From positions 5,169-69,168 of the forward strand of contig VGTB01000001.1 of assembly GCA_016874835.1 (NCBI GenBank): 64,000 nucleotides of DNA. Direction: 5' to 3'. The notes under the pieces are model-generated. The model searched no databases. It was not told the origin of the DNA and saw only the letters and a list, made by a program, of their open reading frames with translations. Origin of the DNA: Deltaproteobacteria bacterium. GTDB taxonomy: Bacteria > Desulfobacterota > Syntrophia > Syntrophales > UBA2185. The position numbers and the translations under genes are program-made. Below, piece after piece: positions 1-64,000 of this stretch (the first letter of the stretch is position 1; every line of letters begins with the position of its first letter).

Positions 1-828
1 GATCCGGTATATCCGACGTTGGAAGAGGCGACATTTGTCGTGCTACCCATCCCTTATGACCTGACATCCACGTACCAGTCGGGATCACGGAACGGGCCTT
101 GTGCAATTATTGACGCTTCCTCCCACATGGAACTGTATGATGAGGAACTCGAAAAAGAGACATATCTGGCAGGAATCTACACTCTTTCCCCGCTGGAATC
201 CGATGCCCGTGGACCCGCCGAGATGACGGCGGCTGTTCGCCGGGCAGTATCGGAAATCCTCTCTTATGGAAAAATTCCGGTGATTCTGGGGGGAGAACAC
301 AGTATTTCGCTTGGTGTTGTTCAGGCAATGATTGCAAAATATCCGGAGCTCTCGGTTCTCCAGCTTGATGCCCATGCTGATCTGAGAGACAGTTATCAAA
401 GTACTCCTTACAGCCATGCATCTGTGGGACGGAGAATTTCCGAGCTATGTCCCCTGATTCAGGCGGGAGTGAGAAGTATGAGTGCGGAAGAAGCGGCTTT
501 CCTCGCTGAGGGGAAAGTGAAATCTTTCTCTGCGGACTTCATTCGTGAGAATGCCCGGTGGTGGGAGAAAATAGGTGAAAATCTTCATGGTGATGTGTAC
601 GTCACCGTTGATCTGGATGTATTTGATCCTTCGATTATGCCTGCGACGGGAACACCGGAGCCGGGCGGTATTTACTGGAAAGAGATGTTGCAAATTCTCA
701 AGGAGGTTTCTGCCCGGTGTAATGTGAGAGGTTTCGATATCGTTGAACTCTCTCCTATTCCCGGTCTGGTTGCTCCTGATTTCCTTGCCGCAAAGTTGGT
801 GTATCGGATGATGGGGTATCTCACGTGA
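1..828 (+). CDS. speB: Agmatinase / ureohydrolase family protein, 5' end outside window
   Basis: The frame is open from nt 1 (DPVYPTLEEATFVVLPIPYD...), so the track start at 19 is internal. It carries the arginase-family metal-site motifs GGEHSIS, DAHADLRD, VDLDVFDPS and TPEPGG. Confidence 0.85.
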   Translation, partial: DPVYPTLEEATFVVLPIPYDLTSTYQSGSRNGPCAIIDASSHMELYDEELEKETYLAGIYTLSPLESDARGPAEMTAAVRRAVSEILSYGKIPVILGGEHSISLGVVQAMIAKYPELSVLQLDAHADLRDSYQSTPYSHASVGRRISELCPLIQAGVRSMSAEEAAFLAEGKVKSFSADFIRENARWWEKIGENLHGDVYVTVDLDVFDPSIMPATGTPEPGGIYWKEMLQILKEVSARCNVRGFDIVELSPIPGLVAPDFLAAKLVYRMMGYLT

Positions 829-933
829 GGCTGATGAAATGAGTTCCGTAGCGATAGGGTGTCTGCCTTCTTCCTGAAGATGCGTGTTCCGGCTGAACCA
901 TTGAGCTGAGTTGAGCGAGGACAGAATACTACA

Positions 934-3183
934 GTGGAAATGGCGCTTAGTCATCTGAATGCCCCCTTCATTTATGTGATCCCTCCGATTCTGGGGGCTT
1001 TCATAATGATCGTTCTTGCCCTGATTTCGATTTTACGGGGCAGGAGAAATCCCACAAACATTATGTTTGCAGGAATTTGTCTCCTGGGTTCACTTGTGAA
1101 CGCAAACGTCGCGTTGGTGTCAATTCTTCCCGATAAATCTCTGGCCCTTAGAATTGACAGGACTCTTTATCTATTCATTGTCTTTGCCGTACCTATTTTC
1201 ATCCATTTTGTTCATTCCTTTCTTGGAATTACAAACCGGCGCTGGCTGGAGTATCTGACATATCTCTTCAGTTCTATTATTCTGTTTTTCACGCCATCTG
1301 AGCTTTTTATCAGCGGATTGCAGCAATATACATTCGGGACAATTGCGAGGGCAGGTCCCGTTTTCTATGTCTTTGCGGTGATTACCTTTTGTTCGGTGTT
1401 ATACTGCCTCGCGGTGTTATTTGCCGCTCTGACGAAATCGGCGGATAATCAACAGAGAAACCGGATAAAATACATACTCGGAGGCATGGGACTCGGCGCC
1501 TTGCTCATCGCATTGAATATTCTTACGGTCTGCGGTGTCAGAATATATCCCATGGGGAATTTCAGCTTCGTTCCTGCTGTCTTTCTTGCCTTCGGTGTCC
1601 TCAAGTATGACCTCCTCGATATGGGCGCTCTCATCAGAAGAGGAACGATTTATTTTATTCTCACCGGTGTCCTCACCGCTCTTTATATATCGATAATCTA
1701 TCTTTTTAATACCCTCTTCATGGAATCAGGGTATGACAGATCCCTGGTTCTGCCCCTTCTGCTGGCGGTGATCATTGTACTTATTTTCAATCCCCTCCGG
1801 GAAAAAGTTCAGGAGATGATTGATGTGCTCTTTTTCAGAGGCAAGTATGATTATCAGCAACTGCTCAAGGAAATAAGCGGAGAGATGGCATCTCTCCTGA
1901 AATTCGATCAGATCAAAGAGCTTTTGCTCGAATCGGTATCCGCTGCTCTGCATGTGACCCATGTGTATCTGCTCGTTAATCATGAGGATACGGATTTTTT
2001 CCGGATTTATTCCCGGATAACTCAAAGTTATGAAAAGACAGGAATTGAGGGAATAGCAAGAGATCATCCCCTTGTAGCGTTTTTTGAGAGTAAGAAAAAA
2101 CCATTGAGCAAATCACATATTGAAAGAGCGGTTTCGGAACCGGTTGACGGCGAACAAATTTCCTCCATTTTTGATACGTTGGATGCGTCCCTGATCATTC
2201 CTATTGTTTCTCAAACCGGGTTAATGGGAATGATCGCGCTCGGGCAGAAAAAATCAGGGGAACTTTTTGTCCATGAGGACCTGGAGCTCTTGACCACTAT
2301 TGCAAATCAGAGTGTGAATGCCTTCGAAAACGCACGGTCATATGAAGAGGTCGAAAGGTTAAACCGTGATCTTGAGAAGAAGGTGGAAGAGAGGACTGCG
2401 GATCTCCGTCAGGCATTGGAGGAAAAAGAGAAAACCCAGAAGCAGCTTATCCAGTCGGAGAGTCTTGCGGCGATCGGTCAGCTTGTTGCCGGTACGGCTC
2501 ATGAATTGAACAATCCGTTAGCCGGTGCCACCAGTCTTATTCAGACCACCGTTGAATCTGTCGCTGAGTGGAGGGTGAATGACGGAAACCAGGAAGAAGT
2601 GATTAATGACCTTGAATTCTCATTGAAGGAATTGAAGAGAGCCGGTGACATTGTAAAAAGTTTACTTGATCTTTCCCGCCAAACCCAGGTCTATGTTGAA
2701 CCCGTTGACATAAACGTCGCCATGGAGGATGCGTTAAGGGTTTTGTACAACCAGTATAAACACCTTCCCGTTGAAATCGAAAAGGATTATGATAAAGGAC
2801 TACCCCTGGTGGAAGGCAACTTTGCAAACTTAGGTCAGGTGTTCATCAACATCATTAAAAATGCCTTTGAGTCGTTACCTGGCGGGCATGGGAAAATAAC
2901 CTTGGTGACACGTTTTATAGAGAGCACAGACAGCGTACTGATTGAATGTACTGATACGGGAAAGGGAATTCCATCTCATCAGATGAATGATATTTTTAAG
3001 CCTTTTTTCACTACCAAGGAGGTCGGTAAGGGAACGGGACTCGGCCTTTATATTTCCCATGAAATTATCAAAAGACATGGAGGAAAAATCTTCGTCAGGA
3101 GCGAAGAGGGGAGAGGAAGCACGATCGGTATCGAACTGCCCTGCATACATCAGGAAGAAATGAAAAATGCCTTGACAAAATAG
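934..3183 (+). CDS. Sensor histidine kinase (multi-TM N-terminal domain, GAF-like, HisKA, HATPase_c)
   Basis: The first ~270 aa contain about seven hydrophobic helices, followed by a central GAF-like region and a coiled coil. H-box is AGTAHELNNPL, N box NIIKNAFES, G box GTGLGLYISHEIIKRHGG. No response regulator is adjacent. The start could be ATG at 940. Confidence 0.85.
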   Translation: MEMALSHLNAPFIYVIPPILGAFIMIVLALISILRGRRNPTNIMFAGICLLGSLVNANVALVSILPDKSLALRIDRTLYLFIVFAVPIFIHFVHSFLGITNRRWLEYLTYLFSSIILFFTPSELFISGLQQYTFGTIARAGPVFYVFAVITFCSVLYCLAVLFAALTKSADNQQRNRIKYILGGMGLGALLIALNILTVCGVRIYPMGNFSFVPAVFLAFGVLKYDLLDMGALIRRGTIYFILTGVLTALYISIIYLFNTLFMESGYDRSLVLPLLLAVIIVLIFNPLREKVQEMIDVLFFRGKYDYQQLLKEISGEMASLLKFDQIKELLLESVSAALHVTHVYLLVNHEDTDFFRIYSRITQSYEKTGIEGIARDHPLVAFFESKKKPLSKSHIERAVSEPVDGEQISSIFDTLDASLIIPIVSQTGLMGMIALGQKKSGELFVHEDLELLTTIANQSVNAFENARSYEEVERLNRDLEKKVEERTADLRQALEEKEKTQKQLIQSESLAAIGQLVAGTAHELNNPLAGATSLIQTTVESVAEWRVNDGNQEEVINDLEFSLKELKRAGDIVKSLLDLSRQTQVYVEPVDINVAMEDALRVLYNQYKHLPVEIEKDYDKGLPLVEGNFANLGQVFINIIKNAFESLPGGHGKITLVTRFIESTDSVLIECTDTGKGIPSHQMNDIFKPFFTTKEVGKGTGLGLYISHEIIKRHGGKIFVRSEEGRGSTIGIELPCIHQEEMKNALTK

Positions 3184-3229
3184 GGGTGTTGTTCTATACG
3201 TCCATGTCCTAAAATTGAGTGAGAATTGA

Positions 3230-3306
<77 letters not shown>

Positions 3307-3316
3307 AACAATTGAG

Positions 3317-3352
3317 AGGGGTTAGATAAGATTTCTAACCCCTTTTTCTTTT
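3317..3352 (+). terminator. Rho-independent terminator after tRNA-fMet
   Basis: A 10-bp perfect stem AGGGGTTAGA / TCTAACCCCT with a 7-nt loop is followed by TTTTTCTTTT. Confidence 0.75.
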
Positions 3353-3421
3353 GCTCAAAATTATTTTCCATTGTGTACATTTTAGTGTCTATAGAAGGAT
3401 ATGCGTGAGAATATCATCCGG

Positions 3422-3478
3422 ATGAGCAGACGAGAACTATATGATAAGGTTTGGACCGAACCAATTGTCGGAAACTAG
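3422..3478 (+). pseudogene. 18-codon gene fragment (MSRRELYDKVWTEPIVGN-stop)
   Basis: The peptide resembles the conserved N-terminus (..ELYxxVWxxP..) of a widespread hypothetical protein family as I remember it. The ORF stops after 18 codons inside a repeat. This call is weak and from memory only. Confidence 0.25.
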
Positions 3479-3527
3479 GGACAGCGCCCTATTTATTATG
3501 GGGAAAATAGGGACACTTCCCCTATTT
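3476..3527. repeat. Two tandem hairpin-forming repeats TAGGGACA-N-CCCTATTT
   Basis: Copy 1 is 3476-3494 tagggacagcgccctattt and copy 2 is 3508-3527 tagggacacttcccctattt. Each is internally self-complementary (TAGGG/CCCTA, extended to AAATAGGG/CCCTATTT in copy 2). Confidence 0.6.
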
Positions 3528-3574
3528 CCACAAATGGCAGATCAGTCGTCTCGCCCGACGCCGGAGAATCGAAG

Positions 3575-3649
3575 ACAGGACGGACGCCTGCCCCACCACA
3601 GAGGGGGAAAACGGGACTGAAAAATGTCAAAACTCAAAACCTGACCCCA
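3575..3649. repeat. Diverged partial copy of the 5197-5282 element
   Basis: acaggacggacgcctgccccaccac matches acaggcggaacgcctgtctcaccac at 5197 at 20 of 25 positions by eye. The terminal cctgacccca is identical to 5271-5280. Confidence 0.45.
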
Positions 3650-3680
3650 CTGACACTTTTCGCTTTTCTTTTCCTTTCCC

Positions 3681-3719
3681 AGTTAGTATAATCACGATTA
3701 TACTAACTATGATTATACT
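3681..3719 (+). promoter_or_regulatory. Palindromic operator overlapping a -10-like box upstream of the ATPase gene
   Basis: AGTTAGTATAATC (3681-3693), a 2-nt spacer, then GATTATACTAACT (3696-3708) form a perfect 13-bp inverted repeat. A third GATTATACT half-site lies at 3711-3719, and TATAAT is embedded in the left arm. The site is 14 nt upstream of the GTG/ATG start region at 3733. Confidence 0.5.
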
Positions 3720-3732
3720 TACGGGGTGACAG

Positions 3733-5157
3733 GTGATGAAATTTGTAAACCGTGAACAGGAAATGGATATATTGCTACGGCTTTATGATAAGGGATTCTT
3801 TCAGTTCATTCCCATCTACGGTCGACGTCGCGTGGGGAAAACACGCTTGGTTCAGGAATTTATCCGGGCAAAACCCGCCATATATTTCCTGGCCGATACG
3901 GCTTCTGAGACGGAACAATTGAAAAATCTGGGAAGGGAAGTCGGCGATTATTACGGCGATCATATCCTCATGACATCCGGTTTCAGAGACTGGTTGCAGA
4001 TGTTCCGCTACCTGGCTGAAAAGAGTGGCACGCAACGACTGATCTTTGTCGTCGACGAATTTCCCTATCTGGTAAACGCCAATAATGCCATATCTTCCAT
4101 CTTCCAGAAAGGAATCGACGAGATATGGAAAGATACCTCTATCTTCCTCATCCTCATGGGATCCAGCATAGGCATGATGGAACGAGAGGTTCTTTTCGCC
4201 AAGGCTCCCCTCTACGGGCGGCGAACCGGTTCACTGGAAATAAGGGAAATGCCGTTTGCGGCATTGAATGCTTTTTTCCCTACCCTTGATTTCGAGAGCC
4301 GGACGGCGCTTTATGGGGTGTTCGGCGCCATCCCGGCTTACCTCGAGAAAGTTAATGAAAGTGCAGATATCCTGGGAAACATCCGGCAGGCGATTTTGGA
4401 TCGGGGATCGTTTCTTTATAGCGAGGTGGACTTTCTTCTCCGGGAAGAACTCCGGGAGCCGAGGAACTATTTTGTCATCCTGCGAGCCATCGCCCAGGGG
4501 AAAAGGAAACTTTCGGAAATCATGAACGATACGGGCTTTGACAAGGCCTATCTGTCCCGTTATCTTGACATTCTGAGGACCCTCCGTCTGATTGACAAAG
4601 AAATTCCCGTTACGGAAAAGTACCCGGAAAAGAGCAGGCTGGGACTTTACCGTCTCCATGACCGTTTTTTTACCTTCTGGTTTCGCTACATCTTCCCTTA
4701 TCGAGGCAGATTGGAAATTGGTCAGACGGATTTCGTCATGAATGCCATAGAGAAAACATTTCCCCAGTACCTTTCGGGCGTATATGAAGAAATCTGCCGG
4801 GAGCTGTGCCTGGCGCTTCAAAAAGACGGGATGATCAACTTTGAGACCATTGGCCGCTGGTGGTCAAAAAATGAGGAGATCGATCTGGTTGCCCTGGACG
4901 AGACGGACCGCTGTCTTTATCTCGGAGAGTGCAAATGGAGCGAAAAACCGGTAGGAACTGATATCTATGAAGATCTGGCGAGAAAAGCGGCACTGATCGA
5001 CTGGCGGGCCGGCAGGAGAAAGGAACGCTTCTTGCTGTTCAGTAAAAGCGGTTTTACAGAGCAGATGCATGAACGAGCCGTCAAGGATAATGTCATCCTG
5101 TTTACCGGCGAAAAAAAGTGCAATGATTATGGGGTCAGGTCTTGTTTTTTGCTATGA
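3733..5157 (+). CDS. AAA ATPase (archaeal-ATPase type) with internal wHTH and C-terminal DUF234 / PD-(D/E)xK-like module
   Basis: Walker A is GRRRVGKT and Walker B FVVDEFPYL. A wHTH-like segment reads FVILRAIAQGKRKLSEIMNDTGFDKAYLSRYLDILRTLRLI. The C-terminal EIDLVAL...LGECKW fits a D...ExK nuclease motif. The last ~9 codons are encoded by the inverted-repeat element at 5128. Confidence 0.8.
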   Translation: MMKFVNREQEMDILLRLYDKGFFQFIPIYGRRRVGKTRLVQEFIRAKPAIYFLADTASETEQLKNLGREVGDYYGDHILMTSGFRDWLQMFRYLAEKSGTQRLIFVVDEFPYLVNANNAISSIFQKGIDEIWKDTSIFLILMGSSIGMMEREVLFAKAPLYGRRTGSLEIREMPFAALNAFFPTLDFESRTALYGVFGAIPAYLEKVNESADILGNIRQAILDRGSFLYSEVDFLLREELREPRNYFVILRAIAQGKRKLSEIMNDTGFDKAYLSRYLDILRTLRLIDKEIPVTEKYPEKSRLGLYRLHDRFFTFWFRYIFPYRGRLEIGQTDFVMNAIEKTFPQYLSGVYEEICRELCLALQKDGMINFETIGRWWSKNEEIDLVALDETDRCLYLGECKWSEKPVGTDIYEDLARKAALIDWRAGRRKERFLLFSKSGFTEQMHERAVKDNVILFTGEKKCNDYGVRSCFLL

Positions 5158-5282
5158 TGTGTGAGTACATAATGAGAACATAATACAAGGTTGAATACAG
5201 GCGGAACGCCTGTCTCACCACGGAAAATAGGCGGCAAATTCCTATACCGCCAGACTAGCAAAAAACAAGACCTGACCCCATA
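5128..5282. repeat. 155-bp element bounded by 27-bp perfect inverted repeats (MITE-like or large hairpin)
   Basis: 5128-5154 tatggggtcaggtcttgttttttgcta is the exact reverse complement of 5256-5282 tagcaaaaaacaagacctgaccccata. An internal small hairpin ACAGGCG-gaa-CGCCTGT lies at 5197-5213. Confidence 0.85.
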
Positions 5283-5303
5283 GGTCCCCAGGGGAGTCTG
5301 CAT

Positions 5304-7881
5304 ATGAAAGATAAAGCAAAAACAAAAGAACAGCTCATCAGCGAATTAGCCGTATTGCGGAAGAGAATTGCCGATTTGGAAGGAGCAGAAGTAGATCATA
5401 AACAAACAGAGGCTGCCTTGAAGGCATCGGTCCTACAATGGCAGACAGTGTTTGATACCATTCATGACCCTATCTGTCTGCTGGATATTGAGGGAAAGAT
5501 TTTACGATGCAACAAAGCCATGAAAAATTTCTTAGGAAAAACACAGGAAGAAGTCGTTGGCCATACCTGCTGGGAGCTTGTACATGGTACGTCAAAACCC
5601 ATTGAAGGGTGTCCTATTGTGCAGATGAAGGAAACACTCCGAAGGGAAACGCTGATTCTGCAGCTGGATAACCGATGGGTTAACGTTATTGTAGACCCCC
5701 TGACGGATGCAACTGGCGCTCTCATTGGAGCAATTCATATTATCTCTGATGTGACCGAGCACAAGCAGACAGAGGAAACCGTTAAAAAGCAATTAGAAGA
5801 GATTACTTCCTACTACGACAATGCGCCCATTGGCCTGGCGGTATTAGACACCAGCTTGCGCTATCTCAGGATCAATAACCGACTGGCTGAGATCAACGGG
5901 ATTTCTGCAGCCAAGCATATTGGAAAAACGGTAGAAGAGATTGTACCGACACTGGCAACGCGAGCGAGAGAAATTATCTCTGAAATAATCAAAACCGGCG
6001 AGCCGATAACAGACGTAGAATTCAGAGGCGAAACAAAAGCACAACCAGGTGTCAAGCGCTACTGGCTGGAAGGGTGGTATCCGCTCAAGGATAAATAGCA
6101 TAGGGTCATTGGCTTTGTTGTGATGGTGCAGGACATCACCGAGCGTAAGATGATAGAAGACAATCTGCGCGAGAGCGAGGAGCGTTATCGCGCTCTATTT
6201 GAAAACTGCCTTGACGCGGTTTTGTTGACTGCTCCCGACGGCAGAATCCTGTCCGCCAACACCGCCGCCTGTCGGATGTTTGGACGGACAGAGCAAGAAA
6301 TCTGTCAGCTCGGGCTGAGTGGAATCGCGGACATAACAGATCCGCTCCTGCCTGTAGCTTTGACAGAACGTAGCCGTACAGGCAAATTCAGGGGCGAATT
6401 GACCTTTATTCGCAAAGACGGAACCAGGTTCCCAGGCGAGATATCTTCCGCGATTTTCAAGGATCAAGATGGTCATGACAGGACGAGCACGATTATTCGA
6501 GACGTTACCGAGCGCAAGCAGATGGAGGAAGTGCTGCGTGAGAGCAAGGAGAGATACCGTACGTTATTTGAAAGGACATCCAACCCCATCCTGGTCATAG
6601 ATACTGAGGGTAACTATGTCAGTTGCAACGAGGGGGTGCTCAAGTTCTTAGAATGCACACGCCATGAATTGCTGGAGAAAAATGTGCGCGACTTTATTCC
6701 ACCGGGCAAGGAGAGGCAAGTGATAGAGGATCACAAGGCTCTATGGGACGTTGGTGGAACTAGGGAAACTGAATACTATGTCCATGGCGAGGTCAAAAAT
6801 CTGGAATTGACCATCACTCCGGCAATATGGCATGGCAAGCGAGTGGTCTTTGGTATTGGAAAGGACATCACCAAGCGCAAGCAGTTAGAGAAAGCACTCC
6901 AGGAAAGCGAAGAACTGTACCGGGTTCTCACTGAGAAATCCATTGCCGGTGTTTACGTGGTGCAGGACGGCAAATTTCAATTCCTCAACAATAATGCCAT
7001 CGTGTACACAGGATACACAATAGAGGAGCTGATAGGGGCGAAAATGACGATTGTTGTCCACCCCGAAGACTGGGAACAGCTAAAGAGGTGTGTCAAAGAG
7101 ATGCTTCGTGGAGAACGGATGTCTCCCTACGAGTTCAGAATAATCACAAAAGAGGGACACATCCGGTGGTTCATGGAAACGGCCACATCAATCATCTGGA
7201 AACGGAGGCGGGCCGTTCTGGGGAATTGCATGGACATCACCGAGCGCAAGGCAGCGGAAGAAAAACTGCAGCTCTCCACGGAACGTCTCCGCAAGGTGTT
7301 CAGCGGCACCATCCAGGCTATCTCTGTGGCGGTGGAAACGAGAGACCCCTATACGGCAGGTCATCAGAAGAGGGTGACCGACCTGGCAAGGACTATTGCC
7401 AGCGAAATGGGACTTCCCGGTGAAACCATCGATGCTATCCGTCGATGCTGTCCGTATGGCGAGCCAGATTCACGACATCGGGAAGATCGCCATCCCTGCG
7501 GAGATACTTACCAAACCCTCGAAATTGACACCTGTGGAGTTCGAAATTATTAAGACCCATTCCCTGCGTGGTTATGATATCCTGAAAGATATCGAATTCG
7601 AATGGCCCCTTGCCCAGATTGTTTTGCAGCATCATGAGCGGATGGACGGCTCCGGGTACCCAAACGGATTAATCGGGGAAAATATCCTCATTGAGTCCCG
7701 GATTCTGGCGGTCGCCGATGTGGTGGAAGCTATGGCGTCTCATAGACCTTACCGGCCAGCTTTAGGCATTGATATGGTTCTGGAAGAAGTCACAAAGAAT
7801 AGAGGTTCCCTCTATGATCCAGAGGTGGCGGATGCATGCCTGAAAATATTCTATGAGAAGGACTATAAGATTGGAGCCTGA
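5304..7881 (+). pseudogene. Multi-PAS HD-GYP phosphodiesterase-type signalling protein, disrupted twice
   Basis: Track ORFs 5304-6098, 6120-7553 and 7396-7881 read as one protein. It has a coiled-coil N-terminus, repeated PAS modules ending in DIT(E/K)RK linkers, and a C-terminal HD-GYP domain (HDIGK ... HHERMDGSGYP). ORFs 1 and 2 share a frame and are split by TAG at 6096-6098. ORFs 2 and 3 are offset by +1 at a 13-bp tandem duplication. Confidence 0.75.
7429..7454 (+). repeat. 13-bp tandem duplication causing the HD-GYP frameshift
   Basis: tcgatgctatccg (7429-7441) is followed by tcgatgctgtccg (7442-7454) with one mismatch. Removing one copy restores ...GLPGETIDAVRMASQIHDIGKIAIP... Confidence 0.85.
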
Positions 7882-8351
7882 AGATTACCGATAGAAAACG
7901 CAGAGATTCTTTAGAATTGATTGATGCTGTGTTTCAGAAAATTGGCAATAATCTACATGAACGGCAAATGAGTTGTCAAACCTTTGCATGTTTCACCCAG
8001 TATTCAATGAACTACTCTGTCAATCCAGCCCGCACCTTATACTTTTACCACCGATTGTTTCTATCTTCATCACCGATTTACTGATAAAGCTTTTTCTATA
8101 ATAACATTGAACAAAAACACCGTCAAAAGTGATATTTTTAAGAAAATATTTTTAAGAGTTTCACCCTTCTCTTAAGCGAGCATCTAAGGTATTGAAATAA
8201 AATGGAAAATAATCAGGGGAAAATATTCAATTGAATGCAAATTCGTCGTATGCTTATTTATAAAAGCTAACACATAAAACAGGTCTCTGTTGTATGCCGA
8301 TCGTGTAAAATAAAAGGCAGCTATCATTAACAGGTATTCAGGTGACGGCAC

Positions 8352-8722
8352 ATGAAAAAGAAAGATTTGAAAAAGTATTGTGACTATGCCCTGGAGGGAG
8401 GAGCAACGAAGGTAAAACCCATTCACCTCTCCACTGTGGTCACGGCTGCATGGGTGCGATGGAGCTGATTGACCTGGAAGGAGAAATGTTCAAGGATGGG
8501 TACTATAAAGCCTTCGTTTTCCTTGCCGGTCCCTGTGATGTGTGCAAGGAATGCGGTAGAGTTACGGGAGACGCCTGCCGTGATCGTTATCGGGCAAGGC
8601 CTTCAATGGAGGCGTGCGGTATCGATGTATTTCAGACAGCACGGAATAACGGCTTCCATATTGAAACGCTGAGGGATAGAACAGAACCACGTAATACCTT
8701 CTGCCTCATGCTGGTGGATTGA
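8352..8722 (+). pseudogene. DUF2284-type metal-binding protein remnant with internal deletion and frame change
   Basis: The N-terminal 38 codons (MKKKDLKKYCDYALEGGATKVKPIHLSTVVTAAWVRWS-stop, 8352-8468) and the track ORF 8450-8722 (..LEGEMFKDGYYKAFVFLAGPCDVCKECG...ARPSMEACGIDVFQTARNNGF..CLMLVD) match the two ends of the family as I remember it. The Cys-rich middle (KCQxGC...CPP) is missing, with the junction near 8460. Confidence 0.5.
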
Positions 8723-8876
8723 TCTTACAATCATGACGATTAAGAAAGTCCCGGTATTGAAAAAGGAGCCGGATCGTATTCTGTTTATCCACATGACAAT
8801 ACCCTTTCTCCTTGACGAATCATCTTACCCGTCGTAATGTACCTTCCGTTATCTGATAGAGTGGAAATGAGCCCAT

Positions 8877-9635
8877 ATGAGGGGGCATGAGGTTCTTCTT
8901 ATGAACTTGATGAAAACCCGCAAAGGCTTCACGCTGTTGCTGATTGCGGGGCTTTGTTTGTCGAACGTTGCGCTGAGCTTTGCTGCGGATTGGGGAACGA
9001 TAATGTATCCTCGTGGGAAGACATATATAAGGGCCAAGAGATCGGTGCATTCCAAAGTGAGAGGTCAACTGAGGGCAGGTCAACCCGTTAAGGTGGATTT
9101 TCTTAAGAATAACTGGTATGCCGTTTTCAGGGTGAAGGAAAAACGGCGCAATGAGGCAAGGGCGCTCGGTTATGTGCAGGCAAATCTTCTTTATCGACGT
9201 GTTGTTAAACCAACCGATGTCCCTGTGAGCAGGGAGAAGGAAACGGTAACGGACTCATCGGTAATGGAGTTTCCCGATAGTGTGCCAATCGACGTGAAGA
9301 ATATCAGTGTTAAGACGGGCGAAACCGGGCATGAGTCGCTTGTGATTGAGTTTAATCGGTTTTACACACCGGCGTTTTACAGTATCGAGGGTAGTGAACC
9401 CAAGATAGTCCTCGATATCACGAACGTATCATCATTCAAGAAAGAGTGGGAGTATTTAAGCGTTCAAGGGAAATTCATCAGGCAGCTCCGCAGCAGTATG
9501 AACCCGAATGCTCGCATGGTGAGAATTGTTGTGGATATGGAACCGGCGAAAGATTATTCGATAAATCCTGTTTTTAGCGGGAAGGACAATTCCTATTCTC
9601 TGCACATATCCGAAGATAAAAAACAGGCACCATGA
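8877..9635 (+). CDS. Secreted protein with SH3-like and C-terminal AMIN-like domains
   Basis: It has a signal peptide (KGFTLLLIAGLCLSNVALSFA) and an SH3b-like segment (RAGQPVKVDFLKNNWYAVF). The C-terminal ~90 aa have the AMIN pattern (LVIEFNRFYTP..VLDITNV...VRIVVDMEP). The true start is probably Met at 8901 or 8910. Confidence 0.55.
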   Translation: MRGHEVLLMNLMKTRKGFTLLLIAGLCLSNVALSFAADWGTIMYPRGKTYIRAKRSVHSKVRGQLRAGQPVKVDFLKNNWYAVFRVKEKRRNEARALGYVQANLLYRRVVKPTDVPVSREKETVTDSSVMEFPDSVPIDVKNISVKTGETGHESLVIEFNRFYTPAFYSIEGSEPKIVLDITNVSSFKKEWEYLSVQGKFIRQLRSSMNPNARMVRIVVDMEPAKDYSINPVFSGKDNSYSLHISEDKKQAP

Positions 9636-9687
9636 CTGCGGAGTATCATTCGAGTTACATTCAACTTCATAATCTGCGGGTTTTTTA

Positions 9688-10743
9688 GTGAGAAAAATCT
9701 ATATTGCCGCTGCCGGCCGTGAGGTTGATGGTGTGGGCGATCTTGCGGGATTTCTGCGTATGCAAGAATCCCTGGCAGCGAAAGGGTTCGATGCTGTTGA
9801 GTTGATTATTGATCCGCTCAAAGCCGGCTGGGATACGCCTCTTGAGGAGCGTCATTATCGTTCCGGTTGTGCGCCCATTGAGGCCGTTGACGAAGCCAGG
9901 AAACTGATCATTTCCGGACGTTCTTCATGCGTGATTATCTCCGGCGAGGATCTGCTTAAAACGAATTATGAGCGGGAGGAGCGGCATCGACTCATGTCAA
10001 TATACGGAACAGAGTGGTCTCTCCCGAAGGCCTACACCGAGCTGGCCCGGGTGTTCATGGGAAACTGGGGGATAAGTGATATTCAGTTTAGGCAATTGGC
10101 GGAACATCTCTTTGCAAATTATCTGAGGACAGCAGGTAGGTCTGGTCGGCCCCTCACTCTGGATCAGCAATGGTATGAGCCTGTTACTGATTTGTTCCGT
10201 GGTGTTGATTGTGCCAATCCTGTCGTGGATTTCGCGGGGCGACTTCTTCTCTGCAGTGACGAAGTTGCCGATGCCTGTCATATTCCCGTGCACGAGAGGG
10301 TTGCCGTTTCAGGGATAGGTCTTGGAATACAACCGGGCGACGGCCCCGCGCTCATTCACGAGATAGCCGCGTATCGTCACCTGAAGGCTGCTTTTCAGGA
10401 GGCTTGCAGACGGGCCGGAGTGAATTTTCCCGCACGTTTCTTATCGGGAGAGGCATTACTTGAGGTGTACACATGCTATCCTGTCGTTCCCCTCGCATTT
10501 TTACTCGTTACCGGTATTGCTCTGTCACCCGGGCAGATAACCGATGTCCTGGATAGCCATGAAATAACGGTAACGGGAGGTATGAACCTTGCCCGTGCCC
10601 CGTGGAATAATCCGAGCCTGAATGCCATGATTGCTATGTATCGTCGCCTGAGAGAAGGACCTTTTTCCTTGGGTGCTGTTCATGGAAATGGCGGACTGGG
10701 ATCACGTCAGGGGGTAGTTATCCTGGAGCGAATTTTCCGTTAA
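9688..10743 (+). CDS. Thiolase-fold-like hypothetical protein
   Basis: The C-terminal pattern resembles thiolase/SCP-x C-terminal halves: LEVYTCYPVVPL, ITVTGGMNLARAPWNNPSLNAMI, GAVHGNGGLG. The N-terminal half is divergent. The GTG start is taken from the track. Confidence 0.4.
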   Translation: MRKIYIAAAGREVDGVGDLAGFLRMQESLAAKGFDAVELIIDPLKAGWDTPLEERHYRSGCAPIEAVDEARKLIISGRSSCVIISGEDLLKTNYEREERHRLMSIYGTEWSLPKAYTELARVFMGNWGISDIQFRQLAEHLFANYLRTAGRSGRPLTLDQQWYEPVTDLFRGVDCANPVVDFAGRLLLCSDEVADACHIPVHERVAVSGIGLGIQPGDGPALIHEIAAYRHLKAAFQEACRRAGVNFPARFLSGEALLEVYTCYPVVPLAFLLVTGIALSPGQITDVLDSHEITVTGGMNLARAPWNNPSLNAMIAMYRRLREGPFSLGAVHGNGGLGSRQGVVILERIFR

Positions 10744-10779
10744 ACTTATGGGTGAGGTGAGTTTTGGAGGATGCTTTTT

Positions 10780-12126
10780 TTAAGATGACAGGGCGGCCGG
10801 ATTTTGATGGGAGAGGCCTGCGTTGTCCTGCCACTCTTTGAGTGCTCGCAGGGCGCGGTATGCGTAATGAAGGCCCCTGTCTTTTTTTCGAATTTTGCGA
10901 GCGAGGGGAGGGAAGAATCCGAAGTTCACGTTCATGGGCTGGAATGTTTTGTGATCGGCGTGAGTAATGTAGTGTAACAGGGCGCCAATAGCTGTCGTGT
11001 GTGGGGGCGGTACATTTTTTCTTCCCGACAAAACGCACGATGCATTCAATCCGGCGATAAGTCCCATCGCGGCTGATTCCACATATCCTTCAACACCTGT
11101 TATCTGTCCTGCAAAAAAAATCATGTTGTTTGTGCGGAGTTGAAGTGCGTTGTTGAGAAGGGCAGGGGAATTGATGAAGGTATTGCGGTGAATGCTTCCG
11201 TGTCTCACGAACTCTGCGTTTTCCAGACTGGGTATCATCCTGAATACGCGGCGCTGCTCGGGCCAGGTGAGCTTCGTCTGGAATCCTACCATATTGAAGA
11301 GTATTCCTTCCCGGTCCTCCTGCCTGAGCTGTACCACTGCGTATGGTTGTTTTCCGGTCTTCGGGTTTGTCAGACCTACCGGTTTCATCGGTCCGAATAT
11401 GAGGGTATCTTTGCCGCTCCTGGCAAGATGTTCCACGGGGAGACAACCGGCAAAGTATTTCGCCTCTTCAAAATGTCTGAGAGGAACGTCCTCGCCTTCT
11501 TTCAAGGCAATCCAGAATTTTTCATATTCGTCCTTTTCCATGGGACAGTTTATGTAATCCCCCCCATCGCTGTCGTATCGAGAGGATCTGAACACCCTAT
11601 CGAAATTGATGGACTCGCCTTCAATGATCGGCGAAATTGCGTCGTAAAAGTACAGGTAGTTACTGCCGGTTAAATTTGTGATGCTTGCGGACAAAGCATT
11701 GGAAGTGAGGGGGCCGGTGGCAATGATCACAATTCTGTGTGCGGGTACTTCCCTGATTTCTTCCCTGATAATTTTAATTTTTTTTTGCGTAAGCAGTCTT
11801 TCTTCAATGTAGAGAGAAAATTGATTCCTGTTCACGGCTAAGGCCTTCCCGGCCGGAACCGCGGTTGCCGCTGCCGCCTCCATGATGAGAGAGTTCAACA
11901 TTCGCATTTCTTCTTTCAGGAGGCCGACGGCGTTTTCTATGGCATTAGACCTGAGGGAATTGCTGCACACCAGTTCCGCCAGATGGGCTGATCTGTGGGC
12001 GGGTGAAAATACGGAGGGCTTCATTTCGTAGAGTGTAACGGGGTGTTCATGTCTCAGTAACTGCCATGCCGCCTCGCATCCCGCCAGACCGCCACCGATT
12101 ATTATGATGGATTCCTGAGACGACAT
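10780..12126 (-). CDS. trmFO: Methylenetetrahydrofolate--tRNA-(uracil-5-)-methyltransferase TrmFO
   Basis: IIIIGGGLAGCEAAWQL, LYEMKP, AELVCSNSLRS and NAVGLLKEEMR match it, and the ~448 aa length is typical. Confidence 0.9.
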   Translation of the reverse strand: MSSQESIIIIGGGLAGCEAAWQLLRHEHPVTLYEMKPSVFSPAHRSAHLAELVCSNSLRSNAIENAVGLLKEEMRMLNSLIMEAAAATAVPAGKALAVNRNQFSLYIEERLLTQKKIKIIREEIREVPAHRIVIIATGPLTSNALSASITNLTGSNYLYFYDAISPIIEGESINFDRVFRSSRYDSDGGDYINCPMEKDEYEKFWIALKEGEDVPLRHFEEAKYFAGCLPVEHLARSGKDTLIFGPMKPVGLTNPKTGKQPYAVVQLRQEDREGILFNMVGFQTKLTWPEQRRVFRMIPSLENAEFVRHGSIHRNTFINSPALLNNALQLRTNNMIFFAGQITGVEGYVESAAMGLIAGLNASCVLSGRKNVPPPHTTAIGALLHYITHADHKTFQPMNVNFGFFPPLARKIRKKDRGLHYAYRALRALKEWQDNAGLSHQNPAALSS

Positions 12127-12128
12127 GT

Positions 12129-14375
12129 TTATGTGACAGGGCTCTTATAGGTACAATCCTTGTTGAGGCAGGCCATGTAATTTCCTTTGCGAGGGGAATA
12201 TTTCTCAATGAGGAACCGGGCTCCACACAAAGGGCATGGTTCCGGTAGAGGCCTGTCCCATAGTGCGAAGGTGCAGGATGGGTAATTGGAACAACTGAAA
12301 AACAGCTTTCCCTTTTTCGTTCTTTTCTCGCAGAGATTGCCGTTGCAATTCGTTTCGGGACAATGTATGCCCAGGTGAAACGGCATGGTAGTTTTGCACT
12401 CGGGATAACCGGAGCAGCCTAAAAATTTTCCGAATTTGCCTTGTTTGATGAGCATCTGTTTGCCGCACTGCTCGCAGAGCACATCAGTCAATAGGGTTTC
12501 CCCCCGCTTCGCCTCTTCCTGGCCTTCCTGGGAAATATTCATGGTATTCCGGCATGCAGGGTAGTTTGAGCAGGCCATGAATCTTCCATTTTTCCCCCAT
12601 TTGATGACCATTGGGCTTGCACATTTATCGCATATTTTATCGGTGGGAGTTGCTTCCCCCTTGACTTTTCTCATATTCACCTTGGCTTTATTCAGTTCGT
12701 TTTGAAAGGAAGCATAGAAATCATGGAGCGTGTCTATCTTTTTCAGTTTCCCTTCTTCGATCAGATCTAACTGTGTTTCCAGGGACGCAGTGAATTCGAT
12801 ATCAAGAATGTTCGGGAAATTATTTACCAGAAGCTCCGTAACCAACATTCCCAGGTCGGTGGGAATAAACCTCCCCTTTTCCAGATGCACGTAGTCCCTT
12901 TCCTGGATGGTACTCAGGATAGTTGCATATGTGCTCGGCCTGCCGATACCTTGTTCTTCCAGTTCCCTCACCAGAGAAGCTTCTGAAAACCGTGGTGGCG
13001 GTTGGGTGAACTTCTGTTCGGGTTTGAGTGTGATGAGCGTCAGTTTTTCACCCACGTGTACTTCAGGGAGTATCTTGCCGAATTCAGTCTCATTATTACC
13101 GTTTTCCTTTCCTTCGGTATAGATGGTTGTGAATCCCGGAAACTTCATGACTGAACCCTGTGCCCGGAAGAGACAATTTCCTGCTGTTATGTCAATAATC
13201 GTCTGATCGAATACGGCTGCACTCATCTGGCTTGCAACGAAGCGGTTCCATATGAGCAGGTAGAGGCGATACTCGTCATTGCTCAGGTATGATTTGATGT
13301 CGTGCGGTGTGTAGCTGAGGGAAGACGGACGGATCGCCTCATGGGCATCCTGGGAGGAAGCAGTGTTCTTGAATATTCGTGCCTTTCCGGGAAGAAAGTC
13401 GGGTTCGTAATGTTCTCCGATGAATTTTCTGACTTCTCTTATGGCCTCGTCGGCGGTACGAACCGAGTCCGTTCTCATGTATGTGATCAAACCGACCGAA
13501 CCTTCTTTTCCCAGTTCAATCCCCTCATAGAGTTTCTGGGCGATGCTCATGGTCTTTTTTGCCGGGAAGCGAAGCCACCGTGATGCTTCCTGTTGAAGCT
13601 TGCTTGTGGTGAACGGCGGCATAGGTGATTTCCGTACTTCTTTTTTCTCCTGTTTTTCGACGATAAAGGGAACCATCTTAAGGTAATCCACTGTCGTGGA
13701 TGATTGGGCATCGCTCGTAATGCGAGCCTTTTTGCCTTCGATTCTGGTGAGGCGGGCCTCGAAAGGAGGAGGATTTGCACCCTCCAGATGTGCGGTGATA
13801 TGCCAGTACTCTTCCCGTATGAATTTACGGATTTCCTCTTCCCGGTCGCAGATCAATCTGACTGCCACCGACTGGACACGACCTGCACTGAGTCCTCTTT
13901 TCACTTTTTCCCAGAGCAGGGGGCTGATCTTATACCCCACGAGACGGTCAAGGATGCGCCGTGTTTGCTGTGCTTCGTACTTGTTGATGTCAAGTGTGTG
14001 GGGATGGTTCATCGCCTCCAGGATCGTTTTTTTTGTCAGGTCGTTGAAGAGAACACGATGGACGTTTTTTTCTTTCATGCCGATTTCTTCGGCGATATGC
14101 CACGCTATAGCTTCTCCCTCTCTGTCGGGATCGGGGGCGAGGAATATGTCGTTCGCTTTTTTCGCCGCTTTTTTCAAGATGCCGACGATTTTTTTTCTTG
14201 ATTCTATGACATTGTAGGTAGCGAGAAAGTGGTGGTCCGGGTCGATTCCTAACTTACTTTTGGGAAGATCCTTAATATGTCCCATGGATGCTAACACTTC
14301 GTAGTTCGGACCTAAATATTTTTTGATAGTTTTTACCTTTGTGGGCGATTCGACGATGATGAGGGAATCCGTCAT
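12129..14375 (-). CDS. topA: DNA topoisomerase I
   Basis: It has a Toprim N-terminus (LIIVESPTKVKTIKKYLG), the active-site region LITYMRTDS, and several C-terminal CxxC zinc ribbons. Confidence 0.95.
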   Translation of the reverse strand: MTDSLIIVESPTKVKTIKKYLGPNYEVLASMGHIKDLPKSKLGIDPDHHFLATYNVIESRKKIVGILKKAAKKANDIFLAPDPDREGEAIAWHIAEEIGMKEKNVHRVLFNDLTKKTILEAMNHPHTLDINKYEAQQTRRILDRLVGYKISPLLWEKVKRGLSAGRVQSVAVRLICDREEEIRKFIREEYWHITAHLEGANPPPFEARLTRIEGKKARITSDAQSSTTVDYLKMVPFIVEKQEKKEVRKSPMPPFTTSKLQQEASRWLRFPAKKTMSIAQKLYEGIELGKEGSVGLITYMRTDSVRTADEAIREVRKFIGEHYEPDFLPGKARIFKNTASSQDAHEAIRPSSLSYTPHDIKSYLSNDEYRLYLLIWNRFVASQMSAAVFDQTIIDITAGNCLFRAQGSVMKFPGFTTIYTEGKENGNNETEFGKILPEVHVGEKLTLITLKPEQKFTQPPPRFSEASLVRELEEQGIGRPSTYATILSTIQERDYVHLEKGRFIPTDLGMLVTELLVNNFPNILDIEFTASLETQLDLIEEGKLKKIDTLHDFYASFQNELNKAKVNMRKVKGEATPTDKICDKCASPMVIKWGKNGRFMACSNYPACRNTMNISQEGQEEAKRGETLLTDVLCEQCGKQMLIKQGKFGKFLGCSGYPECKTTMPFHLGIHCPETNCNGNLCEKRTKKGKLFFSCSNYPSCTFALWDRPLPEPCPLCGARFLIEKYSPRKGNYMACLNKDCTYKSPVT

Positions 14376-14377
14376 GA

Positions 14378-15523
14378 TTACTCCTTGAGTGCAAATTTAT
14401 TTCCGGGAAGTTGCTTGATAATCCCTCTCAGCTCAAGAGTCAATAGAATATTTAATACGTGGCTGGTGGGTATTCCCGTGGCGGCAATAATATCATCAAC
14501 ATCTGTGCCTTTCAGGGTGATTTTATTCAGCACGGATCTTTCGGTGTGGTTGAGTGTGGTGTCCGTTTTCGATATTTTTTTTGCGTCGCGGCTTACCTCC
14601 TCTTCCGGGGAGACATCCGAGGGTTTTTTCCGTACTCTCGTTTCCACCTGCGGCAGGATCTCATCGAGAATGTCGTGGACATTCTCGATGAGTTTTGCAC
14701 CCTGTTTGATCAGTTTGTTCGTTCCCCGTGATCCGGCGGAATCGATGCTTCCCGGGACGGCGAACACCTCACGTCCCTGTTCCAGAGCGATCCTGGCCGT
14801 GATGAGAGATCCGCTTTTTTCATTCGCTTCCACTACCACAACACCTAAAGAAATTCCGCTGATGATTCTGTTGCGGGCAGGAAAGTTTGGGCCGCTGGGT
14901 GGTGTGCCGAAGGGGTATTCCGTAATGACAGCTCCATTTCTGATTATTTCCCGATAAAGCTCCTCGTTTTCCGCGGGATACAGGATATCAAGGCCGCATC
15001 CCAAAACGGCTACGGTTCTGCCCTTACCCGCGAGAGCACCTCTGTGGGCCGCAGAATCGATTCCTCTGGCGAGGCCGCTTACCACGGTGATACCTTCCAT
15101 GGCCAGTTCCCGGCACAGCCTTTCCGTGGAAAATTTTCCGTAGGTGCTGGCCATCCTGGAGCCGACGACCGCTATATTTATAGCATCGTCTCTCAGCTCT
15201 CCCCGCATGTAGAGAAAGGGAGGGAAATCATAAATATTCAGGAGGTTTCCCGGATACAATGGATCGCGATAGGTGATGATTCGGGCTTCATATTTTTTCA
15301 GGAGGTCGAGATCATTTTCTATGCGCTGCCATTCAGTGAAGTCTTTGATGTGCGTCGCTGATTTACTGCTGATTCCCGAAACTTTTTTGAGAGCGTGAAG
15401 AGATGCGTTGAATACGTTTTGCGGACTGCCGAAGGTGTCAACTAAATTTTTGAAACCTATATTTCCCAGTCCATCAATTGATTTGAGGGCAACCCAATAT
15501 TTTTTATCGTCGCCGATCATCAT
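14378..15523 (-). CDS. dprA: DNA processing protein DprA (Smf)
   Basis: GSRMASTYG, GLARGIDSAAHRGAL and NRIISGIS motifs are present, with a C-terminal wHTH. The track start at 15685 would abut the divergent gene with no promoter space. Met55 (15523) gives a typical ~381 aa length, so the start is uncertain (alternatives 15616 and 15685). Confidence 0.85.
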   Translation of the reverse strand: MMIGDDKKYWVALKSIDGLGNIGFKNLVDTFGSPQNVFNASLHALKKVSGISSKSATHIKDFTEWQRIENDLDLLKKYEARIITYRDPLYPGNLLNIYDFPPFLYMRGELRDDAINIAVVGSRMASTYGKFSTERLCRELAMEGITVVSGLARGIDSAAHRGALAGKGRTVAVLGCGLDILYPAENEELYREIIRNGAVITEYPFGTPPSGPNFPARNRIISGISLGVVVVEANEKSGSLITARIALEQGREVFAVPGSIDSAGSRGTNKLIKQGAKLIENVHDILDEILPQVETRVRKKPSDVSPEEEVSRDAKKISKTDTTLNHTERSVLNKITLKGTDVDDIIAATGIPTSHVLNILLTLELRGIIKQLPGNKFALKE

Positions 15524-15683
15524 TTTCCCGGTGCCAGTATGACAATGGAAGATGGTTTTTGTGGTAAAAGTGTTGGTCAATATATCGGATGTGAGGGGGG
15601 TGTCAAGATTTTTCATTGTGAAAATCCGTTGCGTTCTCTGAAAGATTAAGTTAGAAAAGCGCAGATTTTTCCCCGGAGGGATC

Positions 15684-17405
15684 ATGATTCGGCGATTTTA
15701 CGCAGTGGGAATGTTTACCGTCCTCTTTTTCTTTCTTTTGATTCCATCAGCAGTATCAACCCAGGAAAATGACACGAAGAAAAAAGCGGGCAAAGAAGTA
15801 TCTGCAGATTTAGAGAAGGCTGAGGATAGAACAGATGAGGTGCGTCCGGCATTGTCCGTCTCTCCTCGGGAATTGGATTTTGGAGTCATTAGTATAGGGG
15901 AGGGTTCCAGAGGCAGTGTCGTGTTAAAAAATGCGGGTCCGGGAACGTTGAAATGGTCGGTTATTGGGCCGGAAGGATGGACCCTGCTGGAGGATCAAAG
16001 GATTTCCGGGACATTGAGAGATAACACAGCAACTGTAAAGATTCATATCAGTTCTCTCAAGCCGGTGCTGAATGATGCAGACACAACTGCAGATGCGTAC
16101 CTTGTTCAGATGGGAATCGAAACGGATTCTCGCATGAACATATACAGAAAATCCCTTCCTCCTGGAACTCATAAGAAGGTCGTGAAATTGATTTCGAATG
16201 GAGGGACGAAAGCGGTTACGCTGAGATTTGAATTAAGGACGGGGGAAAAAGAACCTCTCCTGGTAGTCACTCCGCCGAGAATTGATTTGGGTCAGGTGGA
16301 TTCTGACGAACAGGTGGCGGGAAAACTTATGGTGACAAACAGGGGCAGGGAGATTCTCCGCTGGCGTGCGGCTTGCGGATTGAGTGCTGAACCCGATACA
16401 CCGACAAATACAGGTCGATATGTCTCTTTTTTAAACGCGGGTATTAAAGGGAGTAGCTCCTACGTACCGCCGAACCATTTAAAGGAATCTTTGGATATAT
16501 CGGGAAGGTGGCTGGAAAAAGATGGCTATCCGGCAAGTCAATCTCCTCATCATGTAATGAAATATCGTTTCTGGGGTACAGGGATTACGGTATTTTTTTC
16601 TGTTGAACCGGCCGGAGAGAGCATAAGTGCTTATGTCGACGAGAAGCGAACCAACGCATTGGAATGTAAAAGCGGTGCTCATGAAGCTTCGGAGTGTCTG
16701 ATTGCAGAGGATCTTCCCTACGGGCAACATGTTCTTACGGTGTCAAGCAAAAAAGGACATGCCCTCATTGAAGGGGTCAAAATATATGGCATAGAGGTGA
16801 AGAGGGGGTCTCCCGGCTGGATAAATATTTTCCCGGATTCAGGGACGACGACGAGGGAAACTGACTATGTTAATATCATGGTCAAATCACAGCGGCTGAA
16901 TCCTGGTTATTATGGCGAAAAGATCGTTTTCACTTCGAACGGAGGGGAGAAAGTCGTTGAAGTATCGCTTGAGGTAACAGGAGACAATAAACAGAGAATT
17001 ATTGACGTATATCGCTATGTCGCGGGTTCCGATTATCTGTTTACTGCACATCCTGAGACAGATGCGGTTCTATTACAGGGGAGAGGGTACAAAAAACAGG
17101 GCATTGCCTTCCGGTTATTCAGTCCCGGAACCCCCGGGACAACATCCTTTCATGGCTGGTATCATCCTAAGAAGAAGGGCCATTTCTATTCGCACGACAT
17201 GCGGGGGGAAGGAAAGACTTTAAAGGGTTACGTATACAAAGGAGTCATAGGAAACATCGCTACTTCGAGACTCACGAATACAAGGGAACTGTATCGATGG
17301 TTCAATCCCGCTACCGGTTCTTATTTTTACACTACCGATCCGAAAGGAGAGGACAGTCTGAAGAAGGGATACCGTTTTGACGGAATAGCCGGGTATGTAA
17401 GATAA
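15684..17405 (+). CDS. Secreted protein, beta-sandwich-like N-terminal modules plus three C-terminal ~40-aa repeats
   Basis: It has a signal peptide (MFTVLFFFLLIPSAVS). LDFGVISIGEGSRGSVVLKNAGPGTLKW is a PapD/ASH-like pattern. The C-terminal repeats are YRYVAGSDYLFT..GYKKQGIAFRLF, FHGWYHPKKKGHFYS..GYVYKGVIGNIA and LYRWFNPATGSYFYT..GYRFDGIAGYV (DUF5648-like by memory). Confidence 0.6.
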   Translation: MIRRFYAVGMFTVLFFFLLIPSAVSTQENDTKKKAGKEVSADLEKAEDRTDEVRPALSVSPRELDFGVISIGEGSRGSVVLKNAGPGTLKWSVIGPEGWTLLEDQRISGTLRDNTATVKIHISSLKPVLNDADTTADAYLVQMGIETDSRMNIYRKSLPPGTHKKVVKLISNGGTKAVTLRFELRTGEKEPLLVVTPPRIDLGQVDSDEQVAGKLMVTNRGREILRWRAACGLSAEPDTPTNTGRYVSFLNAGIKGSSSYVPPNHLKESLDISGRWLEKDGYPASQSPHHVMKYRFWGTGITVFFSVEPAGESISAYVDEKRTNALECKSGAHEASECLIAEDLPYGQHVLTVSSKKGHALIEGVKIYGIEVKRGSPGWINIFPDSGTTTRETDYVNIMVKSQRLNPGYYGEKIVFTSNGGEKVVEVSLEVTGDNKQRIIDVYRYVAGSDYLFTAHPETDAVLLQGRGYKKQGIAFRLFSPGTPGTTSFHGWYHPKKKGHFYSHDMRGEGKTLKGYVYKGVIGNIATSRLTNTRELYRWFNPATGSYFYTTDPKGEDSLKKGYRFDGIAGYVR

Positions 17406-17422
17406 CCCCGCTGTCGCATCAT

Positions 17423-19114
17423 TCATTCTTGCTGGGGAGTGAGTTTGTAGGCGACTATCACACTTTTTTCCGAGATTGATGCCCCCGTGGAAAGTATAAG
17501 GGCGAGAACGATTTCATTCTGGCCGTCATTATCCACGTCCTTGAATTGATAATCGGCAACATACCCGTTGATCTTTCGTGTCTTCCAGTTTTCCGTAAGT
17601 CCCAATCCATCCCATTCGAGATCGTATACCTCACTCGAGGTGAATAATTTTACGTTTTTAAATACTCTTCCGGTAGCCGATATATTTTTCACAATAATTA
17701 TTTCTTTTTTACCGTCTTTGTTGATATCGTAGGTCAAAATCCGCAGATTAATGAATCTCATTTGTTCGTACGTTTCAGATCCTGAGCGCTTCTGTTCAAT
17801 ATAGGTGCTACTTCCACCATAGACATCATCACTTTTCCAGAGCAGTTCATTGCTCCCTCCAAATGTCTGAAGTCTCATGAGAGGCTTATCCGTTTGTTCG
17901 TATATGGTCAGATAATCATTACTATCAAGAGCAATAATCTTCTCGTTTCCGCCGGTATCTATATTTGCAACGGTTAGACCGTATACTGAAAGACCCAAGG
18001 GGATCTTCATTCTCATGCCCTGTCTGTAATTGCCGTTTTCCCATACTATTTCGTGGATCGGGGTATCGAATGGATTGTCCATACCCCGGTACTGTCCCAG
18101 CAATCGAGGACATGATTCCATTTCCACTACTCTTAAAAACCACGGAAGTTTCGAAGCTATTACGATGAAGTTGCCCTCCTTGAATTCTAAAACAAATGAT
18201 TCCAAGGTGTCGCCCGAGAGGTTAGTCACAATAATTTCTTTGATACCGTTTTGATTAATATCTGCTACATCTACGGATAGATAATGGTCATATGATTTCC
18301 CCGGTATCTTCTGTATGAACTTAAACTTCTTCCCCTGTAGCTGGTATATCATCACATTATTATTATCGATGAGGACAATTTCATTGAGACCGTCACCATT
18401 TACATCACCGATGTCCATACCCTTGAACTCAGTCGGGATCTTCGGACTCATCCAGAATCCTTTTTTGTCAAGGGGTCCAGCTGCATTGATGAATTCAGGG
18501 TTGATGATTGAGGTAAAAGTTCCTTTCTTGCTTGACCTTATTCCCGATGCAATGTCCTTTTCGCGGCTGGGCGGGGATGGCTGCTGCTGGACCGGTAATT
18601 GTGGAGAGACCGCAGGAGAACTGAAGGTCGGTGGGACCGTGCCCAGAATGTGCTGGTCGATTCTCTGGGCAAAGTCGTTAATTTTGGGAATGACGTCATC
18701 CAGACTCTGACTCTGGGTGAAGATGCTTACGTCTGATTTGTTTGTGACGATGTCAACTAACTTTCCGTCGATGCTCAGGCTGTTTCCGATCTTGGTGATG
18801 CTTCCCCATACGACGAAATCCACATTCATTTTCTTGCCCAAGTCGTACACGTCTGCGAGCGTCAGGTCTTTTGCACCTTTTTCCTTCATTGCTTCGGCAA
18901 CTGCATCTTTACCGATGACCTCAATCCCGTCACTCACGGAGATACGGGAGGAGAGCATATCCCGGACGCCCTGTTTTACATAATCAATGTTTTCGGCACT
19001 ATGGATTGCGAAGGGGAGTACTGCCACCTTTTTCTTTTCCTTAGCCCATAATGACCCCGATATAAAGGTGATGAGACAGGTGATGACAACAAATCTGAGC
19101 ACATATTTCATCAT
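17423..19114 (-). CDS. FG-GAP/VCBS repeat protein with N-terminal periplasmic-anchor-like domain
   Basis: It has a signal peptide. The N-terminal KKKVAVLPFAIHS...VVWGSITKIG pattern resembles LpoB/FlgO. Repeated calcium-loop motifs are DVNGDGLNEIVL, DINQNGIKEIIV, DINKDGKKEIII and DVDNDGQNEIVL. Confidence 0.65.
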   Translation of the reverse strand: MMKYVLRFVVITCLITFISGSLWAKEKKKVAVLPFAIHSAENIDYVKQGVRDMLSSRISVSDGIEVIGKDAVAEAMKEKGAKDLTLADVYDLGKKMNVDFVVWGSITKIGNSLSIDGKLVDIVTNKSDVSIFTQSQSLDDVIPKINDFAQRIDQHILGTVPPTFSSPAVSPQLPVQQQPSPPSREKDIASGIRSSKKGTFTSIINPEFINAAGPLDKKGFWMSPKIPTEFKGMDIGDVNGDGLNEIVLIDNNNVMIYQLQGKKFKFIQKIPGKSYDHYLSVDVADINQNGIKEIIVTNLSGDTLESFVLEFKEGNFIVIASKLPWFLRVVEMESCPRLLGQYRGMDNPFDTPIHEIVWENGNYRQGMRMKIPLGLSVYGLTVANIDTGGNEKIIALDSNDYLTIYEQTDKPLMRLQTFGGSNELLWKSDDVYGGSSTYIEQKRSGSETYEQMRFINLRILTYDINKDGKKEIIIVKNISATGRVFKNVKLFTSSEVYDLEWDGLGLTENWKTRKINGYVADYQFKDVDNDGQNEIVLALILSTGASISEKSVIVAYKLTPQQE

Positions 19115-19264
19115 TTTATCTCCTGGTTGTGGGCTGCAACGGTGTAAATCGCCCTGATGCAGTCATTTACAAATCATCGTGAGGAATGGATATATTTCCC
19201 ATTTCCTCCGCCTTCTAACATGTACCCGTGTTTTATTCAAGGGTCATTTCTCCCGTAACCATGT

Positions 19265-20053
19265 TCACGCTTTATCCCTTATCCTCGACCAGAGTAGTCC
19301 GAGATACTCATGACATGCTTTCTGGGTCTTGAGGAGCCCCATGTAAGAGGGATAGAATTCATCGGGCGTGACCGCTTGTTTTTGTTTGATTAAGTGGCCG
19401 GTTGGTGCGGGAATCGGTGAAAGTCCTAACTTGCCGAGGAGTGCCATGGATCTGGGCATATGGGATGCGGACGTAACCAGGACAAATTGGTTTTTGCCGA
19501 CGATATTCCGGATGGTGAGAGCCTGCTCTTCCGTATCCCTGGAAACCGTATCTAACACAATATCTTCAGGGCGAACGTGAAGCATGACTGCCATTGATGA
19601 AAGGGTCTCTGCTTCCGCTCTCTTTTCATATACCGCGCCTCCCGAAAGAACAATTTTACTGCCGGGAATTATTCTTTGGATCCGGATCGCTTCCGCAAGC
19701 CTGACAAGTGATTCTTCGGATAGCTGACTGGTCACGGGAAGTTTCGGGTCTAGGGTGTGTCCTCCTCCCAGCAGGACAATCCACTTTACGGAATGCGTGA
19801 GATCCAAGCGGGATGTTCCGATGTTATCCTGTGTTGCGAAAGGAGGGAATCTCTGTTCAAGGGATTCTAATAAGAGGTCGGGGAGAAAATTGTAACTGAG
19901 GCAACAGAGCATGATCGTTCCCATTGTCACGATGATTTTACCGGCTTTCTGTTTTTTCGTGAACCAGATCAGGATAAGTCCCAGGGTAAGCATTCCAAGA
20001 ATCAATGACAGGGGGTAAAACAGCGGGGCGACAATTTTTTTAAATAGAAACAT
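19265..20053 (-). CDS. DUF218 (YdcF/ElyC) family protein
   Basis: It has two N-terminal TM helices, then WIVLLGGGH...IVLSGG...VTSASHMPRS, typical of DUF218. Confidence 0.7.
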   Translation of the reverse strand: MFLFKKIVAPLFYPLSLILGMLTLGLILIWFTKKQKAGKIIVTMGTIMLCCLSYNFLPDLLLESLEQRFPPFATQDNIGTSRLDLTHSVKWIVLLGGGHTLDPKLPVTSQLSEESLVRLAEAIRIQRIIPGSKIVLSGGAVYEKRAEAETLSSMAVMLHVRPEDIVLDTVSRDTEEQALTIRNIVGKNQFVLVTSASHMPRSMALLGKLGLSPIPAPTGHLIKQKQAVTPDEFYPSYMGLLKTQKACHEYLGLLWSRIRDKA

Positions 20054-20139
20054 GGCTGATTTCCTTAAAGATTTTGATATATGTTCAAGAGAGTCATACT
20101 ATCGCACTATCCTCAGTAATTTCTTGTATCCGTCAGTGG

Positions 20140-22029
20140 CTATTGCGCACTCTCTGAAAATGATGCTTCCCGATCGGTGAAAGGAATTGTCAGATGATAT
20201 ACACCGAATTCCACAACCGCCTGAATCGGATAACGGGATTTTTCATATACCCTGATCATTGCCTTATTGTCGGCCAGCACGTCGGCGGTGAAACCTTTGA
20301 TGCCACGTTCGCGGGCGTAAGTAATGAGCATGTCCAGGAGAGAGGTAGCGATGCCTCTGCCCTGGAACTTTTCATCGACGACAAAGGCTGTGTCGGCGTA
20401 CGGTCTGTCCTGGAGGCGTACATATCGCCCTTCAGCAATGATGCGTTCAATGCCGTCTTCATCGATAACGCCCACAACTGACATGCAACGTCGGTAGTCG
20501 ACATTCACGTACTCCTGCATCTTGGCGTGGGGCATGACCTTGATGGGGGTGAAATAGCGGTAGTATACCGCTTTGTCTGAAAAACGATAGAATAGCCTGC
20601 GCATTTCCTCCTCGTCCGAAGGCTTAAGTGCCCTGAAACGGATCAAGAGCCCATCCCGGAAGGTTTGAGTGGAAATGATATCAGGATACAAATGACCTGA
20701 TTCGGTGAGGAAAATTTGGTCTGAGTAGAGAATGTTTGCTGCCTTGGCCTGCCGGATGAGCTCGGCACGGTCATCGGGGTGAGCGATGTCTATGAGCGCC
20801 TGCGCCCGCTCACGGACAGTTCTTCCGATCATGTAGGCTATGCCGTACTCGGTGATTATGAGATCCAGGGACTCACGGTTCGTGAACTGATTAGGGTACT
20901 CATCGACGGAGAGCAGAATGTTCGGCTGACCTTGAAGATTGCGGCTCGGCAGAGCAAAGATTGTTCTTCCACCCCGGGAGTGTTCTGCACCGGCGAAGAA
21001 TTCCTGTGCCTGCCCCGGACCGGGGGTTACGTTTCCCCTGCCGATCGGGAGCGCGATTCCTCCCGTGATATCCACTTTCCTTGCGGGTAAAATGGCTATC
21101 ATCTTGTCGTTCATGCTGATCCTCATGTGATCTGAAACAACGTCTATCCCCTGAAATTCAATAAGAGGATTTCTGTGGAGCCATTTCATCAGTTCCGGTG
21201 TTCCCTGAGCATACGCGGTAAGGGATTTGTCGTGAAAATGCCCCTTTTTCTTGTTGGTAACGGCACCGCACTTGACAAGATCCATGAGGGGATCGGTGAA
21301 AAAAAAGGTATGGATGCCTAAATTTCGCTTACGGGCGAGGTGTTTCCCCAATGCTTCGAACAGCGCGCCGGAATAAAAAGAGAGACAACTTCCGTCTTCA
21401 ATGAGAGAAGCGACGTTGGCGGCTACCCTGTCGATCACATCGTCAAACGGCCATCTGGGGAAATAAATGGGGGGGTCTGTTGCGTGAATCAAGAAATCAA
21501 ATTCATCCATATGTACAAATGTATTGCCCATGGTACGCGGCACTTTGTCGTTGATCTCACCGACGACAATTGCCGCCTGTGTCATGGCATGTTTGGCTAC
21601 ATCGACTGAAACTCCCAGGCTTGAATAACCTCTGCTGTCAGGGGGGGTAATTTGTACGAAAGCGATATCGACGCGAATTGCCCCCGAATCTATGAGTTTC
21701 GGGATCCGGGAAAAGCGGCACGGGATCATGTCCACGGAACCCGCCATGATGGCCTTGCTCGCAGCCCATCCGGCAAAAAAAGTCTTGAGCCTGTACTTTT
21801 GAGCTGTTGCGGTACTGCTGAAGGCAATTGCGTCGCCGAGGCTGACAATCTGGATGAGCTCGAGGTCCGTGAGGTTTGTGAGGTTCGATGACATGAGATT
21901 TTTTACAAGCGTTCTTGGTTCGGCCACTCCTGTTCCCAGGAAGATGCTCATGCCCGGTTCTATTTTTCTGAGAACCTCGTCAGGTGGAACGACTTTTTCA
22001 TTCCATTTGAAAGTGTCTTCGCCCTCCAT
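20140..22029 (-). CDS. Acetyl-CoA hydrolase/transferase family domain fused to C-terminal GNAT acetyltransferase
   Basis: The N-terminal ~430 aa are CoA-transferase-like (GTGVAEPRTL...). The C-terminal ~170 aa carry the GNAT motif A region VDEKFQGRGIATSLL. Confidence 0.75.
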   Translation of the reverse strand: MEGEDTFKWNEKVVPPDEVLRKIEPGMSIFLGTGVAEPRTLVKNLMSSNLTNLTDLELIQIVSLGDAIAFSSTATAQKYRLKTFFAGWAASKAIMAGSVDMIPCRFSRIPKLIDSGAIRVDIAFVQITPPDSRGYSSLGVSVDVAKHAMTQAAIVVGEINDKVPRTMGNTFVHMDEFDFLIHATDPPIYFPRWPFDDVIDRVAANVASLIEDGSCLSFYSGALFEALGKHLARKRNLGIHTFFFTDPLMDLVKCGAVTNKKKGHFHDKSLTAYAQGTPELMKWLHRNPLIEFQGIDVVSDHMRISMNDKMIAILPARKVDITGGIALPIGRGNVTPGPGQAQEFFAGAEHSRGGRTIFALPSRNLQGQPNILLSVDEYPNQFTNRESLDLIITEYGIAYMIGRTVRERAQALIDIAHPDDRAELIRQAKAANILYSDQIFLTESGHLYPDIISTQTFRDGLLIRFRALKPSDEEEMRRLFYRFSDKAVYYRYFTPIKVMPHAKMQEYVNVDYRRCMSVVGVIDEDGIERIIAEGRYVRLQDRPYADTAFVVDEKFQGRGIATSLLDMLITYARERGIKGFTADVLADNKAMIRVYEKSRYPIQAVVEFGVYHLTIPFTDREASFSESAQ

Positions 22030-22271
22030 AAAGTTACCACTCTCCTTTTTCCATATTGTGCGACGTTGAGATCATTGACGAGTAGATTGGTTAACTCATT
22101 ACCACAAATTGCGATGCCATTGAAGTTGAGAAATGTATCTTATGGGTGACGGGAACTCATTTCATTATGGCCATCTTTTTTTAATTTCTTTTTCAGTTGA
22201 TTTATTCTATATTTGCAAGCCGTAATGGGAAGCAGGTCAAAAACTATATTATTGAGGTCAGGAGGAAAAGA

Positions 22272-23573
22272 TTGATTTCGAGATACTCGAGAGAGAAAAT
22301 GAGTGCTGTATGGAGCCCTGAGAACAGGTACAGGAAATGGCTGGATATCGAAATCCTGGCCTGCGAGGCCATGGCTGAGAAGGGTGATATTGATCAGGCC
22401 GTTTTGCAAAATATCAAACAGAAGGCGGCATTCGATATTGCACGGATAGAGGAGATAGAAAAAACGACGAAACACGATGTCGTCGCGTTTCTCACTTCAG
22501 TTGCGGAAAAAGTAGGAGAGGATAGCAGGTTCATTCATATGGGACTCACCTCGTCCGATGTTCTGGATACATCGCTTGCCGTTCTTCTCAGAGAGGCGTC
22601 GGATATCCTTATTGGTGATATGGACAGGCTCCTCGCGGTGCTCAAAAAAAAGGCATTTGAGCATCGAGATACCATTATGATGGGGAGATCTCATGGGGTT
22701 CACGCCGAGCCCATTACATTTGGTTTAAAGATTGCCCTCTGGTTTCAGGAGATGGAGAGGAATCTGGCGCGGCTTCATCATGCGAGAGAGACCATCAGTT
22801 ACGGAAAGATTTCCGGTGTGGTAGGGACCTATTCTTTCATTGATCCATCTGTAGAAGAATACGTATGTCGTGAGCTCGATCTCAAGCCCGCGCCGGTTTC
22901 ATCCCAGATCATTCAGAGAGACAGGCACGCCGAATACTTTACCACACTGGCCATTATTGCATCTTCCATAGACAAGTTTGCGCAGGAGATAAGACTTCTT
23001 CAGAGGACAGAGGTACAGGAAGTGGAGGAGTACTTCACTCCCGGGCAAAAGGGATCTTCCGCAATGCCCCATAAGAGAAATCCCGTTCTGTCGGAAAACC
23101 TTTCCGGACTTGCCCGCCTGATGAGATCCTATGCGGTAGCCGCCCTCGAAGATATAGCACTCTGGCATGAGCGGGATATCAGTCACTCATCGGTGGAAAG
23201 AGTTATTGCTCCCGACGCAACAATTCTTCTTGATTTTATGTTGTTCAGGTTCACAGACCTTGTGGACAGACTGCTGGTGTATCCGGAGAGGATGCGTGCC
23301 AATATCGAAATGACCCGGGGTGTCGTTTTCTCTCAGATGGTTCTTCTGAAACTTATCGAGAAAGGTGTGACCCGCGAAGATGCCTACCGCATAGTGCAAG
23401 AAAATGCGATGGAATCATGGCATGATGGGATCGATTTCAGACAGACACTTCTTGAGGATGAGAAAGTGATGTCCTGCTTAGGCGAAGAGGATATTGAAGC
23501 GGTATTCAAATTGGAAAATTTTCTGAAACATATACATTTGATATTTGACCGTGTATTTGGGGAGGAGAGATGA
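22272..23573 (+). CDS. purB: Adenylosuccinate lyase
   Basis: (L/M)ISRYSREKMSAVWSPENRY is a typical PurB N-terminus, and the GSSAMPHKRNP signature is present. TTG at 22272 follows AGGAGG at 22260-22265, so the track Met at 22197 is probably upstream of the real start. Confidence 0.9.
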   Translation: MISRYSREKMSAVWSPENRYRKWLDIEILACEAMAEKGDIDQAVLQNIKQKAAFDIARIEEIEKTTKHDVVAFLTSVAEKVGEDSRFIHMGLTSSDVLDTSLAVLLREASDILIGDMDRLLAVLKKKAFEHRDTIMMGRSHGVHAEPITFGLKIALWFQEMERNLARLHHARETISYGKISGVVGTYSFIDPSVEEYVCRELDLKPAPVSSQIIQRDRHAEYFTTLAIIASSIDKFAQEIRLLQRTEVQEVEEYFTPGQKGSSAMPHKRNPVLSENLSGLARLMRSYAVAALEDIALWHERDISHSSVERVIAPDATILLDFMLFRFTDLVDRLLVYPERMRANIEMTRGVVFSQMVLLKLIEKGVTREDAYRIVQENAMESWHDGIDFRQTLLEDEKVMSCLGEEDIEAVFKLENFLKHIHLIFDRVFGEER

Positions 23574-24196
23574 ACAAACACTTTGGAGTTTTTTTGTGTA
23601 TGATTGTCATAATGATCGGTGGGTGTGGCCATATTGAGGGCTACATTGATATTGTAAAATACAAAGGTGTGTCAAAAGAGTATCTTGGAAACCTGGAGGC
23701 ATGGTCAAGATCACAGACAGTGTATTCAGAATTTGAAACTATGGTTTATATCAAGGCGACGTACAGGGGGGACGAATTCAACAAGGCATATCTCATGGAA
23801 TATGCGAGAATATACCATCTTCAGGACAGCGAAAGGAAGAAGAGAGAAGAGGTTCAAACCAGCTTCTCCTCTGATTTTGCAGAGTTTTTCTTCTATGCGT
23901 ACACACCCGAGAAAGACGCAAATGATTTTGAGAAAGAGCGTTCCATATGGACAGTATTCCTTATTGATGAAAGGGGGAACAGAGTAAATCCCGTCGAACT
24001 GAGAAAAATAGAGAAAGTCTCTCCCCTCGTTACAGAATTTTATCCGTATGTGAATCAGTATTACGGAATGTGCTATACGCTAAAATTTCCTCTGGTCAAA
24101 CTCGAAGAGCCGCGTACCGGTAGTGCCGGGGAGAAGCGATACAGGCTTATTTTTACCAGTGTAATCGGCAAAGTAGAACTTGAATGGAAAATATAG
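23570..24196 (+). CDS. Lipoprotein, unknown function
   Basis: A lipobox lies in MIVIMIGGCGH, and the start overlaps the purB stop by ATGA. I recognise no family. Confidence 0.5.
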   Translation: MNKHFGVFLCMIVIMIGGCGHIEGYIDIVKYKGVSKEYLGNLEAWSRSQTVYSEFETMVYIKATYRGDEFNKAYLMEYARIYHLQDSERKKREEVQTSFSSDFAEFFFYAYTPEKDANDFEKERSIWTVFLIDERGNRVNPVELRKIEKVSPLVTEFYPYVNQYYGMCYTLKFPLVKLEEPRTGSAGEKRYRLIFTSVIGKVELEWKI

Positions 24197-24244
24197 TTCT
24201 CGAAAAAGAAGTGAGAGATGTCCTGTAATATGACGGGCCGGTGA

Positions 24245-25873
24245 TCAGGAAGCGTTTTTGAGGACGAGGCCTTTTCTCACAATTGTATCTTTCAACCAGT
24301 GATGATCGTCCTTTTCTGGATAATCTATGTTGTAGTGAAGACCTCTGCTCTCTTTTCTCATTTGAGCACACTCTATAATTAATCTCGCCACCGTTGCGAT
24401 ATTGCGGAGTTCCACCAGGTCTCTCGTGATAATGAAATTTCTGTAGTATTCGTCAATTTCGCGGCCGATGAGTTCTATTCTCCGCGCAGCACGATCAAGC
24501 CTTTTATTGGATCTCATGATTCCCACATAATTCCACATGAATCTCCTGATTTCATCCCAGTTGTGTGCAACGACGACCGATTCGTCGCTTTCCGTTGCAC
24601 CCCTCGGATCCCAGGCAGGGATGGCAATAGGATCGTCTTTTTTCTCATGGAACGTCTCGGCTATTTTGAGAAATGAGCGATGGGCAAATACCACCGCCTC
24701 CAGGAGGGAGTTGCTGGCGAGCCGGTTGGCGCCGTGGAGCCCCGTGCACGAAACTTCACCGCAGGCGTAGAGACGTTCAATGGTTGTTTTTCCATATGCA
24801 TCCACTACCACGCCTCCGCACATGTAATGGGCGGCAGGAACAACCGGTATCGGGTCCTTTGTCATGTCGATACCGAATTCCATACACTTGCTGTATATAT
24901 TCGGGAATCTGCTGGTGAGGAAGTCACTGTCTTTGTGGGTTATGTCCAGGAGAACGTAGTCATCACCGGATTTTTTGAGCTCCGTGTCAATTGCTTTCGC
25001 AACGATATCTCGTGGAGCGAGACTTTTCATGGGATGGTACTTTTCCATAAACGAGGCACCGCTTATCGATTTCAGGATACCACCTTCTCCTCGGACCGCC
25101 TCGCTTATAAGAAATGATTTTGCTTCGGGATGATAGAGGCAGGTCGGATGAAACTGTATAAATTCCATATTCCCGATGGAGGCTCCTGCCCTGTAGGCCA
25201 TAGCGATACCATCACCGGTCGCGATGTCGGGGTTTGTGGTTATCAGGTAAACTTTTCCGGCGCCACCGGTTGCGAGGATGGTGAATTTTGCTTTCATTGT
25301 ATGAATTTCGCCGCGGTTGGTATCCAAGATATACGCTCCGACACATCTGTCGCGGTGGTCTTCCCGCCGACCGCGGAGAGTCGATTCCAAAATGAGATCA
25401 ATGCCAATGTGGTTTTCGTATATCCTGATGTTTTTTTTGGAACTTGCTTTTTCATGGAGTGCCCGTTCAATCTCCTGTCCCGTCAAATCTTTTGCATGGA
25501 GCACCCGTCTCATGGAATGGCCGCCTTCCCGTCCTAAGTCGTAATAACTGGAGTTTTTGTTTTCCGATTTCGTGAACTCGACACCCCAGTCGATGAGTTC
25601 TTTGATTCTCTCGGGACCGTCGGTGATCACTAAACGCACCACTTCTTCGTTACAGAGACCCGCTCCACATGTGAGGGTATCTTTGATATGGTATTCAAAG
25701 CGGTCCTCTTTGTGGTGTACCGCCGCAATGCCGCCCTGGGCCAGATTTGTGCTTGAATCGGATTTTTCTTTTTTCGTGACGATGGCGACGGTTCCTAAAT
25801 CCGCTGCCTTGATTGCGAAGCTCAATCCGGCGATTCCGCTTCCCAAGACCAAAAAGTCCGTTGTTACTTCCAT
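24245..25873 (-). CDS. nadB: L-aspartate oxidase
   Basis: FAD-binding DFLVLGSGIAGLSFA and the succinate-dehydrogenase/fumarate-reductase flavoprotein family motifs HYMCGGV and RLASNSLLE are present, and the ~540 aa length fits. Confidence 0.9.
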   Translation of the reverse strand: MEVTTDFLVLGSGIAGLSFAIKAADLGTVAIVTKKEKSDSSTNLAQGGIAAVHHKEDRFEYHIKDTLTCGAGLCNEEVVRLVITDGPERIKELIDWGVEFTKSENKNSSYYDLGREGGHSMRRVLHAKDLTGQEIERALHEKASSKKNIRIYENHIGIDLILESTLRGRREDHRDRCVGAYILDTNRGEIHTMKAKFTILATGGAGKVYLITTNPDIATGDGIAMAYRAGASIGNMEFIQFHPTCLYHPEAKSFLISEAVRGEGGILKSISGASFMEKYHPMKSLAPRDIVAKAIDTELKKSGDDYVLLDITHKDSDFLTSRFPNIYSKCMEFGIDMTKDPIPVVPAAHYMCGGVVVDAYGKTTIERLYACGEVSCTGLHGANRLASNSLLEAVVFAHRSFLKIAETFHEKKDDPIAIPAWDPRGATESDESVVVAHNWDEIRRFMWNYVGIMRSNKRLDRAARRIELIGREIDEYYRNFIITRDLVELRNIATVARLIIECAQMRKESRGLHYNIDYPEKDDHHWLKDTIVRKGLVLKNAS

Positions 25874-25989
25874 GCGCGGGTGTTCCTTCTTCAGTACGTT
25901 GAGTATGTAAAAGCTATTTACAAAGTTCGCCCGTTTCTATATATAAAATCCGGATTTTTGTAAAAGGAAATTGTCCGGGGAATGGGAGA

Positions 25990-27009
25990 ATGCTTGTTCT
26001 GGGTATAGAAACATCCTGTGATGAGACAGCGGCGGCGGTACTCCGTGACGGGCGGCTTATTCCCGCCTCCAATGTCGTTGCTTCCCAGGCAGACCTGCAT
26101 AGCGAATATGGAGGGGTTGTGCCGGAGATTGCATCGCGTAAGCACATGGAGACGATTATACCGGTGATATGCCGGGCACTCCGTGGTGCGGGGGTTTCCC
26201 TACGTGATATAGAAGGTATTGCCGTCACCAGGGGGCCCGGTCTCGTCGGATCCCTTCTTGTCGGTTTATCTGTCGCGAAAGCCATTGCCTTCGCGTTGGA
26301 TATTCCGTTCGTGGGGGTAAATCATCTTGAGGGTCATGTGGCCTCGGTGTTCCTGGGTGATTCTTCCCCGGATTTCCCCTTTGTAGCTCTCGTTGTTTCC
26401 GGGGGGCATACTAATATCTATCTGGCAAATGGTTTCCAGGATTTCAGGGTTCTCGGTCAGACGAAGGATGATGCAGCCGGTGAGGCTTTTGACAAAGCGG
26501 CGAAACTTCTCAATATCGGCTATCCCGGTGGGGTCGTAATTGACCGACTGGCAAGGGGAGGGAAGAAAGACTGGATTCAATTCCCAAGGGCCATGAAAGA
26601 GAGTATGGATTTCAGTTTCAGCGGTTTGAAAACATCCCTGTTGAAGTGTATCAAAAAGAGGGGATATCCCTTTCATGAGCGGGATTTGCCGGATGTGGCA
26701 GCAAGTTATCAGGAGGCTATTGTTGATGTCCTGGTTGAAAAAACATTGAGAGCGGCGCAAATGTTTTCCATTAAGAAGGTTGTGGTATGCGGGGGTGTTG
26801 CCGCGAACGGGAGATTGAGAGAAAGATTTCGCGAGGAAGCCGACTCCAGGGGGATTGACGTATATATACCACCTGCTCTTTTCTGTACCGACAACGCGGC
26901 AATGGTTGCAGTTGTCGGGGAAGACATATTGAAGAGAGGCTTCCGGGACACCTTTGATATCAACGCTGTGTCAAGGTGGCCGTTGGATACTCTCCGGGGA
27001 TATTCATGA
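25990..27009 (+). CDS. tsaD: tRNA N6-adenosine threonylcarbamoyltransferase TsaD
   Basis: LGIETSCDETAAAV, NHLEGH and GGVAAN motifs are present. Confidence 0.92.
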   Translation: MLVLGIETSCDETAAAVLRDGRLIPASNVVASQADLHSEYGGVVPEIASRKHMETIIPVICRALRGAGVSLRDIEGIAVTRGPGLVGSLLVGLSVAKAIAFALDIPFVGVNHLEGHVASVFLGDSSPDFPFVALVVSGGHTNIYLANGFQDFRVLGQTKDDAAGEAFDKAAKLLNIGYPGGVVIDRLARGGKKDWIQFPRAMKESMDFSFSGLKTSLLKCIKKRGYPFHERDLPDVAASYQEAIVDVLVEKTLRAAQMFSIKKVVVCGGVAANGRLRERFREEADSRGIDVYIPPALFCTDNAAMVAVVGEDILKRGFRDTFDINAVSRWPLDTLRGYS

Positions 27010-27476
27010 TCGTGAAAAAGAGACTCCAGAATTTTTACAAAGATTTTCTCAGCCTGAAGGGTGAACCGCGCACTATCGCCATGGGGATGGCAATCGGAGT
27101 TTTTGTCGGGGTAACTCCTACAATACCGTTTCATACGGTTCTTGTCATAATGTTTGCCTATCTCTTTCGACAGAACATGACCGCCGCGTTCTTAGGCTCA
27201 TTGATGATTTCCAATCCGGTGACCATACCATTTTTTTATGTCAGTCAATATGCACTGGGGAGATATATCTTAGGGGAAAATCTACACTATTTTACACCGG
27301 CAGAATTTTCCGCGACACACATTCTCAACATGGGGTGGCAAATTATATGTCCTCTTCTCCTGGGAGGGGTGATGATGGCCACTTTCCTTGCAGTTTCGGC
27401 GTACTATATAACCCACAACGCCGTTGTCGGCATCAGGAAAAAAGCACACAATGACTTCCGTAAGAAAAGTCCTTAA
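27006..27476 (+). CDS. DUF2062 family membrane protein
   Basis: GEPRTIAMGMAIGVFVGVTPTIPFHTVL fits the family. ATG at 27006 overlaps the tsaD stop (ATGA), which I prefer over the track start at 26976. Confidence 0.65.
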   Translation: MIVKKRLQNFYKDFLSLKGEPRTIAMGMAIGVFVGVTPTIPFHTVLVIMFAYLFRQNMTAAFLGSLMISNPVTIPFFYVSQYALGRYILGENLHYFTPAEFSATHILNMGWQIICPLLLGGVMMATFLAVSAYYITHNAVVGIRKKAHNDFRKKSP

Positions 27477-28311
27477 AGATTACGGCATTCGTCCTCTCAA
27501 GCGTTTGGGACAGTCGTTTCTTCAGGACATAAATGTAATCAACAAGATTGTCGGGCTCGCCGACATCCGGAGCGATGAGACGGTCATCGAGATAGGGGCC
27601 GGGATCGGAGTTGTGACGGAACTGATCGCGTTGAAGGCTGGTCGGGTCATTGCTCTTGAAGTTGATCCCCGCATGGTTGCAGTCCTGCGGGAAAGGCTTG
27701 CTCACATTGATCATGTGACTGTGATTCATGCGGATGTGCTTCAGTATGATTTTTCTTCTTGTGATTCATCTTCATCGCGGAAAATGAAGATAATCGGCAA
27801 TATTCCTTACCATATCTCGTCGCAGATATTGTTCCACCTGCTCTCGTACCGGCAGCACATATCGACAATGATTCTCATGTTTCAAAAGGAGCTTGCGGAC
27901 AGGCTTGTTGCATCGCCGGGTACAAAGGAGTACGGTATACCCTCGGTTATGGTGTCCATGTATACTCATTGCTCGCGTGAGTTGACGGTGCCCGGCAGCT
28001 GCTTCTATCCTGAACCGGAAGTAAAATCCTCTGTCTTGAAGATGGATATTCGGGAGAGACCGAGGGTGGAGCTGAATGATCACCTCTTTTTTTCCCGGGT
28101 TGTGAGAACGGCATTTTCTCAAAGGAGAAAGACGCTTATGAATAATCTCCGAAGCTCATTTCTTCCACGTTTCCCGGAGTATAAGATCGCTATGGCTCTT
28201 CGGGAGGCGGGTATCGATGGCAGAAGGAGGGGTGAATCGCTCACACCGGAGGAGCTTGGCGTGTTGAGCAACACGCTACATTTATTAGAAAATTTATTAG
28301 AAAAATCTTGA
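27451..28311 (+). CDS. rsmA: 16S rRNA (adenine1518/1519-N6)-dimethyltransferase RsmA/KsgA
   Basis: LGQSFLQD, VIEIGAGIGVVT and GNIPYHISS motifs are present. The 3' end contains a 12-bp in-frame tandem repeat. Confidence 0.9.
   Translation: MTSVRKVLKDYGIRPLKRLGQSFLQDINVINKIVGLADIRSDETVIEIGAGIGVVTELIALKAGRVIALEVDPRMVAVLRERLAHIDHVTVIHADVLQYDFSSCDSSSSRKMKIIGNIPYHISSQILFHLLSYRQHISTMILMFQKELADRLVASPGTKEYGIPSVMVSMYTHCSRELTVPGSCFYPEPEVKSSVLKMDIRERPRVELNDHLFFSRVVRTAFSQRRKTLMNNLRSSFLPRFPEYKIAMALREAGIDGRRRGESLTPEELGVLSNTLHLLENLLEKS
28280..28303 (+). repeat. Perfect 12-bp tandem duplication at rsmA 3' end
   Basis: atttattagaaa occurs twice (28280-28291 and 28292-28303), encoding ..LLEN LLEK.. Confidence 0.9.
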
Positions 28312-28407
28312 CAAAACGCGACGTATCTGTTAACGGGAAATCCGACCGCTTGGATTCGGCTACGGACTGAGACGGAAGGTAAGGGAATCGCTACGAGTAT
28401 GATTACA

Positions 28408-28440
28408 ATGCCTCTCGTCTTTGACGTAGAGGCATTTTTT
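28408..28440 (+). terminator. Rho-independent terminator between rsmA and panC
   Basis: The stem ATGCCTCT(CGTC)...(GACG)tAGAGGCAT is followed by TTTTTT and ends 14 nt before the panC ATG at 28455. Confidence 0.65.
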
Positions 28441-28454
28441 ATGTGTATGTTGAG

Positions 28455-29312
28455 ATGAAGATTGTACGATCTGTTCGTGAAATGCAGCGGATGTCCGAAT
28501 CATTGAGGAACACGGGAAAGATAATCTCCTTTGTGCCGACAATGGGATATTTTCATGAGGGTCATTTAAGCCTCATGCGGGAGGGAAGAAAACGGGGGGA
28601 CTGTCTTATGGTGAGTATCTATGTAAACCCCACGCAGTTCGGCCCCGGAGAAGATTTTGAGAGGTATCCGAGAGATTTTGAAAGGGATAGAAACCTTGCT
28701 GACGGTGTTGGTGTGGATGTGATTTTTTCTCCCGATGACAGGGAAATGTATCCGGAGTACTACCAGACTAACGTGAATGTTGAGAGGGTGACACAAAATC
28801 TCTGCGGGCTTTCGAGACCGGGTCACTTCAGGGGGGTGACTACGGTTTGCGCAAAACTTTTCAATTCAGTGAAACCTCACGTCACCATTTTCGGAAAGAA
28901 GGATTTCCAGCAATTTGTGACGATAAAGAGGATGGTCCAGGATCTGAACATGGATCTTGAGGTAGTTGGAATGCCGACGGTGCGGGAGGCTGACGGTATT
29001 GCCATGAGTTCGAGGAATGTCTATCTCAAAGCCCATGAGAGAGAATCTGCGTTGAGTCTGAGCAGGTCCCTGAAAATGGCGAAGGGTATGTATGAGAAAG
29101 GTGAACGGAATGCCAGGAATATTCTGGAAGCGGTCAAAAAATTCATTGAAGAACATCCGTACACCCGGATCGATTACGTGAAAATATGTGATACGACAAC
29201 CCTCGAGGATGTCGATCATCTGCAAGGAGAGACCGTGCTTGCCCTGGCTGTCAGGATTGATAAAACCCGGTTGATAGACAATTATGTGTTCGGGGATGTC
29301 CTGGATATCTGA
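28455..29312 (+). CDS. panC: Pantoate--beta-alanine ligase
   Basis: VPTMGYFHEGHLSLM and FGKKDFQQ are present, and the length is typical. Confidence 0.9.
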   Translation: MKIVRSVREMQRMSESLRNTGKIISFVPTMGYFHEGHLSLMREGRKRGDCLMVSIYVNPTQFGPGEDFERYPRDFERDRNLADGVGVDVIFSPDDREMYPEYYQTNVNVERVTQNLCGLSRPGHFRGVTTVCAKLFNSVKPHVTIFGKKDFQQFVTIKRMVQDLNMDLEVVGMPTVREADGIAMSSRNVYLKAHERESALSLSRSLKMAKGMYEKGERNARNILEAVKKFIEEHPYTRIDYVKICDTTTLEDVDHLQGETVLALAVRIDKTRLIDNYVFGDVLDI

Positions 29313-29374
29313 CTGCAGGTGTGTGATACATGAGTGAGAGAGGGTTGGCTCCTTCTCGGTGAGGTGAATTGAAT

Positions 29375-29731
29375 ATGCAAAGGTTTTTACTCAAATCGAA
29401 AATTCACAGAGCTACCGTAACAGATGCAAACCTCCATTACGAGGGAAGCATCACCATCGATGAAAGTCTCATGAGGGCGGCAGACATTCTTCCCTACGAA
29501 AAAGTAGATATATATAATGTATCGAACGGGGAAAGATTCTCAACGTATGTGATGAAAGGCGAGCAGGATTCAGGAGTAATTTGCGTAAATGGTGCTGCCG
29601 CATGGAAAGCTTCTCAGGGTGATTTAATCATTATCGCCAGTTATGCCCTCTTCGATGATGTTGTGGCAATGAGCTGGTCTCCCAAGTGCGTTTTTCTCGA
29701 TGAGAAGAACAAAATCAAGCAGATGAAGTAG
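29375..29731 (+). CDS. panD: Aspartate 1-decarboxylase
   Basis: [29 protein letters not shown] contains the G-S self-cleavage site. GAGGTG lies 8 nt upstream of ATG 29375. Confidence 0.9.
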
Positions 29732-29785
29732 AGTATCAGGAAGGCATTCCTACGCATTATCAATTCATTGATGACATGTGTATAA

Positions 29786-29820
29786 GGGCGGGGTATTGCA
29801 TACACCTTGCCCATTTTTTT
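29786..29820 (+). terminator. Rho-independent terminator after panD
   Basis: A GGGCGGGGT / ACCTTGCCC stem (two G-U pairs) with a 9-nt loop is followed by A plus T7. Confidence 0.6.
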
Positions 29821-29893
29821 AAATAGCAGTTGTAATCACACAGCGTTTTTGTTAATTGTCCTTCAATTTTAATGGCATGAGGCGCATACTGTA

Positions 29894-30571
29894 TTGAGAA
29901 CCAACCTGAAACAGATATTTTTAACCGGTCTTGCTGTTATTATTCCCATAGGATTAACACTCTACATTATCGTTTTCCTCATCGATACAGCGGATAGCCT
30001 CTTAAGAGTAATCCCCGCAAAATACCATCCTGATTCGGTATTTGGTTTCCGTATTCCCGGCCTTGGCATAATTTTCACAGTGATTCTGATTTTTATCAGC
30101 GGTCTTGTCACGAAAAGCTTCTTTGGTCGTAGAATCATTCAACGGGGAGAAGAGCTTGTGGAAAAGGTGCCATTTGTGGGAAGTATTTATCAGGGTATTA
30201 AGAAGGTATCTGACGGAATGTTAGCAGATAGAAAAACAAGTTTTAAAAAGGTTGTCCTGGTAGAATTCCCGAGGAAGGGTGTGTATACAATAGGATTTAT
30301 CACGGGAATGCCTGCGGGAGAAATTGAGAAGAGGTCGGGCCAGAAATGTTTCGGTGTTTTCTTGCCGACCACGCCTAATCCAACATCCGGTTATCTTATC
30401 ATGGTACCGGAAAATGAATTGATTATAATTGATATGTCAGTAGAAGAAGCGTTAACCTACATTATCTCTCTCGGCATGGTGTCATCGAAAGAGGGTCTGA
30501 GGAAATATGAGAAGTTGCCCCACGAAATGAACAGGGAAGAACGGCAGGAAGAACGGTCGGAGGATGGATAG
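29894..30571 (+). CDS. DUF502 family membrane protein
   Basis: It has two N-terminal TM helices, then the conserved VPFVGSIYQGIKKV and LPTTPNPTSGYL motifs. Confidence 0.7.
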   Translation: MRTNLKQIFLTGLAVIIPIGLTLYIIVFLIDTADSLLRVIPAKYHPDSVFGFRIPGLGIIFTVILIFISGLVTKSFFGRRIIQRGEELVEKVPFVGSIYQGIKKVSDGMLADRKTSFKKVVLVEFPRKGVYTIGFITGMPAGEIEKRSGQKCFGVFLPTTPNPTSGYLIMVPENELIIIDMSVEEALTYIISLGMVSSKEGLRKYEKLPHEMNREERQEERSEDG

Positions 30572-30655
30572 CATTATGTGTGGGAAAGACCGGCAGGATC
30601 GACGTGTTGAAAATAGCCGGAGCATCATAAAGGACTAATTGAATGGAGAGGAAAG

Positions 30656-32086
30656 GTGAAGGAGCTGATGAAATATCTCCCGCTTGAGAGAACCCTGAAA
30701 TATAAGATCGCGGATATCAGACTTGCCGGGTGGGGCCGTAAAGAGATGGAGCTTTCCGAAAATGAGATGCCCGGCCTTATGGCTGTCAGGAAAAAGTATG
30801 GTCTCAAAAAGCCTTTACATGGTTTAAGGGTTACAGGGAGCCTGCACATGACCATTCAAACGGCAATGCTCATTGAAACCCTCAGGGAGTTAGGGGCGGA
30901 TATCAGGTGGGCATCGTGCAACATTTTTTCGACCCAGGATCATGCTGCTGCCGCAATCGCGAAGGCGGGGACTGCCGCTGTATTCGCATGGAAAGGGGAA
31001 TCACTCGAGGAATACTGGTGGTGCACGGAACAGGCCCTCACATGGCCCGATGGTACAGGTCCTGACCTGATCGTGGATGATGGCGGCGACGCGACACTGT
31101 TCGTTCACCTGGGAGTAAGAGTGGAGGAAGATCCATCTCTGCTTGATCAAAAACAGGAGAGCAGAGAATTTGAGATTGTCATGGATCGAATAAGACATGG
31201 TCTGAAGGTGGATCCGGGGCACTGGCACAAGGTTGCTTCCAGGATCCGCGGCGTTTCGGAAGAGACAACAACAGGTGTGAACAGACTTCACCAGATGGCA
31301 AAGTCAGGTGAACTTCTCTTCCCGGCCTTCAACATCAACGATTCGGTCACAAAGTCTAAATTTGACAACCTTTACGGCTGTCGCGAGTCTCTCGCAGACG
31401 GCATCAAACGGGCGACGGATATTATGGTTGCGGGCAAGATGGTTGTCATTTGCGGTTATGGCGATGTGGGGAAGGGATCGGCTCAATCAATGAGAGGTTT
31501 TGGAGCCCGTGTCGTTATCACCGAGATCGATCCGATTTGTGCTCTTCAGGCTGCCATGGAAGGATATGAGGTAAAAACACTGGAAGATGTCGTCGCGATC
31601 GGAGATATTTTCGTTACTGCCACCGGATGCTGCGATGTCATTACCGGTGAGCATATGGAAAAGATGAAAGATGAAGCGATCGTATGCAATATCGGTCACT
31701 TTGATAGCGAGATCGACATGCAGTACCTTGAGAAACATTGTAAAAGAGAGAATATTAAACCCCAGGTAGATAGGTGGATTCTCAAATCAGGACGGTCCGT
31801 CATCATTTTGGCTGAAGGAAGATTGGTGAACCTGGGGTGTGCCACGGGACATCCCAGTTTCGTGATGAGTACAAGTTTTACGAACCAGTGTCTTGCGCAG
31901 ATTGAACTCGCCACGGGGAAATATAAAACGGGTGTCTACACTCTGCCGAAAAAACTTGATGAAGAGGTGGCAAGACTCCATCTGAAGCGTCTCGGTGCGA
32001 AACTGACAAGATTGAAGAAAAAGCAGGCAAAATATTTGTGTGTGAAAGTAGACGGTCCTTATAAACCCGGTTATTATCGCTATTGA
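30656..32086 (+). CDS. ahcY: Adenosylhomocysteinase
   Basis: [40 protein letters not shown] and the NAD site GYGDVGKG are present, with a C-terminal YRY. Confidence 0.92.
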
Positions 32087-32103
32087 TCCCCTCTCCCTCA
32101 TTT

Positions 32104-33186
32104 TCAGGTTTTTACCCGCAGGAACATTGCGACGGACGCAGCGGTGAAGATCAGGTTGGTAATCCATGCCGACAGGACAGGTGGTATTGTTCCTGAACGA
32201 CCAAGAGATAACGCGAAGGCATGGACGATCCAGTAAGAAAATCCGATGATGATGCCCACACCGATGCTCTGCATGACGCCTCCACTCCTTTCGGACTTTA
32301 TAAGGGAGAAAGAAATACCGATGATGACGAGAATGATGCTCACCAGGGTGAAGGCGATCTTTCCGTGCAGGTCAACGATATAGCGTGTGGTATCATAGCC
32401 CTCTGATTTAATTTTCTCAACATAGCGGATAAGTTCGACGAATCCCATTTTTTCGGCTGACTTTTGCACCTCACTGAAATCTGATGGTTTTTCCGGCAAA
32501 TTGATCACTTTTTCGGGAATCCGCTCAAGTGAAGGAAAATCATTTTCAATAAACCTGGTAACAAGCAGGTTCTGGAAAATCCACTGTTCGTTTTTCCACT
32601 GGGCCATTTCGGCATCTATCCTCATCGTTAATGTAAAATTCCTGTCTAAATAGTTTATTGTAATTCCGTGAAGTGTGTTTGTTTTGGGATCGAACATCTT
32701 GAAGTTGTAAATTCCGTCATCTCCTCTGTACCAGAGCTGGTTTTGCTTGAAAGTGCCTTGAGACTCCCGCTTTTGAATTTCTATAAACTTAATGTGGTCC
32801 GCCCTCTGATTACTGTACGGTGTGATAAATTCAGTGATGAGGAAGGCAAGTACGCAAATCAACACGGAGGCTATGATTACCGGCAGGGAAGTTCTGTAAA
32901 GGCTTATTCCGTTCGCCTTCATCGCAACGATTTCACTGTTTTTCGAGAGAGAGCCGAAAGTCATGAGAGCTGCCAGGAGCGCCGCGGCGGGAATCGTCTG
33001 TGAGATGATCATCGGGATTCTATACAGGAAAAACGAAGCCATCTGGGGCAGGGTGGCATTGTTGCTCAAAAACATCCGTATCCGTTCGAAAAAATCGACG
33101 ATAAGGAAGAGGGAAATGAACGATGCGAGGATGAGCATAAATAATTTGATGAATTCTTTCGATACGTAGCGGTCAAGAATTGTCAT
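32104..33186 (-). CDS. lptG: LPS export ABC transporter permease LptG
   Basis: It belongs to the YjgP/YjgQ family, is the second of two tandem paralogues, and has an ILDRYV N-terminus. Confidence 0.8.
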   Translation of the reverse strand: MTILDRYVSKEFIKLFMLILASFISLFLIVDFFERIRMFLSNNATLPQMASFFLYRIPMIISQTIPAAALLAALMTFGSLSKNSEIVAMKANGISLYRTSLPVIIASVLICVLAFLITEFITPYSNQRADHIKFIEIQKRESQGTFKQNQLWYRGDDGIYNFKMFDPKTNTLHGITINYLDRNFTLTMRIDAEMAQWKNEQWIFQNLLVTRFIENDFPSLERIPEKVINLPEKPSDFSEVQKSAEKMGFVELIRYVEKIKSEGYDTTRYIVDLHGKIAFTLVSIILVIIGISFSLIKSERSGGVMQSIGVGIIIGFSYWIVHAFALSLGRSGTIPPVLSAWITNLIFTAASVAMFLRVKT

Positions 33187-34361
33187 TATCTTTTCTGTTC
33201 CCCTCCGGGGATAAGTTTTCTCAGGAAAGCTGTAAATGAAGAAATGTCGATCGCTTTATCCTGTGCGGTCCTGATGAGGAGGTAAATGCCCACCGTGAGG
33301 AAAATCACATTCGGCGCCCATGACCCGATGAAGGGAGAGAGCCTTCCCGTTTCCACAAGGGCCTCACCGCCAATCCTGAGGAGATAGTAGATCAGCACGG
33401 TAAAGAGACCCACGGTGAATCCCCGGGCCTTCACCGCTCTGTGCGACCGAATACCCAACGGCACTCCCAGGATGCCAAACACCAAACAGGCAAAGGGAAC
33501 GGCAATTTTTCTGTTCAGTTCCAGGATTAATTCTCTGGAATCGGTTGCTTTGAGGGATATTGCTCTCAATTTTTCCGCGATCTCCGAGAAGGTCATCTCG
33601 GCGCTCGTCTTTGTTCTTGCCTTCTTTTCTTCAGCGAGGGAAGATTCGATATCAAGATTAACGTCATAGACGCTGAAATCCATCTTGCGATAATTCTTGA
33701 GATTTGTATCTACCGTATGGGTACTTCCTTTTTCAAGTCTCAGTGTCACACTGAGTTGCCCGGGATCCGAAACCAAATAGGCTCTCTGGGCAATGATGGT
33801 GTTAGGTTCCCTGCCGAACCTTGCGTCTGAGACGATTACTCCTTCCATAAAATTGCCATGTACGGGAATATTTTCCGCATAAAGAAGAATACCTTTAAAG
33901 TCATCGTTGAACACCTTCTCCTTGATCCCGACACTCGCTTTTTTCTTGGCAACGGCAAAGAGGAGGTTCTTCGTGGCAAATTTACTGTGGGGAACCAGAT
34001 AGAGGCTCACAGCTGCGGTTATCACAAATGCGATTAACGACGCGATCGCGACGGGATAAAGGATTTTGTATGGACTTATGCCTGATGCCTTGAATATGGT
34101 AATCTCGTTATCGCCGGATAACCTTCCCAACCCGATCAGAATTGAGACAAGAAGCGATATGGGGATCGTAAAGACTAAAAATGACGGCATTAAGTAGAGA
34201 AACAGCCTTGATATGTCAAAAAAACTTACCCCTTTGTTGATCATAAGATCCATCAACTGAAGGATCTTTCCCATGAGGAGCACAAAGGTCAGGACGAAGA
34301 CAATCATAAAAAAAGGGAATGTAATTTCCCGCAGGATGTATCGATCTATGATTTTAAGCAT
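33186..34361 (-). CDS. lptF: LPS export ABC transporter permease LptF
   Basis: It belongs to the YjgP/YjgQ family and has an IIDRYILRE N-terminus. Its last coding base is shared with the lptG start codon at 33186, so the two ORFs overlap by 1 nt. Confidence 0.8.
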   Translation of the reverse strand: MLKIIDRYILREITFPFFMIVFVLTFVLLMGKILQLMDLMINKGVSFFDISRLFLYLMPSFLVFTIPISLLVSILIGLGRLSGDNEITIFKASGISPYKILYPVAIASLIAFVITAAVSLYLVPHSKFATKNLLFAVAKKKASVGIKEKVFNDDFKGILLYAENIPVHGNFMEGVIVSDARFGREPNTIIAQRAYLVSDPGQLSVTLRLEKGSTHTVDTNLKNYRKMDFSVYDVNLDIESSLAEEKKARTKTSAEMTFSEIAEKLRAISLKATDSRELILELNRKIAVPFACLVFGILGVPLGIRSHRAVKARGFTVGLFTVLIYYLLRIGGEALVETGRLSPFIGSWAPNVIFLTVGIYLLIRTAQDKAIDISSFTAFLRKLIPGGEQKR

Positions 34362-34644
34362 CCTTGTTTCCCTGTCTTGTATTCATATATCCGGCCGCAG
34401 ATAGGTAAACTAACATAAATACAAAGAGTCTTGTCAAGAAAAAGAATGAAGTGAAGACAATCGTTTCCCTTGATTCAAGCAAAGTACCCTGATAATCCTT
34501 GTTGACCATGAAGAAGCGTGTACAGAATATTTTCTCCGAAGTGCCCCGCACCTATTATTCTTGTTTTTTCGACTTACACCTTCTGTGCTGTATTACAATT
34601 AGTAATGTTCGAAATATCTTTTCCCCGGTTACCTTAAAAAAGTC

Positions 34645-34673
34645 TTGACAGTCAATTAAATTGAGGGTAATTG
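34645..34673 (+). promoter_or_regulatory. Putative sigma-70 promoter with embedded 6-1-6 palindrome upstream of the Fur-family gene
   Basis: TTGACA (34645-34650), a 17-nt spacer, then TAATTG (34668-34673). The spacer contains the palindrome TCAATT-A-AATTGA (34652-34664). Confidence 0.45.
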
Positions 34674-34705
34674 TATGTCTAATATGGAATGATTCCGAAT
34701 AAGAT

Positions 34706-35173
34706 ATGATGGCGAAAGAATCAATTATCCAAAAGCTGAAAAAACGGGGATTAAGAATCACCCCTCAAAGACTCTCTATCATTAACGTGTTGGTCAAGAA
34801 GGGGCATCTTCATCCAGGTGCACGCTTCATATACAGAGAAGCGAAAAAGGAGGGCACCCGTCTGAGCCTGTCATCCGTCTACGAAAACATAAAGGAGCTA
34901 TGCCGGTGTGGAATTATCAAATCGCTTGAGTTTGATGGCAGAGAGAACCGCTGTGAGGGAAATCTTGAAGAGCACGTCAATCTTATCTGCGAACATTGCG
35001 GGAAGATTATTGATTACGAAGTCCCTGTTTCTTTAGATCAAAGAGAGGTGGCAAAAAGAACGGGCTTTATGATCACAAATAACAGGCTGGAGTATTACGG
35101 ATACTGCGCAGAATGTACTAAAGGCAAAGGGTGGTTACTTTCTGGTCGTAAACTGCACAGCACGCCTCTGTAA
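34706..35173 (+). CDS. Fur family transcriptional regulator (PerR-like by context)
   Basis: LRITPQRLSIINVL is a wHTH, and two CxxC pairs are present (CEHCGK, CAECTK). It sits directly upstream of katG. Confidence 0.8.
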   Translation: MMAKESIIQKLKKRGLRITPQRLSIINVLVKKGHLHPGARFIYREAKKEGTRLSLSSVYENIKELCRCGIIKSLEFDGRENRCEGNLEEHVNLICEHCGKIIDYEVPVSLDQREVAKRTGFMITNNRLEYYGYCAECTKGKGWLLSGRKLHSTPL

Positions 35174-35276
35174 ATGGGTTTCTGTGTTTTAATTTTTTGT
35201 TAATTAATCTGGAGTGGTTCCGGATAAAAGGAGAAAACGCTCAACTGAAGTGTAAAAACGAACATAATGTAAGTAA

Positions 35277-37496
<2,220 letters not shown>

Positions 37497-37680
37497 TCGT
37501 AGCATAAACGTCTTCGAGGACTTCCGACAGGATGGGATCTATACGTTGTATGGGACAGATGGGAAAATACCGACTGTTCAAGGACCGTCATCTTTTTTAC
37601 CCATTGGTCCGGTTTAGCAGGATTGGCAGGTGTGGGAAGAAAGTTTAAAAATAGAAAAGAAACTGATTTTTACCGTAGCA

Positions 37681-37710
37681 AGGCAGAGTCAATTGGCTCT
37701 GCCTTTTTTT
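37681..37710 (+). terminator. Rho-independent terminator downstream of katG
   Basis: An AGGCAGAG / CTCTGCCT stem with an 8-nt loop is followed by T7. Confidence 0.8.
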
Positions 37711-37881
37711 ACCAGTTACGAATGATAATCTTCATTTCACGCCCAACCCAAAAATCATTGATAAAAATGAATAATCGCGATTTACTCGTCTATCCCCTTC
37801 CATGCCGGGTAATGAAGACTTCCTCTTTGGATTCGGGGAATTTGTGAAGAATAAGAATTTCTTTAAAATAACCCATATTTG

Positions 37882-37910
37882 TTGACCTCATTTGATAAAT
37901 CTGTTAATTG
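37882..37910 (+). promoter_or_regulatory. Putative sigma-70 promoter for the 38.0-44.1 kb cluster
   Basis: TTGACC (37882-37887), a 17-nt spacer, then TAATTG (37905-37910). This is the same -10 hexamer as at 34668. It is followed by a ~110-nt leader containing the hairpin GCGGCA-N8-TGCCGC. Confidence 0.35.
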
Positions 37911-38023
37911 CAAAGCCACAAAAACAGGATTTCCGGCGGCACATACATATGCCGCAATATGGATATGTGGGGTTTTCTAACCCTTTCTGAAGATAATTAC
38001 TCCTGTGAGTGAGGTGACGAGTC

Positions 38024-38677
38024 GTGATTGATCTGCATATACATTCGACATTCAGTGACGGGGAACTGATCCCCTCAGAACTTGTGAGAAGGTGCATGGC
38101 TGTGGGTTGCCGTGCCCTTGCCATAACCGACCACGGTGATCATTCCAATATCGATTTCATCATCCCCCGTATTGTAAAGGTCTGTGAGAAGTTATCAGGG
38201 GCTTATGACATAAAGGTCATTCCAGGGATAGAATTGACGCATGTACCCCCTGAGTATATTCCCGAATTGACACAGGAGGCCCGTCTCCTCGGGGCAAAGA
38301 TCGTTGTAGTCCATGGGGAAACGATTGTTGAACCTGTGATTGAGGGAACGAACAATGCTGCCCTGCTGTCTTCCATCGATATTCTTGCCCATCCGGGATT
38401 GATAACGGAAGAGGAAGCGCGCCTTGCGGCAAGGAATTCTATCTGTCTGGAGATCACCACACGCAAGGGGCATAGTCTTACCAACGGGCATGTGGTGAGG
38501 ATGGCGCGTCACGCCGGCGCGTGTCTCGTGTTGAATACGGACAGCCATGCACCGCAGGATCTTACGGGTAAAGAAATGGCCATTAAAATCGCCACAGGTG
38601 CGGGCATGACGGTGGAAGAAACGGAGAGTATGTTCAGGAATTCCGAGATTCTTGTTCAGAGAGCATGGGAAAGGTGA
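38024..38677 (+). CDS. PHP-domain phosphoesterase
   Basis: IDLHIHSTFSDGEL, ITDH and VVVHGE are PHP metal ligands. The start is GTG after GAGGTGA. Confidence 0.75.
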   Translation: MIDLHIHSTFSDGELIPSELVRRCMAVGCRALAITDHGDHSNIDFIIPRIVKVCEKLSGAYDIKVIPGIELTHVPPEYIPELTQEARLLGAKIVVVHGETIVEPVIEGTNNAALLSSIDILAHPGLITEEEARLAARNSICLEITTRKGHSLTNGHVVRMARHAGACLVLNTDSHAPQDLTGKEMAIKIATGAGMTVEETESMFRNSEILVQRAWER

Positions 38678-38701
38678 ACGGTCAGGTGTCGTGAGATACT
38701 T

Positions 38702-39967
38702 ATGATTCCGGTAGCGACTGACAGGAAGAGTTCGGATCCTTTGAGGATATGTCTTTTAACCTATCGCGGTAATCCTGCATGCGGCGGGCAGGGGGTATAT
38801 ATAAAATATCTCAGCCGTGCGCTGCGAGAATTGGGCCATCAGGTCGATGTGATATCCGGTCCCCCGTATCCCGATGTAGCTCAGCACGTGACGCTCCACC
38901 GATTTCCCGGCCTTGATCTCTATAATCCCGATCATCTGTTTAAAGTGAAAAAACTCAAAGACCTGAAGTCGCCGGTAAACCAGCTGGAATTTCTCATCAT
39001 GTGTCTGGGGGGATTTCCGGAACCGCTTACCTTCGGCATGAGGGTATATCGTTACTTCAGAAGAGAGCTACCCCAATACGATGTCGTCCATGACAATCAG
39101 TGTCTCGCATACGGTGTATACAGAATATCCCGCATCGGGTATCCCACGGTCGCGACAATTCATCATCCCATAACCGTCGACCGTGATACGGAGATGGCGG
39201 ATGCGAAAACATGGCGTGAAAAGCTGAAGGTGCGACGCTGGTATGCGTTCATCGGCATGCAGATGAGGGTGTCACGTCGTCTTGCGAGAATAATCACCGT
39301 TTCCGAGTGTTCAAAACAGGATATCGGCAGAACATTTAAAATACCGGCTCACCGGTTTCGTGTTGTTCCCAATGGGATCAGTACCGACTTTTTTTATCCT
39401 CTGCCTCATGTGAAGCGTGCCAGAAATCATATCGTCGTTACGAACAGTGCCGACACCCCTCTGAAGGGGCTTTCCTATCTCCTCGACGCTTTTGCGTCAG
39501 TGAGAAAGAAGCGGGATATCAGGCTAACCGTTATCGGGGCGCCGAAGGAAAATGGAAGGGTCAGGAATTTAGTGAAGGAACTGGGAATTCATGATTGCGT
39601 GACGTTTACCGGGAGAATCGAAAACGAGGAGTTTGCCGGGTACTATGCTAAAGCTACCATGGCCGTTATCCCTTCAGTATATGAAGGCTTTGGAATGCCG
39701 GCGGGTGAAGCCATGGCATGCGGTGTTCCCGTGATAAGCACCACAGGCGGCGCGCTCCCGGAAGTCGTAGGAGATGCGGGGATTCTTGTCCCTCCCCGTG
39801 ATAAGGATGCGCTGGAATATGCAATCGTTACATTACTCGACAACCCTGAAATGTGTGATCGTCTGGGGCGGGCGGGTCTCGATCGTGTGAAAAAAATGTA
39901 CACATGGCACCATGCGGCGAAGAAAATTGAAGATGCATACCGGGAAACAATAGATGCTCACCGTTGA
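38702..39967 (+). CDS. GT-B glycosyltransferase, family 4 type
   Basis: The N-terminal GGQGVYIKYLSRAL is present, and the C-terminal EGFGMPAGEAMACGVPVIST is the EX7E-type motif. Confidence 0.85.
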   Translation: MIPVATDRKSSDPLRICLLTYRGNPACGGQGVYIKYLSRALRELGHQVDVISGPPYPDVAQHVTLHRFPGLDLYNPDHLFKVKKLKDLKSPVNQLEFLIMCLGGFPEPLTFGMRVYRYFRRELPQYDVVHDNQCLAYGVYRISRIGYPTVATIHHPITVDRDTEMADAKTWREKLKVRRWYAFIGMQMRVSRRLARIITVSECSKQDIGRTFKIPAHRFRVVPNGISTDFFYPLPHVKRARNHIVVTNSADTPLKGLSYLLDAFASVRKKRDIRLTVIGAPKENGRVRNLVKELGIHDCVTFTGRIENEEFAGYYAKATMAVIPSVYEGFGMPAGEAMACGVPVISTTGGALPEVVGDAGILVPPRDKDALEYAIVTLLDNPEMCDRLGRAGLDRVKKMYTWHHAAKKIEDAYRETIDAHR

Positions 39968-40658
39968 TTTTAAAAAACTGGATCTGAAGCCTGGAAGCCG
40001 TGTTCTCGATGCGGGGTGCGGTACGGGACGTCATCTCTGTGAAGCCTTCCGTGCCCGGGGCGTTGATGTGATCGGTATCGATGTGAAATGGGAAGATCTC
40101 GCGAAAGCGAAGGGAATGCTTCATCTGATGAAGAATAGCGAGAGCGGGGCATGGATGATCGCCCTGGCGGATGTGACGAAGCTGCCGTTCAAAGATGCAT
40201 CGTTCGATGCGGTCATCTGTTCAGAAGTCCTCGAACACATTCCCGACGGTGTTGCCACCGTGGAAGAACTTCTGAGGGTCATAAAACCCGGAAAGGATCT
40301 CGTCGTGAGCGTTCCTTCTTATCTTCCGGAACGCATATGCTGGGCACTTTCAAAGAATTATCGGAAGGAGCCCGGGGGACATATACGCATATACAAAAAG
40401 AGGACATTACAGGATCTTTTGGAAAAAGCGGGTGCCAGGTGCTGGAAGATCAGTTACAAACATGCCCTCCATTCTCCTTACTGGTGGCTTAAGTGTGTTG
40501 TCGGCCATAACAATGACGGGTCACGACTTGTGAGGATATATAAGAGGTTTCTGGAATGGGATATTGTAAATCATCCTCCATTTGTCAGACTGATCGATGA
40601 ATTTTTGAATCCGTTGATTGCGAAGAGCGTAGTATTGTATCTGAGAAAAGGATGGTGA
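39954..40658 (+). CDS. Class I SAM-dependent methyltransferase
   Basis: VLDAGCGTGRH is motif I and FDAVICSEVLEHI is the post-I/II region. It overlaps the GT gene by 14 nt. Confidence 0.8.
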   Translation: MLTVDFKKLDLKPGSRVLDAGCGTGRHLCEAFRARGVDVIGIDVKWEDLAKAKGMLHLMKNSESGAWMIALADVTKLPFKDASFDAVICSEVLEHIPDGVATVEELLRVIKPGKDLVVSVPSYLPERICWALSKNYRKEPGGHIRIYKKRTLQDLLEKAGARCWKISYKHALHSPYWWLKCVVGHNNDGSRLVRIYKRFLEWDIVNHPPFVRLIDEFLNPLIAKSVVLYLRKGW

Positions 40659-40659
40659 T

Positions 40660-41712
40660 ATGCGACCGAATGTATCTCAGGCTGTTGACGATGTTTTTGT
40701 CGACGTCGATACCATGGCCGCATTTATTGCGGGAATGCAGAAGAAAAATGGAGAAATTCCCTGTTCTCTCGGAGGGAAAACGAACCCGTGGGATCTTGTG
40801 GAAAGCGCTATGGGATTATGCGTGGCCGGGCGGATAACGGAAGCGGAGCTGGCATATGAGTGGATGAAGTGTTTTCAGCTACCGGAAGGAAGCTGGTACG
40901 CGAGCTATAGAGACGGGATTCCCGAAGATAAGACGAGAGATACCAACGTATCGTCGTATATTGCGGTCGGTGTATTTCACCACTACATGATCACCGGTGA
41001 TGTATCCTTTCTCAGGCACATGTGGCCGACGGTCAAAGCGGGGGTTGATTATGCACTCGGCATGCAGGATCCATCGGGTGTGATTTACTGGGCAAAAAGT
41101 GGGGAGGGGGGTGTTGATCGCATGGCCCTCCTGACTGCTTCGAGTTCCGTCTATATGAGCATTAAATGTGCGCTTGCGATCGCATTTCTGATGGGAAAGA
41201 AAGTATCCGGCTGGAAGATGGGGCTTGAGAAGCTGGGCGATGCGATAAGGAACAGGCCCCATCTGTTTAATATGATGAAATCCCGTTATTCCATGGACTG
41301 GTACTACCCCATCCTCTGCGGTGCCGTGAGCGGTGCGGATGCGAGAAAAAGGGTTGATAAGTCATGGGACAAGTTCGTCGTACCGGGATGGGGGGTCCGC
41401 TGCGTTTCAGACAGGCCGTGGACGACTGTGGCGGAGACGTCGGAGCTCATAATCACGCTTGCTGCCATGGAAGAATACGATGAGGCGGCGAAGGTATTCA
41501 GCTGGATACAGGATAAGAGATACGATGATGGCTCCTACTGGATGGGGGTTACCTTTCCCGATGCGGTCGTGTGGCCGGAAGAAAAAACGTCGTGGACTTC
41601 TGCTGCGGTGCTCCTCGCCTATGATGCTTTGAATAACCTGACTCCCGCCAGTCGTCTGTTCAATCATCGTTTCTGGGATTTATCGGAACAATGGTTATCA
41701 TGTCGTCGATGA
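40660..41712 (+). CDS. Alpha/alpha-toroid-like protein (prenyltransferase/terpene-cyclase-like or GH15/GH63-like)
   Basis: It has repeated helical-hairpin signatures with aromatic-rich turns (GSWYASY, GVIYWAK, SMDWYYP, GSYWMG). The family assignment is by pattern only. Confidence 0.4.
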   Translation: MRPNVSQAVDDVFVDVDTMAAFIAGMQKKNGEIPCSLGGKTNPWDLVESAMGLCVAGRITEAELAYEWMKCFQLPEGSWYASYRDGIPEDKTRDTNVSSYIAVGVFHHYMITGDVSFLRHMWPTVKAGVDYALGMQDPSGVIYWAKSGEGGVDRMALLTASSSVYMSIKCALAIAFLMGKKVSGWKMGLEKLGDAIRNRPHLFNMMKSRYSMDWYYPILCGAVSGADARKRVDKSWDKFVVPGWGVRCVSDRPWTTVAETSELIITLAAMEEYDEAAKVFSWIQDKRYDDGSYWMGVTFPDAVVWPEEKTSWTSAAVLLAYDALNNLTPASRLFNHRFWDLSEQWLSCRR

Positions 41713-41751
41713 GAGGAATTTTCCGCCGGGAAATCTGAAGGGTTAAATTCA

Positions 41752-42474
41752 TTGAAAAGGGATCACCGTCCATATTTCGTCAAACGTCTTGATCTTTCAT
41801 TTCAGCAGTGGTACGCGAACCATTTTTTGCGTCCTCACTTTGATTATTTAGGAGAGGGGGCGTTGTTTCTGAGACCCTGGTATGTGGAAGTATTCGGAGG
41901 ACCTATCACAGTTGGTGACTTCGCGAACATCATCGCAACACCGGATAAGAGGGTGCGGTTGACTGTCTGGTCGAACACGGAAGCGGAGGGAAGTATCCAT
42001 ATAGGGAGGTTCTGCTTGATATGTCCCGGTGTTCGGATAAGTTCCGCTTTAGGGATATCGATTGGCGATAGCTGCATGATGGCACAGTCAGTGCACATCA
42101 CCGATTCGGATTGGCATGGTGTATATGATCGGGGAGAGCCCGTGGGCAAGTCAGCAGCGGTGAAAATAGGGAATAACGTCTGGTTGGGTGACAGCGCAAT
42201 AGTATGCAAGGGTGTCACGATTGGAGATAACAGCATTATCGGCGCAGGAGCAGTGGTTATCCGGGATATTCCTCCGGATGTTATTGCCGCGGGGAATCCT
42301 GCTACGGTCGTGAAAAAACTTGATGCGGACAGACCCGTGAGGACGAGGGCCGACTGGTTTGCGGAGCCCGATCTCTTAGCCGCTCAGTTTCGTGAGATCG
42401 ATCGTGAGATGTTAAAGGGAAATTCACTCGTAGGGTGGTTGCGCTCCCTGGTATTTCCGAAAAGGGGAGACTGA
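41752..42474 (+). CDS. Left-handed beta-helix (hexapeptide-repeat) acyltransferase
   Basis: Hexapeptide repeats run VKIGNNVWLGDSAIVCKGVTIGDNSIIGAGAVV. Confidence 0.75.
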   Translation: MKRDHRPYFVKRLDLSFQQWYANHFLRPHFDYLGEGALFLRPWYVEVFGGPITVGDFANIIATPDKRVRLTVWSNTEAEGSIHIGRFCLICPGVRISSALGISIGDSCMMAQSVHITDSDWHGVYDRGEPVGKSAAVKIGNNVWLGDSAIVCKGVTIGDNSIIGAGAVVIRDIPPDVIAAGNPATVVKKLDADRPVRTRADWFAEPDLLAAQFREIDREMLKGNSLVGWLRSLVFPKRGD

Positions 42475-44064
42475 ATGCGGGTTGCCGTGATAGCCCCACC
42501 ATATCCCCTGGAGGAGTGTCCTGCTCCTCCCCTGGGCGTGACGTATGTCGCCGCTGCCTTCGAAGCGGCGGGTGTCGATGTCAAAATTATTGATTACATA
42601 ATATCAAAATACAGCCGTGAAAAGCTGATCCGTGAACTTGATTCCTTCAGACCGCACATTGTCGGTGTTACCTCGGTGACAATGAATTTCCCTGTCGCTG
42701 TTGATATTGTGAGGGCCGTCAAGGTGTATGATGAATCCATATTGACGGTGATGGGAGGGCCTCATGTATCGTTCGCCGCATTCTCCGCGTTATCTGCAAA
42801 TCCGGAAATTGATGTGGTCGTGACAGGTGAAGGCGAACGGACGATTCCCGAGCTTGCGACATGTGTTGCAAAAAAGTCTGGACTCGGGAACGTAAGGGGT
42901 ATCGTCTACCGGCACAATGGTGCGATTGTGAACACCGGATGGCGGGAATTCATTGATGATCTGGATACGCTTCCTCTGCCGGCGCGCCATTTGCTGCCGC
43001 TTTCCCGGTATCAGGCCCTGGGTTATCCGATCAGCATTATCACCGGCAGGGGATGTCCGTATTCGTGCATATTCTGTCTGGGGAGAAGGATGGTGGGGAA
43101 AAAAGTCCGCCAGAGGTCGGCACCTCTGATCGTTGACGAGATAGAACAGATCCTTTCGTACGGACTGAACAGGATAAACATTGCGGATGACCTGTTCACA
43201 TCGAGTAAAAAAAAGGTCAAAGAGGTGTGCAGGGAGATCCATGAGAGGGGATTGAGATTTGCCTGGAGCGCTTTCGCGCGAGTAGACACCGTTGATGGCG
43301 AAATGCTGGAGCTCATGCGCGATACCGGGTGTGACAGCATAAGCTTTGGTGTCGAATCGGGAAACCGGGAAATGTTGAAACGCATAAAAAAGGGAATCAG
43401 CCTGGATGGCGTGAGGCGTGCGGTGAAGCTCTGTAAAGAGGTCGGAATCACTGCCCATGCATCATTCATGGTGGGACTGCCCGGCGAATCGCATGAAACG
43501 CTGAGTGACACCAGGGAATTTGCGGAAAGTCTGGGCATCATGTACGGATACCATTTCTTTTCCCCGTTCCCGGGAACGGAGGCAAGGGAATCCGTAGGCA
43601 GGTATGACCTGGAGATTCTCATGAATGATTGGTGCCGTTACGATGCGAACAGCGCGGTCGTGAGCACGTCAAAACTGTCTCCGGAGGAAATGAATGAATT
43701 TGTTGCCAGCTTCGATAAGGAGATGCAAGGACTCTGGGAAGAAAAGGTGAAAGGGTATCGTGAGGGAACGAATTTGCCTGAGGATGATCTCCGGGTGAAG
43801 GGACACTTCAGGACGCAGCTGGTCTATAAACTCCTGTCGGAAGATCTGATTGAAGACAGCGGTGAAGTACCCGCTGATACTCCCCATTGCCCATTGGGGG
43901 AAGCTTTCGGAGCACTTGTGAGGAGGATTGTTGAGAGAACCGGAGCCGATGAGAATTTGGTTCACGAAACGATTAAAAGTTTCGCTGTCTCAGGCTATAT
44001 AAAATCGCGGGAGATCGGCGGACGTACCGTATGGTACTGGACACATAATAACAGAACGGATTGA
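42475..44064 (+). CDS. B12-binding-domain radical SAM protein
   Basis: The N-terminus is Rossmann-like and B12-binding (MRVAVIAPPYP...VGVTSV). The CX3CX2C motif is GRGCPYSCIFC. The ATG directly abuts the upstream stop. Confidence 0.85.
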   Translation: MRVAVIAPPYPLEECPAPPLGVTYVAAAFEAAGVDVKIIDYIISKYSREKLIRELDSFRPHIVGVTSVTMNFPVAVDIVRAVKVYDESILTVMGGPHVSFAAFSALSANPEIDVVVTGEGERTIPELATCVAKKSGLGNVRGIVYRHNGAIVNTGWREFIDDLDTLPLPARHLLPLSRYQALGYPISIITGRGCPYSCIFCLGRRMVGKKVRQRSAPLIVDEIEQILSYGLNRINIADDLFTSSKKKVKEVCREIHERGLRFAWSAFARVDTVDGEMLELMRDTGCDSISFGVESGNREMLKRIKKGISLDGVRRAVKLCKEVGITAHASFMVGLPGESHETLSDTREFAESLGIMYGYHFFSPFPGTEARESVGRYDLEILMNDWCRYDANSAVVSTSKLSPEEMNEFVASFDKEMQGLWEEKVKGYREGTNLPEDDLRVKGHFRTQLVYKLLSEDLIEDSGEVPADTPHCPLGEAFGALVRRIVERTGADENLVHETIKSFAVSGYIKSREIGGRTVWYWTHNNRTD

Positions 44065-44068
44065 TCTT

Positions 44069-44740
44069 CTAAGCGCGCTGCAATATTCCCAGCGTATTCA
44101 CCATCGGGAGTTCCCTGAAAAGACCGGAAGATACGGCAATGTGATAGACCCGGTACGGCGCCTGTCCCCCTTTCGCAGGATCCGGGAAGATGTCGTGGAT
44201 GGCAAGAAATCCACCCGGCATGAGGTGTGATATCCAGTTGTGGTAATCCGAGGAGACCGCCTCAAAAGTGTGACTGCCGTCGATGAATACCATGCTCAGC
44301 GGTGTCGACCAGAGCCGGGAGACAACATCCGATCGAGCAACGATGGGGACAACCGTATCTTCCAGAGCAAGTTCACGAATCACTTTTCTGAAAATTCTGA
44401 ATGTGTCGATCAATCCGGTTTCTCCGTCAATGAGATCGGGATCAAAGAACTCCTCTCCTGGTTGCTGTTCCTCTGAACCTCTGTGGTGATCAATGGAGAA
44501 AAGGATGCCGCCGTTTTCCTTGCATCCCATTCCTATGTATGCAGCAGACTTTCCGCAATAACTGCCTATTTCCAGACAGGGACCGAATCTGCTGGCCGCC
44601 CGTCCCAGTTCATAAAGCCGTAGTGCCTCGTCGTTTGCCAGGAAACCCTTGAAAACAAAAGATTTTAACTTTTCAATGGAGGCCATATCTGTTGAGCCTT
44701 TCACGAAAGAAGTATCTGTTGTATTGATTGATGTATTCAT
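44069..44740 (-). CDS. Class I SAM-dependent methyltransferase (Methyltransf_24 / CmcI-like)
   Basis: LEIGSYCGKSAAYIG and FSIDHHRGSEE are present. It is convergent, ending 4 nt from the radical SAM stop. Confidence 0.7.
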   Translation of the reverse strand: MNTSINTTDTSFVKGSTDMASIEKLKSFVFKGFLANDEALRLYELGRAASRFGPCLEIGSYCGKSAAYIGMGCKENGGILFSIDHHRGSEEQQPGEEFFDPDLIDGETGLIDTFRIFRKVIRELALEDTVVPIVARSDVVSRLWSTPLSMVFIDGSHTFEAVSSDYHNWISHLMPGGFLAIHDIFPDPAKGGQAPYRVYHIAVSSGLFRELPMVNTLGILQRA

Positions 44741-44866
44741 ATACTTACCGGAGTGCGGTATTGCAAGGGTCTATCTTCTGCGCCACAGGTTTTTTAGTAG
44801 ATTTTTCTTTGTTTCGAAACGGAGATTTGCTTCATCATATTTCCAGGAGAGACATTATTTTTTTGC

Positions 44867-44920
44867 TTGATTATATCAATATGTAGTGGTACTATCATAC
44901 CCTACCCCAATATATTGATG
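44867..44920 (+). promoter_or_regulatory. nrdD promoter with two NrdR-box-like palindromes
   Basis: TTGATT (44867-72), a 17-nt spacer, then TACTAT (44890-95). Box 1 tatCAATATGTAGtgg (44874-89) fills the spacer. Box 2 cccCAATATATTGatg (44905-20) lies 31 bp downstream. Confidence 0.6.
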
Positions 44921-44979
44921 AATATTGAACGGGATACAGAAGGTGCTTTCGTTCCGGAAAGCAGGGAGGGAGGTTTCTC

Positions 44980-47058
44980 ATGCATGAAAAGATAAGAAAA
45001 AGAGACGGTCGCTTGGTGAAGTTTAATGCGGAGAAGATTACCAGCGCAATTGCCAAGGCAGGGGCAGCAACAGGAGAATTCGACGCGGCAGTGGCGAGAA
45101 AACTGACCATAAAGGTTCTCAACTTAGCGGAGAATCTCTTCAATGATGCGATTTTGAATGTTGAGGAAATACAGGATATTGTTGAGGAAATTCTTCTTGG
45201 TTCTCCCTATCGCCGGACTGCAAAGGCCTATATCATATACAGAGATCAGCATGCAAGGTTGAGAGAGATTACCAATAAGATGGAGGTTGATTTAGTTGAC
45301 CAGTACCTGAAGAAAAAAGACTGGAAGATTAATGAAAACAGTAACATGGATTATTCCCTGCAGGGACTGAATAACTATATATCTTCGGAAGTGAGCAAGG
45401 TGTACTGGTTGAACGAGATTTACTCGCCGGAGGTGAGAAAAGCTCATACGGACGGTGATTTTCACATCCACGATTTAAGTCTTCTTTCCGTATACTGTGT
45501 CGGATGGGATCTGTATGATCTCCTCATTGAGGGATTCAGGGGTGTTTCCGGGAAGGTGGAAAGCAAACCGGCGAAACATCTTCGGAGCGCCTTGGGACAG
45601 GTAGTGAATTTCTTTTATACCCTCCAGGGGGAAGCGGCGGGAGCACAGGCATTCTCCAATTTTGATACCCTTCTGGCACCCTTTATTCGGTATGACGGTT
45701 TGAGTTATACGGAGATAAGGCAGGCATTGCAGGAATTTATTTTTAATATCAATGTGCCGACAAGGGTAGGATTTCAAACTCCGTTTACGAATGTCACCCT
45801 TGACGTAACTATGCCCAGGTATTATGCGGAACAGAATGTTATTATCGGTGGCAAGCCGCAGAAGGAAACGTATGGTGAATTCCAGGAGGAAATGAATCTG
45901 TTCAATAAGGCGTTCCTCCAGGTCATGGCGGATGGGGATGCCAAGGGAAGAGTTTTTACGTTTCCGATACCGACATATAATATCACAAAAGATTTTAACT
46001 GGGATGATGCCAATCTTGTATCCCTGTGGGAGATGACCGCAAAGTATGGTGTGCCTTATTTTTCCAATTTTATCAATTCGGATATGAAGCCGGAAGATGC
46101 CAGGAGCATGTGCTGCAGACTCCGTATTGATAACAGGGAATTGGAGAAAAGAGGAGGGGGCTTGTTTGGTTCAAATCCATTAACCGGTTCCATCGGTGTG
46201 ATTACCATGAATATGCCGAGAATCGGGTACTTGTCCTCTACTGAGGATGATTTCATCTCCCGCCTTGAGAGACTGATGGTTATTGCCAAGGAAAGCCTCG
46301 AAACCAAGAGAAAAGTTCTCGAGAAATTTACGGATGGAAATCTCTATCCCTATACGAAGTATTATCTCAGAGACATTAAAAAACGTTTTAATGCGTACTG
46401 GAAGAATCACTTTTCAACGATCGGGCTCGTGGGCATGAACGAAGCGTGTCTCAACTTCCTGGGTAAAAATATCGCGACGCCGGAAGGCCAGGAATTCACT
46501 CAGAAAATACTGGATTTTATGAGAGGTAATCTTTTGGAATTTCAGAAGGAAACGGGGAATAATTACAATCTTGAATCGACTCCCGCAGAAGGAACTTCTT
46601 ACCGTCTTGCGAGAATTGACAAGGTGAAATATCCGGATATGATCTTTGCCAATCAGAACAGCGGGAGTGAGCCCTTCTACACGAATTCATCTCAACTGCC
46701 GGTAAATTTCACGGAGGATATTTTTGAGGCCCTTGACCTGCAGGATACCATCCAGTCGAAATACACCGGAGGGACCGTCTTCCATACATATGCCGGCGAG
46801 CGTATTCAAAATTCTGATGCGGTGAAAACACTCGTCAAGAAAATCTGCACGTCCTACCATCTCCCTTACCTGACCTTTACGCCTACATTCAGTGTCTGTC
46901 CAACTCACGGATATTTGAGCGGTGAGAAGGATCGATGTCCAACCTGCGCGGAGCCATGTGAAGTATATTCGCGGGTGGTCGGTTATTTACGGCCTGTGAA
47001 GCAGTGGAACCGGGGCAAGCGGGAGGAATTCAAAACCAGAAGAGCCTTCAACTTTTAA
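44980..47058 (+). CDS. nrdD: Anaerobic ribonucleoside-triphosphate reductase (class III)
   Basis: It has an N-terminal ATP-cone (KRDGRLVKFNAEKI), a C-terminal Zn site CPxxGY..CPTC and the glycyl-radical region RVVGYLRPV. Confidence 0.93.
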   Translation: MHEKIRKRDGRLVKFNAEKITSAIAKAGAATGEFDAAVARKLTIKVLNLAENLFNDAILNVEEIQDIVEEILLGSPYRRTAKAYIIYRDQHARLREITNKMEVDLVDQYLKKKDWKINENSNMDYSLQGLNNYISSEVSKVYWLNEIYSPEVRKAHTDGDFHIHDLSLLSVYCVGWDLYDLLIEGFRGVSGKVESKPAKHLRSALGQVVNFFYTLQGEAAGAQAFSNFDTLLAPFIRYDGLSYTEIRQALQEFIFNINVPTRVGFQTPFTNVTLDVTMPRYYAEQNVIIGGKPQKETYGEFQEEMNLFNKAFLQVMADGDAKGRVFTFPIPTYNITKDFNWDDANLVSLWEMTAKYGVPYFSNFINSDMKPEDARSMCCRLRIDNRELEKRGGGLFGSNPLTGSIGVITMNMPRIGYLSSTEDDFISRLERLMVIAKESLETKRKVLEKFTDGNLYPYTKYYLRDIKKRFNAYWKNHFSTIGLVGMNEACLNFLGKNIATPEGQEFTQKILDFMRGNLLEFQKETGNNYNLESTPAEGTSYRLARIDKVKYPDMIFANQNSGSEPFYTNSSQLPVNFTEDIFEALDLQDTIQSKYTGGTVFHTYAGERIQNSDAVKTLVKKICTSYHLPYLTFTPTFSVCPTHGYLSGEKDRCPTCAEPCEVYSRVVGYLRPVKQWNRGKREEFKTRRAFNF

Positions 47059-47059
47059 A

Positions 47060-47749
47060 ATGCAGATCGGTGCCTTACAGAAGGTTTCATTGATAGAATA
47101 CCCGGGAAAGATATGTGCGGTCGTATTTACCCAGGGGTGCAATTTCAAGTGCCCCTATTGTCATAATCCGGAGTTGGTAAAACCTGATTTGTACGGCGAG
47201 TGTCTGCGGGAGGATGAAATTCTTTCGTTCCTTGAGAAACGAAGAGGCAAATTGGATGCCGTAAATATAACTGGTGGTGAACCAACAATTCAACATGACT
47301 TGATAGACTTTGTGAAACGTGTTAAGAAAAAAGGGTATTTGGTGAAAGTTGATTCAAACGGATCTGTTCCCGAGGTACTGAAGGCTCTCATAAAGGGAAA
47401 AGAGGTAGATTATATCGCGATGGATATAAAGGGGCCTCTTGATAAATATAACACGATCACCCGGTCTCAGATTCAAGAGGATGTGATTAAGGAGAGCATT
47501 GAAATAATCATGAGATCCGACGTGCCCTATGAATTCCGCACAACAGTGTCGAAATCCCTATTGGGTGAAAACGACCTTCTGGAAATAGGTAATCTTATCA
47601 GGAATGCCCGCCTCTATATTCTCCAGCAATTCGTTCCTTCCAAGACTCTGGATAAAAAGTTTATGAAGGAAGAGACATACTCGCGTAAGGAGCTTGAATC
47701 TATAGCGCAAAAGCTCATACGGAAGATTCCCCAGGTGCTCGTAAGGTAA
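47060..47749 (+). CDS. nrdG: Anaerobic RNR activating radical SAM protein
   Basis: CNFKCPYCHN and ITGGEP are present, and it lies immediately downstream of nrdD. Confidence 0.88.
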   Translation: MQIGALQKVSLIEYPGKICAVVFTQGCNFKCPYCHNPELVKPDLYGECLREDEILSFLEKRRGKLDAVNITGGEPTIQHDLIDFVKRVKKKGYLVKVDSNGSVPEVLKALIKGKEVDYIAMDIKGPLDKYNTITRSQIQEDVIKESIEIIMRSDVPYEFRTTVSKSLLGENDLLEIGNLIRNARLYILQQFVPSKTLDKKFMKEETYSRKELESIAQKLIRKIPQVLVR

Positions 47750-47786
47750 TTTGTCGTGAAGACAACTCAATCGGGTATGGTGTCCA

Positions 47787-49454
47787 ATGGATAAGGATAA
47801 AGGGTCAGGTTCATTCAGCTTTACTGAGAATGAACAGATAAACCGTCTGCTGAGCAAGCTGGTATCCGACGTGAAAGGTTTTACGGAAAGTCAGCTTGAT
47901 CAAATAAGGCGGCTTACCCAGATCGGCTCGGCTCTGTCGGCGGAAAAGAGACTTGACAGGCTCCTGGAAATGATCGTGGACGAAGCGAGAGAGTTTACCA
48001 GTGCCGATGGCGGGACACTTTACATCATGTCCGATGATGAGACGGAGCTCCAATTTGCCATCGTTCAGAACGATACCTTGAACGTCCGTATGGGGGGAAC
48101 CGGTGGGAAGATTACCTGGCCGTCTGTAAGATTGCGGAATCCGGACGGTAGTCCCAATCATGCGAATGTTTCGGCTTATGCAGCCCTCACGGGCCAGGTG
48201 GTAAATATCGGTGATGTGTATCATGCCGAAGGCTTCAACTTTGAGGGTACACGAAAATTCGATGCCGAAACGGGCTACCGGTCGAAATCCATGCTGGTCG
48301 TACCGTTATGTAATCATGAAAACGATATTATCGGTGTGCTCCAGCTGATAAATGCGCGGTTTTCAATAACAAATGAGGTTATATCGTTTTCAATAGAAAA
48401 TCAGAAGATGACAGAATCTCTGGCGTCTCAGGCGGCGGTGGCACTCTCCAATAATCGCCTCATTCAGGATCTTGAGAATTTGCTGGAAGCGTTTATTAAA
48501 ACGATAGCCATGACAATTGATGAAAAATCACCCTATACCGGAGGTCATGTGCGCCGTGTTTCAGAATTGACGATGGCAATTGCGGAGAAGATAAACAATG
48601 CCACGGAAGGGCCTTTTGCGAATGTGTCCTTCAATGACGACAGATTGAAGGAACTGCGTATCTCTGCATGGCTTCACGATGTGGGAAAGATAACCACTCC
48701 GGAATATATTATTGATAAGGCAAAGAAACTGCAGACGATTTATGACAGAATTGAAACGTTGAAAATGCGCTTTGAAATACTCAAAAGAGACTATGTGATC
48801 GAGGCGTTAAAGAAGAAACTGGCAGACAGGGATGATGCCGGTGAAGAAAAGGTCGATGGGTATGAGGCATACCTCGAAGAGTTGAAAAAAGAATTTGATT
48901 TTCTCGTCGATGTGAACACAGGAAGCACCTTTATGGATGAGCAGTTGATGGAGAAATTACAGAAGGTATCTTCGAGAAAATGGGTTATGAACGGACTCAC
49001 GCAAAATCTTGCCGGCAATGATGAGTTTGACAACCTCAGTATACCCCAGGGTACACTTACGATTGAAGAGAAAGAAATTATAAGGAATCATGTCACTGTT
49101 ACGTATAAAATGCTTTCCCAGCTTCCCTTCCCTAAGAAGTTTCGGAGCGTTTCTGGTTATGCCTCCTTCCACCATGAGCGCCTTGATGGTGAAGGGTACC
49201 CCTTTGGTTTAAAAGGTGCTGATATTCCCCTGCAGGCTCGAATTATCGCGTTAGCGGATATTTTCGACGCGTTGACGGCAAAAGACAGGCCCTACAAAAA
49301 GGAAAAGACTCTTTCTGAGGCGCTTGCGATCATGAGATCTATGGTTGAAGCAAATCATATAGACGGAGAACTTTTTGACCTGTTTATCAAGGAACGCATT
49401 TATCTTGACTACGCACAGAAAGAACTTACACCGCGGCAGATTGATATGCGTTGA
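47787..49454 (+). CDS. GAF domain / HD-GYP domain signalling protein
   Basis: It has a GAF domain (~aa 50-230), then HD (WLHDVGK) and a long insertion, then HHERLDGEGYP. Confidence 0.8.
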   Translation: MDKDKGSGSFSFTENEQINRLLSKLVSDVKGFTESQLDQIRRLTQIGSALSAEKRLDRLLEMIVDEAREFTSADGGTLYIMSDDETELQFAIVQNDTLNVRMGGTGGKITWPSVRLRNPDGSPNHANVSAYAALTGQVVNIGDVYHAEGFNFEGTRKFDAETGYRSKSMLVVPLCNHENDIIGVLQLINARFSITNEVISFSIENQKMTESLASQAAVALSNNRLIQDLENLLEAFIKTIAMTIDEKSPYTGGHVRRVSELTMAIAEKINNATEGPFANVSFNDDRLKELRISAWLHDVGKITTPEYIIDKAKKLQTIYDRIETLKMRFEILKRDYVIEALKKKLADRDDAGEEKVDGYEAYLEELKKEFDFLVDVNTGSTFMDEQLMEKLQKVSSRKWVMNGLTQNLAGNDEFDNLSIPQGTLTIEEKEIIRNHVTVTYKMLSQLPFPKKFRSVSGYASFHHERLDGEGYPFGLKGADIPLQARIIALADIFDALTAKDRPYKKEKTLSEALAIMRSMVEANHIDGELFDLFIKERIYLDYAQKELTPRQIDMR

Positions 49455-49458
49455 GGCA

Positions 49459-50898
49459 TCATAGAGGTGGTGTATTTCTGCCCACGCGAGGCGTGTTCAC
49501 CTCACGTTTCTGAATGGATTTTATCTCTTTTTCTATTTCCTGGGATTTTTCGCTGTCTGAGGGAAAGTATTTCTGAGCTGCTTTAAAGTGAAACAAAGCG
49601 CTTTCCCATTTATTCTTTTTCTTGAAATATTTCCCGAAATTAAAGTGTGAATTCCCCGGATCGTTGTTTTTTCCGTATGCGGTAGCAATGCTGTAGTATA
49701 TATCCGCGTTTTCTATATTTTTCTTCTCCATTTTTTTGTAAACATCCAGAGCGGAGGCATAATCGCCTCGCATTTCGTAGGATCTCCCCAGATAGAGGAT
49801 CGTATCGTCATTATTGTCATCGAGGGCGAGTGCCTTTCGCAGCAGTTCAATTGATTCGGATGTTCGACCCATTTTGTAGTAAATGATGCCCAGATCCCTC
49901 ACGATGTCTTCATCATGGGGAGCACGGTTCAGTGCTTTATGAAGATTTACCAGTGATTCGGTAGTTTTCCCCAGCCTTTCCTGAATTATCGCGAGGCCGT
50001 AAAGCGCGTCGATGTCGTCGGGGTTCTTCTGTAATTCGTTCTGGAAGTGTTTGAGACTGTGATCCAAGTTTCTCTCCCCGAACATGAGAACGGTCTGAAT
50101 GCGCTTTAAGTTTCCGATGATATTTTCTGCGCCGCTGGAAGTATATGTCGTTTGCAGCAGTGCATCCAAATACCTGATCCTTTCGTCAGTGCCCGGGTGG
50201 GTGAGAAAGTACGAGGGTATAGAACTGGAATAGAATTCATACCTCCTCATTGTCTTCAGGAAGTCGAGCATGGCTTTCCCATCATATCCCGCGCTTACCA
50301 GGTAATACATGCCGATCCTGTCCGCTTCCTCCTCGTGTTCGCGGCTGTACTTCAAATTCAAGCTTGTCGCCGTTGCTATGGAAAATCCGGTAACTGCGGC
50401 AGAGAGATCCCCGCCTCCCAGGAAGGCACCTGCAAGGATTGCGGCCAGTGTGGCAATACCCACCTTCTGAGACTTCTCGATGATGCTTGCAATGTGCCTT
50501 GAGTTCACATGGGCAATTTCATGAGCAAGCACACTGGCAAGTTCGCTTTCCTTGTCGACCAGATTGATGAGACCCCTGTTGACGTAGACATAGCCGCCGG
50601 GGGTGGCGAAGGCATTAATTGCGGAACTTCTGATAACGGAGAAGCGGTATTCAAAAGGGGCCTTATCGGAGCCGGAAAGGATTTTATTGCCGAGTTGATT
50701 GATATAGGAGACGATCTTCGGGTTGCGGATGAGGACGTTGCTTTTTTCTAATTTCTCGTAGAATTCTTTTCCTAACTTTCTTTCATCCTCGATGGTGAAT
50801 GATGCGGTCACAATGCCCCTGGTATGGAAAAAAAACAGCACAAAGGTAAAGAAGAAAATAAGAATCTTTTTGAGAGAAAAATGGATGGGGCAATTCAT
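49459..50898 (-). CDS. M48 family metalloprotease with C-terminal TPR repeats (BepA-like)
   Basis: It has a signal/TM N-terminus, the HEIAHV zinc motif, EEEADRIG and multiple TPR units. Confidence 0.8.
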   Translation of the reverse strand: MNCPIHFSLKKILIFFFTFVLFFFHTRGIVTASFTIEDERKLGKEFYEKLEKSNVLIRNPKIVSYINQLGNKILSGSDKAPFEYRFSVIRSSAINAFATPGGYVYVNRGLINLVDKESELASVLAHEIAHVNSRHIASIIEKSQKVGIATLAAILAGAFLGGGDLSAAVTGFSIATATSLNLKYSREHEEEADRIGMYYLVSAGYDGKAMLDFLKTMRRYEFYSSSIPSYFLTHPGTDERIRYLDALLQTTYTSSGAENIIGNLKRIQTVLMFGERNLDHSLKHFQNELQKNPDDIDALYGLAIIQERLGKTTESLVNLHKALNRAPHDEDIVRDLGIIYYKMGRTSESIELLRKALALDDNNDDTILYLGRSYEMRGDYASALDVYKKMEKKNIENADIYYSIATAYGKNNDPGNSHFNFGKYFKKKNKWESALFHFKAAQKYFPSDSEKSQEIEKEIKSIQKREVNTPRVGRNTPPL

Positions 50899-51135
50899 AT
50901 AACGGTTGTCCTCAGCAAACGCTTCCTTTGGATAATAATATCTTTTTTATGGCTCGTAATCAAGAAGTCGTTTGATGGTGGCTGGAATGTGAAATGATTC
51001 GTGGCACATATGTACCATGATACGGGACATGTACGGTTCTTTCATGTTGTGAAATGGAATGCTTGTATGTTATAGCGGGCCTAACCTGCGGTGCTGTATG
51101 CATTGGCGGTATTCGGAAAGAAGAAGCGTCTGGAC

Positions 51136-51837
51136 ATGTGCGCAGATATAAAAAGGGGATTGATTATCACGATTGACGGACCTGCCGGTGCGGGGAAAAG
51201 TACAGTCGGGAGACATCTTGCACAGCGTCTCTCATATATCTATTTAGATACGGGAGCCCTCTACAGGGCGGTTGCATTCAAGGTGCTGCAGGAAGGGATT
51301 TCTCCGGAAAGCGAAGATGATATCTCGGAACTCTGCGGGAAAATCAAGGTTCATCTCGAGAACAGACAGGGTGGATTGAGGGTCTTCGTGGATGAACAGG
51401 ATGTTACCGAAAACCTGAGGACCGAGCAAATAGGACTCTTAGCCTCAAGAGTTTCCGCGATTTCTGTCGTGAGAAAATTCCTTCTCCCGGTTCAGCAGGG
51501 GATGGGAGCAAAGGGTAGGATTGTTGCGGAAGGAAGAGACATGGGCACGGTGGTTTTCCCCGATGCCGATGTGAAATTTTTCCTCGACGCCGGTCTGGGG
51601 GAAAGGATCAGAAGGAGGTATGAAGAACTTGCGAGAGCGGGGAAAAAGGGGGATTATCCGAAAGTAGAAAGGGACTTGATTAAAAGAGATTCTCAGGACA
51701 GGGAAAGAAGCGTAGCACCTTTGAAAATTCCTGATAACGCGGTGATCATTGATTCTACAAATATTTCCGTATCAGAGGTTGTGGAAAAAATGATGTCCGT
51801 GATCATGGATTATGACCGCTTTTGCGTGCGCAGATGA
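51136..51837 (+). CDS. cmk: Cytidylate kinase
   Basis: ITIDGPAGAGKST and YLDTGALYRA are present. The start is taken at Met16 of the track ORF. Confidence 0.9.
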   Translation: MCADIKRGLIITIDGPAGAGKSTVGRHLAQRLSYIYLDTGALYRAVAFKVLQEGISPESEDDISELCGKIKVHLENRQGGLRVFVDEQDVTENLRTEQIGLLASRVSAISVVRKFLLPVQQGMGAKGRIVAEGRDMGTVVFPDADVKFFLDAGLGERIRRRYEELARAGKKGDYPKVERDLIKRDSQDRERSVAPLKIPDNAVIIDSTNISVSEVVEKMMSVIMDYDRFCVRR

Positions 51838-51977
51838 GCTTGGAAATATCCCGCCAATATCGTCATGTCGATTCCATGAAACAATTGATTTTCTTTAATT
51901 CGCTTGATATTTCACAGTCAGTGTGTTAGTTGGACGATTCTAAAGAGTTTTTATAAAGATTCAGGGGGTAATGGTTA

Positions 51978-53759
51978 ATGGTTAACAATGGTAACTTAAT
52001 ATCTGAAGAACAAAGCAAAAAAGAGGAGAAAGCGAATGAGGAGGTTCCTGTTGAAATTGCGGCGACTCCGGTAAGTATAGGAAAAGAAGAAGATATCGGC
52101 TTTAAGGAGCTTTACGAGAAAAGCCTGCAAAATGTTCAACTTGGAGAAGTCGTAACCGGTAAGGTTGTGCAAATAAATAATGATGTCGTCATGGTGGATG
52201 TGGGATGGAAAACGGAAGGTTATATTCCCGCGAGAGAATTGAGAGATGAAAAGGGCGATATTAACGTCTCGGTCGGCGAGCAAATCGAGGTACTGGTTGA
52301 TAGGAGAGATCCTGACGGGAATCTGGTTTTATCGAGGGATAAGGCGGTCAAAATTAAAGTATGGGATGATGTGAGAAGCGCTTGTGAGCAAAACACCCCG
52401 ATCGCGGGTGTGGTCATGCAAAGAGTGAAGGGAGGTCTGTCTGTTGACATCGGAATTCCCGCTTTCCTCCCCGGGTCCCAGGTTGATGTTCGTCCGGTGA
52501 GGGATCTTGATAAGTTTGTCGGACAGACGCTCATGTTTAATGTTCTCAAATATGACAGAAAAAGGAACAATGTCGTATTGTCAAGAAGATCGATATTGGA
52601 GCATGAAAAAGAGCTTGCCAAGAGAAAAACCCTCGAAAGTATTGAAGAGGGTAAAATTATGGACGGCGTGATAAAAAATATAACTGATTACGGCCTCTTT
52701 ATCGATTTGGGAGGTATCGATGGTCTTCTTCACGTGACCGATATTTCATGGGGAAGGGTGACGCGTCCGTCAGAACATTTCTCAAAAGGCGAGAGCATAA
52801 AAGTAAAAGTACTTTCCTTCGACAGGGAAAAGGAACGGGTATCTCTGGGGCTTAAACAGTTGATGGATAATCCGTGGGAAACAATCAGTGAGAAATATAA
52901 GATAGGGACGATAGTAGAAGGAAAAGTGGTGAATCTGACAGACTACGGAGTGTTTGTAGAACTGGAACCGGGAGTGGAAGGCCTCGTTCATATTTCGGAA
53001 ATGTTCTGGACGAGAGAAATAAGACATCCATCGAAAGTATTATCTGTCAGTGAGATGGTAAAAGTGATGGTGTTGGACATTAATCAGGAGACAAAGAGGA
53101 TTTCCCTCGGGTTAAAACAAACAACGGCAAATCCCTGGGAGGCGCTGAAGCAAAAATATCCCGAGGGAACCATTGTGAAGGGTGTAATTAAGAATATTAC
53201 GAATTTCGGGTTTTTCGTCGGCATCGAAGATGGAATAGACGGCCTTGTTCATGTCTCCGATATTTCATGGAAACAGAATGTAAAACACCCTTCTGAATTG
53301 TTCAGAAAGGGTCAGGAAGTAGAGGCAATGGTTTTGAATATTGATGTCGACAATGAAAAGTTTTCCCTCGGCATCAAGCAGGTCGACAAAAATCCGTGGG
53401 ATGAGAAGAACTTCAAATACACACCAGGTTCAATTATCAAGGGCAGGGTGACTAATGTCACTGAATTTGGCATTTTTGTGGAGTTGGAGGAAGGAATAGA
53501 AGGCCTGGTTCACATTTCGGAGCTGAGCCAGAAGAGGGTGAAGACGTCAGCTGAACTGTATGTCGTCGGGGATACGGTATCTGCTGTTGTGAAAAGTGTT
53601 GATCTGTCGAACAGGAGGATCAGATTAAGCATAAAGGATTATGAATCGGCGTCTGAAGGAAACGTTATCCATCAGTACATTAACAACAAGGAGAATGTTG
53701 GTTCGAATCTCGGCAAGGTTATGGCTGATGTGAAAATTGTAGATACCGAAAAAAGTTGA
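51978..53759 (+). CDS. rpsA: 30S ribosomal protein S1
   Basis: It has six S1 OB-fold repeats (G.V.G.V..I...G.FV.L..G..GL.H.S..). Confidence 0.95.
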   Translation: MVNNGNLISEEQSKKEEKANEEVPVEIAATPVSIGKEEDIGFKELYEKSLQNVQLGEVVTGKVVQINNDVVMVDVGWKTEGYIPARELRDEKGDINVSVGEQIEVLVDRRDPDGNLVLSRDKAVKIKVWDDVRSACEQNTPIAGVVMQRVKGGLSVDIGIPAFLPGSQVDVRPVRDLDKFVGQTLMFNVLKYDRKRNNVVLSRRSILEHEKELAKRKTLESIEEGKIMDGVIKNITDYGLFIDLGGIDGLLHVTDISWGRVTRPSEHFSKGESIKVKVLSFDREKERVSLGLKQLMDNPWETISEKYKIGTIVEGKVVNLTDYGVFVELEPGVEGLVHISEMFWTREIRHPSKVLSVSEMVKVMVLDINQETKRISLGLKQTTANPWEALKQKYPEGTIVKGVIKNITNFGFFVGIEDGIDGLVHVSDISWKQNVKHPSELFRKGQEVEAMVLNIDVDNEKFSLGIKQVDKNPWDEKNFKYTPGSIIKGRVTNVTEFGIFVELEEGIEGLVHISELSQKRVKTSAELYVVGDTVSAVVKSVDLSNRRIRLSIKDYESASEGNVIHQYINNKENVGSNLGKVMADVKIVDTEKS

Positions 53760-53773
53760 GACGGGAGCAATTC

Positions 53774-54700
53774 ATGAGAAAACATCCCGTGCTGTTTGGC
53801 ATTATCATTTTGACATTCATAGGAATAGTATTTTTTACTCTGATATACCTCATAAGTTCTGCAGGTGTTGAGAAACGGTCTTTTGCGCTGAGTAATAAGG
53901 TAGGCGTGGTAAAAGTCGAAGGATTTATTGGCGATTCAAATGAGGTCGTTGAACAGATAAATCAGTTCGACAAAGACGACAGCATAAAAGCCCTGATTGT
54001 CAGAATCGACTCACCCGGGGGGGGGGTGGCCGCTTCCCAGGAGATATATGAAGCGGTTGCCGATATAAAAAAGAAAAAGAAGGTCGTTGCCTCTATGGGA
54101 TCTATTGCCGCTTCGGGAGGTTACATGATTGCCTGTGCGGCTGATAAGATTGTCGCAAATCCCGGAACCGTGACCGGAAGCATCGCCGCAGTGATTCACT
54201 TTGCAAATGTGGAAGAATTGATGAAAAAGATCGGCCTGAAATCATCGGTGATCAAAAGTGGGAAGTATAAAGACATTGGATCCCCTGTGAGAGAAATGAC
54301 GCCGGACGAAAAGGTTTTGATGCAGAACCTGGTGGATGACATATCAGATCAGTTTATTGATATGGTATCAAGAGACAGGAAGATCCAGAAGGAAGATTTA
54401 AGAAAAATTGCGGACGGAAGAGTATTCACCGGCAGGCAGGCCTACAGGCTCGGCCTCGTTGATCATATTGGAGATATGGGATATGCCATAGATCTTGCCG
54501 GGGAAATGTCTGGAATAAAAGGGAAGCCGGAAGTGGTGTACGCGAAAAAGAAGGGATTGAGGTTATGGGATTATATTTTTCGCGATGTTTTTTCCGCGCT
54601 TGAGGAACAGGTGCAGTCAAGGATGTATCGGTTTCACGGCATTCAGTATCTCTCGCCCATAGTAAACTATCCAAAGAGTTTCAGTAATGACGAAAAGTGA
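53774..54700 (+). CDS. sppA: Signal peptide peptidase SppA (36K type)
   Basis: It has an N-terminal TM helix, IDSPGGGVAASQEIY and SMGSIAASGGY. ATG 53774 is preceded by GGGAG. The gene contains a G10 tract. Confidence 0.88.
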   Translation: MRKHPVLFGIIILTFIGIVFFTLIYLISSAGVEKRSFALSNKVGVVKVEGFIGDSNEVVEQINQFDKDDSIKALIVRIDSPGGGVAASQEIYEAVADIKKKKKVVASMGSIAASGGYMIACAADKIVANPGTVTGSIAAVIHFANVEELMKKIGLKSSVIKSGKYKDIGSPVREMTPDEKVLMQNLVDDISDQFIDMVSRDRKIQKEDLRKIADGRVFTGRQAYRLGLVDHIGDMGYAIDLAGEMSGIKGKPEVVYAKKKGLRLWDYIFRDVFSALEEQVQSRMYRFHGIQYLSPIVNYPKSFSNDEK

Positions 54701-54977
54701 ATTAATCAGGAAGGTTCAGGAGAGAATAAGTGATTACCCTTCCAGGGACGTGGCATACGCGGTACTTGTGGTATTCGATGCGATGGTCAGGGCATTGATA
54801 AGAGGTGAGAGAATAGAAATCAGAGATTTTGGAAATATTACCGTCAGGCGTCGCAGATCGATACGGGGAAGAAATCCCAAGACGTCTGATATTATAGAAC
54901 TCCCCCCGAGGAAGATACCGTTCTTTAAAGTGGGGAAAGAGCTCTATGATATGATAAACGGCAGGAAGGGATTATGA
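54687..54977 (+). CDS. ihfB: Integration host factor beta subunit / HU family
   Basis: MTKSELI...[16 protein letters not shown]...FKVGKEL is present. The cmk-rpsA-ihfB order is as in E. coli. Confidence 0.8.
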
Positions 54978-55256
54978 ATAATCCCATTCGTTGTCTGGCG
55001 ATGCGAAATCCTTAAGTTGTTCCCGTCTCTTTTTGTGTTGCAGTTTCTTAAGAGCTTTGGCTTCTATTTGCCTTATCCTTTCACGGGTTACACCCATCAT
55101 TTCACCAACTTCTTCAAGGGTAAACGGTCCATAATTACAGGCGACCCAGGTGCAATTCAAAAAAGTCTCGTTTTTCAGTCGCCATTCACACGTGGTGTCC
55201 TGGCATATCTCTGATATCAGTTGGCCTGTTTTTTTACATTTATACGTGTTGATCAA
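54972..55256 (-). CDS. Small Cys-rich protein with sigma-70 region-4-like HTH
   Basis: The C-terminal [26 protein letters not shown] is a region 4.2 signature. The N-terminal 42 aa carry five Cys (positions 7, 18, 23, 35, 40). The 3' end overlaps ihfB by 6 nt, convergently. Confidence 0.6.
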
Positions 55257-55310
55257 TTTTTAACCCCTTGCAGTGATGTTATTTGCGGTGGTGTAGAAAA
55301 GAACGGTCGT

Positions 55311-55339
55311 ATATTATTCATTCTCCATGCATTTGTCAA
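55311..55339 (-). promoter_or_regulatory. Sigma-70-type promoter for the small HTH gene
   Basis: On the minus strand, TTGACA (55339-55334), a 17-nt spacer, then TAATAT (55316-55311), about 55 nt upstream of the ATG at 55256. Confidence 0.5.
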
Positions 55340-55384
55340 TGCTCAGGAGCTAAAATAATATCTGTGATTTCTGATATTTATCCA

Positions 55385-56689
55385 TTATTCAGTATTTGTG
55401 TATTCCGTACGATTCCTAAGACGGCAAAGACGGTGAGTCAAGGCGTCTCTCTCGAGTATGCTTAATCTTGAAGACTTGAGAATTCCGCTCACAATATTAA
55501 TCGCCCCGTGAAAATCGTGAGCCCTGTGCTCGAACCACTTGGCCAGCTCTTCCGCGGCAAAAACATTCTCCGGATCGTTCTCCAGCATTGTCTCCCATAT
55601 TCTTATCGCTTCATTCCAGCGTCCGTCGCGTTTGTGCATCAATGAGAGCTTTTTCCTCGCTTCCAGGGCAATCATGGGATGTTCCGAGCTGATCAATGAA
55701 TCCAATAATTTTTTTGCATCTGTATAATACCCCCTGTTTAAGAGAAACCGGGTAACGGCTAAGAGATCGTGATGTCCCGTCTGTTCATTCTCGGGATCGC
55801 ATTTTGTCATTTCCGCTAAGTGAACCGCCAAAGCGGCCATGGATATCACATCGAGGCGGTTGTGTTCAAAGACATCTACCATCAGGCGTGGATCGCGTTT
55901 TCTCAGCCAGTTGAAGTATCGCATGGGGATTTCACTCGCCGGGAGATCGTCCTCACGGTGGAATTCAAGAACCTCTCTCTCAAGTGTGGAGAGCCGGCTG
56001 TTGTCTAAGCGATGGCCTAACAGACGGCGGGACGGATAGAGGAGATCCAGGTGAGGAAATCCGGAAAGGGGGTCCGGCAGCCGGTTCAAAATAAAGCGTG
56101 TTGTGAGGAGACCCACATCGAATACCTTGCCGTTAAATGTCACGAGAAAACGTTTTTCTCTAACAATATCGGTCAGAAATTTCAGGGAGGCCCGTTCTTC
56201 CGAGAAATCCCGTGCGAATATCTGTTTCGTGACGAATCTTTCATTATCGAACCAGCCGATTCCGATAAGGAAGACGAGTGTACCGGTGCCGCCGGAAAGA
56301 CCTGTCGTTTCCGTATCTAAAAACAGGGCGTCTCCGCAGTGGAAGCGAGAAAGATCAGGCCGATTTGCCAGGAGCGCGGCGGCATTCATATCCAGGGCGG
56401 AAATTTCGCTGATGCAACGTCGCCCGTGATAAGAGGAGCCGGAGTGAAGGCTATGGGCGACGAAGAATCTGCCGTACGTATTTTCCAATTCCTCCCCCTG
56501 AACCAGGTCCGATAATTCAGCGGCTCTGCCTTGATGTGCGGGGGGATGTGCGGTTGCGGTGTGAGGCCGGCGCGACATAACGGTTTCTATGCGCCGCCGG
56601 AGCTCGTTGATTTGATCGGCACGTGCCTGTTTTTCCTTCTCCGGGATCTGTTCGCCGGTAATGCGCCGCAGGCGCTTTATTGTGCTCAT
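55385..56689 (-). CDS. RNase H-fold DEDD exonuclease with C-terminal TPR region (YprB/MrfB-like)
   Basis: Exo motifs FLDTETTGL, FNGKVFD and HNRLDV are present, with C-terminal TPR-like helices. The start overlaps the helicase stop (ATGA). Confidence 0.7.
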   Translation of the reverse strand: MSTIKRLRRITGEQIPEKEKQARADQINELRRRIETVMSRRPHTATAHPPAHQGRAAELSDLVQGEELENTYGRFFVAHSLHSGSSYHGRRCISEISALDMNAAALLANRPDLSRFHCGDALFLDTETTGLSGGTGTLVFLIGIGWFDNERFVTKQIFARDFSEERASLKFLTDIVREKRFLVTFNGKVFDVGLLTTRFILNRLPDPLSGFPHLDLLYPSRRLLGHRLDNSRLSTLEREVLEFHREDDLPASEIPMRYFNWLRKRDPRLMVDVFEHNRLDVISMAALAVHLAEMTKCDPENEQTGHHDLLAVTRFLLNRGYYTDAKKLLDSLISSEHPMIALEARKKLSLMHKRDGRWNEAIRIWETMLENDPENVFAAEELAKWFEHRAHDFHGAINIVSGILKSSRLSILERDALTHRLCRLRNRTEYTNTE

Positions 56690-59058
56690 ATGTTCTCTGT
56701 TATCAGTTCAATGATTGCAAGGGCCGTTTCTTTTGCGGCTGGACCGACTTCGAGTACCGGGCCCACGCAGCTCGGGCATCCGTGGGTGCACGGGCAGCTC
56801 TCTATCAGATTGCGCGCCGAGGTCAGGAGACGGTCGTGTTCTTCGTAAAGGAGGTCTGAAAAACCGATTCCCCCGGGATACGCATCGAAGATGAATACGG
56901 TGGGGTCGAAGGCGTCAATCATTATGTCTGTCATACCCGGAGTGATTTTCGGCGACGCCGTGATGAGGCGCGATCCGGTTCCGTGGCGGACGAACCATTC
57001 ACCGCTCTTGTCGCCTATGCATCGGTCGATATCGTGTAAGTCCGCCATCAACAGCATCGCCGCCAGATGGTGGAGGCTGTATGCAAGTCCGGACAGGCCA
57101 TCGATGAGATCAGCCTGCGTGTAGGACAGACGATTCAGCAGGTCTCTCGGGATCGTAAACCAGTAGCTGGTCGTATGCATGTCTTTTTCCGGGAGGCTTA
57201 CATCACCGTAGCCGAGATTTTCCGAGGTATAAAACTTTATCTTTTTATATCCCACGACCTTGCGCACCACCTGCACCTCGCCGTGTTCGACGATTGTTTC
57301 TTTTCTCTGTTTACTGGAGAAGCTGTCAATGACACGGACGTTCGTGTAGGTCATGGCATCGGTGAAGTAGTCAACGTCGACCTTGCGGACGTACGCCGTC
57401 TTTCGTTCAAGATCCAACTTGTCCACGTGATACTGCTGCGATTCGACCATGTAGATGGCGTCATCATGGACGGTTGTGAAGGCGCTGTCCCAGTCCACCT
57501 CGGCGATGACCTGATGCGAGCCTGTTTCCGTCGTATCAACCACAACCACGTTCTCCGGATTGATACACCGGAGACTTACCTCATCCGCGGGGTAACTCTC
57601 CGCCGTCCAGTGCCACCGTTCATCAACCTTGTGCAGCACTCCTTTTTCTTCCAGATAGTTGAGGAGTTCCTCCAGATTTTCCTTGCCGAAAAGTTCTCCT
57701 TTCTCAAAAGGAAGCTCGAAGGCGGCACTCTTCAGGTGCTGGAGGAGAATGAGAAGGTTGTCGGGATTGATCCGGCAATGTTCGGGTGACTGGGAGAAAA
57801 AATACCCCGGATTTTCGACAATGAACTGATCCATGGGATTGCTCCGGGCGATCATGATGGCAAGACTATGTCCCGTCCTGCGTCCGGCTCTGCCGGCCTG
57901 CTGCCATGTACTGGCGATGGAACCGGGATACCCCACCATTATGCAGGATTCCAGATCTCCGATGTCGATGCCCAGTTCCAGCGCGTTGGTGCTCACCACA
58001 CCCATGACATCTCGGTCGCGCAACCCCTGTTCGATCTGTCTCCGGAGGTTGGGCAGATAACCGCCCCGGTAGCCCGTGACGAAATGCGTGTCGACCGGTT
58101 TTCCCTTTGAAAAACGGTCTTTCAGGTATTTGGTAAGAATCTCGACATTCAGGCGGCTCGTGGCAAAGATGATTGTCTGGACATCGTTTTCGATGAGTTT
58201 CGTTGCAACGATCCGGGCCGGTGTCATGGCAGACTGGCGGATGCCAAGTTCACGGTTGACGATGGGTGGGTTGTAGAGGATGAACGTCTTCGAAGCTCTC
58301 GGGGCACCGCTTTGCTCGATGAGCTCCACGGGCCTCTCAAGGAGGCGCTCCGCATGTTCCTTCGGGTTGGCAACAGTCGCGGAGCAGCAGATAAAGACGG
58401 GTTTTTGTCCATAAAAGCGGCATATCCTGACGAGACGCCTTATTACGTTTGTCAGATGCGAGCCGAAAACACCCCTGTAGATGTGAAGCTCGTCGATGAC
58501 AACGAATTTGAGATTGGCAAAGAGCTTCTGCCATTTGGTGTGGTGCGGAAGTATCCCCGTGTGAAGCATGTCGGGGTTGGTGACGACGACATGACCCTGC
58601 TTTCGGATTGCCTGGCGCGCATCGTCGGGGGTATCTCCGTCGTAGGTGTATGTCTTGATGTCGGTTCTCAGGTCGGTAATGAGACTGTGCACCTCGTGCA
58701 TCTGGTCCTGGGCCAGGGCCTTTGTGGGGAAAATATAGAGAGCCCGTGTTTCCGGTTCGTCAAGGATGCGATTTATGACCGGAAGGTTATAGCAGAGCGT
58801 CTTTCCGCTCGCCGTGGGAGTTACCAGGATGACATCACGGTGATTGTGTATGAGTTCTACAGCCTCCGTCTGGTGACTGTAGAGCTGAAAGATTCCGCGT
58901 TTCTTCAGGACCGATTGGATTCGGGGGTAAACCCAATCGGGAAAGGGGGTGAACCGGCCTTCAGAGGAAGGCATTTCCTTCAGCGCCCGGACATTTTCCA
59001 TGAACCGCCGGTCGTTTTCCATTCGGGATAAAAGTTCCTTGATGGACAACACAGACAT
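56686..59058 (-). CDS. DEAD/DEAH-box helicase with C-terminal DUF1998 zinc module (YprA/MrfA-like)
   Basis: Motif I is TPTASGKT, motif II VIDELH and motif VI QQAGRAGRR. The C-terminal four-Cys cluster is CPCTHGCPSCVGP. Confidence 0.85.
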   Translation of the reverse strand: MSVLSIKELLSRMENDRRFMENVRALKEMPSSEGRFTPFPDWVYPRIQSVLKKRGIFQLYSHQTEAVELIHNHRDVILVTPTASGKTLCYNLPVINRILDEPETRALYIFPTKALAQDQMHEVHSLITDLRTDIKTYTYDGDTPDDARQAIRKQGHVVVTNPDMLHTGILPHHTKWQKLFANLKFVVIDELHIYRGVFGSHLTNVIRRLVRICRFYGQKPVFICCSATVANPKEHAERLLERPVELIEQSGAPRASKTFILYNPPIVNRELGIRQSAMTPARIVATKLIENDVQTIIFATSRLNVEILTKYLKDRFSKGKPVDTHFVTGYRGGYLPNLRRQIEQGLRDRDVMGVVSTNALELGIDIGDLESCIMVGYPGSIASTWQQAGRAGRRTGHSLAIMIARSNPMDQFIVENPGYFFSQSPEHCRINPDNLLILLQHLKSAAFELPFEKGELFGKENLEELLNYLEEKGVLHKVDERWHWTAESYPADEVSLRCINPENVVVVDTTETGSHQVIAEVDWDSAFTTVHDDAIYMVESQQYHVDKLDLERKTAYVRKVDVDYFTDAMTYTNVRVIDSFSSKQRKETIVEHGEVQVVRKVVGYKKIKFYTSENLGYGDVSLPEKDMHTTSYWFTIPRDLLNRLSYTQADLIDGLSGLAYSLHHLAAMLLMADLHDIDRCIGDKSGEWFVRHGTGSRLITASPKITPGMTDIMIDAFDPTVFIFDAYPGGIGFSDLLYEEHDRLLTSARNLIESCPCTHGCPSCVGPVLEVGPAAKETALAIIELITENI

Positions 59059-59072
59059 GGCGACTGCTTATA

Positions 59073-59609
59073 CTACGTCTTCGAAAATTCTTCCACAACC
59101 TTTCTGTATTTTTCGTGGATCATATTTTTGTCAAATTCCCAGAACTCTTTGAGCATGGCGGCCTGTTCCTCGGCGGTGAAATAATCCAGAATGGGGAAAA
59201 AGAAGTGCTTATCCTCCTTTTCAATGTGCTTTGGATATAATTCGGAAAGCTCCCTCAGGCACGATATAACATCAGTGATACTGTTTTTATCGCCACCGAG
59301 ATATTTTCCATTGGCTTCCAGCAGTCTGCCTACGGTTTTCCGTGCGAAAATGTGTTCCTCCACCAGTTCCCGCATGGTTCTGTCATGATCCGGAGACAGG
59401 TTCTTTTTTTGGAGATCCCGGAAAAGGATATCTTCTTCTTTTCCGTGATGGGTTCGATCTGCATATGTTCTGAAGAAGTCAACGGCAGCGCTGATGAAGA
59501 CCGTATTGACAATGTTCTCCTCTTTGATTCTGTTTATTTCCCGTATGAACAAACCGGCCATCTTTTCAATCAGCCGGTGTTCCCACATCAAGGGCCCGAT
59601 TGGTTTCAT
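59073..59609 (-). CDS. Hemerythrin-like domain protein
   Basis: GPLMWEHRLI, HHGKEEDILF and HIEKEDKHFF provide the His/Glu di-iron ligand pattern. Confidence 0.75.
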   Translation of the reverse strand: MKPIGPLMWEHRLIEKMAGLFIREINRIKEENIVNTVFISAAVDFFRTYADRTHHGKEEDILFRDLQKKNLSPDHDRTMRELVEEHIFARKTVGRLLEANGKYLGGDKNSITDVISCLRELSELYPKHIEKEDKHFFFPILDYFTAEEQAAMLKEFWEFDKNMIHEKYRKVVEEFSKT

Positions 59610-59724
59610 GATACTTCCCTCGTTTTATCTAAAAATTATGTTGTCAAATCCGCCAGTCGTTATAACTCAACATGCCGGTCGGCAGGACAGGCGTCTCACC
59701 TGTCCCACCGGTTCCGATATCTCC

Positions 59725-61353
59725 TCATCCGAGTATTGTCTTCAGATCCTCTTCCGGCGTGGTAATCGGTTTGATGTTGAAATTTTTCACCAGGACGTCG
59801 AGTACATTAGGTGAAATAAAGGCCGGCAATGTCGGGCCGAGGCGGATGTTCTTGATTCCGAGTGCAAGCAGCGTGAGGAGAATGGCGACGGCCTTCTGCT
59901 CGTACCATGACAGGATCATGGAAAGGGGAAGGTCATTCACGCCGACGCCGAAGGCTTCGGAAAGAGCCACTGCGACCTGAATGGCCGAATACGCATCGTT
60001 GCACTGTCCTATATCAAGCAGACGGGGGATGCCGCCTATGTCACCGAGGTTCCTGTCAAAGAAACGGAATTTCCCGCAGGCCAGGGTGAGGACGACGCAG
60101 TCATTCGGTACCTGTTCCACGAATCTGGTGTAGTAATTGCGGCCCGGTTTGGCGCCATCACAACCCGCAACCAGAAAGAAATGGCGGATGTTTTTGTTCT
60201 TCACCGCGTCGATTATCTTGTCAGCGACGCTCAGAATGGCGTTCCTGCCGAATCCTGCCGTGACATACCTGCCGTTTGTGTCGGCGGTAAAGCCGGGGAG
60301 TTCCAGTGTTTTTTTGATCACCGGGGTGAAGTCCAGGTTCGAAATATGGGTAATATCGGGCCATCCCACCTGTCCTGAGGTAAATATGTTGTCTTTGTAG
60401 GAGGGCTGGGGCCGCTGAATGCAGTTTGTCGTCATGAGGATTGCCCCGGGGAACTCGGCGAACTCCTTCGCCTGGTTCTGCCAGGCCGTACCGTAATGAC
60501 CGTAAAAGTGTTCATACTTCTTGAGTCCCGGATAGCCGTGGCAGGGAAGCATTTCACCGTGGGTGTATACATAAATTCCCTTACCCTCGGTTTTCTTGAG
60601 GAGTTCTTCCAGATCCTTCAGGTCGTGCCCGGATACCAGGATCGCCTTTCCCTTCTTTGCACCTAAGGGTACCTTTGTCGGTGCGGGGTGACCGTAGGTG
60701 CCGGTATTAGCGGCATCCAGGAGTTCCATGGCTTTCAGGTTCGTTTCACCGCATTTAAGAACAAGATCCAGAGACTCTTCGAGATTTAAATTTTCATTCT
60801 CAAGTGCCGCCAGTCCCTCATGGATGAATGCATAGACGACCTCATCCTCCTTGCCCAGAATCCGGGCATGATCCGCATACGCAGCGATGCCTCGCAGTCC
60901 GAACAGGAGGATGTGCTTCAATGAAAGAATATCGGGATTCGCGGCAGGGTAGGATTTCAGGCCGACTTTCTCACCCTGCGCAACCAGAGCTTCGAGCGTA
61001 TCGGCCGGCTGGAAGAGAACAGAGCTCCGAGACAGATCTACCTTTCCGCTTGCGGTCCTGACTTCCTCAATCAAAGTATCCCTGTATGTCACACATTGAT
61101 GAATCACAGGGGCGAAACGTGCGGGATCGAAGTTGACGTTGGTCACGGTGGTAAAAAGGGCCTCGCAGGTAAACACATTGATGTTGGGATTACTGATACC
61201 GACCTTTCTCGCCTGGACAGCGACAAGCGAAAGACCGGTCAGGGCATACGTCAATAAATCCTGCAGGGAGGCGACATCCGGCTGTTTCCCACACACCCCG
61301 GATTTCATGCATCCTTCACCTTTTGCGGTTTGTTCACATTGGTAGCAAAACAT
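59725..61353 (-). CDS. hcp: Hybrid cluster protein / hydroxylamine reductase
   Basis: It has the N-terminal MFCYQCEQTAKGEGC cysteine motif, is ~540 aa, and has the conserved CG.FR region. Confidence 0.95.
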   Translation of the reverse strand: MFCYQCEQTAKGEGCMKSGVCGKQPDVASLQDLLTYALTGLSLVAVQARKVGISNPNINVFTCEALFTTVTNVNFDPARFAPVIHQCVTYRDTLIEEVRTASGKVDLSRSSVLFQPADTLEALVAQGEKVGLKSYPAANPDILSLKHILLFGLRGIAAYADHARILGKEDEVVYAFIHEGLAALENENLNLEESLDLVLKCGETNLKAMELLDAANTGTYGHPAPTKVPLGAKKGKAILVSGHDLKDLEELLKKTEGKGIYVYTHGEMLPCHGYPGLKKYEHFYGHYGTAWQNQAKEFAEFPGAILMTTNCIQRPQPSYKDNIFTSGQVGWPDITHISNLDFTPVIKKTLELPGFTADTNGRYVTAGFGRNAILSVADKIIDAVKNKNIRHFFLVAGCDGAKPGRNYYTRFVEQVPNDCVVLTLACGKFRFFDRNLGDIGGIPRLLDIGQCNDAYSAIQVAVALSEAFGVGVNDLPLSMILSWYEQKAVAILLTLLALGIKNIRLGPTLPAFISPNVLDVLVKNFNIKPITTPEEDLKTILG

Positions 61354-61412
61354 AATGGCCTCCTTTCAAAAAATCTTACGGCCTCTTATGTCATGACGGT
61401 TCACAGATGTCC

Positions 61413-61426
61413 TTGACCTATGTCAA
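61413..61426. promoter_or_regulatory. CRP/FNR-family binding-site-like palindrome upstream of hcp
   Basis: TTGAC-CTAT-GTCAA is a perfect palindrome centred ~66 nt upstream of the hcp ATG. Confidence 0.6.
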
Positions 61427-61447
61427 ATGATATGAAGGAATTTACAT

Positions 61448-61735
61448 TTATTTTTTGAAAAGAGCTTCCAGTTTATCTCTCGCTGCATCTTTGCCCCCCT
61501 TTGCCAAATCATCGGGATGGGTATCTCGGAAGACGAAATAATCGCAGAAGGTGCTGCGATCCTTGTCGAGCACTCTGTCCGCCTGCGTTTCCCGGCACTG
61601 GTTGTATACCCCCGGGTCGTAGTGGCGGCAGTTGAGGCAGCACCTGAGTTCGGCACTGCAGAAGGGGCAGACGTCTTTCCTCCCGATTGTTTTGTTGAGG
61701 ACAGCCTCTTTTTTACACTTATGACAGATCTTCAT
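61448..61735 (-). CDS. Small Cys-rich (zinc-ribbon-like) protein
   Basis: [10 protein letters not shown]...[18 protein letters not shown]....FCDYF has nine Cys in ~70 aa. ATG 61735 overlaps the upstream stop as ATGA, which I prefer over the track start at 61753. Confidence 0.5.
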
Positions 61736-62259
61736 GCTAACGTAAATCTCCACCGGCAGAACACATTATCAGGCCGCGGGTCCGGTGGTGCGAAAAGGCA
61801 TTCCACCTGGATTCGCTCATCGATGATACGGGCGAAATTCGTAAATTCGTGGCGGTGCATCTCTTTGCAGGAGAACTCCGGCAATCCTCGCGCGATCCTG
61901 GCGGCCTGAGTTGCACAATGAGGCACGGTGATAATGACCTCGTCTTCCTTTTCTTCGATTTCGTATCCGATAATGATGCTCCATGGGAAGAACTTCTGGG
62001 CTTTTACAAAACCGCGTAGTCCTTTTTCTTCGATCCGGAAACGCTGACGGATATCTCTGGCTGCCATTCCCGCGACCTTTGTCCAGACCCTCTCATTAAT
62101 CTTTTCTGCCGTTTGCTGATCGAACGCGTCCGATACGAAGAGAAACCAGAATCCGTCAACCACCCGGTAATGCCAGAGAAGAAACTCCAGGTAGCTCTTC
62201 ACCTCGGAAAGAGTCATCTCCTCAAACAGGGAAAGATCCATGGGCTGCACTTTCTTCAT
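61732..62259 (-). CDS. Hypothetical protein (no family recognised with confidence)
   Basis: The ORF has coding-like composition. The start at Met14 (62259) lies 1 nt after the cupin stop and is preceded by GAGGAA. Confidence 0.45.
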
Positions 62260-62260
62260 G

Positions 62261-62581
62261 TTATCGGTATTCCTCCCTGACGGGGTAAAAGGCATCAATA
62301 AGCTGGGAGTCAGTAATCGATTTACCCTTGTGTTTTACATTTGCTGGAATGACTACCACCGATCCCGGCTCCATGATTCTTGTTTCACCATCGGCCGTCA
62401 ATTCGAACGAACCTGAAATCACCGTGGTAATCTGCTCATGGGGATGGGAATGTTCCGGCAGGAGAGAACCGGCTTTAACGTTCCAGAACGCAAAGGTCAT
62501 GTTCTGGGAATGCACCATCTTTGCTCTGAACCCCGGTACAATCTCTCTTTCCTTCACATCTGATAAATTAATGAATGCCAT
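62261..62581 (-). CDS. Cupin domain protein
   Basis: [18 protein letters not shown]...VVIPANVKH are cupin motifs 1 and 2. AGGAGG precedes the ATG. Confidence 0.8.
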
Positions 62582-62624
62582 TATGTAACCTCCTGTGAAA
62601 TTTGATGAAGGGTACCTTTTACTA

Positions 62625-63257
62625 CTATAATCGGGAAAGTCTTATAATTTCCTGTCTGATTTCTTCAATAACCTCTGGATTGTGAATAATCTTCTTTTTT
62701 CCCTCAGTAAGGGAAATGATGTAGAATACCTTACCACCGTATGTGGCGGTGAATTTCTCATGAGTTTCTTTCTGAAAATTAAGTTCGTTGATTATCTGGG
62801 TAATGTAGGCGTGACCTGCCGGTTTAATTTGCAGACCGATGTATCTGTCTTTTACTTTGATGAAGAAATCGACGTTATATTTTCTGTCCCATTCATCCGG
62901 TGCGGGTTCAATCTTGACACCTAATGCCTGTTCCAATTGTCCGTATATGGTTTGTATTTCTGATTGATAACCGTCGTATGTTCTATTGATTACCAAATTG
63001 ATCACAAAATCAATACAATCCTGCTCCGTAATACTGTCAATTTCGGCTTTGCATACTTCGCTGATCTTGATAAACAACTCACGTCCTATCTGTTCCAAAT
63101 GCGCGTGAGAACGGACATGTTTAAAGTAATATTGTTCCCAATCCTTTAAAGATTTAGGACCGCATTTTCTGATTTCCACTGCAACTTTCCCGACTCTCCT
63201 GGGTCTGTTGAACTGCCACCGCATATTCGCCTGGTTCACTATCCACTCTTTCGGCAT
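62625..63257 (-). CDS. Type II restriction endonuclease, MjaI-family-like
   Basis: It is adjacent to and translationally coupled with a methyltransferase (TAATG overlap). The N-terminal KEWIVNQANMRWQFN and the core YNVDFFIKV..YIGLQIKP (D...Q/ExK-like) resemble the MjaI family as I remember it. The gene is AT-rich. Confidence 0.5.
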   Translation of the reverse strand: MPKEWIVNQANMRWQFNRPRRVGKVAVEIRKCGPKSLKDWEQYYFKHVRSHAHLEQIGRELFIKISEVCKAEIDSITEQDCIDFVINLVINRTYDGYQSEIQTIYGQLEQALGVKIEPAPDEWDRKYNVDFFIKVKDRYIGLQIKPAGHAYITQIINELNFQKETHEKFTATYGGKVFYIISLTEGKKKIIHNPEVIEEIRQEIIRLSRL

Positions 63258-64000
63258 TATTTGGTTGCCCTTTCGGATAAAAATTTTGATTTGTATTTAT
63301 AATCAAAAGTAGTATCGACGTCCACGAATCCGCTTTTTATGAGATGGGCGTTGATAAATGTTTTGTTCCACAAATAGAGATAGCAAAGCAGGTTATTACT
63401 CTCATCATATTTGACATGATCGAATTTTAAGAACACCTTTTGTCCGTGGAGCTTGTTTCTTAAAAACTGAAGAGCCTCTCCATTTTCATCATGCCGTGCT
63501 TTCACGCCAAGAAGCCTGATTCTCAGGCCGTTATTTAGGATGAGAACCTCGGGGGTGAGTATTTCCTTCACAGTGTAGTAGGTTTCTCTCTCTGTACTTG
63601 ATTTGTCGATTTTCGAGCCAAATTGGAGTTGTTTAGGATCGACCTTTTTATCGAAACGAATCGGGTCTTTGAAAGTGTAAGGCAGCTTTTTTATCTCATC
63701 CTTGAAATCTTTGAAAGAATCTTTCTGCTTAACAATTTCGAAGGTCGATTCCTGAAATAATGTACCCTGCGTTAGTCCAAGTTTTTCTTTTATGATCGGC
63801 AAGAATCCTTCATTGATTTCATATCCGATTGAATTTCTGGAAAGATTTTTAGCTGCTAAAGCTGTCGTGCCGCTTCCCAAAAACGGATCCAAAACGGTGT
63901 CTCCTACAAAACTGAACATCTTGATCAGCCTCCGTGGCAATTCTTCCGGGAACATTGCCAGGTGCTGATCCTGTTTCTCACCGGCAAAATTCCAATGGCC
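63257..64000 (-). CDS. DNA methyltransferase (N4/N6 beta-class) with C-terminal SNase-like domain, 5' end outside window
   Basis: The frame is open to nt 64000 (..GHWNFAGEKQDQHLAMFPEELPRRLI..). The AdoMet motif is VLDPFLGSGTT. The C-terminal ~110 aa have a thermonuclease-like pattern (LRIRLLGV...LLCYLYL..FINAHLIKSGFV). Confidence 0.8.
   Translation of the reverse strand, partial: GHWNFAGEKQDQHLAMFPEELPRRLIKMFSFVGDTVLDPFLGSGTTALAAKNLSRNSIGYEINEGFLPIIKEKLGLTQGTLFQESTFEIVKQKDSFKDFKDEIKKLPYTFKDPIRFDKKVDPKQLQFGSKIDKSSTERETYYTVKEILTPEVLILNNGLRIRLLGVKARHDENGEALQFLRNKLHGQKVFLKFDHVKYDESNNLLCYLYLWNKTFINAHLIKSGFVDVDTTFDYKYKSKFLSERATK

Follow-up and report, generated by a model that had tools for sequence, protein, structure and literature searches.

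A probable counterpart of the mycobacterial 3-O-methylmannose polysaccharide cluster, with two additional genes, in a Syntrophales-like deltaproteobacterium

What does a compact run of genes for a PHP-family phosphoesterase, a GT4 glycosyltransferase, two methyltransferases, a "toroid" protein, a left-handed beta-helix (LbH) acyltransferase, and a B12-binding radical SAM enzyme (rSAM) make, and does it belong to a known pathway? We addressed this question for a locus in a 64,000-nt stretch of deltaproteobacterial DNA (the window). The seven open reading frames (ORFs) that a first-pass annotation had placed at 38024 to 44740 were verified with the same coordinates and strands, and its junctions were re-derived. 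The six codirectional ORFs (PHP, ManT, pMeT3, MmpH, LbH, and rSAM, as named in Table 1) are joined at +24, −14, +1, +39, and 0 nt, the −14 being an overlap of the ManT-like and pMeT3-like genes, and the convergent methyltransferase gene ends 4 nt past the rSAM stop codon. Domain searches returned PHP, GT4, class-I methyltransferase, hexapeptide transferase, B12-binding plus Radical_SAM, and Methyltransf_24 domains, as expected from the enzyme classes assigned earlier; the toroid had no match in Pfam, yet it proved to be a homologue of the (alpha/alpha)6 enzyme MmpH.

Table 1. Features of the locus, in window coordinates
Feature	Coordinates	Strand	Basis
Terminator-like hairpin and T-run, upstream boundary	37680..37705	+	11-pair stem with 6 G-C pairs, then TTTTT
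PHP-family phosphoesterase (NF004981), flanking backbone gene	38024..38677	+	Profile score and neighborhood
ManT-like GT4 alpha-(1->4)-mannosyltransferase, cassette gene 1	38702..39967	+	phmmer versus PDB, and residues
pMeT3-like SAM methyltransferase, putative mannose 3-O-methyltransferase	39954..40658	+	Domains and identity
MmpH-like (alpha/alpha)6 endo-alpha-(1->4)-mannosidase ("toroid")	40660..41712	+	phmmer versus PDB, and residues
LbH (hexapeptide) O-acetyltransferase, accessory	41752..42474	+	Hexapep
Class B B12-binding radical SAM enzyme, accessory	42475..44064	+	B12-binding and Radical_SAM
MeT1-like 1-O-methyltransferase, convergent, last cassette gene	44069..44740	−	phmmer versus PDB, Methyltransf_24

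The mycobacterial 3-O-methylmannose polysaccharide (MMP) cluster consists of the genes for ManT, pMeT3, MmpH, and MeT1 (MHAS_04402 to MHAS_04405 in Mycobacterium hassiacum; MSMEG_6481 to MSMEG_6484 in Mycobacterium smegmatis) (PMC9883506). Three of these four enzymes have solved structures, and in phmmer searches of the PDB the solved MMP enzyme was by far the best match of its window homologue in each case. The GT4 protein matched M. hassiacum ManT (7qsg) over residues 11 to 416 with an E value of 7.3e-108 (runner-up, 3e-33), and the toroid matched MmpH (7qsj) over residues 20 to 335 with an E value of 2.2e-93. The convergent methyltransferase had a sole match (residues 31 to 222; E value, 1.1e-54), to 6g7d/6g80/6h40, which the depositors named "Methyltransferase domain protein" and which we take to be M. 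hassiacum MeT1. The pMeT3-like protein was matched instead by position and identity. It has Methyltransf_23/31/11 domains and reached no NCBIfam cutoff, and it is 41 to 46% identical over its full length (E values, 1e-56 to 1e-63) to the protein encoded between ManT and MmpH in loci of Mycobacterium, Streptomyces, and Gammaproteobacteria, with the same range in the five Mycobacterium loci. To our knowledge, pMeT3 has not been characterized biochemically, mycobacteria included. The GT4 protein is 42 to 45% identical to the product of the same-position gene in Mycobacterium loci, and the order and orientation (ManT+ MT3+ MmpH+ MeT1−) are identical to those loci, in which MeT1 is likewise convergent. 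A sigma-70-like site lies upstream of the MeT1-like start, at 44898 to 44870 on the minus strand. The first-pass annotation could map the cluster to no named pathway; that claim is refuted by these clear, same-order homologues in the characterized locus ManT-pMeT3-MmpH-MeT1.

When the ManT residues listed in PMC9883506 were mapped onto the window protein, Gly15, His142, Lys240, Glu313-Gly-Phe, and Glu321 were all kept (as G28, H154, K255, E328-G-F, and E336), and the guanine-contacting Asp293 was replaced by Asn. In the MmpH-like protein, the catalytic base Glu262 is E259, and E262, W44, D45 (MmpH Asp50), N96, T159, M212, Y216, and W312 are also retained. Of the two candidates for the catalytic acid of MmpH, Asp47 is N42 in the window protein and is Asn in 16 of 120 close relatives as well, which might slow or change the hydrolase. 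The residues found to be essential by mutagenesis (ManT Lys240, Glu313, and Glu321; MmpH Glu262 and Asp50) (PMC9883506) are all present. Because identity to the characterized MMP enzymes is 42 to 49%, differences in the specificity for donor or acceptor are possible.

The closest system proposed earlier was the methylglucose lipopolysaccharide (MGLP) locus, Rv3030-Rv3037c, together with a phosphoester-hydrolysis step by PHP. An MGLP-like (6-O-methylglucose lipopolysaccharide-type) pathway, or another unnamed pathway to a methylated, acylated glycolipid, with dephosphorylation by PHP would accord with the shared enzyme classes (GT4, SAM methyltransferases, hexapeptide acetyltransferase, and glycoside-hydrolase-like protein) and with the codirectional PHP gene 24 nt upstream of the GT4 gene. 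We consider this explanation very unlikely. The best characterized relative of each core protein is an MMP enzyme, by a margin of at least 50 orders of magnitude in E value, and GT81 (GpgS), GH57, and glucosyl-3-phosphoglycerate phosphatase domains are absent. Nor does PHP, which scored 319 bits against NF004981 (cutoff, 117), follow the cassette. Fifty-two close homologues had 1.5 kb or more of downstream sequence; ManT was the next gene in 14 of them and was not in 38. In cassette-free loci PHP keeps its position, between LptG-LptF and NrdD-NrdG-HD/GAF, the same genes that flank the region in the window, and it is missing from four loci that carry MMP, LbH, and rSAM genes. PHP is thus a chromosomal backbone neighbor (LptGF, PHP, NrdDG) outside the cassette, though cotranscription is possible, and the proposed hydrolysis step falls outside the pathway.

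Upstream of PHP, the claim that the katG terminator isolates the cluster agrees with the strong hairpin and T-run that we found downstream of katG. The reported promoter, TTGACC-17-TAATTG, is present at 37881 to 37909, but its −10 element matches TATAAT at two of six positions and a consensus scan did not call it. Neither this promoter nor the reported structured leader of ∼110 nt was borne out: the folding z score of the leader was −1.06, and 28 of 200 shuffled sequences were equally stable. No Rfam family matched within 37400 to 45100 at an E value of ≤1.

Domain searches found no export, sugar-nucleotide, or priming-transferase genes in the cluster. The first-pass annotation had held that it does not resemble a standard O-antigen or EPS locus, and we agree that it is neither. 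No transmembrane-like or signal-like segment is present in any of the seven proteins (maximum KD19, 1.56). Since all the products are soluble, the polymer would be cytoplasmic. Could the locus be mainly catabolic, with MmpH and LbH processing a methylated mannan, either exogenous or a storage compound, and not replicating a pool of MMP? MmpH is a hydrolase, and the MmpH-LbH pair stands alone in Desulfobacterales metagenome-assembled genomes (MAGs), with unrelated neighbors in 12 loci. However, the window encodes the full set of biosynthetic enzymes, ManT and both methyltransferases included, and the locus has no transporter or secretion signal; moreover, in mycobacteria MmpH is required for the synthesis of MMP and not only for its breakdown (PMC9883506). 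A catabolic or salvage role therefore appears extremely unlikely.

The gene order of the cassette recurs in dozens of independent loci, far beyond chance, and the GT4-MT-toroid-LbH-rSAM order, whose conservation the first-pass annotation had suggested checking, was found in many Syntrophales-type MAGs. The full ManT-MT3-MmpH-LbH-rSAM-MeT1(−) array is present in 13 loci; one locus has ManT-MT3-MmpH-LbH without rSAM and MeT1, and Desulfobacterales-type loci have only MmpH-LbH. A convergent MeT1 lies nearby in 12 of 27 close loci. Of 42 Thermodesulfobacteriota-type loci, 39 have LbH directly 3' of MmpH, and full-length LbH homologues (41 to 42% identity) occur in two Cellvibrionales-type (gammaproteobacterial) MMP clusters, one of which also has GDP-mannose pyrophosphorylase. 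The closest solved relatives of LbH are maltose and galactoside O-acetyltransferases (E values, 2e-21 and 6e-21).

The CxxxCxxC motif of the rSAM (C194/C198/C201) is unchanged across 40 homologues. Its AF2 model (pLDDT, 88.9) matched TsrM, AprD4, OxsB, MgmA (rmsd, 3.3 Å), CysS, and TokK in Foldseek. It shares the N-terminal B12-binding Rossmann domain, the radical-SAM barrel, and the motif with class B enzymes (MgmA [9ccb], TsrM, TokK, CysS, and GenK/GenD1), and its fold is that of all solved members. It differs from the curated class B families in scoring below every NCBIfam cutoff (best, BchE, ApyD, HpnJ, and PhpK), in a conserved C-terminal extension of ∼125 residues that is helical and winged-helix-like, and in its MMP-cluster context, which is undescribed for a B12-rSAM as far as we found in the literature searched. 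Class B also has non-methylating members (BchE, HpnJ, OxsB, and AprD4), so C-methylation is a class prior only. Most characterized members are C-methyltransferases, and for some of these the target is a sugar or a methoxy group (GenK, GenD1, and CysS) (PMC12931638). The "extra radical C-modification" suggested earlier may reasonably be inferred.

Do LbH and rSAM act on the polymer? The four MMP genes could instead make ordinary MMP, with LbH, rSAM, or both being linked neighbors that act on another target, such as a lipid, cofactor, or protein; the winged-helix-like domain of rSAM could bind another macromolecule. The closest solved relative of rSAM by rmsd, MgmA, is a protein methylase, no NCBIfam or Pfam model links rSAM to carbohydrates, and of 35 close loci, 24 have the gene no more than 3 kb from MmpH and 11 lack it. 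The rSAM gene was found in none of 40 actinobacterial, gammaproteobacterial, and Chloroflexota MMP loci. In one locus it sits next to MeT1 and a PlsC-type acyltransferase, without ManT, MmpH, or other MMP genes; nevertheless, the only substrate known to us for the retained MeT1 is a methylmannoside. Against independent targets, rSAM adjoins MMP genes in all 25 rSAM-bearing loci retrieved with MMP genes as the query, and all three loci retrieved with rSAM homologues as the query have at least one adjoining MMP gene. The linkage also persists at 40 to 41% identity in a second gene order, in two Desulfarculus-type MMP clusters, with translational coupling to LbH in the window (the 0-nt junction) or to MeT1 in one of those clusters (a 4-nt overlap with the MeT1 start). 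We regard action on another target as rather unlikely.

Homology, order and orientation, the near-complete conservation of the mapped catalytic and binding residues of ManT and MmpH, and a linkage of LbH and rSAM with MMP genes that recurs across loci together indicate an MMP-type cassette. We consider it likely that 38702 to 44740 is a six-gene counterpart of the mycobacterial MMP cluster in which LbH and rSAM are tailoring genes. ManT would extend alpha-(1->4)-oligomannosides using GDP-mannose, the pMeT3-like enzyme would 3-O-methylate newly added mannoses, and the MeT1-like enzyme would 1-O-methylate the reducing end as a cap. The MmpH-like endomannosidase would cleave mature chains, and the oligomers released would serve as primers for new ones ("partially conservative replication"). 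In this lineage LbH, encoded between MmpH and MeT1 and of the maltose/galactoside type, would tailor the polymer, probably by O-acetylating mannose, and rSAM would do so most probably by C-methylating an unactivated carbon, either in the sugar or in an O-methyl or O-acetyl substituent. Judged from the genes, the product is very probably a cytoplasmic oligo- or polysaccharide that is methylated, probably also acylated, and akin to the mycobacterial "polymethylated polysaccharides"; the methylated or acylated product proposed earlier thus stands as to kind, without the MGLP comparison and the PHP step. Our best reading of the product is a polymethylated mannan resembling MMP that probably also bears O-acetyl groups and a further radical modification, most likely C-methylation. 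Its physiological role might be, for example, to bind long acyl chains in syntrophs that degrade fatty acids or alkanes.

Compared with known systems, the MGLP locus shares with the window a general product type, a cytoplasmic polymethylated and acylated polysaccharide, and broad enzyme classes. It differs in sugar (glucose), linkages, and enzymes; no window protein has an MGLP enzyme as its closest relative, and the GpgS, GpgP, and GH57 functions are absent. The characterized counterpart is the methylmannose polysaccharide cluster (PMC9883506). As cited there from Harris and Gray (1977), the acetylated methylmannose polysaccharide (AMMP) of Streptomyces griseus is an MMP-type polymer with O-acetyl groups; O-acetylation of mannose by LbH would give such an acetylated MMP. 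AMMP differs in having no known radical modification, and the Streptomyces MMP loci examined had no acetyltransferase gene, with no LbH homologue within 10 kb, so the parallel lacks a genetic anchor. We know of no acetyltransferase identified for AMMP. A 2019 PNAS paper by Ripoll-Rozada is said to concern the mycobacterial MMP cluster, and in the literature searched we found no description of an MMP-type cluster outside Actinobacteria. The window differs from the mycobacterial cluster in its host, an anaerobic Thermodesulfobacteriota bacterium rather than an actinobacterium, in the MmpH Asp47 and ManT Asp293 replacements, in a product whose identity, acetylation site, and radical modification we infer from the genes, and in the LbH and rSAM genes inserted between MmpH and MeT1. 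The two share soluble products without export genes, nearly all of the mapped catalytic and binding residues of ManT and MmpH, and all four MMP genes in the same order and orientation.

The seven open reading frames (ORFs) that the first-pass annotation had placed in this region are present exactly as it described them, and we verified their junctions (+24, -14, +1, +39, and 0 nucleotides [nt], with 4 nt separating the two convergent stops). Its domain classes were backed by Pfam and NCBIfam, and the observation as a whole was essentially correct. The accompanying statement that the cluster could not be mapped to a named pathway was wrong. All testable features of the gene cluster for 3-O-methylmannose polysaccharide (MMP) were found, and the six genes at 38702-44740 very probably form an MMP-type cassette, judged from their sequences.

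Open reading frames of the cluster, with positions in the window
Feature	Position	Strand	Basis
PHP	38024-38677	+	ORF and Pfam/NCBIfam class
GT4	38702-39967	+	ORF and Pfam/NCBIfam class
Methyltransferase	39954-40658	+	ORF and Pfam/NCBIfam class
ORF without Pfam match ("toroid")	40660-41712	+	ORF
Hexapeptide transferase (LbH)	41752-42474	+	ORF, TTG start
B12-binding/radical SAM protein (rSAM)	42475-44064	+	PF04055, E = 5e-27; PF02310, E = 1.5e-25
Methyltransf_24 protein, convergent	44069-44740	-	ORF and Pfam

The four genes of the MMP cluster encode the alpha-(1->4)-mannosyltransferase ManT, the putative 3-O-methyltransferase pMeT3, the endomannosidase MmpH, and MeT1 (Maranha et al. 2023, PMC9883506). 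In Mycobacterium hassiacum (M. hassiacum) these genes have the consecutive locus tags MHAS_04402-04405, and the structures of its ManT (7qsg) and MmpH (7qsj) come from one study (PMC9883506). We searched the window proteins by sequence against solved structures in the PDB. The best match of the GT4 protein was ManT 7qsg (E = 7.3e-108), and the next match, at 3e-33, was about 75 orders of magnitude worse. The five key positions of this GT4 alpha-(1->4)-mannosyltransferase, Gly15, His142, Lys240, Glu313-Gly-Phe, and Glu321, correspond to G28, H154, K255, E328-G-F, and E336 of the window protein; Asp293, which contacts the guanine, is Asn. The convergent methyltransferase matched only 6g7d/6g80/6h40 (E = 1.1e-54, residues 31-222), whose depositors' name is generic and which we take to be MeT1, the 1-O-methyltransferase. 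It is of the Methyltransf_24 type, and the alignment shows a conserved DHH-GSE stretch.

The "toroid" matched M. hassiacum MmpH 7qsj best (E = 2.2e-93). MmpH is an (alpha/alpha)6 endomannosidase with Glu262 as the catalytic base and Asp47 or Asp50 as the acid. Nearly all of the mapped residues of ManT and MmpH are retained in the window; in MmpH, the base corresponds to E259 and Asp50 to D45, and Glu265, Trp49, Asn101, Thr163, Met215, Tyr219, and Trp315 are likewise kept, with Phe102 replaced by Val and the neighboring His51 by Leu. Asp47 is replaced by Asn42, which leaves D45 as the only candidate acid of the window protein; this is a minority natural variant, found in 16 of 120 close relatives. 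The candidate-acid motif varies across the family: mycobacteria and most Syntrophales have D-x-W-D, the window protein and those 16 relatives have N-x-W-D, and D-x-W-N is found in 49 of the 78 distant representatives. Because at least one Asp is retained at the two positions in nearly all family sequences, either position may be able to serve as the acid. The variation bears on which residue of MmpH is the catalytic acid.

The remaining methyltransferase, a class I enzyme between ManT and MmpH, is 41 to 46% identical over its full length (E = 1e-56 to 1e-63) to the gene at the same position in the Mycobacterium loci L048, L050, and L059. Since the Mycobacterium loci have the same order and strands and 41 to 45% identity, it is by position and sequence the counterpart of pMeT3, an enzyme whose activity is still putative in the literature (PMC9883506). 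The order ManT(+), methyltransferase(+), MmpH(+) with a convergent MeT1(-) is that of the window and of all five Mycobacterium loci compared (L047, L048, L050, L059, and L063), with identities of 42 to 45% for ManT, 41 to 45% for the methyltransferase, 47 to 49% for MmpH, and 40 to 44% for MeT1; the window differs in having LbH and rSAM intercalated before MeT1. The methylglucose lipopolysaccharide (MGLP) locus, with which the first-pass annotation had compared the cluster, did not fit, in that Pfam and NCBIfam found no domains of a GpgS-type glucosyl-3-phosphoglycerate synthase or its phosphatase, a GH57 branching enzyme, or an Rv3032-type glucosyltransferase in the cluster. The products of the cluster are soluble, and no transmembrane-like or signal segments were found in them; a cytoplasmic product therefore fits, as MMP is.

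The cluster is flanked by PerR and KatG upstream and by NrdD and NrdG downstream (Pfam/NCBIfam). At 37680-37705, a good terminator-like hairpin followed by a T-run supports the terminator that had been placed after katG. The proposed TTGACC-17-TAATTG promoter exists in the sequence (37881-37909), but it was not called by the scan, and only 2 of the 6 bases in its -10 element agree with the consensus. The proposed structured leader folds at the level of shuffled sequence (z = -1.06), and no Rfam family matched 37400-45100 at E <= 1; an upstream riboswitch (the B12 enzyme had made one of the cobalamin type a candidate) or structured leader was therefore rejected. The best sigma-70-like site of the region (ATGATA-17-TATAAT, extended TG, 10 of 12 matches) is at 44870-44898 on the minus strand, upstream of the MeT1 start and inside the 239-nt divergent intergenic region between MeT1 and NrdD.

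PHP, directly upstream of the cassette, had been proposed to supply a phosphatase step, and synteny argues against it. Metagenome contigs were scanned with the PHP protein, giving 52 close homologues (59 to 76% identical) with at least 1.5 kb downstream; ManT follows PHP in 14 and is absent downstream in 38. In the loci without ManT, LptG-LptF lies upstream on the opposite strand and NrdD-NrdG-HD/GAF lies downstream (L086, L088, L090, and L096; also L095, L097, L101, L102, L105, and L109), and the window's region has these same genes on its flanks. The same flanking genes thus place the six-gene cassette between PHP and NrdD in the window and in L007, L009, L010, and L028. Even the closest relatives of PHP are split, L084 and L085 having the cassette and L086 and L088 having none. 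Conversely, of the Thermodesulfobacteriota-type MMP loci whose upstream sequence is available, about half have no PHP (e.g., L001, L002, L004, L005, and L011), including L001, L004, L005, and L011, which carry the MMP genes with LbH and rSAM. PHP therefore neither accompanies the MMP genes consistently nor disappears with them, and no comparative evidence for its acting in the pathway was found among the 52 homologues and the MMP loci. The 24-nt gap suggests that it may be cotranscribed with the cassette. G+C content is about 51% for the cassette plus PHP versus 43 to 46% for LptFG and NrdDG. At 61.4%, the G+C content of katG exceeds that of the window (47.9%) and that of its neighbors (44 to 46%; PerR and KatG are at 34706-37496), and in L028, L084-L086, and L088 LptF is followed directly by PHP, without PerR-KatG between them; from these two observations, the PerR-KatG peroxide defense pair looks like a block acquired separately in this anaerobe.

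One genome per species was scanned with an alignment of the MmpH family, and the window proteins then served as tblastn queries against the returned loci. An MmpH relative is present in at least 600 genome stretches. The fetched loci, including those from the PHP query, were split by identity of their MmpH to that of the window. The group at >= 49% consists of Thermodesulfobacteriota-type metagenome-assembled genomes (MAGs) of Syntrophaceae, Smithella, Desulfobacteraceae, and others, and the group at < 49% of Actinomycetota, Gammaproteobacteria, Chloroflexota, and one alphaproteobacterial MAG.

Genes accompanying MmpH in the fetched loci, by identity of MmpH to the window protein
Neighbor	>= 49%	< 49%
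LbH immediately 3' of MmpH	39/42	1/44 (L052)
rSAM within 3 kb	24/35	0/40
ManT upstream	30/44	47/47
pMeT3-like gene upstream	30/44	44/47
Convergent MeT1 within 4.5 kb	12/27	28/37

The first-pass annotation had called for a gene neighborhood check of the GT4-methyltransferase-toroid-LbH-rSAM order, and that order recurs: 13 loci have the full ManT-MT3-MmpH-LbH-rSAM-MeT1(-) array (L001, L004-L007, L009-L011, L028, L115, L127, L149, and L151). Among the loci examined, the pair of LbH and the B12 radical SAM protein occurs only in Thermodesulfobacteriota, which are anaerobes. Many Gammaproteobacteria (Halieaceae, Cellvibrionales, Pseudomonadales, and Spongiibacteraceae), among them the cultured Pseudomaricurvus hydrocarbonicus JCM 30134 and Seongchinamella sediminis, carry a complete ManT-pMeT3-MmpH-MeT1(-) cluster, as does an alphaproteobacterial MAG; the Chloroflexota variant has two tandem copies of ManT. 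The nonactinobacterial MMP loci from these three groups are L035, L040-L044, L052-L054, L057, L061, L065-L067, L069, L072, L077, L079, and L080, and L036, L045, and L058.

LbH has the left-handed beta-helix of the maltose/galactoside O-acetyltransferases and resembles them across the catalytic region (residues 80-191; 3hjj, E = 1.9e-21; 1kqa, E = 5.9e-21). It scores under the equivalog cutoffs and has an extra N-terminal region of 70 residues, and it therefore belongs to a distinct subfamily. Its two copies in the distant group are full-length homologues (41 to 42% identical, E about 1e-63). In L044 the gene follows MeT1 and is not beside MmpH. In L052 (4807-10130), from a Cellvibrionales MAG, ManT-MT3-MmpH-LbH is continued by a codirectional GDP-mannose pyrophosphorylase/phosphomannose isomerase gene, which supports mannose as the sugar of the pathway. 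In the 4- to 5-kb gap between MmpH and MeT1 of the Streptomyces locus L039, a search for an acetyltransferase found only MDMPI, an amidase, and ORFs without matches. Isolated MmpH-LbH pairs occur in Desulfobacterales-type MAGs (L013, L015, L017, L019-L022, L024, L026, and L030-L032), where no ManT or methyltransferases were found within 10 kb; the neighbors are unrelated (in L019, old yellow enzyme, DUF1848, and Dus).

The rSAM protein has the class B architecture, with an N-terminal B12-binding domain and a CxxxCxxC motif (C194-x3-C198-x2-C201) that is invariant in 40 homologues. Its AF2 model is confident (pLDDT 88.9) and matches only cobalamin-dependent radical SAM structures (TsrM, AprD4, OxsB, MgmA, CysS, and TokK), with an rmsd of 3.3 A and 26% identity to MgmA (9ccb; PMC11796369). 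A structure search for a curated family gave class-level likeness only, and the scores for BchE, ApyD, HpnJ, PhpK, HpnR, and MgmA all fell far under the NCBIfam cutoffs (BchE, 199 versus 481); by these comparisons rSAM lies outside every characterized family. Its own family is large, about 2,700 sequence clusters at E <= 0.001, of which the best 120 are 59 to 66% identical to the window protein, apart from one identical (100%) MAG protein; the MmpH clade has the same pattern of conservation, and for many rSAM matches there is an MmpH match on a contig of equal length. The family has a conserved C-terminal extension (residues ~403-529) made of two long helices and a winged-helix-like unit, in which W520, W522, G507, and Y508 are invariant or nearly so and for which no equivalent was identified in solved B12 radical SAM structures; it may be a substrate-binding module.

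In every locus examined rSAM adjoins at least one MMP gene, and we consider it somewhat probable that it acts on the polymer. Loci found with rSAM as the query include a full PHP-ManT-MT3-MmpH-LbH-rSAM array (L164) and MmpH-LbH-rSAM (L165), and a second rSAM lineage, 40 to 41% identical, is linked to MMP genes in the Desulfarculus-type loci L027 and L029. L163 (7023-10285) has a PlsC-type acyltransferase, rSAM, and MeT1(-), the other cassette genes being absent; in L029 (10989-13249) rSAM and MeT1 share a strand, and the rSAM stop overlaps the MeT1 start by 4 nt. That rSAM stays with MeT1 where the other genes are not nearby hints that it works at or near the step, or the chain end, handled by MeT1. 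Small ORFs between rSAM and MeT1 were considered as a peptide substrate and rejected, being neither conserved nor present in the window; that interval holds a putative toxin-antitoxin-like pair in L001 (13818-14586) and a Fis-type HTH protein in L009 (13665-13904) and L010 (13726-13935). Most characterized class B members are C-methyltransferases, including the sugar-modifying GenK and GenD1 and the iterative CysS; exceptions of the same architecture are AprD4, which acts without B12 binding, and BchE, HpnJ, and OxsB, which catalyze other reactions (PMC12931638). C-methylation would therefore be the most probable single reaction for rSAM, an assignment that we make tentatively.

By analogy with the biochemistry of M. 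hassiacum (PMC9883506), MmpH would cleave mature chains to tetra- to octamannosides, ManT would lengthen these from GDP-mannose, the pMeT3-like enzyme would 3-O-methylate the added mannoses, and MeT1 would cap free reducing ends. The predicted polymer would consist of alpha-(1->4)-linked 3-O-methylmannose and carry a 1-O-methyl group at its reducing end. LbH would probably O-acetylate the chain, an acetylated MMP being known from Streptomyces griseus (Harris and Gray 1977, as cited in PMC9883506), and rSAM may introduce a radical modification for which the aerobic lineages examined offer no parallel. Given the known lipid binding of polymethylated polysaccharides, we speculate that the polymer could sequester long acyl chains in fatty acid- and alkane-oxidizing syntrophs. 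A fuller scenario, which taken as a whole is doubtful, is that Syntrophaceae, Smithella, and Desulfarculus-type anaerobes make a cytoplasmic MMP-like mannan that is O-acetylated and further modified by a dedicated B12 radical SAM enzyme. The radical step could be C-methylation of the sugar or a lengthening, in the manner of CysS, of an O-methyl or acetyl group, giving these syntrophs a more hydrophobic, lipid-sequestering polysaccharide, and MMP-type polymers would be a widespread bacterial device, used also by Halieaceae, Cellvibrionales, and Chloroflexota, and no actinobacterial peculiarity.

In the literature MMP and MGLP count as specialities of mycobacteria and actinobacteria; they are described as binding long-chain acyl chains and modulating fatty acid metabolism. 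Our literature search found no paper describing an MMP cluster outside the Actinobacteria or tied to a radical SAM enzyme, although an earlier remark in PNAS in 2019 is possible; the 2023 genomic survey was restricted to actinobacterial genomes (PMC9883506). The interest of the cassette lies in the unexpected phylogenetic range of the four-gene system, which occurs also in anaerobic Thermodesulfobacteriota, marine Gammaproteobacteria, Chloroflexota, and an alphaproteobacterial MAG, and in the LbH/B12 radical SAM tailoring module of the anaerobic Thermodesulfobacteriota among the loci examined. The cultured nonactinobacterial carriers offer tractable nonpathogenic models, and the distribution prompts one to ask which function these polymers have in hosts that lack FAS-I or mycolic acids. 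The module itself suggests that a polysaccharide undergoes a radical modification not yet described, and the MMP context provides a candidate substrate for a large orphan family of B12 radical SAM enzymes.

Set beside the mycobacterial MMP cluster, the cassette has the same four genes in the same order and on the same strands and adds LbH and rSAM before MeT1. The GpgS, phosphatase, GH57, and Rv3032-type set is that of the MGLP locus, whereas the window cluster is without it. An O-acetylated product of the putative acetyltransferase LbH would parallel the acetylated MMP of S. griseus. With the class B radical SAM enzymes, rSAM has the fold and the CxxxCxxC motif in common, but it carries in addition its conserved winged-helix-like extension.

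Follow-up and report, generated by a model that had tools for sequence, protein, structure and literature searches.

The window analysed here, a 64,000-nt stretch of deltaproteobacterial DNA, carries four genes arranged head to tail on the minus strand, in the order hcp, a gene for a 178-aa hemerythrin-like protein, mrfA and mrfB (Table 1). Our ORF listing and a direct reading of the sequence gave gaps of 115 nt between hcp and the hemerythrin gene and 14 nt between the latter and mrfA, and a 4-nt ATGA overlap between mrfA and mrfB, in agreement with the preliminary description of the locus; matches to Pfam, NCBIfam and the PDB likewise upheld all four of its gene identities.

Table 1. Coordinates of the genes and sequence elements in and around the hcp-hemerythrin-mrfAB locus.
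Feature	Position	Strand	Remarks
mrfB (yprB) orthologue	55385-56689	-	DEDDh 3'-5' exonuclease with C-terminal TPR, 434 aa; start overlaps mrfA stop
mrfA (yprA) orthologue	56686-59058	-	SF2 DExH helicase with WH and MZB/DUF1998 domains, 790 aa; PDB 6ZNP
Hemerythrin-mrfA junction	59059-59072	-	14 nt, without Shine-Dalgarno sequence or hairpin; sequence read
Promoter-like TTGTGG-17 nt-TAGTAT	59070-59098	-	overlaps hemerythrin stop; putative promoter, sequence read
Hemerythrin-like (HHE) gene	59073-59609	-	di-iron four-helix-bundle protein, 178 aa, uncharacterised subfamily; PF01814, E 9e-12
14-bp GC-rich hairpin	59680-59710	-	starts 14 nt past hcp stop; terminator-like or transcript-stabilising; no clean U-tract
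hcp	59725-61353	-	hybrid cluster protein / hydroxylamine reductase, 542 aa; PF03063 (Prismane), E 1e-174
HcpR/FNR-type palindrome TTGACATAGGTCAA	61413-61426	-	about 60 nt upstream of hcp; centre about 66 nt from ATG
MjaI-type restriction enzyme and methyltransferase	62625-63955		1.3 kb upstream of hcp

Products of the four genes

Hcp is a full-length Prismane protein scoring above the equivalog cut-off (NF003658, 830.6 bits against a cut-off of 367; TIGR01703, 763 bits), and its translation contains an N-terminal CxxCx8Cx5C motif. In the hemerythrin-like protein, PF01814 at residues 10-137 was the only domain found, and no NCBIfam family matched. Residues H11, H54/H55, E58/E59, H86, H128, E132, H165 and E166 were invariant in 25 homologues. 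The AF2 model was helical (pLDDT 86), and its best PDB folds were PF0695 (3CAX), NMB1532 (2P0N) and the hemerythrin domain of FBXL5. The likeness to YtfE/RIC drawn in the preliminary description had to be abandoned: no ScdA_N domain and no match to the NCBIfam RIC model were detected, and no RIC structure was among the top fold matches.

MrfA aligned with Bacillus subtilis YprA/MrfA (PDB 6ZNP) at E 2e-245 over query residues 8-678 and 719-784. Its Pfam domains were DEAD (PF00270, E 6e-35), Helicase_C (PF00271, E 1e-14), WHD_HRQ1 (E 2e-9) and MZB/DUF1998 (PF09369, E 1e-14), and the helicase motifs comprised a Walker A GKT at residue 83, DELH at 189 and QQAGRAGR at 386. MrfA is recognised by a C-terminal MZB/DUF1998 domain in which four cysteines lie close together (Burby & Simmons; Roske et al.), and such a motif, CPCTHGCPSC, lies at residues 755-765. 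Sequence comparison supports M1 as the start, since residues 1-20 are conserved in relatives and the alignment with B. subtilis MrfA begins at residue 8. Some gene callers start mrfA at M20 (771 aa).

MrfB contains PF13482 at residues 122-291 and TPR_14 at 343-384. It matched B. subtilis MrfB (PDB 8UN9) at E 1e-31, or 1e-41 with a profile, in which case the alignment reached query residue 81 (approximately residue 62 in B. subtilis). Conserved DEDDh catalytic residues define MrfB (Burby & Simmons); D125, E127, D191, H276 and D280 aligned with D107, E109, D172, H258 and D262 of 8UN9, and all five were invariant in 35 Syntrophales homologues. The N-terminal extension of about 110 aa, previously regarded as unassignable, is a standard MrfB feature, as the profile alignment and the B. 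subtilis counterpart, with 106 residues ahead of D107, indicate. It bears a conserved motif, RLxRLTGE...ELRRRI, at residues 6-35; a strongly conserved basic motif in this region fits the contact proposed with the winged-helix domain of MrfA. The mrfA-mrfB pair is itself conserved, mrfB directly following mrfA in 59 of the 75 informative Syntrophales loci. MrfA (a 3'-5' helicase) and MrfB (a 3'-5' DEDDh exonuclease) would be expected to act as in B. subtilis, with a predicted role in the UvrABC-independent excision of bulky guanine adducts.

Putative transcription signals

The element TTGACATAGGTCAA was the sole exact TTGAC-N4-GTCAA in the 64 kb (expected number, 0.12) and fits wyTTGACnnnnGTCAArw, the delta-proteobacterial HcpR consensus (Rodionov et al. 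2005, PMC1274295). The FNR/CRP-type palindrome reported earlier ahead of hcp is thus a perfect HcpR/FNR-type site, and it was kept upstream of hcp in about 10-11 related loci (including L002, L004-L008, L083, L084, L090 and L091); in L003, where hcp is deleted, the box is degenerate. In every locus compared, such a box preceded only hcp, and none was found before the hemerythrin gene or mrfA. No HcpR/CRP-family regulator was found among the 10 mid-sized ORFs of the window that were screened. An HcpR/FNR-type activator bound at TTGACATAGGTCAA would drive hcp, with class II-like spacing and a CATAAG sequence about 22 nt downstream as the candidate -10 element.

The preliminary description had searched for a terminator between the hemerythrin and helicase genes and seen no hairpin with a T-tract there. 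That observation holds, as the spacer measures just 14 nt and our terminator scan was blank there, but it concerned the wrong junction; a conserved hairpin lies directly after hcp. The predicted RNA fold of 59600-59735 had an energy of -40.9 kcal/mol (z = -3.5), and none of 200 shuffled sequences folded as well. Hairpins at the same position, with changed sequence but preserved pairing (covariation), occur in L002, L005-L008, L083, L084 and L090-L093, and the GC-rich hairpins following hcp measure 9-14 bp across the related loci. The hcp transcript may largely end, or be stabilised, at this structure. Because the box stands only before hcp and the hairpin after it, induction of mrfAB by NO would depend on read-through of the hairpin; since a clean U-tract is missing, much of the transcription from an HcpR-dependent promoter could pass through. 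By this route mrfAB may be expressed to some extent in response to NO, although selection has not kept this in place.

The hemerythrin-mrfA junction lacks a Shine-Dalgarno sequence and leaves no room for a terminator, so that the hemerythrin gene, mrfA and mrfB are very probably co-transcribed in this genome as a tricistronic unit with the predicted boundaries. The junction measures 4-83 nt in relatives (4 nt in L081); in those with a longer spacer whose upstream sequence was inspected, the mrfA ATG is preceded by a GGAG. A deletion may have taken the mrfA 5' region, placing its start 14 nt past the hemerythrin stop without a ribosome-binding site. Translation of mrfA would then probably proceed by termination-reinitiation; alternatively, it would use a near-leaderless transcript initiated at the TTGTGG-17-TAGTAT element. 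Translation of mrfB would be coupled to mrfA via the ATGA overlap.

The TTGTGG-17-TAGTAT element corresponds to a 40-nt block that is kept in species without the hemerythrin gene. In seven such species this relic of the hemerythrin 3' end retains 91-99% identity, compared with 24-40% in the columns just downstream of it and 55-70% in those upstream. In L083, L091 and L092, whose hemerythrin gene is intact, the 3' end of that gene bears the same block. Its near-unchanged state after loss of the gene points to an mrfA-proximal control element, and the last 40 nt or so of the hemerythrin gene are likely to serve this function.

Distribution of the gene order among relatives

The preliminary description had proposed that conservation of the linkage be checked in other genomes. 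The order hcp-hemerythrin-mrfAB recurred in at least eight distinct contigs (including the window, L083, L084, L090 and L091-L093), but it was confined to one clade and was eroded within it. A neighbour-joining tree placed all mrfA loci linked to hcp or hemerythrin in one shallow Syntrophales clade, and no such linkage was found at 64 other Syntrophales mrfA loci; outside the clade, the upstream neighbour of mrfA was variable and mostly divergent. In many species the MrfAB pair has conserved housekeeping genes (rpsA, sppA, ihfB) as neighbours. For the hemerythrin gene, all homologues with at least 74% identity had mrfA 4-83 nt downstream in the same orientation, also where hcp was missing (L081/L082), and none of the 80 homologues with at most 71% identity showed such linkage. 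No hcp or mrfA was found near 76 metagenome hemerythrin loci (59-71% identity), and four homologues at 63-68% identity lay in unrelated contexts.

Within the clade, the hemerythrin gene was lost about three times, with mrfAB retained. In L002 and L039 it is deleted and hcp directly precedes mrfA; in seven species (L001, L003-L008) it is replaced by tag (PF03352, E 6e-78) on the opposite strand, which excludes co-transcription of hcp and mrfA there. hcp was lost or had decayed at least twice: L081 lacks it, L003 retains only a remnant of 29 codons, and the L004 copy is frameshifted. The hcp adjacency persists in most of the clade. The tag gene functions in DNA repair (alkylation repair), and its substrates can arise via nitrosation chemistry.

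Origin of the linkage and comparison with known systems

A linkage limited to one small branch and broken there several times resembles inherited gene order more than dedicated repair of NO damage, and the dedicated response to NO-derived DNA lesions previously suggested for this locus is not supported by this distribution. We lean towards the view that rearrangement in one Syntrophales sublineage brought three known modules side by side and that they do not form a dedicated NO-lesion repair system. Counted against this view are the hairpin without a clean U-tract and the hcp adjacency kept in most of the clade, the invariable position of the closest hemerythrins before mrfA, a possible sign of a real partnership between hemerythrin and MrfAB, and the fact that the replacement gene in the sister species is another DNA-repair gene. 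NO-coupled repair by MrfAB here is possible but unproven.

Guanine N2 is a target of both mitomycin C and nitrous acid/NO, which would suit a single HcpR-controlled operon of all four genes in which nitrosative stress induces MrfAB against NO-derived lesions (N2-guanine adducts or nitrosation-derived alkylation). Such an operon is nevertheless unlikely. The four co-directional genes with short gaps and no canonical terminator, the box before hcp, the recurrence of the order in the window and its six counterparts named above, and the tag gene at the same spot in sister species argue for it, as do the hemerythrin-like genes often included in predicted HcpR regulons (PMC1274295) and the still open question of how MrfAB finds lesions and what it naturally repairs outside Bacillus (PMC7797055; Burby & Simmons). 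It is opposed by the strong conserved hairpin after hcp, the lack, at every locus, of a box ahead of hemerythrin or mrfA, the tag gene that splits hcp from mrfA in seven species, the single-clade distribution with its 64 unlinked loci, and L081, which retains hemerythrin-mrfAB without hcp or any box; in addition, none of the papers in the literature collection searched connected YprA/DUF1998 with hcp or NO. Of the co-transcription and co-regulation with the NO module inferred in the preliminary description, the hemerythrin-mrfA part stands as very likely, whereas the position of the box and the hairpin speak against the remainder.

Two further explanations appear quite improbable. In one, MrfAB was recruited into a nitrosative-stress locus, with hemerythrin-mrfA-mrfB fed by read-through from the HcpR-activated hcp promoter; in anaerobes, MrfAB would naturally act on guanine lesions arising from nitrosation or NO instead of mitomycin C damage, and the hemerythrin would be an NO/iron-sensing or protective partner. 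The alkylation-repair gene of the sister species occupies the same spot. In the other, the hemerythrin is a true MrfAB accessory independent of hcp, an O2/NO/iron sensor or metal-centre protector that tunes or protects the Zn-Cys4 helicase. The constant same-strand position of its close orthologues before mrfA, including those at the hcp-less L081/L082, and the shrinkage of the junction to 14 nt in the window and 4 nt in L081, which suggests translational coupling, favour an accessory; its repeated loss with retention of mrfAB, the more distant homologues that never adjoin mrfA, and a MAG (L015 and L086) with a hemerythrin homologue and mrfAB on separate contigs do not.

That the pair serves anti-phage defence, as a relative of the DISARM, Druantia or Dpd systems, is very improbable. 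Points in favour of defence are the type II restriction-modification system 1.3 kb upstream of hcp and the matches of the helicase to the PADLOC models SngC, BrxH, DruE, DrmA and DpdF. These matches extend over its generic SF2 core alone (residues ~45-400), however, and over its full length the helicase is most similar to MrfA of B. subtilis. Pairing with MrfB marks the repair branch of the YprA family (preprint 10.1101/2025.09.15.676423), none of the DrmB, DrmC, Dru or Dpd partners was found, and the pair has housekeeping neighbours in many species. PADLOC gave no meaningful match for the genes next to the helicase, the nuclease hitting only a marginal DEDDh model (E 0.006, 15 bits). Taken together, we find no support for defence, which the preliminary description, in recommending a PADLOC run, had already judged less likely; its statement that no methylase is adjacent is true of the immediate neighbours, although the type II restriction-modification system 1.3 kb upstream of hcp includes a methyltransferase.

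Returning to the rearrangement favoured above, we regard the locus as an operon variant specific to one lineage and built of known modules, hcp, hemerythrin and MrfAB. A stable genomic association of MrfAB with NO-stress genes would have suggested a natural substrate that could be tested; because this link, though real, is shallow and has been broken repeatedly, it amounts to a weak lead rather than evidence of a dedicated pathway. What remains useful is the existence, in one clade, of a hemerythrin-led mrfAB operon variant.

The DrmA, DruE and Dpd helicases share with MrfA an SF2 core and a DUF1998-type C-terminal module, but MrfA here has neither their defence partners nor inserted domains, and its pairing with MrfB belongs to the repair branch. 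Mycobacterium smegmatis SftH (TIGR03817) is of the same MrfA family, in which our mrfA scored 658 bits, below the model cut-off of 874; SftH-type genes, unlike mrfA here, have no MrfB partner. Escherichia coli YtfE/RIC resembles the hemerythrin in its HHE di-iron four-helix bundle, and the hemerythrin here adjoins a nitrosative-stress gene; however, the hemerythrin belongs to a separate family of about 178 aa found in many unrelated contexts. The HcpR-hcp regulon (PMC1274295) is matched by the site upstream of a class-I-type hcp and the hemerythrin-like gene nearby, but here that gene has no site of its own and a DNA-repair pair lies downstream. The closest counterpart is B. subtilis MrfAB, with adjacent, coupled genes. 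The domain architectures correspond. MrfA aligns over its whole length, DExH and four-cysteine MZB motifs included, apart from an insertion here of about 28 aa in the MZB region (query 679-718), and MrfB shares the complete set of five DEDDh residues, the TPR tail and the N-terminal region, which is about 18 aa longer here. In contrast to B. subtilis, the host is a strictly anaerobic syntroph, and the leading cistron is a hemerythrin gene, 14 nt upstream, with hcp next door.

Gene content of the cluster

The hcp-hemerythrin-mrfA-mrfB cluster is real: the four consecutive minus-strand ORFs are spaced by 115 nt and 14 nt and finally joined by a 4-nt ATGA overlap. The ORF listing and a direct reading of the sequence showed that the coordinates and spacings in the preliminary description were exact, and domain and family scans confirmed each of its four gene identities. 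A second ORF of 542 aa in the window was rejected as hcp; it encodes a flavoprotein.

Features of the cluster and its surroundings (positions within the window)
Feature	Position	Strand	Description
High-GC stretch	35000-37500		GC 0.54-0.63 versus window mean 0.48; 737-aa ORF at 35283-37496
Sigma-region-4 gene	54972-55256	-	94 aa; sigma-70 region 4 only, near-RpoD region 4.2 (PF04545, E 1.6e-13)
Promoter-like match	55339 to 55311		TTGACA-17-TAATAT
mrfB nuclease	55385-56689	-	434 aa; RNase_H_2 (PF13482) + TPR
mrfA helicase	56686-59058	-	790 aa; DEAD + Helicase_C + WHD_HRQ1 + MZB/DUF1998
Equivalent of relic block	59066-59104		TTGTGG-17-TAGTAT at 59070-59098
Hemerythrin-domain protein	59073-59609	-	178 aa; PF01814
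Hairpin	59680-59710		14 bp, GC-rich; begins 14 nt past hcp stop
hcp	59725-61353	-	542 aa; Prismane E 1e-174; NF003658 830 bits (cut-off 367)
Predicted HcpR box	61413-61426		TTGAC-N4-GTCAA
Cupin, DUF6125 and Cys-rich Zn-ribbon-like genes	61448-62581	-	106, 188 and 101 aa
MjaI-family type II restriction endonuclease + methyltransferase	62625-63955	-	endonuclease PF09568, E 4e-41

The helicase aligned end to end with B. subtilis YprA/MrfA (PDB 6ZNP, E 2e-245), and the nuclease matched the exonuclease core of MrfB (8UN9, E 1e-31). Published homology criteria are a DExH core, a C-terminal domain and four cysteines for MrfA, and the catalytic residues for MrfB (Burby & Simmons); the helicase carries DELH at 189 and CPCTHGCPSC at 755-765, and D125, E127, D191, H276 and D280 of the nuclease correspond to B. 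subtilis D107, E109, D172, H258 and D262. Residues 679-718 of the helicase hold an insertion of approximately 28 aa relative to B. subtilis MrfA (a gap in the 6ZNP alignment), located after the final OB/CON segment and before the four-cysteine motif and containing an extra cysteine, C680. The N-terminal extension of approximately 110 aa in the nuclease, previously considered unassignable, is a family feature about 18 aa longer than in Bacillus, because B. subtilis MrfB also has 106 residues ahead of its first catalytic aspartate, the alignment of a profile of 35 Syntrophales MrfB proteins to 8UN9 begins at query residue 81, and the motif RLxRLTGE...ELRRRI at residues 6-35 is almost perfectly conserved across the 35 aligned relatives and can be recognised in 56/56 extracted N-termini. 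Disorder is predicted for residues 1-32 of the B. subtilis protein, and residues 33-279 make up its crystallised core, which has an "N-terminal insertion".

The hemerythrin belongs to a large family of hemerythrin-domain proteins of approximately 178 aa. Its AlphaFold model is a helical bundle (pLDDT 86), the best structural neighbours of which are PF0695 (3CAX), NMB1532 (2P0N) and the FBXL5 hemerythrin domain, and the His/Glu ligand columns are invariant in the alignment. Identity with RIC/YtfE was rejected: the protein lacks ScdA_N and gave no NCBIfam or PDB sequence matches, and the fold search, in which uncharacterised hemerythrin-like proteins ranked best, also disfavoured it. The GC content of the gene (0.445 versus 0.53-0.54 in its neighbours) is not decisive as a sign of separate origin.

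Conservation and history of the linkage

We compared the cluster with related loci from other genomes and metagenomes (handles beginning with L). A helicase-side scan of one genome per GTDB species yielded 80 Syntrophales loci with 74-88% helicase identity, the gene content of which was scored by tblastn with the window proteins. The mrfB gene directly followed mrfA in 59 of the 75 informative loci. An hcp gene upstream of mrfA was confined to L002, L004-L008 and L039, L003 having a remnant of 29 codons, and the hemerythrin gene to L011. No other gene separates hcp from mrfA in L002 (142 nt) or L039 (74 nt). The two are separated in L001 and L003-L008 by an opposite-strand gene of 190 aa, identified as tag (DNA-3-methyladenine glycosylase I; PF03352, E 6e-78), so hcp cannot be co-transcribed with mrfAB in those loci. 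The tag gene, a second DNA-repair gene, converges on hcp and diverges from mrfA (e.g., L006 7099-7677, minus strand), and it stands where the window has its hemerythrin gene. The upstream neighbour of mrfA in other Syntrophales loci is variable and usually divergent, examples being nitroreductase-ferredoxin, PAS kinases, DUF6036 and an AAA_21 protein.

From the hemerythrin side, context look-ups of individual homologues and a metagenome scan showed that all homologues of at least 74% identity (L011, L081/L082, L083, L084/L085 and L090-L093) have a same-strand mrfA 4-83 nt downstream, and most have hcp ahead. The order in L081/L082 is cupin, Zn-ribbon, hemerythrin, mrfA and mrfB, with neither hcp nor the HcpR box. 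Neither hcp nor mrfA was found near homologues of 59-71% identity in 76/76 metagenome loci, or near four individually examined homologues; the neighbours of these more distant proteins include isochorismatase/NAPRTase, FeoB and rubrerythrin. The overlapping reading frames of the cupin, DUF6125 and Zn-ribbon-like genes, directly upstream of hcp in the window, are syntenic with hcp in most clade members and directly abut the hemerythrin gene in L081.

In a neighbour-joining tree of MrfA, all hcp- or hemerythrin-linked loci formed one clade, in which the deeper branches (L011, L081, window/L090 and L084) have hemerythrin, and L039, L002 and the tag-bearing group lack it. This pattern is most simply explained if hcp-hemerythrin-mrfAB arose once, hemerythrin was then lost approximately three times, and hcp was lost or decayed at least twice. 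Among the loci compared, the linkage recurs in relatives but does not extend beyond one shallow clade, inside which it has been broken repeatedly.

Regulatory signals and transcription units

The FNR/CRP-type palindrome reported ahead of hcp is present as TTGACATAGGTCAA, the sole exact TTGAC-N4-GTCAA in the 64 kb (expected 0.12), and agrees with the FNR-like delta-proteobacterial HcpR consensus wyTTGACnnnnGTCAArw (PMC1274295). This predicted box is kept in every related locus with that region available; L003, with only 29 codons of hcp left, has a degenerate version. No second box was found ahead of hemerythrin or mrfA in any locus compared, and a Pfam scan of ten window ORFs of 200-260 aa found no CRP/FNR (HcpR) regulator.

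The 136-nt stretch containing the hairpin past hcp (59600-59735) folds at -40.9 kcal/mol (z = -3.5; 0/200 shuffles as good). With altered sequence but preserved pairing of 9-14 bp, the hairpin recurs in L002, L005-L008, L083, L084 and L090-L093; it has no clean U-tract, so that any terminator activity may be incomplete. The 14-nt hemerythrin-mrfA junction was correctly described as having no terminator, but the informative junction is that between hcp and hemerythrin. Promoter and terminator scans of 54.9-62.7 kb gave counts equal to the shuffle expectation, with no strong promoter-like site inside the cluster and no convincing terminator past mrfB, and Rfam at the gathering threshold detected no known RNA element in the spacers, its sole match being a tRNA (3230-3303). 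Of the proposal that the helicase-nuclease pair is co-transcribed and co-regulated with the nitrosative-stress genes, one part stands, in that hemerythrin, mrfA and mrfB very probably form one expression unit in this genome; the part concerning hcp is unlikely, given the hairpin and a box found only at hcp.

A Shine-Dalgarno sequence is missing ahead of mrfA in the window (TAG TATAAGCAGTCGCC ATG); in the printed upstream sequences of relatives whose spacer is longer, GGAG precedes the mrfA ATG. In L083, L091 and L092, the final ~40 nt of the hemerythrin gene encode ...LVEEYERG*. This stretch persists in hemerythrin-less species as a non-coding block, AAATATGTTGTAGAAGAATGAGAAAGGGGGTAAATAGAC, in which identity among seven species is 91-99%, compared with 55-70% in the columns upstream and 24-40% in those that follow directly. 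The 40-nt relic (KYVVEE*) lies approximately 100-130 nt upstream of mrfA in L001-L008 (e.g., L006 7828-7865). Its layout is sigma-70-like (TTGTAG/TTGTGG, 17 nt, TAAATA), and the version retained in the window spans the hemerythrin stop codon. From these sequences we infer that the hemerythrin 3' end contains an mrfA-proximal control element, and the relic block is probably a promoter or operator of mrfA or of the tag/mrfA divergent pair. In the lineage of the window and L090, the region downstream of the block, the mrfA 5' part, appears to have been deleted, so that expression of mrfA would now require either coupling with the hemerythrin cistron or a near-leaderless start.

Relatives carry GGTAAAT/ATTTACC inverted repeats 5' of mrfA, arranged as GGGGTAAAT-N32-ATTTACCCC in L003 (6650-6710) and as ATTTACT-N15-AGTAAAT, just upstream of mrfA, in L011 and L039. 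Such repeats could serve as an operator or fold into a 5'-UTR hairpin. The window, with its mrfA spacer of only 14 nt, lacks the element.

Ahead of the 94-aa sigma-region-4 gene lies the region's best sigma-70-like promoter match, which is also its only strong one. The product has a Cys-rich N-terminus (C7, C18, C23, C35 and C40), is encoded just downstream of mrfB in all of approximately 18 Syntrophales loci (83-100% identity), and could, judging from its sequence, be a small region-4 mimic or transcription modulator.

Interpretation and relation to known systems

We are inclined to regard the cluster as three known modules in a lineage-specific arrangement. A dedicated repair of NO-derived lesions, with MrfAB coupled to the nitrosative-stress response, is unlikely. 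In its favour, guanine N2 is a target common to mitomycin C and nitrous acid/NO, and sister species have tag, the substrates of which can derive from nitrosation, at the same position. However, the coupling rests on an adjacency with one origin in one shallow, repeatedly broken clade, the box at hcp is the only NO-type regulatory site recognised, and the downstream genes are set apart from hcp by a conserved hairpin; we rate it low for these reasons. No paper linking YprA/DUF1998 helicases with hcp, NO or nitrosative stress was found in the library searched. A partnership of hemerythrin with MrfAB independent of hcp seems improbable as well.

A defence role, already thought less likely in the preliminary description, was rejected: PADLOC on six proteins gave only generic matches to the helicase core (SngC, BrxH, DruE, DrmA and DpdF) and no meaningful match for the neighbours, the nuclease reaching a marginal DEDDh-model hit (E 0.006, 15 bits). 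The MjaI-type restriction-modification pair, 1.3 kb upstream of hcp with three small genes between, has no system-level relation to the helicase. Its methyltransferase, upstream of the MjaI-type enzyme, has a C-terminal part with a staphylococcal-nuclease-like domain (PF01555 + PF00565), and the gene continues beyond the window end. The high-GC stretch elsewhere in the window may have a foreign origin or reflect one gene of unusual composition.

The hcp-hemerythrin neighbourhood is not new in itself, because predicted HcpR regulons often include hemerythrin-like genes (Rodionov et al., PMC1274295). MrfAB lies in a housekeeping neighbourhood (rpsA, sppA and ihfB) common to many species. A survey of the YprA family separated a repair branch, comprising YprA alone or with MrfB, from a defence branch (10.1101/2025.09.15.676423), and the MrfAB pair of the window belongs to the repair branch.
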